Shown: one piece after another, positions 1 through 24,049 of the stretch | Numbering within the stretch: position 1 is the first letter of the stretch | How the letters are laid out: every line of letters begins with the position of its first letter | From: an uncultured Candidatus Saccharibacteria bacterium | GTDB taxonomy: Bacteria; Patescibacteriota; Minisyncoccia; Portnoybacterales; GWB1-42-6 | Direction of reading: 5' to 3' | Assembly (NCBI GenBank): GCA_964647205.1 | Contig: CAZYIG010000001.1 | Span: forward strand, 1 to 24,049 | DNA length: 24,049 nt | The notes under the pieces: model-generated | The model's database searches: none | The model's input: only the letters and a program-made list of their open reading frames with translations | Told to the model about the DNA's origin: nothing | Translations under genes and position numbers: made by a program

Positions 1-1419
1 ATTCATGTTGATGAATACCAAGATACCAATCATGCCCAATATTCTTTGATCAAATTGCTGGCTGCCAAATACCGCAATCTTTTTGTCATTGGCGACGAAT
101 CGCAAAATATTTATTCTTGGCGCGGCGCCGACTTCCGCAATCTGCTAAACTTTGAAAAAGATTATCCCGAAGCCCAAGAGATACTGCTGGAACAAAACTA
201 CCGCTCAACCCAGAATATTTTAACCGCCGCCCACCAGATTATTATTAAAAATAAATTCCGCAAAGAAAAAAAACTCTGGACCGAAAATGAAGACGGTTCG
301 CCCATCACTTTGTTCGGCGCCAGCGACGAGCGGGAAGAGGGAAGTTACATTATTAACGAAATCAGACACCATAAAAAAAATAAACCATCTTTAAGATTGT
401 CTGATTTTACTATTCTCTATCGAACCAACGCCCAGTCCCGGGCGATTGAAGAAGCTTTTCTAAAAGCCGGCCTGCCCTACAAAGTGGTTGGCGGTTTAAA
501 ATTTTATGACCGAAAAGAAGTTAAGGACATGATTGCCTATATTCGGCTTATCCAAAACCCCAAAGATTCGCTGGCCATGGAAAGAATCATCAATGTGCCG
601 CCTCGCGGCTTTGGTCGAGCTAAGCTCGACTACAACCACGCTCAGCGTGGTGGCGAAGAAATAGAAATAATTGATCTAGAAAATCCAAATAAAGAATTAA
701 CACCTCAAAAAGCCCGCGCTTGGAAAAACTTTTCTGACTTGATGCAAAATCTGCGCGAATCAGCCGCTAAATTACCACTCAGCAAATTATTAAAATTAAT
801 TATTGCTAAAACTGAATACGAAAAATTTATAAAAGAGAAGGGCAAGAAAGAAGAAGGGGAGGATCGCTGGGACAATTTGAAGGAACTTTTTTCGGTGACT
901 AAAAAATATGACGTGCCCTCCGTAGCCTTGGCGGAGGAGGGTGAATCCTCCGAAGTCCCGCAAGGCGGGACGAAGGAGGGTGCGTCCTCGTCCGCTAATA
1001 CCTTAGCGCACAGAAATGCTATTCAGACTTTTCTGGAAGAAGCCTCGCTGATGTCTAATCAAGATGAAGTTGATACTGAACACAATTTGGTCAATTTAAT
1101 GACACTCCACTGCGCCAAGGGACTAGAATTCCCTGTGGTATTTATTGCTGGTTGCGAAGAAGGCATTTTCCCGCATTCGCGCAGTCTGATTGACGCCTGG
1201 CAAATGGAAGAAGAGCGCCGGCTTTGTTATGTTGGCATCACCCGCGCCAAAGAAAAACTTTATTTGATTGCGGCTCGCGCCCGCCAGCTTTTTGGCTCCA
1301 CCATAGTTAATCCGCCTTCCCGATTTTTAGACGATATCCCACCTCACTTGATTGAATATATTAACTTTGGCAATGATAAAGATAATTTGGATGAAGATGG
1401 GATTGAGAGACCATTCTAA
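1..1419 (+). CDS. pcrA: ATP-dependent SF1A DNA helicase PcrA/UvrD, 5'-truncated by the window edge
   Basis: Frame +1 is open from base 1 (IHVDEYQDTN, Walker B). Further motifs: VIGDESQNIYSWRGA, LEQNYRST, ILYRTNAQSR, LMTLHCAKGLEFPVVF, EEERRLCYVGITRAKE. The ORF-track start at 46 is internal. Confidence 0.97.
   Translation: MHVDEYQDTNHAQYSLIKLLAAKYRNLFVIGDESQNIYSWRGADFRNLLNFEKDYPEAQEILLEQNYRSTQNILTAAHQIIIKNKFRKEKKLWTENEDGSPITLFGASDEREEGSYIINEIRHHKKNKPSLRLSDFTILYRTNAQSRAIEEAFLKAGLPYKVVGGLKFYDRKEVKDMIAYIRLIQNPKDSLAMERIINVPPRGFGRAKLDYNHAQRGGEEIEIIDLENPNKELTPQKARAWKNFSDLMQNLRESAAKLPLSKLLKLIIAKTEYEKFIKEKGKKEEGEDRWDNLKELFSVTKKYDVPSVALAEEGESSEVPQGGTKEGASSSANTLAHRNAIQTFLEEASLMSNQDEVDTEHNLVNLMTLHCAKGLEFPVVFIAGCEEGIFPHSRSLIDAWQMEEERRLCYVGITRAKEKLYLIAARARQLFGSTIVNPPSRFLDDIPPHLIEYINFGNDKDNLDEDGIERPF
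612..651. repeat. Two tandem 7-bp-stem/3-nt-loop hairpins inside pcrA
   Basis: GTCGAGC-TAA-GCTCGAC (614-630) and ACCACGC-TCA-GCGTGGT (635-651). They encode GRAKLDYNHAQRG. Confidence 0.7.
912..941 (+). repeat. In-frame REP-like palindromic element, GNA-bulge family, 30 nt
   Basis: CGTG-CCCTCC-GTA-GCC-TT-GGC-GGA-GGAGGG; perfect 6-bp outer stem. Confidence 0.85.
942..980 (+). repeat. In-frame REP-like palindromic element, GNA-bulge family, 39 nt
   Basis: TGAA-TCCTCC-GAA-GTCCCGC-AAG-GCGGGAC-GAA-GGAGGG; perfect 7-bp inner stem. Confidence 0.85.
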
Positions 1420-1524
1420 AAAGTTTAAAGTTAAAAAATCAAAGTTCAAAATGACAATGCAAAATTCAAAATTTTAAATTTTTAACTGTCATTTTCCATT
1501 TTGAGATTTACACTTTACATTAAC
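1420..1524. repeat. Intergenic heptamer (AAA[AG]TT[CT]-like) array in inverted arrangement
   Basis: Units AAAGTTT, AAAGTTA, AAAAATC, AAAGTTC, AAAATGA ... AAAATTC, AAAATTT, followed by complementary units ATTTTCC, ATTTTGA, GATTTAC, ACTTTAC. Perfect core inverted repeat AAAATGACA (1448-1456) / TGTCATTTT (1487-1495). Confidence 0.7.
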
Positions 1525-1531
1525 TATCATC

Positions 1532-2491
1532 ATGTCTTATAAAAAAAACCCCCGACAAGAATCAGATAAAAATAACATCCGTCCCAACAAGCTCCTCGGT
1601 CAGCATTTTTTGCATGATAAAAATGTTCTGGCTAAAATTATCGGAGCAGCTAATTTAACTAGAAATGACACCATTCTAGAAGTTGGGCCCGGACTGGGTA
1701 TTTTAACGCGAGAGCTGGCCAAGTATGCCGGCCAAGTAATCGCTGTTGAAAAAGATAGAGCGCTGGCCGAAATTTTAACTAAAAAACTAGCCGATGAGCA
1801 AATTGATAATGTGAAAATTATTGCTGATGATGTTCTAAAATTTCTAAAAACTAAAAACTATCAACCATCAGCTGGGTACAAAGTAGTCGCGAACATTCCG
1901 TATTATTTGACTTCTCATCTCATCCGTCTTTTACTGGAGTTGTCCAATCCGCCCCAAGATATTATCTTGCTGATTCAAAAAGAAGTAGCCAAGCGTATTT
2001 GCGCTTGCCCTCCGAAGCTCGAAGAGCGAAGGGGGGCCAAACCCCTCCACCTTCGCCAAGGCTCCGGCGGACAAGCAAGAATGTCGCTCTTGGCTATTTC
2101 CGTCCAATTTTATGCCGAGGCAAAAATAATTGCTTCAGTTTCCCGGAAATCCTTTCGCCCAGAACCCAAAGTTGATTCGGCGATAATAAGGATAACTCCT
2201 AAAATTCTTCCCCCTTTGCAAAGGGGGATTGAGGGGGATTTAAAAAACACGGGGAAAATCCTCCCTAACCCTCCTTTTACAAAGGAGGGAATCGCTAATT
2301 TTTTCACTCTTCTTCACGCCGGCTTTAGTCATCCCCGCAAACAGCTTCTTGGAAACTTAAGCCAAGGGCTAAAAATTGAAAAAGAGAGGATTGGCGCCGC
2401 CCTAGCTAAGGTAGGAATAAAAAATAGCCAGCGAGCGGAAACGCTGACCGTGGAGAATTGGCTAGAATTATCTAAAAACTTAAATCTTTAA
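1532..2491 (+). CDS. rsmA: 16S rRNA m6,2A dimethyltransferase RsmA/KsgA with palindrome-derived insertions
   Basis: LGQHFL, ILEVGPGLG (motif I), VIAVEKD, VVANIPY (motif IV), QKEVAKR, FRPEPKVDSA, C-terminal RAETLTVENW. Confidence 0.97.
   Translation: MSYKKNPRQESDKNNIRPNKLLGQHFLHDKNVLAKIIGAANLTRNDTILEVGPGLGILTRELAKYAGQVIAVEKDRALAEILTKKLADEQIDNVKIIADDVLKFLKTKNYQPSAGYKVVANIPYYLTSHLIRLLLELSNPPQDIILLIQKEVAKRICACPPKLEERRGAKPLHLRQGSGGQARMSLLAISVQFYAEAKIIASVSRKSFRPEPKVDSAIIRITPKILPPLQRGIEGDLKNTGKILPNPPFTKEGIANFFTLLHAGFSHPRKQLLGNLSQGLKIEKERIGAALAKVGIKNSQRAETLTVENWLELSKNLNL
2004..2036 (+). repeat. In-frame REP-like palindromic element, GNA-bulge family, 33 nt
   Basis: CTTG-CCCTCC-GAA-GCTC-GAA-GAGC-GAA-GGGGGG. 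Confidence 0.9.
2046..2075 (-). repeat. In-frame REP-like palindromic element, GNA-bulge family, 30 nt, inverted
   Basis: Reverse complement reads CTTG-TCCGCC-GGA-GCC-TT-GGC-GAA-GGTGGA; same inner GCC-TT-GGC hairpin as 912-941. Confidence 0.9.
2208..2291. repeat. REPIN-like inverted doublet of CCCCCTTT..AAAGGGGG palindromes, 84 nt, in frame
   Basis: Perfect 20-bp palindrome TCCCCCTTTGCAAAGGGGGA (2209-2228) plus TTGAGGGGGATTT, a 14-nt spacer, then an inverted diverged copy AAATCCTCCCTAACCCTCCTTTTACAAAGGAGGGA (2256-2290). Confidence 0.85.
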
Positions 2492-4015
2492 ACTTTTTAA
2501 CATTTTATAAGTTATCGCTTCTACCGGCGCCCAATCATCAGTAAAGATGGGCGCTTTTTTTGTTGATTGATATAATTCTATGTTGTTCCAGCTATAATTT
2601 AGAGCTGCCCCCAGTCCACAAGTATAATTTGCAGTCACTCCTAACCCAGCTGATACCTTCTCCTCTTGTTTTTTTAATTTTTCTCTAATTTCTTCTGTTG
2701 AGGTTTTTGAATTAGTCGCTAAAATAATAAAATTATTGCGAAGCGGTATTTTGTAAACCGACGGATAAACAGAAGCGAGGGTGTTTAAAATTGGTTCTAA
2801 AATTTCTCGGCGGCCAGGAGCATAAACATTCATCATTATAATTCCATTAGGACTAAGATGCTCGGCCGTCGCCTCAAAAAATTCTTGAGTTGCGACATAA
2901 AAAGGAATATACGGGCTGCCCTGAAACAAATCTATTTCAATCATGTCATATTGTTTTTGACTTTTAGCTAAAAATGGCCGAGCGTCCGCTTGCCAGATTC
3001 TCAAATTTTCATTTTCTTTCAGACCAAATTCATCTTTGGCAATTTTAATTATTCTGGGATCAATCTCCACCGCATCAATTTTAATTTGAGGAGAAAATGT
3101 CTGATGCTGCAAGATAGTTGATCCGGCCGCCATTCCTAAAACCAATAAATTATCTACCGGTTCAATTAGTGGACCGACGCCAAACAAGCTATCAAGGTAA
3201 GACCAACTACTACCAGTATTAGGATCCGCATGACCAGACTGCGCTAATGAATCACGTTGAGAATTTAAGGTTAATAATATTTTCCCTTCTTTATTAATTA
3301 ATTTTATTTGATTGTAAACCGACTCGGTTTCTAAAATAACATCCTGCGGCAAAGCCGGCGGGAGCAAAGTTGCTAAAGAAATTAAAAGAATAACCACACC
3401 AGTAATTATCTGGCGGCGATTGACTAATAAAAATAAGCCGACCAGAGCCAAGAGAGCAATAAAAAAACAGATATAAAGAGTCAGGCGCGAACCCAAGTAG
3501 GGGATTAACCAAAAAGTTGTTAAAAAAGTGCCCAAAATACTGCCCATTGTCCCCCAGGCATAGACCAAACCGGCCGAGTAGCCGGTTTTTTCCTGTTCCG
3601 CCAAAATTTTTATTACCAGCGGTGAAACCGCTGCCAAGGCAGCCATGGGAACACAAAAAAGAATTAGAGCCGAGCAAAGAGCTCCCCAAATTATATCCCA
3701 AGAAGACAACCATTTTAAAATTGAAGCGTAGAAAAAAAGATCCAGCAACAAGAAAATAACCGCCAAAAGAAAGAGTCTATCTAAAAAAAGATCCGGTTCC
3801 TTCTTGTTTTCCTTGTCCCGGCAAAGTTCTGACAACCAGCCACCCAGGTAATAGCCGCCAGCCAAGGCAATTAAAATCACACCAATCAGACTCCCCCAGA
3901 CATAAACCGAGTTGCCAAAAAAAGGCGCTAGCAGCCGGCCGCCCAGAATTTCCAGCGACATAATGAGGTAGCCGGTAACAAAGATCAACGAAACTAATAT
4001 TTTTTTCGTCCTCAT
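2480..4015 (-). CDS. Fused membrane domain / spermidine-synthase-like class I SAM-dependent methyltransferase
   Basis: N-terminal multi-TM region (LEILGGRLLAPFFGNSVYVWGSLIGVIL; GSILGTFLTTFWLIP). C-terminal LLVLGMAAGS, IDAVEIDP, DARPFL, YDMIEIDLF, FYVATQEFF, IFTDDWAPVE. Overlaps the rsmA 3' end by 12 nt. Confidence 0.88.
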   Translation of the reverse strand: MRTKKILVSLIFVTGYLIMSLEILGGRLLAPFFGNSVYVWGSLIGVILIALAGGYYLGGWLSELCRDKENKKEPDLFLDRLFLLAVIFLLLDLFFYASILKWLSSWDIIWGALCSALILFCVPMAALAAVSPLVIKILAEQEKTGYSAGLVYAWGTMGSILGTFLTTFWLIPYLGSRLTLYICFFIALLALVGLFLLVNRRQIITGVVILLISLATLLPPALPQDVILETESVYNQIKLINKEGKILLTLNSQRDSLAQSGHADPNTGSSWSYLDSLFGVGPLIEPVDNLLVLGMAAGSTILQHQTFSPQIKIDAVEIDPRIIKIAKDEFGLKENENLRIWQADARPFLAKSQKQYDMIEIDLFQGSPYIPFYVATQEFFEATAEHLSPNGIIMMNVYAPGRREILEPILNTLASVYPSVYKIPLRNNFIILATNSKTSTEEIREKLKKQEEKVSAGLGVTANYTCGLGAALNYSWNNIELYQSTKKAPIFTDDWAPVEAITYKMLKSLKI

Positions 4016-4093
4016 ATGAATAATCTTAATAGATTTATCTTAGAATACCACTCCTAATTTTTAAAATAAAGGGTCCCTAATCATTTATTCTCC

Positions 4094-4102
4094 TGTGGAT
4101 AG
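4094..4102 (-). promoter_or_regulatory. DnaA-box-like site (CTATCCACA)
   Basis: TGTGGATAG on the + strand; one mismatch to TTATCCACA; lies in the divergent intergenic region. Confidence 0.4.
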
Positions 4103-4120
4103 ATTTAGCTATTTTCCTCT

Positions 4121-4149
4121 TTGCTACCAAGTTAAAATAATAGTATAAT
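4121..4149 (+). promoter_or_regulatory. Sigma70-type promoter for the T4SS-like cluster
   Basis: TTGCTA (4121-4126), 17-bp spacer, TATAAT (4144-4149), ATG at 4161. Confidence 0.7.
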
Positions 4150-4160
4150 TTAGATGAATT

Positions 4161-5138
4161 ATGGATCAGAAAAAATCATCTCGCAAGATCAATGTTTTAG
4201 CGGCTATTTTAATATTGCTGATTGGTGTTTTTGTTGGCGGTTATTTAGTTTTAAAAAGCGGCAAAATTTCCGCCGGCGAGTTGAATGAAATTCTAAAGGG
4301 CCAAACCATTGACTTGGCGCTTTGTGAGCCCAATGTTAATGATGCAACAAGCGACGCTGATAACGATGGACTTAAAGACTGGCAAGAAATCCAGCTTTAT
4401 AAAACCGACTCCTGCAAACAAGATTCCGATAGCGACGGCTATTTTGACGGGGAAGAGGTGGCCTCCGGCTATGACCCTGCCCAGAAAGCCCCCGGCGACG
4501 AATTGCCCGGCACAACACCAAAATCGCCCCGCCCTCTGCCCAACAATCTGACCATCGCCCTGCAACAAAAATTATCTGAACAAATCCGCCAGGATAGAAT
4601 AAGCCCGCTGGACGCTGATGGGAATCTTCTCTCTTCAAGAGAGCTGGAGCAGTTTCCCGGAATTCAACAGGCTGTTTGGGAAGTAAGTCAACACAAGGAT
4701 CAAATTTTTGCGCCAGATCCGATTGAACTAAACGAAATTAAAACTACAACCGACAATAGCCTCGAGTCAATTCAATTATATATCAAGAAAGTTAGTGAAT
4801 GCGTTAGCTGTAATGATCAACTTTATTTAAAAATTGAAGCTCAAATTTTTCTTGATGCAATTCAAAATAATGATTTTACGGAAGCAACCAGTCAACTCCG
4901 AGAATACCAAGAGTCTTACCAAAAGTTAAAATCACTAACCGTGCCTAGCGACTTCTTGACTTTGCATATCCAAATAATGAATATTCTGTCCGGCTCAATA
5001 AAAGTTTACCAGGCGATTATTAATGTTACGTCTGATCCGCTCAAGGCTAATCTAGCGTTACAACAATATGAAGTCTTTCTGAACCAGACCATCCAGTGGG
5101 CACAAAATTTTGAAACTACTCTTAATAATCATCATTAG
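4161..5138 (+). CDS. Membrane-anchored protein with bacterial thrombospondin type 3-like Ca-binding repeats
   Basis: N-terminal TM (NVLAAILILLIGVFVGGYLVL); DADNDGLKDWQE...DSDSDGYFDGEEVASGYDP at 4353-4478; helical C-terminus. Confidence 0.8.
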   Translation: MDQKKSSRKINVLAAILILLIGVFVGGYLVLKSGKISAGELNEILKGQTIDLALCEPNVNDATSDADNDGLKDWQEIQLYKTDSCKQDSDSDGYFDGEEVASGYDPAQKAPGDELPGTTPKSPRPLPNNLTIALQQKLSEQIRQDRISPLDADGNLLSSRELEQFPGIQQAVWEVSQHKDQIFAPDPIELNEIKTTTDNSLESIQLYIKKVSECVSCNDQLYLKIEAQIFLDAIQNNDFTEATSQLREYQESYQKLKSLTVPSDFLTLHIQIMNILSGSIKVYQAIINVTSDPLKANLALQQYEVFLNQTIQWAQNFETTLNNHH

Positions 5139-5143
5139 ACCTC

Positions 5144-7006
5144 ATGTTTGATTTATCAACCCAGATCAATACACAAAAAACTATCAGTTTTTTTGTGCTA
5201 AGCGCATTGCTGACTCAAATAATCGTCGGCGGAATTTTATTGCCCTATCAACAAGCCCAAGCTTGTGTTGATATAATCGGCGGGCCTTCTGGTATCTTAA
5301 ATTTTATTGCAAATATCGGTAACTATATTTGGACCGCGGCTAAGTGGGTCTATCAGAATGCCCAAGCTGCCATTACTGCCGCATATGCGTTGTGGGAAAA
5401 ATCACAGACAATTTTAAAAGAAGCTCTCAAGGTTGCTTGGAATATTTTGCGGAAAAAATTACTTGACATGATAGTCAACGATATTATCAGCTGGATTCAG
5501 GGCGGCGGGAAACCAAGATTTGTGACCGATTGGCAAAGTTTTTTAAAAAATGCGGCCGACAAGGCCGCCGGACAACTTCTTGATAAAATGAGCCTTGGTT
5601 TTTTGTGTGATAAATTTAGCCTTCAATTACGTCTTTCGCTGGCCGCTCCGCCAACTTTTGATGAGACCGCGACCTGTACTCTTTCTACCGCTATCTCCAA
5701 TATTGATAACTTTATGACCGATTTTTCCAAGGGCGGCTGGAAGGGCTGGGTAACAATCTCCGAATCACAAAATAACTATATGGGCGCTTATTTTTTAGCC
5801 CTTAATAAAAAATATGAAGTTATGGCCAACGCCGCTGACGCAGCCAAAAACGAAGCTGCCTCTTCGGCCAGCTTTTTGGACGACAAAGTTTGTTCCCAAA
5901 GACAGTGCACGCCCGGCGTCGTTGAAAATTACTCTGGTTCCTCTTTGGGCTGGAAGCCAGATGAGCTAGACCAAGGTGGCGGTACCTCTTGCGAATGCGT
6001 AACTTGGGTAACTATCACACCCGGACGCGTGGCCGGCGATGCCCTTCAGCAAGCCTTGGGCGTTGATATAGCTAATCTTATTCAAGCCAAAGAATTTGCT
6101 GAATACGCTGCCGCTATTATTGACGCCGCCATAAATAGAGTCTTTAAGGAAGGTGTAGCTCTTTTTGACACCACCAAAAACGACGGAACGAGTGCCGGCA
6201 AAACCGGCCCGGGCATAAGCACGCCGGCAACCGTTTCGGCTAATATTTCAGATTATACTAGCGCTGTTACAAATGAGTCTCAAGCCCAATTGCTTATCCC
6301 GCAACAAAAACTTTTAAAAGAAAATCAGAATAAGCTCCTGCCTGAATACCAGACTAATTTAAGCATATTAAACCAAACTAAAACCGCTCAACTAAGCGGA
6401 CTAGCCGTTCTTATTGACCTTTATAAAAATGGATGCGCCCTGCCCGCTGGCGTTTCGGTCAGCGATATTTCCAGCACCAGAAAGAAGCTGGTGGCTACAG
6501 GAACCGGTGAAGCAATTTTAGAAAGATCCGGCAGTAGCTATACCACAATCTCAACTACTGCCACGGTAGAGACAGATATCACCATCATAAACACCGCCAT
6601 TACCAATCTTCAAAACGACATAACCAAAATAACCACGGCGATTACCGATACTGAAGATTATCAAACAAAAGCCGCCGCCTATATAACTGCCTACGAAAGC
6701 GGCAGCGGCACCCCTGCTACTATCGCTGCTAAAACAGCTATGGACACAGCCTACACCAAAGCCATTACCTCTCTTCAGGCTGCCATTCCCAGCACCTCAA
6801 CCAGCCTTAAAACTCTGACTGAAAAAATAGAAGAAAAAAATAATAACATTGCTACTACAATCTCTAGCTTGATGACAAAAAGAGGTGGTGACATCGGGTG
6901 CACTTACTACTCATCTATGCTCGCCAGCCTCTACAAAACTCTCTGCACCGCTCAGGCAAATATAGCTAGCTGGCAAACCTCTTTGTCTAGCTGCCTTAAT
7001 CCTTAA
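5144..7006 (+). CDS. Large exported helical protein of the CPR T4SS-like locus, possibly VirB5/tip-like
   Basis: Signal/TM segment ending AQA-C; block IISWIQGGGKPRFVTDW...LGFLC; Cys-rich C..C..CEC..TPG segment; about 250-aa Thr/Ala-rich helical tail. The VirB5 assignment is inference from position and helicity only. Confidence 0.6.
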   Translation: MFDLSTQINTQKTISFFVLSALLTQIIVGGILLPYQQAQACVDIIGGPSGILNFIANIGNYIWTAAKWVYQNAQAAITAAYALWEKSQTILKEALKVAWNILRKKLLDMIVNDIISWIQGGGKPRFVTDWQSFLKNAADKAAGQLLDKMSLGFLCDKFSLQLRLSLAAPPTFDETATCTLSTAISNIDNFMTDFSKGGWKGWVTISESQNNYMGAYFLALNKKYEVMANAADAAKNEAASSASFLDDKVCSQRQCTPGVVENYSGSSLGWKPDELDQGGGTSCECVTWVTITPGRVAGDALQQALGVDIANLIQAKEFAEYAAAIIDAAINRVFKEGVALFDTTKNDGTSAGKTGPGISTPATVSANISDYTSAVTNESQAQLLIPQQKLLKENQNKLLPEYQTNLSILNQTKTAQLSGLAVLIDLYKNGCALPAGVSVSDISSTRKKLVATGTGEAILERSGSSYTTISTTATVETDITIINTAITNLQNDITKITTAITDTEDYQTKAAAYITAYESGSGTPATIAAKTAMDTAYTKAITSLQAAIPSTSTSLKTLTEKIEEKNNNIATTISSLMTKRGGDIGCTYYSSMLASLYKTLCTAQANIASWQTSLSSCLNP

Positions 7007-7015
7007 TCAGCATTA

Positions 7016-8872
7016 ATGATTGCTTCGCTTAAATCAAAAAAACTAATCCTGACTTTTTGCTTGGCGGTCTTAATTGCCGGGGGGATTTTTATTTTATCCG
7101 CCTCGCCGGCTCGGGCTGCCTCTTTCTGGGATGTCATGAGCAATCCCAGCCAAATTTTTTACGTTATCCTTGGGCTATCGGCTGATTTTATTCTTTATAT
7201 CGCCAATTTATTTGTCCGAGTAGCAGCTACTCTACTTGAATTTGTTTTTGGTATAGAAAAATTTACTGGGGTGGCCGTCGTCACGGCCGGATGGAAAGTT
7301 TGCCGCGACATTGCCAATATCGGTTTTTCTTTAGTCCTCTTGGTAATGGCTTTTGATTCTGTCTTGCAACTAAATAAATATCCGATAAAAACCATCCTGC
7401 CACGGTTGGTCGTCGCCGCCTTGTTAATTAATTTCAGTTTGGTTTTTTGCGGCATGATTATTGATTTTTCCCAAATAATGACCCGATATTTCTATGATGC
7501 AGCCGTAGGAAGCAACACGCAAGGACTTTCAGGAGAGCTTGTTGACGCCTTAAATATTCAAAGTATCTACAAAGAACCTCCTAGTGGCTGGGGAGACAAG
7601 GTAAAAAGTGATGGCCCAGGATCCATAATCATTGGCATGCTTTTTGGCACAGTTATTTTATTAATTGCTGCTTTTAGCATCGCGGCCGCCGCTATTTATT
7701 TTATCGTCCGGATGGTCAGCTTGTGGCTCTTAATGATTTTTGCGCCCATTGCTTGGATTTCTATGATTGTACCGGGCGCGCCGGAAATTGGCGGCTACTG
7801 GAATAAATGGTGGGGTGAATTTTTAAAATGGTCATTTTTCGCGCCGGTTTATATGTTTTTTATTTATCTGGCCATTATGATGGCGAAAATGGCTCCGATT
7901 ACTTCTTCTGGTGCGTCCATAGAAACAAGCCTAAGTTCGCAAACCGGCTTCCTGGCAGACGGAATCTATAAACTTCTTCAATATATCGCCATTATTATAA
8001 TTTTGATTGGCGGTTTAAAATACGCTCAAAAAGCAGGCGTCGCTGGCGCGGGTGCGGTTATGAAAGCGGGGAAAGCCATAACAAATGGGGCAAAGTCATA
8101 CGCGATGAATAAAACTGGAATAAGTGGGTTAAAAGAACGCTATGGAGAAGTAAAAGAAAAATATTTTACTGCCCCTATGGCCGCAAATCAGGCAAAATGG
8201 GCTACTAGATTCGGCTCAAAGAGCGCCGAAGAAAGAAATATGAAAACTCAAGCCAAAAAAATGGAAGATACGCAATCCGTCACTGATATAAAGGCGGCCG
8301 CCGACAAGGGCGACCCCAATGCCGCTTATGCTATGTCTAATATGAATTTGATTGATGGCGATACTTACAGAAATTTTAGTCAAAATAATAAAAATCAAAG
8401 AATGCAGAAAGCGCTGGATCTTAAAGTCGGCCAAAAAAGAGCTGATCTCGTTGCGATTAAAAATGCCAATGAGAAAGCTAACCCCAACACCAGCGATAAG
8501 AAGTACAAAGAAGACTATCAGAAAGAATACGACCGAATTAAAAGGCAAAATGCTGGTCAGCCCGGGTGGGATGACAAACGGATAAACCAAGAAACGCAAA
8601 ATTACATTAAAGATGTTTCCATGAGAGAAGAAATTGGAAATTTTTCCGCGGAAAAATTTGCCAATCAGGATTGGGGGAAAGCAGAAAAGGATTTAGTTCC
8701 GGGGTCAACGGATAGGATAAGAACAGCCGAGGCTGCCGTTGCTGCGTATGTAGGCATGACGCCAGAAGCACAAGCTGAATTCCGAAGAAAAATCAGTTCA
8801 ACTCAAAAAACGGCTCTTAATGAGTTAGCAAAATCGGCCGGATATACCTCAAGCCAAGCGCTAATTGTTTAA
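7016..8872 (+). CDS. VirB6/TrbL-like polytopic membrane protein
   Basis: GWKVCRDIANIGF...KTILPRLVVAALLINFSLVFCGMIIDFSQ; IVRMVSLWLLMIFAPIAW...YWNKWWGEFLKWSFFAPVYMFFIYL; multiple TMs, then a hydrophilic C-terminal domain. Confidence 0.8.
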   Translation: MIASLKSKKLILTFCLAVLIAGGIFILSASPARAASFWDVMSNPSQIFYVILGLSADFILYIANLFVRVAATLLEFVFGIEKFTGVAVVTAGWKVCRDIANIGFSLVLLVMAFDSVLQLNKYPIKTILPRLVVAALLINFSLVFCGMIIDFSQIMTRYFYDAAVGSNTQGLSGELVDALNIQSIYKEPPSGWGDKVKSDGPGSIIIGMLFGTVILLIAAFSIAAAAIYFIVRMVSLWLLMIFAPIAWISMIVPGAPEIGGYWNKWWGEFLKWSFFAPVYMFFIYLAIMMAKMAPITSSGASIETSLSSQTGFLADGIYKLLQYIAIIIILIGGLKYAQKAGVAGAGAVMKAGKAITNGAKSYAMNKTGISGLKERYGEVKEKYFTAPMAANQAKWATRFGSKSAEERNMKTQAKKMEDTQSVTDIKAAADKGDPNAAYAMSNMNLIDGDTYRNFSQNNKNQRMQKALDLKVGQKRADLVAIKNANEKANPNTSDKKYKEDYQKEYDRIKRQNAGQPGWDDKRINQETQNYIKDVSMREEIGNFSAEKFANQDWGKAEKDLVPGSTDRIRTAEAAVAAYVGMTPEAQAEFRRKISSTQKTALNELAKSAGYTSSQALIV

Positions 8873-8879
8873 TATCAAT

Positions 8880-10193
8880 ATGCCCACTAAAGAAACCTTA
8901 GAAGCTATAAAAAAATTCAGAGAAACTAGGCATTATTCGCCTTTCGCTGTTTTTGCCGCTAAAAATCCCGACGATGAAACCATTGAACAAGTTGAGAAAA
9001 TACATGAAAAATTTTTACACCTACCAGAAATCACCCAAAATATATTAGACTCATTGCAAACCACTAACGCTATAAAAAAAATCGGCGAAGATTTTAAATT
9101 AACGCTCTGGCAAATAGCTAATATCTCCCGCGCGGTCAGGAGTTATTATTTTAAAGAATTGCCTCTAGCCAAAATCTCTTCCTACTTAATTGAAACCATG
9201 GGGACAGATCAAAATCAAGCCCAAGAAATTACGCAACGGTTAATTAAGGAAATTTTTGAAGGCAAACCACCCGATCAGTCTAGCCAAAGAAAATTGATTT
9301 ATTTGCCGCTCGCCAAAGTTTTAATTGAATACCCTCAACTTAAAAAACAACTCGTTACCTCTGATTCAATCAAAACCAGAGACTCAATCAATTTAGTTTC
9401 ACCTTCAATTGAAAATTGGCTTAAAGATTATCAGCAAACCGCCGGCGCCCAAAGACACGAAACAATGGAGAGAGGGGATTATCTTTTTAACAGCGCCAAC
9501 ACCAAAAGACTTTTGCCTTCGGAACGCGAAAAATTAGCCGCTATTATCCGGTCAGTTGACGAAAATTCCGATATTGCCGTTGACCCGGAAAAACAAATTA
9601 TTGTCTTTATTTCAGCTCTGGATTCCGAAAAACCAACCAGACCAAGCGCTTTTCATTCGCAACCAGCCACCGTCAACCAACCGGCATCAACAACTACTCA
9701 AAGATCTCTCCGTCAATTGGTTCAAGAAAATAAAGAAATTTTAAATCAAGTTATTACCGCTTCGCCGCTAAAAATTGCCGATTTTGACCAGCCACTTCGC
9801 GGCACAATTAAAAATTGGCTGGCTGATTATGTAAAACAAAAGGGGAATGCCAAGCACGACCAAGCCACCAGAGAAAATTATCTTCAAAATAATGACAACG
9901 CTAAAAATTTGCCGCCCAAGGAAAAACAATTAGTTGCCGAAATTTTGAAATCATACGATGAAAATTCTATCTTGATCTATGACGAAGAGAAAAAAATAAT
10001 CCTCTTAGAAAATGCCTCAAAAAATCCTTCCCAAGCTCCGGAAAAATCAGCTATGACTGCCCCCGCCGTAAACTCTTCTTCGGTCTACCGGGAACCTATT
10101 GAGCAAAAAGATGTCTCCAGCTTGGCTATTCCACCCTCAAAAATTACTTCTAAAATTGATGGCCATGTTATTAATTTAAAAGATCTTCAATAA
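8880..10193 (+). CDS. Cytoplasmic hypothetical protein with a tandemly duplicated ~85-105 aa domain
   Basis: ATG 8880 preferred over TTG 8865. No TM. Two copies of I.NWL.DY....G...H....R..YL.N..N.K.L...E....A.I..S.DENS. Confidence 0.75.
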   Translation: MPTKETLEAIKKFRETRHYSPFAVFAAKNPDDETIEQVEKIHEKFLHLPEITQNILDSLQTTNAIKKIGEDFKLTLWQIANISRAVRSYYFKELPLAKISSYLIETMGTDQNQAQEITQRLIKEIFEGKPPDQSSQRKLIYLPLAKVLIEYPQLKKQLVTSDSIKTRDSINLVSPSIENWLKDYQQTAGAQRHETMERGDYLFNSANTKRLLPSEREKLAAIIRSVDENSDIAVDPEKQIIVFISALDSEKPTRPSAFHSQPATVNQPASTTTQRSLRQLVQENKEILNQVITASPLKIADFDQPLRGTIKNWLADYVKQKGNAKHDQATRENYLQNNDNAKNLPPKEKQLVAEILKSYDENSILIYDEEKKIILLENASKNPSQAPEKSAMTAPAVNSSSVYREPIEQKDVSSLAIPPSKITSKIDGHVINLKDLQ

Positions 10194-10197
10194 ATTT

Positions 10198-10476
10198 ATG
10201 CGCTTTTCTATCCCTCAATTTATTGACGTTGAAGATAAAATTGTCGGGCAAGTCACCCTTAAACAATTTCTTTTTTTACTGGGCGTCGCCATTGTTATTT
10301 TTTTTCTTTGGTATATTTTTGCAATCTGGTTTGTTATTCTAATCAGCACTCCCATCATTACTCTGGCGATTGCTTTAGTTTTAGTCAAAATAGACGGCCG
10401 CCCCTTACCCGGATTTTTGAAGGCTTGGCTAAATTATCAGATGGCGCCGCGCCTCTACACTTGGAAGAAAAAGTAG
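10198..10476 (+). CDS. prgI: PrgI family (VirB3-like) membrane protein
   Basis: MRFSIPQFIDVEDKIVGQVTLKQFLFL, two TMs, KIDGRP...LYTWKK. Confidence 0.88.
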   Translation: MRFSIPQFIDVEDKIVGQVTLKQFLFLLGVAIVIFFLWYIFAIWFVILISTPIITLAIALVLVKIDGRPLPGFLKAWLNYQMAPRLYTWKKK

Positions 10477-10542
10477 AAGAAGTGCCGCTTGGCGCCACGC
10501 CCCACCAATAGCGCCGAGAAAGAATTATTTATTAATCAAATC

Positions 10543-11181
10543 ATGAACACACCCGCTGTCCAGCAAAAAATAGAGATAGACGATATTCAAGATGGCGTCA
10601 TTATTTTAAAAGATGGCTCGCTTCGGGCTATCCTAATGACTTCCTCGGTCAACTTTTCCCTTAAATCAACCGAGGAACAAGACGCTCTTATCTATAAATA
10701 TCAAGGATTTTTAAATTCGCTTGATTTCCCTCTGCAAATTGTCACCATTTCCCGGACGTTAGACATCTCTGACTATCTGGAGATCATGGAGCAGAAAAAA
10801 AAAGAGCAAACAAATGAATTGCTCCGCATTCAAATTACCGAGTATCAAGATTTCGTCAAAAGTCTGGTTCAGGTGGGTAATATTATCAATCAGTCTTTCT
10901 ATGTTGTCATCACTTTATTAAAAATAGAAAACAAGCAAAGCGGTTTTCTGGAAAAACTGGGATTAGGTAATAACACGACCAACCAACAGAAAATTAAGTC
11001 TCTGGATGAATTAAAAACCCAACTTTGGCAGCGAGTAGAATATATTTCTTCTGGCCTGCTGGGCGCCGGGATTAATTCCGCTCCGCTTAAGACCGAAGAG
11101 ATTATCCAGCTTTTTTATCATCTTTACAATATGAACACTAAAGATAATCCGAACATCGGACCCGCCTTAGAACTCAAATAG
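10543..11181 (+). CDS. TraC-like / VirB4 N-terminal-like accessory protein
   Basis: IDDIQDGVIILKDGSLRAILMTSSVNFSLKSTEEQDALI..YQGFLNSLDFPLQI; lies between prgI and virB4. ATG 10543 preferred over TTG 10489. Confidence 0.75.
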   Translation: MNTPAVQQKIEIDDIQDGVIILKDGSLRAILMTSSVNFSLKSTEEQDALIYKYQGFLNSLDFPLQIVTISRTLDISDYLEIMEQKKKEQTNELLRIQITEYQDFVKSLVQVGNIINQSFYVVITLLKIENKQSGFLEKLGLGNNTTNQQKIKSLDELKTQLWQRVEYISSGLLGAGINSAPLKTEEIIQLFYHLYNMNTKDNPNIGPALELK

Positions 11182-11225
11182 ATACCGCTTAATTTAACTT
11201 CTAGATTTAACTTAAAAAAAATAAA

Positions 11226-12371
11226 ATGGCTTTTGATTTTCTAAAAAATTTATCCGGCAACAGTTCCGCGTCTTCTAAAGAAAAGTTTTCTCCTTTCCAG
11301 GCGCCTATCAGCACGCCATCCATCAAGGACTTGATTGCTCCATCGGCTTTAAAGATTTCCGCCAATTATGTCCAGGTTAGCGGGTATTTTGCGCGTACTC
11401 TTTTTATCTTCACCTATCCTCGGTATTTAATGACTAATTGGTTCTCGCCAGTTTTAGCAATGGACCGAGAAATGAATGTCTCTTTTTTTATCAACCCAGT
11501 TGAAACCACCTGGATAATGAACCAACTAAAAAAGAAAGTGGCTCAAGTCCAGTCACAAATTTCTGATGCTGAAAGCAAGGGTCAAGTTCGCGACCCAATG
11601 CTAGAAACGGCGCTGGGTGATATTGAAAAACTAAGAGACGACCTCTTGCAAAGCAATGAAAAATTTTTTAAACTCGGCATCTATATTACTTTATTTGGCA
11701 AGACTGAAAAAGACCTTGATGAAACAGAAAATGAAATAAAGTCTCTCATGGAAGGTAAAATGGTTTATCTAAAACCTGCTTCTTTCCAGCAAGAAGAGGG
11801 TTTTGATTCTACCTTGCCGCTCGCCAAAGACCGGTTAGAAATCAGCACCTCCATGAATACCGGCCCGGTTTCCAGTTCCTTTCCTTTTATTTCGGTCAAT
11901 CTTTCCGACAATAAAGGAATTCTTTATGGCATCAACCGGCATAATAATTCCTTGATTATTTTTGACCGTTTTTCATTAGAAAATGCTAATTCCTGTGTTT
12001 TTGCCAAGTCCGGCGCTGGTAAAAGTTATCTGGTAAAATTGGAGGTATTGCGCTCTCTGATGATGGGCGCTGATGTTATTATTCTTGATCCGGAAAATGA
12101 GTACAAATATCTGACGGAAGTTATTGGCGGCACTTTTATTAAGATTTCACTTAATTCGCCTAATCATTTAAATCCTTTTGACCTGCCTATCCCGCCAAAA
12201 GGAGAACGGCCCGGAGACATTTTAAGATCCACTATCATTAATCTGGTCGGTTTAATGCGCATTATGCTGGGCGGCCTTTCCCCTGAAGAAGACGCCATTA
12301 TGGACCGGGCCATCAGCGAAACTTACTCTTCCCGCGACATTACACCTGATTCTGATTTTTTTAAAAAATAA
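11226..12371 (+). CDS. virB4: VirB4/TraC-like ATPase, N-terminal part with Walker A; ends at a frameshift
   Basis: GILYGINRHNNSLIIFDRFSLENANSCVFAKSGAGKSYLVK, IILDPENEY, LNPFDL. The reading frame stops at TTT TTT AAA AAA TAA. Confidence 0.9.
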   Translation: MAFDFLKNLSGNSSASSKEKFSPFQAPISTPSIKDLIAPSALKISANYVQVSGYFARTLFIFTYPRYLMTNWFSPVLAMDREMNVSFFINPVETTWIMNQLKKKVAQVQSQISDAESKGQVRDPMLETALGDIEKLRDDLLQSNEKFFKLGIYITLFGKTEKDLDETENEIKSLMEGKMVYLKPASFQQEEGFDSTLPLAKDRLEISTSMNTGPVSSSFPFISVNLSDNKGILYGINRHNNSLIIFDRFSLENANSCVFAKSGAGKSYLVKLEVLRSLMMGADVIILDPENEYKYLTEVIGGTFIKISLNSPNHLNPFDLPIPPKGERPGDILRSTIINLVGLMRIMLGGLSPEEDAIMDRAISETYSSRDITPDSDFFKK

Positions 12372-13063
12372 CCCCGCCGTTACTCTCTGACCTCCATAAT
12401 ATTTTAAAAAATATGGAAGGGGCTAGTTCGCTCTCTACGCGTTTGGAAAAATTTGTTGCCGGCTCTTACGCGGAATTTTTTAACCATCAAACCAATATTG
12501 AACTTAAAAATAATCTGGTCTGTTTTTCCATGAGAGATATGGAAGAAGAGCTGCGGCCAGTGGCGATGTATGTTATTCTTCATTATATCTGGAATATCAT
12601 CCGTTCTGAACTAAAAAAACGGCTGCTGATTGTGGATGAAGCTTGGGTTATGATGCGTTATGAAGATGCCGCTTCTTTCTTGTTTGGCATTGCCAAACGT
12701 TGCCGTAAATATTTTTTAGGATTGACCACCATCACTCAGGATGTTGCCGACTTTATGACTTCGCCCTATGGGAAACCAATTGTTACCAACTCTTCCATGC
12801 AGATTCTGCTCCGCCAATCGCCGGCTACCATTGAGATTTTGCAAAAAACCTTTAATCTGACCGACCAGGAAAGATATATGCTGATGGAAAGCAGTGTCGG
12901 CGAAGGCATTTTCTTTGCGGGGATGCAGCATGCCGCTATCAAGGTTATCGCTTCTTACACCGAAGACCAGATTATTACCTCTGACCCAAGGCAGTTGATA
13001 GAGATAGAAAAAGCCAAAGAAGAGCTAGCTCAAGAAGAAAAAAATAAAGAAGAAGTAGCGTAA
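12368..13063 (+). CDS. virB4: VirB4-like ATPase, C-terminal part with Walker B; -1 frame relative to the N-terminal part
   Basis: Frame is open from 12365 (K-ITPPLLSDLHNILKNMEG; first ATG 12413). LLIVDEAW, KRCRKYFLGLTTITQDV, IVTNSSMQILLRQSP, GEGIFFAG. Confidence 0.9.
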   Translation: MTPPLLSDLHNILKNMEGASSLSTRLEKFVAGSYAEFFNHQTNIELKNNLVCFSMRDMEEELRPVAMYVILHYIWNIIRSELKKRLLIVDEAWVMMRYEDAASFLFGIAKRCRKYFLGLTTITQDVADFMTSPYGKPIVTNSSMQILLRQSPATIEILQKTFNLTDQERYMLMESSVGEGIFFAGMQHAAIKVIASYTEDQIITSDPRQLIEIEKAKEELAQEEKNKEEVA

Positions 13064-13072
13064 AAATATAAT

Positions 13073-13510
13073 ATGCCGGATAATTATCAACAACAATTTA
13101 ACGAAGATCGCGCTCGGCAGACCCAAGCTTCAGCGCAAGACAAAGCCAGGCAAGATAAGGCCGCTGGACAAGATAAGAAGAGGCAGTCGCCCGCCGCTCC
13201 CGCCGAACCGGTTTCTTTTCCATGGGGAATGGCTACCTTAGCCGCTGTCTTTGATTTAATTGGTCTGATTCCGCTTGTTAATTTATTTTCCGAACTTTTG
13301 GCTGGATTTATTATTAGTGTTCTGTGGCAAAAAAGCTACGCGCCAACAAGCGATCCGCTGCTTACTTTTTTTACCACTAAAATTATTGACATTTTCTCTT
13401 TTGGAATATTCCCCAGCAATATTGGCATCGTCGTTTATGCCTACGTTAAAAAGAAAGCGGCCGCTAAAATTTCTGCTAGCCCAGCACCAGCAGCGGCCAA
13501 CATTAAATAG
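13073..13510 (+). CDS. Small hypothetical membrane protein
   Basis: Charged N-terminus, hydrophobic core (AVFDLIGLIPLVNLFSELLAGFII), basic and Ala/Pro-rich tail; co-directional with the cluster. Confidence 0.7.
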   Translation: MPDNYQQQFNEDRARQTQASAQDKARQDKAAGQDKKRQSPAAPAEPVSFPWGMATLAAVFDLIGLIPLVNLFSELLAGFIISVLWQKSYAPTSDPLLTFFTTKIIDIFSFGIFPSNIGIVVYAYVKKKAAAKISASPAPAAANIK

Positions 13511-13549
13511 ACATCATCATCTTTCACTTTAATCTTAAGCCTTTAAAAA

Positions 13550-14287
13550 ATGCTTATAAAATATTTAAAAATATTTTTAATTGGCACCCTATTTCTGGCT
13601 CTTTTTGCTGTCAGTCTGGCCACTCAAAAATTAGCAGCCAAGGCTCAAGCAGCTGATAATAATTTTACAATAACTTGGTCTTCTAATTCTTATGTCCCTC
13701 TGGGATATGAAGGATTGGCTCTGCCAACAAGAAGCAGCCAAATCAAGGTTTTTGTCCTGCCCGTTAAAAAATTAAATGTGAACCCGGAAAAACTTACTTA
13801 TCGCTGGCTATTGGATGAAGAAATTATCAACGGAGCCGGAGGACAAGGAAAATCTGTTTTTTCATTCAAGGCTACCCGGTGGGCCGACGACTACCATACC
13901 GTTCAATCTCAAGTTTTAAGCGGGGAAGACATAGTCTGGCGCGGGTTTGTGGAAATTAAGATTTCCGGCGCCGAAATTATTTTCCGGTTGCCAAACAGCG
14001 ACTACGCAATAGCTGAAACTTTCAGCGCTAAAACCGGACAAACTCTGAAAATTTTCGCTGTTCCATTTTTCTTTAATACTAAAAATTTTAGTAATCTAAA
14101 TTTCCAATGGAAATTAGATAGTCAAGAATTGACTAGCTCCGACAATAAAGATCTTAATATCTTTTCACTGACTATGCCCGCCGGACAGCTTGAAAAAACT
14201 TTAATAAAAAAAATAAATCTAACCATTTCTAACAAGCAAAATAACGACCAGCAAGCTTCTTCTCAAATTACTCTGGAAATTAAATAG
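13550..14287 (+). CDS. Secreted beta-rich (Ig/PKD-like) protein
   Basis: Signal peptide ending AQA; ITWSSNSYVPLGYEGLALP; two similar L.YRWLLD / L.FQWKLD segments suggest two Ig-like modules (inference). Confidence 0.7.
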   Translation: MLIKYLKIFLIGTLFLALFAVSLATQKLAAKAQAADNNFTITWSSNSYVPLGYEGLALPTRSSQIKVFVLPVKKLNVNPEKLTYRWLLDEEIINGAGGQGKSVFSFKATRWADDYHTVQSQVLSGEDIVWRGFVEIKISGAEIIFRLPNSDYAIAETFSAKTGQTLKIFAVPFFFNTKNFSNLNFQWKLDSQELTSSDNKDLNIFSLTMPAGQLEKTLIKKINLTISNKQNNDQQASSQITLEIK

Positions 14288-14347
14288 TCACCGCTCAAAA
14301 ACCGCTTGCCCGCTAAGAAATAAAAAATTATTATAATTTCTACCAAT

Positions 14348-22363: not shown

Positions 22364-23743
22364 ATGAATAACGATCAACTTTGGCAAGCCGCCCTCGGAG
22401 AAATCGAGTTAAATATTTCCCGGGCAAATTTTATTACTTGGTTTCGTGATACTTGTATTTTAAAAAGCAAAGACGGCTTGGTTACTGTTGGTGTTCCTAA
22501 TGGTTTCAGTAAAGAATGGCTTGAAAATAAATACAACAAACTTATTCTTCGGTCTTTAAGAAATCTCTTCGGCGAGATAAAGGAATTAAAGTTTATTATC
22601 AACCAAACTGTTCCTCGCCAAGTTATCACTTCATCTATAGAACACTTGCCCTTATCCAAAAAAGATGGAAGTAATTCGTCCGCTCAATCGTTTCAAGAGC
22701 TTGAAACCGATAAAGAAACTAATCTCAATCCTAAATATACTTTTGAAAATTTTATAATTGGATCTTTCAATGAGCTGGCTCAAGCCGCCGCTCGGGCAAT
22801 CGTGAATAACCCCGGCGAAGTTTATAATCCACTTTTTATCTATGGGGGGGTGGGCCTTGGCAAAACCCACCTTTTACAAGCAATCGGCAATGAGGTTATC
22901 AAAAAATATAACAAAAAGAAAAAAGTAAAATATATTAGTTCGGAAAAATTTACCTCTGAACTTGTTAGCTCTCTCCATAATAATAGCATTGAAAAATTTA
23001 AAGAAGACTACCGCCAGATAGATGTTCTTATAATTGATGATATCCAGTTTTTGGCCGGCAAAGAAAAAACTCAAGAAGAATTTTTTCATACCTTTAACTT
23101 CCTTTATCAAAAGAATAAACAAGTAATTTTAAGTTCAGACAGGCCGCCCCGATCGATTGCCACCCTAGAAGAAAGGCTCCGTTCCCGGTTTGAAGGCGGT
23201 ATGATTGCTGATATTTCCCAACCCGACATGGAAACCCGCTTGGCTATTCTAAAGAGAAAATGTGAAGAGAAAAAAATAATTATTGCCGACGATGTTTTAA
23301 GTTATATTGCCACTAATATTCAGCGGAATATCCGAGAATTAGAAGGGGCCCTGAATAGAATTATTGCCGCTAACAATCTTTCTAACGCTTCACCAGATAT
23401 TAATAAAATAGCCAAAATACTTAATGATATTATCAATACTCCCAAGCGGATAACCACCTATAAAAACATCATCCAATCAGTTGCTGAATTCTATGATATT
23501 AATACCAGCGACTTAATAAATCGTTGCCGCCGCAAAGAGGTCGTTTATCCAAGGCAAGTTGCTATGTTTTTAATGCGGGATGAATTAAAAAAATCTTTTC
23601 CCTTTATCGGTGAAAAGCTTGGCGGCCGCGATCATACCACTGTTATGTACGCCTGTGAAAAATTGCATAAGGAATTAGAAAAAAACGAAACACTCCAACA
23701 AGAATTAAGCCTTATTAAAGAAAGAATGTATAGTAAAAATTAG
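22364..23743 (+). CDS. dnaA: Chromosomal replication initiator DnaA
   Basis: NPKYTFENFIIG, NPLFIYGGVGLGKTHLL, LIIDDIQF, RLRSRFEGG, NIRELEGAL, GGRDHTTVMYA. Confidence 0.99.
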   Translation: MNNDQLWQAALGEIELNISRANFITWFRDTCILKSKDGLVTVGVPNGFSKEWLENKYNKLILRSLRNLFGEIKELKFIINQTVPRQVITSSIEHLPLSKKDGSNSSAQSFQELETDKETNLNPKYTFENFIIGSFNELAQAAARAIVNNPGEVYNPLFIYGGVGLGKTHLLQAIGNEVIKKYNKKKKVKYISSEKFTSELVSSLHNNSIEKFKEDYRQIDVLIIDDIQFLAGKEKTQEEFFHTFNFLYQKNKQVILSSDRPPRSIATLEERLRSRFEGGMIADISQPDMETRLAILKRKCEEKKIIIADDVLSYIATNIQRNIRELEGALNRIIAANNLSNASPDINKIAKILNDIINTPKRITTYKNIIQSVAEFYDINTSDLINRCRRKEVVYPRQVAMFLMRDELKKSFPFIGEKLGGRDHTTVMYACEKLHKELEKNETLQQELSLIKERMYSKN

Positions 23744-23960
23744 TTAATAAACTGTTTATAAGTATGTTTATAAAAACTGATTAACTGGTTAATAAAAAAA
23801 CACAAACTAATTAACCTAAAAATATAAACACTTAATCAATTAATTATTAACAACTTACCACTTCAAAAAAATAGCAACTGAATTCAAAAGAATCACTTTT
23901 CCACAAAATAACCATTTCTTGATAATAATTATTCTACTTATTTAATAAATTATATATATT
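23742..23960. other. Probable oriC segment (dnaA-dnaN spacer)
   Basis: Very AT-rich. Consensus box TTTTCCACA at 23897-23905, plus several TTATWAACA-like 9-mers in opposing orientations. Confidence 0.7.
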
Positions 23961-24049
23961 ATGAAAATTGTCTGTCTACAAGAAAATTTTAAAAGGGGTC
24001 TAAATATTACCCAAAATATTATTGGGAAAAATTTAACTTTGCCTATTTT
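23961..24049 (+). CDS. dnaN: DNA polymerase III beta clamp, 5' fragment running off the window
   Basis: MKIVCLQENFKRGLNITQNIIGKNLTLPI..., directly after dnaA. Confidence 0.88.
   Translation, partial: MKIVCLQENFKRGLNITQNIIGKNLTLPI

What the first reader, a model, noticed from the sequence alone, without database searches (positions are those of the whole stretch)
912..2075. Shared structural code: symmetric GNA/GNA internal loops make these elements strand-asymmetric hairpins
Seen: all four copies have a symmetric 3x3 purine loop (GTA/GGA, GAA/GAA, GAA/GAA, GGA/GAA), and one has a c-GAA-g triloop. Established: tandem GNA/GNA loops form sheared G.A pairs in DNA and RNA, and c(GNA)g triloops are unusually stable DNA mini-hairpins. 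The complementary strand (TNC/TNC loops) cannot form these pairs, so only one strand folds fully. Inference: this is a recognition signal for a single-strand-specific protein (HUH transposase, or a host factor acting on mRNA or lagging-strand DNA), separate from the peptide encoded.
Basis: partly seen in the sequence, partly recalled or inferred. Interest (0 to 1): 0.65.

Follow-up and report, generated by a model that had tools for sequence, protein, structure and literature searches.

The report
Tiny purine-loop DNA hairpin, pan-bacterial
The four GC-rich inserts in the helicase and rRNA-methylase genes are copies of a roughly 34-base DNA hairpin whose mismatched G..A loops recur almost letter for letter in bacteria of many phyla and in their viruses, so it looks like one of the smallest selfish DNA elements known; what reads or moves it has not been identified.

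Summary
Observation confirmed. Four hairpins (914-943, 945-981 and 2007-2037 on +; 2046-2071 on -) carry symmetric 3x3 loops G-N-A / G-R-A. Shuffles of the window give no such matches.

They are not local oddities. The 18-nt core CCGNAGC-YTTR-GCGRAGG occurs about 14-17 times in this 0.87-Mb genome. It is in 13 of 15 family relatives and 120 of 401 genomes of the phylum. It is also in at least 120 species of many other phyla (in frame in a Bradyrhizobium uvrD) and at least 119 viral contigs.

Stems covary while the G and A of the loops stay. With the triplets left free, 55% are GNA/GNA and none is closed to Watson-Crick pairs.

Strand asymmetry is real but modest. The GNA strand folds better, and purine-purine mismatches, G.T wobbles, the bulged T and a 5' CYTG leader all sit on it.

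An mRNA role is not supported, because copies lie in both orientations and at least five reading frames. HUH/RAYT linkage is not supported either: this genome's RAYT genes carry a different hairpin and co-occurrence is weak. A new lead is a recurrent tRNA - hairpin - mini GIY-YIG nuclease module.

The scan has noted in-frame hairpin families in Patescibacteria many times before. This sequence family was not found in earlier notes or in the papers searched.

The parts
912..943 (+). Copy 1 (class 1). Leader ..TG, outer stem CCCTCC/GGAGGG, loop GTA/GGA, inner stem GC(C)/(G)GC, apical TT. In frame in the helicase gene.
   Evidence: it is row L089 of alignment A1
945..981 (+). Copy 2 (class 2). Outer stem (AT)CCTCC/GGAGG(GT), loop GAA/GAA, 7-bp inner stem GTCCCGC/GCGGGAC. 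A related copy sits at the same helicase loop in relative G012.
2004..2037 (+). Copy 3 (class 2). Leader CTTG, outer stem with one G.T wobble, loop GAA/GAA, inner stem GCTC/GAGC with a c-GAA-g triloop. In frame in rsmA.
2046..2075 (-). Copy 4 (class 1), inverted. Leader CTTG (2072-2075, read on -), outer stem TCCGCC/GGTGGA with a G.T wobble, loop GGA/GAA. With copy 3 it forms a REPIN-like inverted doublet.
   Evidence: (I2)
1..1419 (+). Host gene: C-terminal part of a UvrD/PcrA-type helicase. The loop after the TKKYD motif is a hot spot that holds different hairpins in different relatives.
1532..2491 (+). Host gene: rRNA adenine dimethylase (RsmA/KsgA). Relatives carry different in-frame hairpin inserts at the same three loop positions, or none.

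Best explanation
The four inserts are copies of a small, gene-less, strand-asymmetric DNA hairpin module.

Anatomy: a 5' CYTG leader, a 6-bp outer stem YCCKCC/GGMGGR (often with a bulged T in the 5' arm), and a symmetric 3x3 loop G-N-A / G-R-A. Inside the loop sits either a 3-bp inner stem capped by a TT or TC dinucleotide loop (class 1) or a longer, interchangeable inner hairpin (class 2).

Behaviour: it acts as a non-autonomous selfish repeat. It is dispersed at 1-25 copies per genome, shared across phyla and viruses, and tolerated in frame in surface loops of housekeeping proteins in either orientation.

Proposed mechanism: the hairpin has to form on one DNA strand, the GNA strand. The purine loop, the leader and the apical loop together are what a structure-specific, single-strand-acting enzyme reads. 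The peptide is a by-product. The enzyme is not identified. By genomic association the best candidate is the multi-copy mini GIY-YIG nuclease family (tRNA - hairpin - GIY-YIG modules). By architecture alone a Y1 HUH enzyme remains possible.

Shown here: the anatomy, covariation, conservation of the loop, strand asymmetry, distribution and contexts.
Inferred: mobility as single-stranded DNA, protein recognition of the loop, and the identity of the enzyme.
For: Family and spread:
- The core is found 14-17 times in the own genome and in 13/15 family genomes, against 0 for the control pattern.
- It is in 120/401 phylum genomes, against 1 for the control.
- It is in at least 120 species of many phyla. 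There, 97 of 121 hits carry the matching outer stem and nearly all the same leader, where chance would give about 4%.
- It is in at least 119 viral contigs, 70 of 129 hits with the outer stem.

Structure under selection:
- The loop-closing pair is U-A in 41 copies and C-G in 36.
- The outer pair is U-A 44 / G-C 20. No shuffle of 500 reaches the observed covariation.
- Copies at orthologous sites in different genera keep the pairing through double changes.

Loop conserved:
- With the triplets left free, 42 of 76 viral hits are GNA/GNA and none has complementary triplets.
- In the family, about 43% of 190 relaxed hits are GNA/GRA, against 0.2% expected.

Asymmetry:
- The GNA strand folds better in 69-71 of 83 copies.
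- G.T versus A.C is 57 v 11 over six outer positions and 18 v 4 over the first four. The bulge is on the 5' arm in 37 copies and on the 3' arm in 1.
- Purine-purine versus pyrimidine-pyrimidine mismatches are 20 v 3 (viral) and 13 v 3 (genomes); a conserved leader exists on the 5' side only.

Not a peptide: both orientations and at least 5 frames are used.

GIY-YIG link:
- 5 of 7 mini GIY-YIG genes in 120 element loci start within 100 nt downstream of the element, each behind a tRNA (p about 6e-5).
- 4 of 72 family copies show the same arrangement.

Precedent for a mismatch bulge as a strand-specific recognition feature: PMC3479197.
Against: - No insertion or excision event was caught. Metagenome contigs gave no clean element-less joints.
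- Element counts do not track GIY-YIG counts across the family (rho 0.22). About 90% of copies are not near any nuclease gene.
- The G.T over A.C excess is strong only in the Patescibacteria family set. It is weak in the pan-bacterial set (13 v 4) and absent in the viral set (8 v 7).
- A second subfamily (ATA/GAC loops, about 12%) would pair better on the other strand.
- Copies are related by descent, so the counts overstate independence.
- Conservation of hairpins at orthologous sites across genera would also fit a host function.
Confidence: 0.5

Rival explanations
1. REP/REPIN-like element mobilised by a Y1 HUH transposase (RAYT or IS200-type TnpA). The enzyme would read the hairpin, its mismatch loop and the 5' leader on single-stranded DNA.
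For: The architecture matches point for point. There is an imperfect hairpin with a central mismatch that includes A.G, a TT/TC dinucleotide apical loop next to a T-A or C-G pair, and a conserved tetranucleotide 5' of the foot (PMC3479197; 10.1101/2024.12.22.630000). Four Y1_Tnp genes exist in this genome. Four of five high-copy genomes have one. The rsmA insert is an inverted doublet.
Against: Each RAYT-like gene here is flanked, and internally hit, by its own hairpin with a GTC(G/A)GAC apex, not by the GNA element. Y1 was not found in G008 (100% complete, 7 copies), G013 or G003. Presence of Y1 versus the element is 12/19 against 4/12, p = 0.15. Only 1 of 239 element loci has a RAYT-like gene within a few kb. 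The leader is CYTG, not GTAG or CGTC. Copies are few, and many lie inside genes.
Confidence: 0.15
2. No reader protein. The hairpins arise and spread by replication template switching or fold-back copying and by microhomology with CCNCC...GGNGG (Pro-Pro-Gly-coding) sites. The G..A loop is simply inherited from a successful founder, and is kept because an imperfect palindrome is less prone to cruciform cutting.
For: Empty sites in relatives already resemble the element's arms...GCCCGCCGGAA... in rsmA and ...CTGCCGCCAGGAG... in the helicase. In tRNA-adjacent copies the distal arm is complementary to the tRNA's own discriminator/CCA, and sometimes to acceptor bases. No transposase travels with the element. 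Earlier scan notes proposed back-to-front copying of the flank.
Against: An 18-nt core held almost letter-perfect across phyla and viruses, a one-sided conserved leader, and the complete absence of closed (complementary) triplets are hard to get without sequence-specific recognition. Two different tRNAs in different genomes carry the identical 5' arm plus leader (L021, L065), which argues that the element brings both arms.
Confidence: 0.2
3. RNA-level cis element. It would be a 3'-end or stabiliser hairpin behind tRNAs and genes, or a hairpin that masks the ribosome-binding site. The 3' arm GAAGGAGG is a Shine-Dalgarno sequence and the 5' arm CCUCC is an anti-SD mimic.
For: Ten family copies abut tRNA 3' ends. 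In four non-Patescibacteria loci the GNA strand is the sense strand 10-63 nt upstream of a GIY-YIG start, and in L289 AGGAGGA lies 5 nt before the ATG. The RNA-parameter energy difference between the strands is larger than the DNA one.
Against: Inside genes the element lies sense (16) and antisense (23). Next to tRNAs in the Patescibacteria family the transcript would carry the weaker pyrimidine-loop strand in 10 of 10 cases. The outer stem is SD-like in only about half of the copies. There is no Rfam match and no U-tract after the hairpin. No RNA data exist for this organism.
Confidence: 0.1
4. Single-strand DNA initiation signal (a primase or primosome site, or a hairpin promoter), of the kind that G-N-A mini-hairpins form in phage G4/ssiA origins and N4 early promoters.
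For: GNA-type mini-hairpins are documented at such sites (PMC13037366). The element occurs in many viral contigs. There is a weak tendency for the GNA strand to lie on the C-rich strand (17 of 23).
Against: Copies sit inside coding regions at arbitrary places, and numbers vary from 0 to 24 between related genomes. The core lacks the closed GCGNAGC heptamer. The orientation trend is not significant once the excess of open antisense frames is allowed for.
Confidence: 0.03

Closest known systems
REP / BIME / REPIN elements with RAYT (TnpA-REP) (PMC3479197, PMC3337134, PMC3733652)
   Same: A 30-40-nt GC-rich imperfect hairpin. It has a central mismatch needed for strand-specific recognition, a TT apical loop, a conserved tetranucleotide at the 5' foot, inverted doublets and clusters with other hairpins.
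   Different: The leader is CYTG, not GTAG or CGTC. There are only 1-25 copies per genome, and many are inside genes and in frame. The resident RAYT genes carry another hairpin. The same core is shared across phyla and viruses, whereas REP families are lineage-specific.
Rickettsia palindromic elements (RPE; summarised in PMC10969869)
   Same: Palindromic repeats inserted in frame into unrelated housekeeping genes and read through as extra loops.
   Different: RPEs are about 100-150 bp, restricted to Rickettsia and encode a conserved peptide. This element is about 34 nt, pan-bacterial and read in at least five frames.
Small dispersed repeats (SDR) of heterocyst-forming cyanobacteria (Elhai et al. 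2008; my own knowledge and earlier scan notes, paper not held in the library)
   Same: Very small (about 21-27 nt) palindromic modules that nest in one another, occur inside and outside genes, and are shared between genomes.
   Different: Sequence relation was not tested. SDRs are described for one cyanobacterial group, and no conserved purine internal loop is known to me.
Subterminal hairpins of IS200/IS605 (IS608, ISDra2) (10.1101/2024.12.22.630000)
   Same: A T-A pair next to a TT or TC (never CT) dinucleotide apical loop, an extrahelical T, and a guide tetranucleotide 5' of the foot. They are read as single-stranded DNA.
   Different: There are no left and right end pairs, no cargo, and no TnpA or TnpB nearby.
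G-N-A mini-hairpin and sheared G.A motifs of DNA (PMC13037366, PMC3201870, PMC6061790)
   Same: Copy 3 has a c-GAA-g triloop. The loop strands read C-G-N-A-G on both sides, the sequence context in which sheared G.A pairs form.
   Different: Here the triplets face each other across an internal loop. The closed GCGNAGC heptamer is absent from the core. No physical structure has been measured.

Membership tests
REP/REPIN-RAYT | 20-40-nt imperfect palindrome with an internal mismatch | tested here: met
   Hairpin with covarying stems and a conserved 3x3 mismatch loop.
REP/REPIN-RAYT | Conserved GTAG or CGTC tag at one end of the hairpin | tested here: not met
   The conserved 5' leader is C-Y-T-G. 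GTAG occurs only inside the loop of GTA variants.
REP/REPIN-RAYT | A cognate RAYT gene flanked by the repeat in inverted orientation | tested here: not met
   The RAYT-like genes on contigs C3, C55 and C81 are flanked by hairpins with a GTC(G/A)GAC apex. Only 1 of 239 element loci has a RAYT-like gene nearby.
REP/REPIN-RAYT | Extragenic location, usually more than 100 copies per genome | tested here: not met
   There are 1-25 copies per genome. Roughly two thirds lie in open frames.
Rickettsia palindromic elements | In-frame insertion in unrelated protein-coding genes | tested here: met
   Helicase and rsmA here, many other genes in relatives, and uvrD of a Bradyrhizobium.
Rickettsia palindromic elements | About 100-150 bp element encoding a conserved peptide, restricted to Rickettsia | tested here: not met
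   About 34 nt, read in at least 5 frames and orientations, found in many phyla.
IS200/IS605 ends or derived PATE | Hairpin with a TT/TC dinucleotide loop and a closing T-A pair | tested here: met
   Four-base apex in 87 copies: TTTA 38, CTTG 32, CTCG 4, TTCA 3. No C-T apical loop was seen.
IS200/IS605 ends or derived PATE | Left and right ends bracketing a unit, with TnpA or TnpB in the genome neighbourhood | tested here: not met
   No recurrent neighbour gene other than phage structural genes. No Y1 gene nearby.
Mini-hairpin DNA GCGNAGC | G-C, C-G and a sheared G.A closing a one-base loop | tested here: inconclusive
   Copy 3 has GCTC-GAA-GAGC. The core has GCGAAGG without the closing C. The structure cannot be measured with these tools.
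Any curated RNA family (Rfam 15) | Match to a covariance model | tested here: not met
   No hit on the elements at E up to 1.
Small dispersed repeats (cyanobacteria) | Sequence identity to SDR1-8 | not tested

The most novel reading that the evidence does not exclude
A roughly 34-nt hairpin with an 18-nt core, held almost letter-perfect across bacterial phyla and their viruses, is an active mobile unit. Its G-N-A/G-R-A loop, CYTG leader and TT cap form the recognition code of a structure-specific single-strand nuclease. The leading candidate is the multi-copy mini GIY-YIG nuclease that sits behind tRNA genes with the hairpin at its 5' edge. That would make a two-part selfish system (nuclease cassette plus solo hairpins) that seeds extra loops into essential proteins.
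Probability: 0.2. Interest if true: 0.85.

Novelty: new variant of a known kind. Interest (0 to 1): 0.62.

Why it matters
If the reading holds, a piece of DNA barely longer than a PCR primer spreads between phyla and phages. It survives inside essential genes such as uvrD/pcrA and rsmA, and it is defined by a structural code on one strand rather than by any gene.

That would bear on three things. First, how small a mobile element can be. Second, where the many unexplained loop insertions in proteins of ultra-small bacteria come from. Third, what the abundant mini GIY-YIG genes next to tRNAs do.

In practice, the core pattern is a ready marker. It can be used to mask spurious low-complexity peptides in metagenome proteins and to find insertion hot spots.

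Tried and rejected
- Rfam on the whole window: no relevant family.
- RNA evidence: only groundwater and soil DNA runs hold the sequence.
- Laying four runs on the window gave depth spikes over the repeats but no clean element-less joint. The 911-to-1183 joint comes from a diverged relative.
- Y1/RAYT link: tested by flanks, by co-occurrence and by tblastn around 239 element loci. All three were negative or weak.
- Recurrent neighbour genes around 239 loci: only clusters of related phage genes.
- GIY-YIG copy number against element number in 16 genomes: no correlation.
- Replichore and transcription orientation: 6 sense / 10 antisense / 5 intergenic in the own genome. By GC skew, 11 v 4 here and 6 v 2 in G008 contig 1. 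This is a trend only.
- A target-site-duplication reading of the two CGNAG words was considered and dropped, because the 5' and 3' triplets have systematically different middle bases.
- Exact insertion borders could not be fixed, because empty sites already resemble the element arms.
- The core sequence was not found in the searchable literature.
Full report
WHAT IS THERE. The window is contig C1 of a 0.87-Mb, 40%-GC, 147-contig genome of the ultra-small-bacteria type. Positions 1-1419 encode the C-terminal part of a UvrD/PcrA helicase. Positions 1532-2491 encode an RsmA/KsgA rRNA dimethylase. Both genes carry GC-rich in-frame inserts.

- 914-943: loop GTA/GGA.
- 945-981: loop GAA/GAA.
- 2007-2037: loop GAA/GAA, with a c-GAA-g triloop.
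- 2046-2071: loop GGA/GAA, read on the minus strand.

Each of the two defining patterns matches twice in the window and never in 100 shuffles.

A FAMILY, NOT FOUR ODDITIES. A structural scan of the whole genome puts GAA/GAA among the three commonest 3x3 loops of GC-rich hairpins, behind one other family read on its two strands. It also reveals a repeat with the core CCGNAGC-YTTR-GCGRAGG. The exact core matches 14 places in the own genome and a slightly looser pattern gives about 17 real copies.

The core is found in:
- 13 of 15 genomes of the same taxonomic family, with the control pattern at 0;
- 120 of 401 sampled genomes of the phylum, with the control at 1;
- at least 120 species genomes from Verrucomicrobiota, Acidobacteriota, Alphaproteobacteria, Bacteroidota, Planctomycetota, Elusimicrobiota and many Patescibacteria lineages;
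- at least 119 viral contigs.

The pan-bacterial and viral hits are not chance. In the genomes, 97 of 121 hits have at least 4 matching outer-stem pairs, as do 70 of 129 viral hits, where about 4% is expected. Nearly all also carry the same 5' leader.

In Bradyrhizobium frederickii the element lies in frame, antisense, inside an 886-aa uvrD-type gene. In-frame carriage is therefore not peculiar to ultra-small bacteria.

ANATOMY. The consensus, from 324 copies, has five parts:
- a leader C-Y-T-G;
- an outer stem YCCKCC / GGMGGR;
- a loop G-N-A / G-R-A;
- an inner stem G-C, C-G plus a covarying third pair;
- an apical TT (sometimes TC).

In the family set a T is bulged from the 5' arm in about 40% of copies. 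Class 2 (window copies 2 and 3) keeps the outer stem and the GAA/GAA loop but holds other inner hairpins. The module can also nest inside another shell, ATTCT-GA...GA-AGAAT, which carries a tandem G.A loop.

IS THE HAIRPIN REAL? On 87 copies the loop-closing pair is U-A 41 / C-G 36 / other 8. The first free outer pair is U-A 44 / G-C 20 / wobble 10 / C-G 2. No shuffle of 500 reaches the observed covariation, and slid registers fall to about 40-50% paired. Eight groups of copies at orthologous sites in different genera keep the pairing. Four of them do so through double compensatory changes, for example G-C to A-T, or CTTG to TTTA.

IS THE GNA LOOP CONSERVED? My first searches fixed the G and A, so I repeated them with free triplets.
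- In the family, 190 hits against 9 for the control; about 81 of the 190 are GNA/GRA, which is 43% against 0.2% expected.
- In viral contigs, an independent set, 76 hits have a paired outer stem. Of these, 42 are GNA/GNA, 9 are ATA/GAC and 4 are ATA/GAA. None has complementary triplets.

In a pooled viral count (which also includes the loci found by the fixed-G/A scan) the inner A.G opposition is almost invariant (94 of 103). The outer opposition there is G.A, or less often A.C. The middle base is free.

STRAND ASYMMETRY. Both strands are predicted to form the same hairpin, so 'only one strand folds' is too strong. The GNA strand is nevertheless more stable in 69 of 83 copies with DNA parameters (mean difference 0.7 kcal/mol) and in 71 of 83 with RNA parameters (mean 2.0). 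For the four window copies the difference is 0.1-2.4 (DNA) and 2.4-7.1 (RNA) kcal/mol.

Some features are independent of the loop. With a strand-symmetric choice of register, the outer stem of the family set shows G.T 57 against A.C 11 (18 against 4 in the first four pairs). The bulge is on the 5' arm in 37 copies and on the 3' arm in 1.

In the other sets, purine-purine against pyrimidine-pyrimidine mismatches are 20 v 3 (viral) and 13 v 3 (genomes). G.T against A.C is 8 v 7 and 13 v 4. The leader exists on one side only.

Cytosine deamination on the exposed G-rich strand would predict the opposite wobble bias for the commonest orientation. Selection on the GNA strand is therefore the simpler reading. 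Two caveats apply: copies share descent, and the ATA/GAC subfamily would pair better on the other strand.

ORIENTATION.
- Own genome: 6 sense, 10 antisense, 5 intergenic.
- 87 copies, judged by open frames: 16 sense only, 23 antisense only, 17 ambiguous, 23 with no open frame, and 8 next to tRNAs (10 by eye and ARAGORN). Antisense offers slightly more stop-free frames, so this split is not a bias.
- By local GC skew the GNA strand lies on the C-rich strand in 11 of 15 clear cases here, and in 6 of 8 on a 377-kb single-replichore contig of relative G008. Together that is 17 of 23, p = 0.03 uncorrected. It is a trend opposite to the lagging-template rule of IS200/IS605.
- The ten tRNA-adjacent family copies all have the tRNA on the other strand and abut the discriminator/CCA. 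In Alphaproteobacteria and Bacteroidota the element behind a tRNA is in the sense orientation.

No RNA data exist for this organism.

WHO READS IT? The architecture is that of hairpins read by Y1 HUH enzymes. E. coli TnpA-REP needs the A.G/C.A mismatch bulge, contacts a TT loop and a 5' tetranucleotide, and rejects the inverted REP (PMC3479197). IS608 and ISDra2 hairpins have a T-A pair beside a TT or TC loop, never CT (10.1101/2024.12.22.630000).

The genomic tests do not back this up.
- The four Y1 genes of this genome are each flanked, and hit internally, by another hairpin with a GTC(G/A)GAC apex. That hairpin has its own dispersed doublets.
- Y1 genes were not found in G008 (100% complete, 7 copies), G013 or G003.
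- Presence of Y1 is 12/19 in element-bearing genomes against 4/12 in element-free genomes, p = 0.15.
- Only 1 of 239 element loci has a RAYT-like gene within a few kb.

A different association did appear, prompted by earlier scan notes on other palindromes. In three of ten tRNA-adjacent family loci the next gene is a 90-130-aa GIY-YIG nuclease (PF01541, E = 2.7e-15). Across 120 pan-bacterial element loci (0.83 Mb) there are 7 such genes. Five of them start 10-100 nt downstream of the element, each behind a tRNA (p about 6e-5 against random placement).

In L289 the 3' arm AGGAGGA lies 5 nt before the ATG. In G008 a GTA/AAA variant sits 7 nt before the GTG start.

These mini nucleases are present at 5-14 copies in most family genomes, often right after tRNAs. 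In one case a duplicated tRNA 3' end lies behind the cassette. Their number does not track the element number (rho 0.22), and most element copies are solo. The link is therefore a lead, not a demonstration.

INSERTION SITES. The helicase loop after TKKYD and three loops of RsmA hold different hairpins, or none, in different relatives. One of them is a GTCAGAC-type hairpin in G014. The same element family sits at the same RsmA site in a different reading frame in another genus, which shows that it is selected as nucleic acid.

Empty sites (...GCCCGCCGGAA......CTGCCGCCAGGAG...) already resemble the element's arms. Borders therefore cannot be fixed, and microhomology-guided copying stays possible. 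The idea that the distal arm is copied from the flank fits several tRNA-adjacent copies. It is contradicted by two different tRNAs that carry the identical arm plus leader.

VERDICT. The loop is a conserved, one-strand feature separate from the peptide, and a structure-specific single-strand reader is the most economical explanation. The mRNA and lagging-template versions are not supported, and the HUH version lacks any genomic link.

The kind of element (a REP-, RPE- or SDR-like small dispersed hairpin) is known. The scan has repeatedly noted in-frame hairpins in Patescibacteria and tiny pan-bacterial palindromes next to mini nucleases. This sequence family, with its purine-loop signature and its breadth, was not found in earlier notes by sequence or in the searchable literature.

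Noticed in passing
G000 contigs C3:2760-3500 (L013 1290-2041), C55:161-950 (L014), C81 (L015 1240-2946): Three lineages of RAYT-like Y1 genes (225-237 aa). Each has its own hairpin with a GTC(G/A)GAC apex upstream, downstream in inverted orientation, and also inside its own reading frame at the same protein position. Dispersed inverted doublets of the same type (REPIN-like) lie on C11, C12, C66 and C95. The C81 gene is tandemly duplicated.
   Followed up: partly
G000 C2:19118-19336, C110:1642-1884, C17:9221-9481, C108, C109, C25, C4, C40; relatives: Mini GIY-YIG nuclease genes (about 85-130 aa) occur at 5-14 copies in most of these 0.6-0.9-Mb family genomes (2 GIY-YIG matches in G001 and 1, a 376-aa open frame, in G005), typically directly downstream of tRNA genes. 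On C2 the cassette is followed by a second copy of the tRNA 3' end, as at integration sites of mobile elements.
   Followed up: partly
window 2209-2290: A second, unrelated hairpin family (perfect CCCCCTTTGCAAAGGGGG-type stems plus a GGGGGATTT tail) forms another in-frame insert of rsmA. Relatives G002, G003 and G004 carry versions at the same site. Metagenome contig depth rises up to about 200-fold here.
   Followed up: partly
window 1404-1537: The AT-rich intergenic inverted repeat between the helicase gene and rsmA (46-nt arms) attracts contigs at 30-930x depth in four groundwater runs, against a baseline of 4-5x. A related AT-rich repeat is therefore very abundant in the community.
   Followed up: no
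G000 C19:9002-9033, C19:7646-7671, C43:6906-6930, C44:4503-4598, C80:4263-4287, C85:3324-3348, C2:15504-15582: About ten copies of a hairpin ATYCT-GA-[covarying GC stem]-GA-AGRAT with a tandem G.A 2x2 loop. One shares the inner stem GTCCCGC/GCGGGAC with window copy 2. In relative G012 it encloses a class-1 element.
   Followed up: no
G000 C10:4181-4208, C19:30-57, C25:5063-5090, C47:557-584, C63:5622-5649 and others: A 28-nt hairpin family CACCCT-N-CGGGT-GRTC-ACCCG-N-AGGGTG with a single G.A (or, on the other strand, T.C) mismatch. It is another strand-asymmetric repeat.
   Followed up: no
L291:4980-5040 (Bradyrhizobium frederickii scaffold_2): The same hairpin lies in frame (antisense) in a uvrD-type helicase gene, inside a larger GC-rich insert between helicase motifs II and III. 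The helicase is thus hit in a distant phylum as well.
   Followed up: partly
G014 contigs C34, C43, C44, C60, C82, C108 (L058-L070): Six to seven near-identical copies of a composite repeat of about 95 nt: two CCTC...GAGG-type hairpins followed by the GNA element and the tail GTGAGTTAA. This suggests a recent burst of a mosaic unit. A similar unit is present in another genus (G009).
   Followed up: partly

Follow-up and report, generated by a model that had tools for sequence, protein, structure and literature searches.

The described systems closest to the sequences analyzed here are the REP/REPIN repeats with their RAYT genes in E. coli and Pseudomonas, the REPs carrying GTAG or CGTC tags (Bertels and Rainey, 2011, PMC3116915; Di Nocera et al., 2013, PMC3733652). 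Intragenic REPs of 20–40 bp are already published, including RPE-4 and RPE-6 of Rickettsia, which are short REPs of the CGTC type, and the new size class claimed in a first-pass annotation of the present DNA is thus not new; GTAG-14 REPs with 'large GCGG/CCGC loops,' self-complementary and up to 27 bp, have been reported for Bradyrhizobium (PMC3733652). Precedents for the fold are the d(GCGAAGC)/GNA-triloop DNA mini-hairpins (Hirao, Yoshizawa), of extreme stability and nuclease resistance, GNA triloops and hairpins of the GCGAAGC type being far more stable in DNA than in RNA (review, PMC13037366). In IS200/IS605 elements (IS608, ISDra2, and hairpin-ended derivatives) a single-stranded DNA hairpin, the absence of target duplication, and an orientation tied to the replication strand come together; the case considered here resembles them, with an orientation bias in some genomes and none in others. 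Short GC-rich palindromes are also known from AT-rich mitochondrial genomes: the G+C clusters of yeast var1 and the double-hairpin elements of Allomyces are optional, in-frame residents of a protein gene, and crosses have shown that gene conversion carries them to alleles lacking them. Ultra-small Patescibacteria, to our knowledge, have been thought almost free of mobile DNA.

The window, by which we mean the whole stretch of 24,049 nucleotides that was analyzed, contains the rsmA/ksgA reading frame of an essential rRNA methyltransferase (319 aa; 1532..2491, plus strand, from the ORF list), whose homologues carry the PF00398 RrnaAD domain and whose product matches the solved KsgA structure 6ifs (E 1.8e-42). 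Its host is a tiny groundwater bacterium (genome G000). Two inverted copies of one repeat are confirmed within this gene by sequence and model match. Copy E1 (2004..2036, plus strand, 33 nt, sense to rsmA) consists of a CTTG tag, the stem CCCTCC/GGGGGG, in which one pair is T.G, loops of GAA/GAA, and GCTC-GAA-GAGC as its inner hairpin, and encodes the peptide CPPKLEERRG; copy E2 (2046..2075, minus strand, antisense to rsmA), the canonical 30-nt unit, consists of a CTTG tag, the stem TCCGCC/GGTGGA, likewise with a single G.T pair, loops of GGA/GAA, and the inner GCCTTGGC, and contributes LHLRQGSGGQ. Between them lie the host bases CCAAACC (2037..2043, plus strand), which match GCCAAACC of an empty allele and which, with G2036, supply the host codons Ala-Lys plus the CC of a Pro. 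The letters, the CTTG starts, the two lengths, and the hairpin design had all been read correctly in the first pass. A covariance model, of which both copies were seeds, scores E1 at E 3.5e-5 and E2 at E 1.0e-6. Folded singly, neither copy does better than its shuffles (z -0.55 and -0.28, respectively), and therefore we do not count the single-sequence fold as evidence, the evidence being the repeat family. The filled form of rsmA is present, gap-free, in contigs from two independent runs, and no skip joints were found in the contigs of four runs, contigs being prone to hide rare variants. Other metagenome contigs match from 2046 to about 2078–2082 and then diverge, leaving loose ends.

The unit of this family measures 30–33 nt or more. 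Its tag reads (A)CTTG or CCTG, its GC stem spans 6 bp, its internal loop is a 3x3 GNA/GAA, and the small hairpin within often has a C-GNA-G triloop. The genome-wide scan with the structural pattern that the first-pass annotation had suggested does reveal further copies, a loose regular expression matching 26 sites in G000 versus 3 in the reversed genome, and the covariance model giving 36 matches, corresponding to about 30 copies. In 23 of these, 94.6% of stem cells pair, versus 87% in shuffles, and compensatory changes are present. Two further copies lie in tandem in the pcrA/uvrD gene of the same window, one in the sense orientation at 912..941 (plus strand; found by the regular expression and by a model match at 909–944, E 3.7e-7), in a reading frame carrying UvrD_C, and the second, with a 7-bp inner hairpin, at 942..980 (plus strand; regular expression and a partial model match at 946–983). 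Doublets are seen in rsmA (2004–2075) and at C2:19515–19623, and most copies in this genome are single. Long reading frames hold 22 of the 36 matches, about two thirds of the copies are intragenic, and in-frame copies reside in gyrA, leuS, recG, pcrA, mnmA, a Mur ligase gene, and others, bearing out the original proposal of a non-autonomous, multi-copy hairpin repeat that adds in-frame loops to housekeeping proteins. The proposed enrichment of lengths divisible by three among intragenic copies did not reach significance (19/22 versus 10/14, p = 0.39), and such enrichment is not demonstrable in this genome because the canonical unit is already 30 nt long. Searches of Rfam 15 returned only chance-level, miRNA-like matches in the window (E >= 0.43 on 2000–2079) and nothing on the element at four loci from other phyla, and we found no description in the literature of the CTTG hairpin motif or of in-frame hairpin insertions in Patescibacteria. 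This appears to be a widespread REP-like repeat that has so far gone undescribed.

Its presence or absence distinguishes otherwise identical strains. As anticipated, empty sites are common. One example is a contig from another sample (L001), which matches the window throughout about 2.46 kb apart from the insert site, the differences amounting to the indels, four altered bases beside E2, and one SNP at the contig edge. It encodes ICAKPPEMSLL, a natural empty allele as had been predicted, the predicted ICAKPPRMSLL being off by one residue. Relative to this allele, E1 inserts exactly 33 nt (TGCG^...^CCAAACC, one C being ambiguous) without target duplication. At E2, a codon-by-codon comparison shows that 36 nt (2044..2079, plus strand) stand in place of six, GCCCGA, in the empty allele; these 36 nt comprise E2 and its altered flanks, a second CAAG included, and their GGACAAGCAAGA end is also found in L002. 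The earlier claim that exact removal of both elements restores the original loop therefore stands for E1 and fails for E2. Two more junctions come from the same genome: on contig C8, a 30-nt copy is nested in the GA^AG loop of another copy, and on C55 a copy represents a 33-nt insertion relative to three paralogous sequences on C81. Target-site duplication is absent from all three junctions (E1 versus L001, the nested copy, and C55 versus C81), as the first pass had it, and these junctions show the repeat entering DNA as exactly its tag plus hairpin. The first-pass annotation had staked its reading on further copies, on empty sites, and on the palindrome itself being retained wherever the peptide occurs; in addition to the copies and empty sites, peptide-bearing orthologues do keep the palindrome, with compensatory changes.

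No conserved target is recognized 5' of the tag, the flanks being TGCG, GA, CCA, CATT, or CTTG, with no consensus in 23 aligned copies. Microhomology or copy choice at the E1 site is not supported, because only one base is shared, and the E2 site, with its CCGCC repeat, would allow it. The nested copy on C8 and the Bradyrhizobium REPs provide examples of the repeat sitting inside the loops of existing hairpins. Insertion into such loops as a general rule was considered and rejected, since complementarity of the flanks is not enriched around copies in G000 (p = 0.72); in a cross-phylum set it is weakly enriched (p = 0.02).

The family is not confined to this genome. The covariance model finds matches in 47 of 60 relatives, at 0–58 per genome, and in 61 of 150 sampled Patescibacteria, and the family is multi-copy in other phyla as well, with at least 25 matches in one genome of Bradyrhizobium, at least 133 in one of Acidobacteriia, and at least 17 each in one of Saccharibacteria and one of Opitutia. 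A 19-base core recurs at no fewer than 120 loci across phyla, versus about 4 expected by chance, and in 119 cross-phylum copies the bases flanking the search pattern are 85–92% paired, with covariation. The inner loop is G-N-A in 113 of these 119 (95%), and 42 carry the CTTG/CCTG tag. In Bradyrhizobium, the element lies exactly within the loop of a GTAG-type REP, and it most likely is the large self-complementary loop described in PMC3733652; unlike in that description, in which the loop is a variant of one REP family restricted to Bradyrhizobium, the CTTG repeat is independent, occurring also alone, in genes, and in other phyla.

How does this repeat compare with the known systems? Like the REP/REPIN sequences, it is an imperfect palindrome of 20–40 nt with a terminal tetranucleotide tag and G.T pairs in the stem, present in tens to hundreds of copies, in some cases as inverted pairs, without target duplication, and at times in genes, most notably uvrD and repair genes. 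Unlike them, it carries a CTTG/CCTG tag in place of GTAG/CGTC and has an inner mini-hairpin in addition to two GNA/GAA internal loops; about two thirds of its copies in G000 are intragenic, one family spans several phyla, and no flanking of Y1/RAYT genes by it is seen, those of this genome being accompanied by hairpins of a different kind. Functional analogy alone links it to the Rickettsia palindromic elements, which likewise are in-frame palindromes in housekeeping genes of a reduced genome, adding surface peptides. RPE-1 (Ogata et al., 2000) is reportedly about 100–150 bp long, as opposed to 30–33 nt here, and appears unrelated in sequence; moreover, the CTTG repeat extends beyond one genus, hits the same loop in many lineages, and has an empty allele in an otherwise identical strain. 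Because both its size and its host, the Patescibacteria, differ, we do not file it as an RPE. It also differs from the IS200/IS605 elements, in having no transposase inside, a single hairpin instead of distinct left and right ends, and no conserved target tetranucleotide. With the var1 and Allomyces elements it shares being a short, GC-rich, optional, in-frame palindrome in an AT-rich genome, but those are organellar and of other sequence families, and conversion is here inferred from one allele pair. The motif C-GAA-G of the d(GCGAAGC) mini-hairpins occurs three times in the element, and the prevailing G-N-A inner loop is a further likeness, but those hairpins are model oligonucleotides or origin or promoter hairpins, not dispersed repeats.

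Several observations bear on the nucleic acid in which the hairpin acts. Wobbles on the CTTG strand are G.T rather than A.C by 18 to 5 in G000 (p = 0.011) and by 29 to 14 in the cross-phylum set (p = 0.03). As 14 of 21 intragenic copies are antisense to the mRNA, the message mostly carries the weaker complement. The CTTG strand lies on the C-rich strand by 22 to 8 in G000 (p = 0.016) and, on three strongly skewed contigs of genome G177, in 43 of 43 cases (17/17, 18/18, and 8/8); this bias is absent in two other genomes (G116 and G121), and the cases in which replication and transcription are discordant in G000 divide 5 versus 4 between them. The C-rich strand being the leading-strand template, the better-folding CTTG strand mostly takes the side opposite to that of the active strand of IS200/IS605 in insertion of the IS608 type. 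Counterselection of stable hairpins, whether in mRNA or on the lagging-strand template, may instead be behind the bias. Together, the G.T wobbles, the GNA triloops, and the orientation bias with respect to replication point to a hairpin at the level of DNA.

At the protein level, the insert site is a loop of variable length in the solved KsgA, and on a tree of 120 RsmA proteins it requires at least 14 changes of state. Another rsmA doublet is possessed by L036, a distant lineage. In an AlphaFold2 model of RsmA, pLDDT drops below 50 only at residues 1–23, at residues 164–180, which correspond to the E1/E2 insert, and at residues 226–247, another insert; in genes, the repeat is translated as what the model predicts to be a disordered loop.

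We consider it moderately probable that E1 and E2 are inverted copies of a REP-like, non-autonomous repeat acting as a single-stranded DNA hairpin and moved by something other than a Y1 enzyme, and that the rsmA doublet is an imported patch. Such an element would act strand-specifically and would be mobilized in trans, probably by an enzyme other than those encoded by the Y1/RAYT genes of G000. In AT-rich, gene-dense genomes, copies would persist only where an insert of a length divisible by three falls in a tolerant surface loop, and the A-K-P-P-E loop of RsmA would be one such place, hit again and again. The E1-AKP-E2 doublet would more likely be one short recombined patch, with another filled rsmA allele as the source, than two fresh transpositions in the present strain, the allele transfer being homing-like. 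Transposition of the repeat as such is what we infer from the pattern of the sequences; the rsmA polymorphism is no proof of a recent event, because recombination alone can explain it.

The doublet may instead stem from copies elsewhere in the same genome that inserted de novo on two separate, recent occasions, with the changed bases beside E2 as side products; the first-pass annotation had likewise read two exact and independent insertions. The exact junctions of E1 would agree with this, as would the complete identity of the flanks to those of the empty allele, and in other lineages lone copies of E1 type (P0056, P0084) and of E2 type (P0060, P0068, L212) occur at the same positions, the one in L212 fitting a clean 30-nt insertion into CCGCC^GAAAATG. 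However, this scenario would have to combine two hits no more than 10 nt apart with four substitutions over 9 nt, none being seen in the 2.46 kb of flank, and we rate it as rather unlikely. The doublet, spacer included, is 91% identical to that of L036, the flanks being only about 60% identical, from which we deduce that one recombined patch is probable; identity to L002 is 86%, with flanks at 69–77%. The inner stem of E1, GCTC/GAGC, is common to the rsmA copy of L036 and to no other copy in G000, in which the nearest resemblance to E1 is a partial match of 22 nt (20/22 identical). Among the metagenome contigs, no closer rsmA allele exceeds 62% identity, and no donor for the proposed patch closer than 91% was found.

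A more far-reaching alternative, which we hold to be doubtful, is a cross-phylum family of nuclease-resistant DNA mini-hairpins that would be RAYT-free altogether, placed by a structure-directed process linked to replication or repair, with filled sites passing horizontally from lineage to lineage as short, homing-like patches. The places of insertion would then be the position right after the CCA of tRNA genes, the loops of other hairpins, and particular protein loops, and the family would quite generally furnish reduced genomes with new peptide loops.

The mobilizer suggested in the first pass was a RAYT or IS200/IS605-type Y1 (HUH) transposase reading CTTG and the hairpin on single-stranded DNA, making this a minimal REP/REPIN-like element. 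The genome does encode four Y1_Tnp proteins of 225–237 aa with the H-x-H motif, resembling the NCBIfam family REP_Tyr_transpos, and the element possesses the features expected by this model, a tag with a hairpin, G.T pairs, strand bias, and no target duplication. But the NCBIfam score is 40 bits versus a cut-off of 80, there is no conserved target beside the tag, and each of the four genes is flanked by palindromes of its own, of the form stem-GTCSGAC-stem, with stems matching the adjacent gene (three subfamilies, about 20 copies). At 38 Y1 loci (114 kb, filters off), no flanking pairs of CTTG hairpins were found, and two good single matches represent about the background rate; single copies lie 165 nt upstream of the Y1 gene on C55 and about 230 nt from one in Bradyrhizobium. 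Y1 genes are absent from 6 of 14 genomes with at least 15 copies, including G008 (100% complete, 3 contigs, 16 copies) and G019 (47 copies), and are present in 5 of 13 copy-free genomes, and a Saccharibacteria genome of 0.5 Mb has at least 17 copies and no Y1 candidate. Across genomes, co-occurrence of the repeat with Y1 is not significant (Fisher p = 0.20), and by rank, copy number and Y1 count are weakly and positively correlated (rho 0.28, uncorrected for kinship). On this evidence, a Y1 mover is distinctly unlikely, and the earlier link to RAYT/TnpA fails on both flanking and co-occurrence. A DUF559 nuclease as the mobilizer is a weak lead: it goes together with high copy numbers, but hardly outside families f1 and f5, a pattern confounded by kinship for that very reason, and no copies adjoin a DUF559 gene in G000.

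Selected function, with the inserts serving as adaptive peptide loops or as regulatory hairpins in mRNA rather than as selfish or neutral repeats, would fit the doublet being more conserved than its host gene and the same RsmA loop being occupied in many lineages, and REPs have been proposed as RNA elements (PMC3733652). It is nonetheless very improbable: the unrelated proteins that contain the unit number at least 15, it occurs in intergenic DNA too, both orientations and several frames are represented, the mostly antisense copies leave the message with the weaker complement, the peptide is predicted to be disordered, a strain without the insert exists, and one copy cuts an ORF short with a TAG stop. 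Formation of the palindromes in place, by snap-back or template-switch repair without outside sequence, or as assembly artifacts, can be dismissed as barely credible. The empty rsmA site does fold into a hairpin (z -3.5) and resembles the element arms (TTGCGCC ... CCGCCCGAA), but the 30-nt sequence with its tag recurs at about 30 unrelated loci in G000 and in other phyla, the arms are not copied from local flanks, flank complementarity is not enriched in G000, and two runs each yielded the filled form independently, with a third sample yielding the empty one.

If the favored reading of a REP-like hairpin repeat with a non-Y1 mover is true, then an element of 30 nt continuously remodels Patescibacteria, writing loops of 10 residues into essential enzymes, among them gyrase, tRNA synthetases, RecG, PcrA, and RsmA. 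It would also join, without RAYT, the 'large-loop' REPs of Bradyrhizobium, the hairpins that lie right beside tRNA genes in Alphaproteobacteria and Verrucomicrobia, and the in-frame inserts of the candidate phyla radiation. Annotation and phylogenomics would have to reckon with longer proteins, spurious low-complexity peptides (SFAKATxGK, LRQGxGGQ), and broken assemblies, and also with inserts whose passage between lineages need not follow that of the host gene. The natural pair of filled and empty rsmA alleles offers a direct experimental handle. In two further rsmA loci (L034 and L035), a different hairpin family occupies the very same nucleotide of the gene.

The two palindromes in rsmA (rsmA/ksgA, ORF at 1532-2491) are a real feature of the window, which is contig C1 of a genome of 874 kb, 40% GC and 147 contigs, placed by its RsmA relatives in the Patescibacteria, near Portnoybacteria. 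The letters read by the first-pass annotation for copy 1 (2004-2036, plus strand) and copy 2 (2046-2075, minus strand) are borne out by the sequence, each copy consisting of a CTTG tag, a 6-bp GC stem with one G.T pair, a GNA facing a GAA, and a small inner hairpin. Folded singly, the copies are no better than shuffled sequence (z of -0.55 and -0.28), and the case therefore stands on the family to which they belong and not on the fold; the whole 91-nt region with both palindromes reaches a z of only -1.65. By clustering of GC-rich islands and by a loose regular expression, the same design was recovered at about 25 places in this genome, two of them tandem copies in pcrA (912-980), versus 3 in the reversed genome. 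In 23 aligned copies, 94.6% of the stem cells are paired, versus 87% in shuffles and 43-60% with the partner slid, and the stem changes are compensatory, one pair, for example, being represented by U-A, G-C, G-U and C-G. A covariance model built from this genome alone (R1) finds 36 matches in it. A further family, with approximately 18 islands genome-wide, is represented in pcrA by twin perfect hairpins centred on GCTNAGC, in frame (583-661).

The distribution of this CTTG-tagged family (family B) is broad. R1 has matches in 47 of 60 relatives (0 to 58 per genome) and in 61 of 150 evenly sampled Patescibacteria. In a search of one genome per prokaryotic species, the 19-base core of copy 1 was found at no fewer than 120 loci versus about 4 predicted by chance, the loci listed including Bradyrhizobium, Mesorhizobium, Acidobacteria, Verrucomicrobia, Planctomycetota, Bacteroidota, Saccharibacteria, and others. 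In the cross-phylum copies listed, the bases beyond the search pattern extend the stem (85-92% paired, with covariation) and the tag just 5' of the stem is CTTG in 26 and CCTG in 16, while the inner loop is G-N-A in 113 of 119 copies among the matches listed. One Acidobacteriia genome possesses at least 133 R1 copies and one Bradyrhizobium at least 25, with 17 each in a 0.5-Mb Saccharibacteria genome and an Opitutia genome. Many of the Acidobacteriia copies are situated within 15-90 nt of the end of a contig; the repeat thus interrupts short-read assembly.

Several lines of evidence relate to the strand on which the repeat acts. Among non-Watson-Crick stem cells read on the CTTG strand, G.T outnumbers A.C, by 18 to 5 in the window's genome (p = 0.011) and by 29 to 14 in the cross-phylum copies (p = 0.03). 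The loops are GNA/GAA and C-GNA-G, and the C-GNA-G type of motif is known for its exceptional stability in DNA, which is lower in RNA (PMC13037366). Most intragenic copies have the CTTG strand antisense to the gene (14 to 7 in the window's genome, 12 to 1 in the sample from G177, another Patescibacteria genome), so that it is generally the weaker complement that appears in the mRNA. Orientation also tracks GC skew, with the CTTG strand on the C-rich strand in 22 versus 8 cases in the window's genome (p = 0.016) and in 17 of 17, 18 of 18 and 8 of 8 cases on G177 contigs with skews of +0.28, -0.22 and -0.23 (p = 2e-13). G177 (31% GC, 71 R1 matches), in which the per-contig bias is complete (43 of 43; its contigs C2, C3 and C4; L287-L293), is the best genome for deriving the strand rule; two other genomes examined presented no orientation bias. 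The G.T excess, the GNA loops, and the antisense and skew biases agree with a strand-specific process at the level of DNA; the strand favoured here, the template of the leading strand, is the reverse of that in IS608-type elements. The orientation bias can be read equally well as the result of selection against stable hairpins in mRNA or on the template of the lagging strand.

As to insertion, we now have a natural empty allele. Another sample yielded a contig of 2,525 nt (L001) whose RsmA (P0002) is identical to that of the window outside the insert and 21 residues shorter, and the DNA differs solely at the doublet site and at a single base at the edge. In the empty allele the sequence is ATT TGC GCC AAA CCG CCC GAA ATG (ICAKPPEM), which agrees with the consensus for most homologues. 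Relative to it, copy 1 adds precisely 33 nt, tag plus hairpin and nothing else, between TGCG and CCAAACC, and the target is not duplicated. The same unit is found at two other junctions: on contig C8 a 30-nt copy is nested in the GA^AG internal loop of another copy, and on contig C55 (44-79; L005:44-79) a 33-nt insertion interrupts the 3' part of a LamG-like ORF. The latter brings in an in-frame TAG stop, three paralogous sequences on contig C81 being uninterrupted; not every insertion is harmless. Mobility at the level of the family rests on the dispersed copies and these three exact junctions. The empty rsmA site (L001:858-925) is located at the tip of a strongly predicted DNA hairpin of coding sequence (z of -3.5 on the plus strand and -3.2 on the minus strand), whose stem is not conserved in L002, one of the compared rsmA loci.

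Copy 2 does not follow this pattern: 36 nt of the window (2044-2079) stand in place of GCCCGA of the empty allele. The state of the loop requires at least 14 changes on a tree of 120 RsmA proteins (insert masked), on which the nearest relatives of the window protein are all empty at the loop. The arrangement of copy 1, AKP and copy 2 is present in three lineages (the window, L002 and L036), others having the first copy only or the second only. The window doublet is 91% identical to that of L036, with the flanking gene at about 60%, and 86% identical to that of L002, with the flanking gene at 69-77%; the differences in the stems are compensatory (CCCTCC/GGGGGG versus CCCGCC/GGCGGG, and GCTC/GAGC versus GCCC/GGGC). 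The inner stem of copy 1 is present in no other family-B copy of the window's genome. One recombined patch from another filled rsmA allele would account for all of this as a single event. Two fresh insertions would be less economical: for copy 2 to be a canonical 30-nt insertion, four additional substitutions must be assumed over 9 nt, with the rest of the 2.46 kb identical. The allele pair is therefore read, in line with patch transfer, as proof of a presence/absence polymorphism and not of recent transposition. At the very nucleotide of the copy 1 insertion, two other rsmA loci (L034:957-1031 and L035:714-791) carry a hairpin of a different family, of the CCTGCCCGCC...GGCGGGCAGG type, which is more abundant than family B (approximately 125 GC islands in the window's genome) and whose outer stem resembles that of family B; the two families may share a common insertion route.

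A RAYT/IS200 identity, as proposed by the first-pass annotation, finds no support in the defining features of such systems. The window's genome encodes four Y1_Tnp transposases of 225-237 aa (C3:2763-3476; C55:245-922; C81:1332-2036 and 2257-2961; L004-L007), which resemble the NCBIfam family REP_Tyr_transpos below its cut-off (40 versus 80 bits). Each gene has its own stem-GTCSGAC-stem palindrome on its flanks and partly within it, and thus already has cognate repeats; about 20 such hairpins are present genome-wide, in three subfamilies, with stems matching the adjacent gene, which suggests a separate, small REP/RAYT system in this genome of 0.87 Mb. With filters off, R1 found no flanking pairs and only background-level single matches at 38 Y1 loci from this genome, 29 relatives, a Bradyrhizobium and an Acidobacteriia genome. 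Among the 60 relatives, Y1 genes are absent from 6 of the 14 genomes that have at least 15 copies, one of the 6 being a complete 3-contig genome with 16 copies, and are present in 5 of the 13 copy-free genomes. Aligned copies and junctions revealed no conserved target base beside the tag. In Bradyrhizobium, a classical GTAG REP next to a RAYT gene carries a family-B element in its loop, and this is probably the “large GCGG/CCGC loop” REP variant noted by Di Nocera et al. (PMC3733652). Nearly every copy-rich genome of families f1 and f5 has genes for DUF559 nucleases, which few others of the 60 relatives possess, a pattern confounded by kinship; no such gene adjoins a family-B copy in the window's genome.

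Precedents exist for in-frame palindromic repeats in Rickettsia, and for short intragenic REPs in several bacteria, often in uvrD and repair genes (PMC3733652; PMC10969869). We found no description in the literature of such inserts for the candidate phyla radiation, nor of a CTTG-tagged family, and no corresponding family in Rfam. What is new here is the natural empty rsmA allele and the precise limits of the unit, the negative outcome of the RAYT test, the evidence for transfer of a patch at rsmA, the spread across phyla, and the replication-strand bias.

In the window's genome, 22 of the 36 R1 matches are located in long ORFs, the hosts including gyrA, two class-I tRNA synthetases (among them leuS, with two copies), a class-II synthetase, the murG/gltX region, a Mur ligase, recG, mnmA, a miaB-like radical-SAM enzyme, pcrA, and rsmA. 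AlphaFold2 models RsmA with confidence apart from the N-terminus, residues 164-180 (the doublet) and residues 226-247 (another repeat, at 2208-2291), and solved KsgA structures possess a loop of variable length at the doublet spot. In the comparison that the earlier annotation proposed, lengths divisible by three are not significantly enriched in intragenic copies (19 of 22 versus 10 of 14 other copies, p = 0.39), a test that says little because the canonical unit is already 30 nt. The other repeat is a second in-frame doublet (2206-2295; fold z of -4.2) in the RsmA hinge, predicted to be disordered, with copies on contigs C93, C16, C66 and C2.

Some copies adjoin tRNA genes. In 24 of 123 cross-phylum copies among the matches listed (L038-L154), the core is positioned at an identical offset, 2 nt from the tRNA 3' end, with the CCA of the tRNA forming part of the outer stem (CCANCC/GGN'TGG). 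Every one of these copies is antisense to its tRNA, and nine tRNA types in Alphaproteobacteria, Verrucomicrobia, and others are followed by such a copy. The fixed offset points to a site-specific placement rule. In the window's genome, 5 of 36 copies are within 150 nt of a tRNA or tmRNA gene versus about 0.5 expected (p = 2e-4), at C40:1773-1817, C98:2394-2440, C84:1006-1041 and C2:19515-19623, and in a Saccharibacteria genome one copy is located within the tmRNA gene (L105).

What the first reader, a model, noticed from the sequence alone, without database searches (positions are those of the whole stretch)
2208..2291. 84-nt REPIN-like doublet forming the RsmA interdomain linker
Seen: a perfect 20-bp palindrome (2209-2228) with a GGGGGATTT tail, a 14-nt spacer, and an inverted diverged copy (2256-2290). 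The span from TT to AA is 84 nt (28 codons, LPPLQRGIEGDLKNTGKILPNPPFTKEGI region). It is unrelated to the GNA-bulge family, so one 960-nt gene carries two element families. Established: REPINs are inverted REP doublets mobilised by RAYTs and are normally extragenic. Inference: an intragenic REPIN tolerated between the catalytic and C-terminal domains.
Basis: partly seen in the sequence, partly recalled or inferred. Interest (0 to 1): 0.65.

Follow-up and report, generated by a model that had tools for sequence, protein, structure and literature searches.

The report
Triplex-repeat doublet inside rsmA gene
An 84-base palindromic DNA repeat sits in frame in the hinge of an essential rRNA methyltransferase gene of a tiny groundwater bacterium; it belongs to the long-unexplained BoxC/PIT "triplex" kind of repeat, and in this genome the same repeat brackets every copy of a small nuclease gene (DUF559), not a RAYT transposase.

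Summary
Window 2208-2291 is two inverted ~33-nt units around a 14-nt spacer, read in frame as 28 residues of the RsmA interdomain linker.

The insertion reading holds. Close RsmA orthologues have 20-23-residue linkers. Element DNA is 85% identical between orthologues against 66% for the rest of the gene (third codon positions 85% against 48%). AlphaFold gives the segment low confidence.

The REPIN/RAYT mechanism is not supported. Three distinct RAYT-like genes exist (one as two tandem copies), but all are flanked by other palindromes.

Each unit is a pyrimidine arm, a purine arm and a mirror-image purine tail. This is the published BoxC/PIT/TMECO intrastrand-triplex design (PMC4666352).
- The genome holds 26 such units: 8 lie inside 7 long ORFs (rsmA, mfd, priA and others) and 8 flank DUF559 genes.
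- All six DUF559 (Vsr-like nuclease) genes carry an upstream unit whose tail supplies the ribosome-binding site, and the five whose downstream flank is assembled end in an inverted unit. This layout recurs in relatives and other phyla.
- An exact 22-mer of the unit occurs in at least 120 contigs from many phyla.

The rsmA insert is best read as a gene-less doublet of this family. Whether DUF559 moves the repeats is inferred, not shown. Earlier notes of this scan reported the DUF559-repeat pairing on other DNA.

The parts
1532..2491 (+). rsmA/ksgA gene (319 aa), host of the insert
   Evidence: Pfam RrnaAD, E = 5e-54. Aligns to B. subtilis KsgA 6IFS with two extra segments. The pcrA - rsmA - spermine-synthase-like gene order is kept in orthologues.
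2208..2291 (+). the whole 84-nt in-frame doublet (28 codons, residues about 226-253)
   Evidence: AlphaFold pLDDT is below 50 for residues 227-247.
2209..2228 (+). unit L hairpin: pyrimidine arm TCCCCCTTT (2209-2217), loop GC, purine arm AAAGGGGGA (2220-2228)
   Evidence: Perfect 20-bp palindrome.
2232..2241 (+). unit L third block (tail AGGGGGATTT), mirror image of the purine arm; the three blocks lie on the + strand
   Evidence: 9 of 9 allowed triads when read by eye in this register; the automatic scan, in another register, gives 8 of 9. Contigs of other organisms share 2207-2241 and then diverge, which marks the unit's ends.
2242..2255 (.). 14-nt spacer AAAAAACACGGGGA between the two units
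   Evidence: Absent from the gene-less doublets C93:683-749 and C66:3846-3911. Present, slightly varied, in the rsmA copies of orthologues and in a second rsmA site of L008.
2256..2265 (-). unit R third block (reads GGGAGGATTT on the - strand)
2269..2289 (-). unit R hairpin: CCCTCCTTT, loop TAC, AAAGGAGGG
   Evidence: Perfect 9-bp stem. The stem differs from unit L by a compensated C-G to T-A pair.

Best explanation
Window 2208-2291 is a gene-less inverted doublet of a dispersed DNA repeat. Each unit has the BoxC/PIT/TMECO design: a 9-nt pyrimidine arm, a 9-nt purine arm that pairs with it, and after a 1-3-nt loop a purine tail that mirrors the purine arm. One DNA strand of such a unit could fold into a hairpin and then into a purine-motif triple helix.

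In this Patescibacteria genome and its relatives, the same units in inverted orientation form the two ends of cassettes of about 430-460 bp. Each cassette encodes one DUF559 (Vsr / PD-(D/E)xK-like) nuclease. The left tail supplies the Shine-Dalgarno sequence and the stop codon lies in or just before the right tail.

The rsmA copy has both ends and no nuclease gene. It landed, or was copied, into the RsmA interdomain linker in one of the two frame-and-orientation combinations that have no stop codon. It is translated as a roughly 28-residue, probably disordered loop and is tolerated there.

Its high conservation reflects forces acting on the DNA (recent insertion, copy-to-copy conversion, or constraint on the fold or recognition site), not selection on the peptide.

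Shown here: the anatomy, family membership by sequence design, insertion status, DNA-level conservation, and the physical pairing with DUF559 genes. Inferred: that DUF559 nucleases recognise and spread or homogenise the units, and that a triplex forms in vivo.
For: Anatomy and chance.

Family census in the own genome:
- There are 39 pyrimidine/purine hairpins, against 1 in a shuffled genome.
- 26 of them carry a third block with at least 8 of 9 allowed triads, against 0 in the upstream control.
- Eight units lie inside 7 long ORFs. Among them are Mfd, PriA, a radical-SAM protein I take to be RlmN and an RluD-like synthase, where I judged the inserts to lie in or near interdomain regions.

Insertion status:
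- RsmA orthologues in the window's well-supported clade of 10 mostly have 20-23-residue linkers.
- Presence of the element needs at least 9 changes on the RsmA tree, at least 6 of them forced by well-supported branches.
- Sister orthologues carry different sub-variants, read in different frames through the first arm (PPLQRG against FPLYKRG).
- One orthologue has the same 84-nt variant at a second rsmA site.

DNA-level conservation: 85% identity in the element against 66% in the rest of the gene, and 85% against 48% at third codon positions.

Structure: the AlphaFold model has mean pLDDT 86, with low confidence only at residues 1-11, 172-179 and 227-247.

Pairing with DUF559:
- All 6 DUF559 genes of the genome have an upstream unit, and the 5 whose downstream flank is assembled end in an inverted unit.
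- 29 of 31 DUF559 ORF hits have such a hairpin and tail within 70 nt of the ATG; the set is mostly relatives but includes three of the own genome's genes and a few overlapping loci.
- G011:C16 (L175 1418-1876) is a cassette whose two ends match rsmA units L and R closely; about 90% is my estimate by eye from the alignment, which gives 75% mean column identity over all ten units.
- Three of the four DUF559 genes found in loci from other phyla show the full layout; the fourth is itself disrupted.
- Co-occurrence in 40 relatives: both 13, element only 1, DUF559 only 2, neither 24.

Spread and published design:
- The exact 22-mer occurs in at least 120 contigs from many phyla, against less than 1 expected by my estimate.
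- The three-block motif design and its wide spread are published in PMC4666352.
Against: - No target-site duplication or defined insertion junction is visible.
- Removing the 84 nt leaves a linker 5-8 residues shorter than in element-free orthologues, so this was not a clean simple insertion.
- All rsmA copies share one orientation and a related spacer. That fits common descent or transfer between rsmA genes as well as repeated insertion.
- None of the 15 same-family genomes has this 84-nt variant anywhere.
- DUF559 copies within the genome look old and diverged by eye and are not near-identical, as an active transposon's copies would be.
- Most units are solo or gene-less, so the nuclease could be a passenger.
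- No nuclease activity, cut site or triplex formation was tested for this variant.
- Holder et al. found no mobility genes near the E. coli motifs.
- Related genomes are not independent samples, so the co-occurrence table overstates the association.
Confidence: 0.7

Rival explanations
1. A REPIN in the strict sense: two inverted REPs mobilised in trans by a RAYT (HUH Y1) transposase.
For: The doublet architecture resembles a REPIN. The genome encodes RAYT-like Y1 genes at four places (three distinct; one as two tandem copies), all over the Pfam PF01797 cut-off, and their best NCBIfam match is 'REP-associated tyrosine transposase'. In the family, Y1 genes were found only in genomes that also have the element (7 of 7).
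Against: - The NCBIfam scores are 33-41 bits against a cut-off of 80.
- Each Y1 gene is flanked by other palindromes (cores such as GAAGTCGGACTTC or GCAGTCGGAGTGC), not by these units.
- Only 1 of 15 Y1 loci has a copy within 1.5 kb, about what chance gives.
- Five element-bearing relatives, 80-97% complete, show no Y1 gene.
- There is no GTAG or CGTC tag (PMC3733652).
Confidence: 0.06
2. The nuclease is a passenger. The doublets spread by some other route (an unknown transposase, or template switching or repair at triplex- and hairpin-forming DNA). DUF559 genes are homing-endonuclease-like genes that insert at the palindromic centre (ATTT|AAAT) of pre-existing doublets and use the tail as their ribosome-binding site.
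For: - Filled and empty sites differ exactly at the centre, with both tails intact.
- A palindromic centre suits a dimeric PD-(D/E)xK enzyme.
- Solo and gene-less units far outnumber cassettes: 18 of 26 units in the own genome and 116 of 120 loci from other phyla.
- DUF559 copies are diverged.
- Triplex motifs are linked to local genome instability (PMC4666352).
- Later checks recorded in earlier scan notes raised the same caveat.
Against: It leaves the dispersal of the units to new, non-homologous sites such as the rsmA linker unexplained. Unit sequence types go with particular DUF559 genes across relatives, which both models predict.
Confidence: 0.2
3. An old, vertically inherited linker extension that is kept because the peptide (RGIEGDL...PPFTKEG) does something for RsmA.
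For: The same peptide sits at the same site, in the same orientation, in about 18 of 70 orthologues that are only 50-64% identical elsewhere.
Against: - Third codon positions are as conserved as first and second positions (85% against 48% in the rest of the gene).
- Differences fall mostly in hairpin loops and the spacer.
- The distribution on the RsmA tree is patchy, and sister orthologues differ in sub-variant and frame.
- The same DNA occurs intergenically, in unrelated genes and around DUF559 genes.
- The segment is predicted to be disordered.
Confidence: 0.04

Closest known systems
BoxC / PIT (potential intrastrand triplex) / TMECO triplex-motif repeats (Holder et al. 2015, PMC4666352, which cites Hoyne/Maher 2000 and the BoxC papers of the 1990s)
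   Same: The three-block design is the same: a C-rich 9-nt block, a loop, a G-rich 9-nt block, a loop of about 3 nt, and a second G-rich block that mirrors the first (class II purine motif). The repeats occur as single units and as palindromic pairs, are highly conserved, are spread widely and patchily among bacteria, and have no known function. Some units in this genome, such as C43:5841-5875 and C29:8237-8271, come close to the published TMECO pattern CCCTCNCCC-N3-6-GGGNGAGGG-N3-GGGNGAGGG.
   Different: The sequence variant differs (CCCCCTTT/AAAGGGGG with A/T triads at the stem base). Here the repeat is read in frame inside essential genes and brackets DUF559 nuclease genes. The paper reports extragenic positions and says no mobility functions were found nearby. 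Triplex formation has not been tested for this variant.
Rickettsia palindromic elements and intragenic REP dimers (Ogata 2000 as cited in PMC3733652; Di Nocera et al. 2013, PMC3733652)
   Same: These are short palindromic repeats inserted in frame in functional genes, often as dimers encoding 20-30 residues, and often in replication and repair genes. Here the hosts include pcrA (other insert families there, per scan notes I did not check), mfd, priA and rRNA-modification genes.
   Different: The sequence is unrelated, there is no GTAG or CGTC tag, the unit has three blocks, and the host phylum differs (Patescibacteria).
REPIN-RAYT systems / REPtrons (Bertels & Rainey 2011, PMC3116915; PMC3337134)
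   Same: It works like one at the level of layout: an enzyme gene is bracketed by inverted copies of a hairpin repeat, and gene-less inverted doublets and singlets of that repeat are scattered in the genome.
   Different: The bracketed enzyme is a DUF559 Vsr-like nuclease, not an HUH Y1 transposase, and it is present in several diverged copies rather than one. About a third of the units are intragenic.
Vsr-like (EDxHD) homing endonucleases such as I-Bth0305I (from my own knowledge and from earlier scan notes; not tested here)
   Same: A small nuclease of the Vsr / PD-(D/E)xK-like fold acts as a selfish gene inserted at a specific DNA site.
   Different: Those enzymes live in introns or inteins. 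Here the gene is free-standing between repeat units. The only solved DUF559 relative found is 3HRL, 'endonuclease-like protein', and its function is not described.

Membership tests
BoxC/PIT/TM intrastrand triplex motif (criteria of Holder 2015: three consecutive blocks, stems 6-15 nt, at most 1 mismatch, loops 1-6 nt) | Pyrimidine block that pairs by Watson-Crick with the next purine block (stem at least 8 nt, loop 1-6 nt) | tested here: met
   Unit L has a 9-bp perfect stem with a 2-nt loop. Unit R has a 9-bp perfect stem with a 3-nt loop.
BoxC/PIT/TM intrastrand triplex motif | A third block after a short loop that can lie antiparallel on the purine block with G*G-C, A*A-T or T*A-T triads (a mirror repeat) | tested here: met
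   Both units score 8 of 9 allowed triads in the automatic scan, and 9 of 9 when read by eye in the best register. In the genome, 26 of 39 such hairpins have a third block with at least 8 of 9, against 0 in the upstream control. Arm and tail change together across subfamilies.
BoxC/PIT/TM intrastrand triplex motif | The single strand actually forms a triple helix (CD, NMR, footprinting) | not testable with these tools
   This was shown only for the E. coli TMECO sequence in PMC4666352.
BoxC/PIT/TM intrastrand triplex motif | Match to the published TMECO sequence pattern CCCTCNCCC-N3-6-GGGNGAGGG-N3-GGGNGAGGG | tested here: not met
   The rsmA units read TCCCCCTTT / AAAGGGGGA / AGGGGGATTT, which is the same design with a different sequence. 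I therefore file it as a variant of this kind, not as TMECO itself.
REPIN / RAYT system | [quoted passage not shown] | tested here: met
REPIN / RAYT system | A RAYT gene flanked by the same REP units | tested here: not met
   The Y1 genes on C3, C55 and C81 are flanked by other palindromes. Only 1 of 15 Y1 loci in the family has the element within 1.5 kb.
REPIN / RAYT system | GTAG or CGTC tetranucleotide tag at one end of the REP (PMC3733652) | tested here: not met
   No such tag is visible at the unit ends in the aligned copies.
MITE (miniature inverted-repeat transposable element) | Terminal inverted repeats plus a target-site duplication, and derivation from an autonomous element with the same ends | tested here: inconclusive
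   Inverted ends are present, and a gene-bearing counterpart with the same ends exists (L175). No target duplication is seen at any copy.
Hairpin-bracketed DUF559 cassette (unpublished as far as I could find; noted earlier in this scan) | A DUF559 ORF between inverted hairpin-plus-tail units | tested here: not met
   The rsmA copy has both units and only a 14-nt spacer, with no ORF. It is a gene-less relative, not a cassette. Full cassettes are at C19:1908-2339, C19:3898-4315, C43:5436-5875 and C93:2529-2977.

The most novel reading that the evidence does not exclude
DUF559 nucleases are the missing partner enzymes of the BoxC/PIT/TM 'triplex' repeats across bacteria. They recognise the folded or palindromic unit that brackets their own gene. 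By cutting there they copy, move or homogenise gene-less units and doublets. Those units can lodge in frame in loops and linkers of essential genes such as rsmA. This would be a REPIN-RAYT-like partnership built on an unrelated nuclease and a triple-helix-forming repeat.
Probability: 0.3. Interest if true: 0.85.

Novelty: new variant of a known kind. Interest (0 to 1): 0.6.

Why it matters
BoxC/PIT/TM repeats have been known since the 1990s. They form triplexes in vitro and mark unstable genome regions, but they have no known origin, mover or function (PMC4666352).

This locus adds three points:
- The design is not confined to intergenic DNA of proteobacteria and cyanobacteria. It also sits in frame inside essential genes of ultra-small Patescibacteria.
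- Nearly the same 22-mer is shared across phyla.
- The units are consistently the ends of DUF559 nuclease cassettes, which gives a concrete candidate enzyme to test.

For annotation, it explains the odd low-complexity peptides (PLQRGIEGDL..., PPFTKEG, PLFKGGLGGI...) and the variable protein lengths in candidate-phyla-radiation proteomes.

For RsmA itself, the insert looks like tolerated cargo in a permissive linker that many element families have colonised repeatedly.

Tried and rejected
- **Rfam**: only sub-threshold generic hairpin (miRNA-like) matches, so no described RNA family fits.
- **Peptide search**: phmmer with the 32-residue element peptide against 1.84 billion representative proteins gave only 2 hits. 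The query is too short and biased, so this says nothing about how many proteins host the element.
- **Spacer-specific pattern in 40 relatives**: no copy outside the window, so I could not show other insertion sites of the 84-nt variant in close kin. A second site was found only in the orthologue locus L008.
- **Shared neighbour genes**: clustering ORFs from 120 loci of other phyla found no common neighbour apart from DUF559, which was present in 4 loci.
- **Presence/absence polymorphism**: contigs from four public metagenome runs were laid on the gene. Three runs hold the full gene with the insert, and no skipped form was seen. Contigs drop rare variants, so this does not show absence.
- **Literature**: searches for candidate phyla radiation or Patescibacteria with palindromic in-frame insertions, and for DUF559, found nothing on this pairing.
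- **G-quadruplex** (read from the sequence): the loops between the G-runs are too long, so I dropped this.
- **Terminator or Shine-Dalgarno-sequestering regulatory hairpin for rsmA**: dropped, because the element is inside the ORF.
- **Assembly artefact**: rejected, because the identical insert is present in independent assemblies and runs.
Full report
**1. The observation**

The gene at 1532-2491 (+) is rsmA/ksgA (Pfam RrnaAD, E = 5e-54). It lies between a PcrA/UvrD helicase gene and a spermine-synthase-like membrane protein gene. Orthologues keep this gene order.

The sequence at 2208-2291 is as described:
- a perfect 20-bp palindrome, TCCCCCTTT-GC-AAAGGGGGA (2209-2228);
- the loop TTG, then the tail AGGGGGATTT (to 2241);
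- a 14-nt spacer (2242-2255);
- the inverted, slightly diverged copy AAATCCTCCC-TAA-CCCTCCTTT-TAC-AAAGGAGGG (2256-2289).

The stretch is read in frame as LPPLQRGIEGDLKNTGKILPNPPFTKEG.

Perfect hairpins of at least 9 bp occur at only five places in the window, listed as 8 overlapping hits against a mean of 1 in 100 dinucleotide shuffles, and two of those places lie in this 84 nt. As single-stranded DNA the stretch folds into three hairpins (z = -4.5). As RNA it folds into one long hairpin (z = -3.4). No Rfam family matches.

**2. It is an insertion in a permissive linker**

Against B. subtilis KsgA (6IFS), the protein has two extra segments: one at about residues 160-183 (the other element family, DNA 2004-2075) and this one in the interdomain linker.

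An AlphaFold model built on 98 homologues is confident overall (pLDDT 86, pTM 0.83). Its only low-confidence segments are residues 1-11, 172-179 and 227-247, the last two being the two inserts.

Among the 70 best orthologues, 26 have short linkers of 20-24 residues, 18 carry this element's peptide, and 26 carry other long inserts that look derived from other palindromic families, such as CHPERSEGS...AQNDK.

On an RsmA tree built without the insert columns:
- The window's protein sits in a well-supported clade of 10. The other 8 members lack this element, and 5 of them have short linkers.
- Presence of the element needs at least 9 changes on the tree, at least 6 of them forced by well-supported branches.

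**3. The conservation is at the DNA level**

I compared six orthologues that are 58-64% identical in protein over the full length.
- The 84 nt are on average 85% identical, against 66% for the rest of the gene.
- Third codon positions are 85% identical in the element, against 48% elsewhere.
- Differences fall mostly in the hairpin loops and the spacer, while the stems are almost invariant.

Sister orthologues carry different sub-variants. One has loop GC and is read PPLQRG. The other has loop ATA and is read FPLYKRG, in another frame through the first arm. One orthologue (L008) carries the same 84-nt variant, spacer included, at a second site in rsmA.

These facts argue against a peptide kept by protein-level selection. 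They argue for repeated insertion or copy-to-copy conversion.

Three facts point the other way:
- All rsmA copies share one orientation.
- Removing the 84 nt leaves a linker 5-8 residues shorter than in element-free orthologues.
- None of 40 relatives has this spacer variant anywhere.

**4. A dispersed family**

A profile built from three full copies finds about 25 loci in the 0.87-Mb genome. These include spacer-less 66-nt doublets in intergenic DNA (C93:683-749, C66:3846-3911).

Matches occur in 12 of 15 genomes of the same GTDB family, with up to 26 or more matches per genome and mostly single units of about 35 nt. They occur in 2 of 2 genomes of one sister family and in 0 of 18 of another. 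In a phylum-wide sample, 11 of 400 genomes have matches.

The exact 22-mer AAAGGGGGATTRAGGGGGATTT is present in at least 120 contigs. The hosts are Pseudomonadota, Desulfobacterota, Chloroflexota, Nitrospirota, Acidobacteriota, Elusimicrobiota and others. The partner unit often lies 10-60 nt away in inverted orientation. I estimate less than one such match by chance.

**5. Not a RAYT-driven REPIN**

The genome has Y1-transposase genes at four places: three distinct genes, one of them as two tandem copies (C3, C55 and twice on C81). Their best NCBIfam match is the REP-associated tyrosine transposase model, but below its cut-off.

Each of these genes is flanked by its own, different palindromes. 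Of 15 Y1 loci in the family, one has this element within 1.5 kb, which is about the chance expectation. Five element-bearing relatives show no Y1 gene. The units also lack the GTAG/CGTC tags of the REP superfamilies (PMC3733652).

**6. What the unit is**

In every copy the purine arm is followed, after 1-3 nt, by a purine tail that is its mirror image. An example is AAAGGAGGG-TTA-GGGAGGATTT. The tail can therefore lie antiparallel on the purine arm with G*G, A*A and T*A contacts.

I scored this formally:
- The genome has 39 pyrimidine/purine hairpins with 9-nt arms, against 1 in a shuffled genome.
- Of these, 26 have a third block with at least 8 of 9 allowed triads.
- None reaches that score in a control window on the other side of the hairpin, and the score distribution is bimodal.
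- Arm and tail change together across subfamilies.

Earlier notes of this scan named this design as BoxC/PIT/TMECO. I then read Holder et al. 2015 (PMC4666352).
- Their motif is a 9-nt C-rich stem, a 3-6-nt loop, a 9-nt G-rich stem, a 3-nt loop and a second 9-nt G-rich stem.
- It forms a class II purine triplex in vitro.
- It is highly conserved, widespread and patchy, occurs also as palindromic pairs, and marks unstable loci.
- The authors found no transposase or integrase remnants nearby.

The rsmA units meet their sequence criteria but not the TMECO consensus. They are a variant of that kind.

**7. The DUF559 link**

I clustered the neighbours of copies from other phyla and then searched this genome with Pfam PF04480.

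All six DUF559 genes of the genome have a unit upstream, and the five whose downstream flank is assembled end in an inverted unit. The sixth, on C37, runs into the contig end. The layout is:
- hairpin L;
- tail L (such as AGGAGGGATTT), with the ATG directly after it or up to about 16 nt further on, so that the tail can serve as the Shine-Dalgarno sequence;
- an ORF of about 115-125 codons;
- a stop codon that is part of, or lies just before, the inverted tail R (as in TAAATCCNCCC);
- hairpin R.

Eight of the 26 high-scoring units are such cassette ends.

In the wider set, mostly relatives but including three of the own genome's genes and a few overlapping loci, 29 of 31 DUF559 ORF hits have the upstream hairpin and tail, and 17 have both ends. 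Three of the four DUF559 genes found in the loci from other phyla show the same layout; the fourth is itself disrupted.

G011:C16 (L175 1418-1876) is a 458-bp cassette. Its left and right units match rsmA units L and R closely, in the same order; about 90% is my estimate by eye, and the ten-unit alignment has 75% mean column identity. Minus the ORF, it is essentially the rsmA doublet.

Co-occurrence over 40 relatives is: both 13, element only 1, DUF559 only 2, neither 24. Related genomes are not independent, so this table is only supportive.

The closest solved structure is 3HRL, 'endonuclease-like protein'. I found no paper on this pairing.

**8. Intragenic copies**

Eight of the 26 units lie inside 7 long ORFs:
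- rsmA (both units);
- Mfd, between the DEAD and Helicase_C domains;
- PriA;
- a radical-SAM protein I take to be RlmN;
- an RluD-like pseudouridine synthase, between the S4 and catalytic domains;
- two further ORFs (one has no Pfam match; the other was not checked).

This parallels the in-frame Rickettsia palindromic elements and the intragenic REP dimers, which encode 20-30 residues and favour replication and repair genes (PMC3733652). From the sequence, the doublet has one open frame in each orientation, which explains the two recurrent peptide types...PLQRGIEGDL...PPFTKEG and ...PSF/PLFKGGLGGI...

**9. Mechanism and its limits**

Most likely (0.7), this is a gene-less doublet of a triplex-motif repeat family that is translated and tolerated in the RsmA hinge.

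That DUF559 nucleases spread or homogenise the units is inferred from layout and co-occurrence only. I put it at about 0.3-0.4. The main alternative is that the nuclease is a homing-type passenger of the doublet centre.

No cut site, target duplication or activity is known. DUF559 copies in the genome are diverged, and solo units predominate. Later checks quoted in earlier scan notes raised the same caveats.

Contigs from three further public metagenome runs carry rsmA with the insert, and no insert-less form was seen. Contigs of other organisms share 2207-2241 and then diverge, which marks the unit's ends.

**10. Verdict**

This is a new variant of a known kind: BoxC/PIT/TM repeats on one side, and in-frame palindromic elements on the other.

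The scan has reported the DUF559-repeat pairing before on other DNA. Here I re-derived the pairing independently before consulting those notes. I also extended it to an ultra-small Patescibacteria genome and to a gene-less, in-frame copy.

Noticed in passing
window 2004-2075: The other in-frame insert of rsmA (about 21 residues) is absent from a 298-aa RsmA (P0002, locus L005) that is 99% identical over the aligned residues (93% by BLASTP with the gap) and keeps the 84-nt element. An orthologue only 64% identical (P0003) has a similar insert at the same position. Gain or loss of that element family is therefore very recent.
   Followed up: partly
window 1420-1531: The gap between pcrA and rsmA is a third repeat family, an AT-rich imperfect palindrome of about 100 nt. 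It has copies or partial copies on about 20 contigs of the genome. In metagenome contigs its summed depth is very high, up to about 70 times that of the gene.
   Followed up: partly
G000 C3:2712-3476, C55:233-922, C81:1320-2036 and 2245-2961: These are RAYT-like Y1 transposase genes, one of them as a tandem duplicate. Each is flanked by its own palindromes, for example CTTGCGAAGTCGGACTTCGCAAG.
   Followed up: no
RsmA orthologues P0003-P0070: The RsmA interdomain linker is a hot spot across this clade. Of 70 orthologues, 26 carry other long inserts with peptides typical of translated palindromic repeats (CHPERSEGS...AQNDK, SEAKDL...QNDK, and others). A second variable loop, after strand 4, also hosts such inserts.
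   Followed up: partly
L008 1755-1838 and 2114-2198: One orthologous rsmA (GCA_041643195.1) carries two copies of the same 84-nt spacer-bearing variant at two different sites of the gene.
   Followed up: yes
G000 C13:11440-11560: The upstream hairpin of one DUF559 cassette has another GC-rich palindrome (GCCTGCCTGTCCGGTAGGCAGG) nested in its loop, and that DUF559 match runs through a TAA. This looks like elements inserting into elements, and a possibly decaying nuclease gene.
   Followed up: no
units genome-wide, e.g. window 2269-2289: The purine arm AAAGGAGG is a perfect Shine-Dalgarno sequence. The pyrimidine arm CCTCCTTT resembles, from my own knowledge, the anti-Shine-Dalgarno end of 16S rRNA. 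Copies inside ORFs therefore put strong internal Shine-Dalgarno-like sites into mRNAs. Any effect on translation is unknown.
   Followed up: no
P0097 (434-aa RsmA homologue): A DUF559 domain, preceded by unit-like peptide, is fused in frame to the C-terminus of RsmA in one relative.
   Followed up: no
control genomes: The PF04480 search did not register E. coli among the 14 control genomes, although earlier scan notes call E. coli ycjD a DUF559 gene next to BoxC. I did not resolve this.
   Followed up: no
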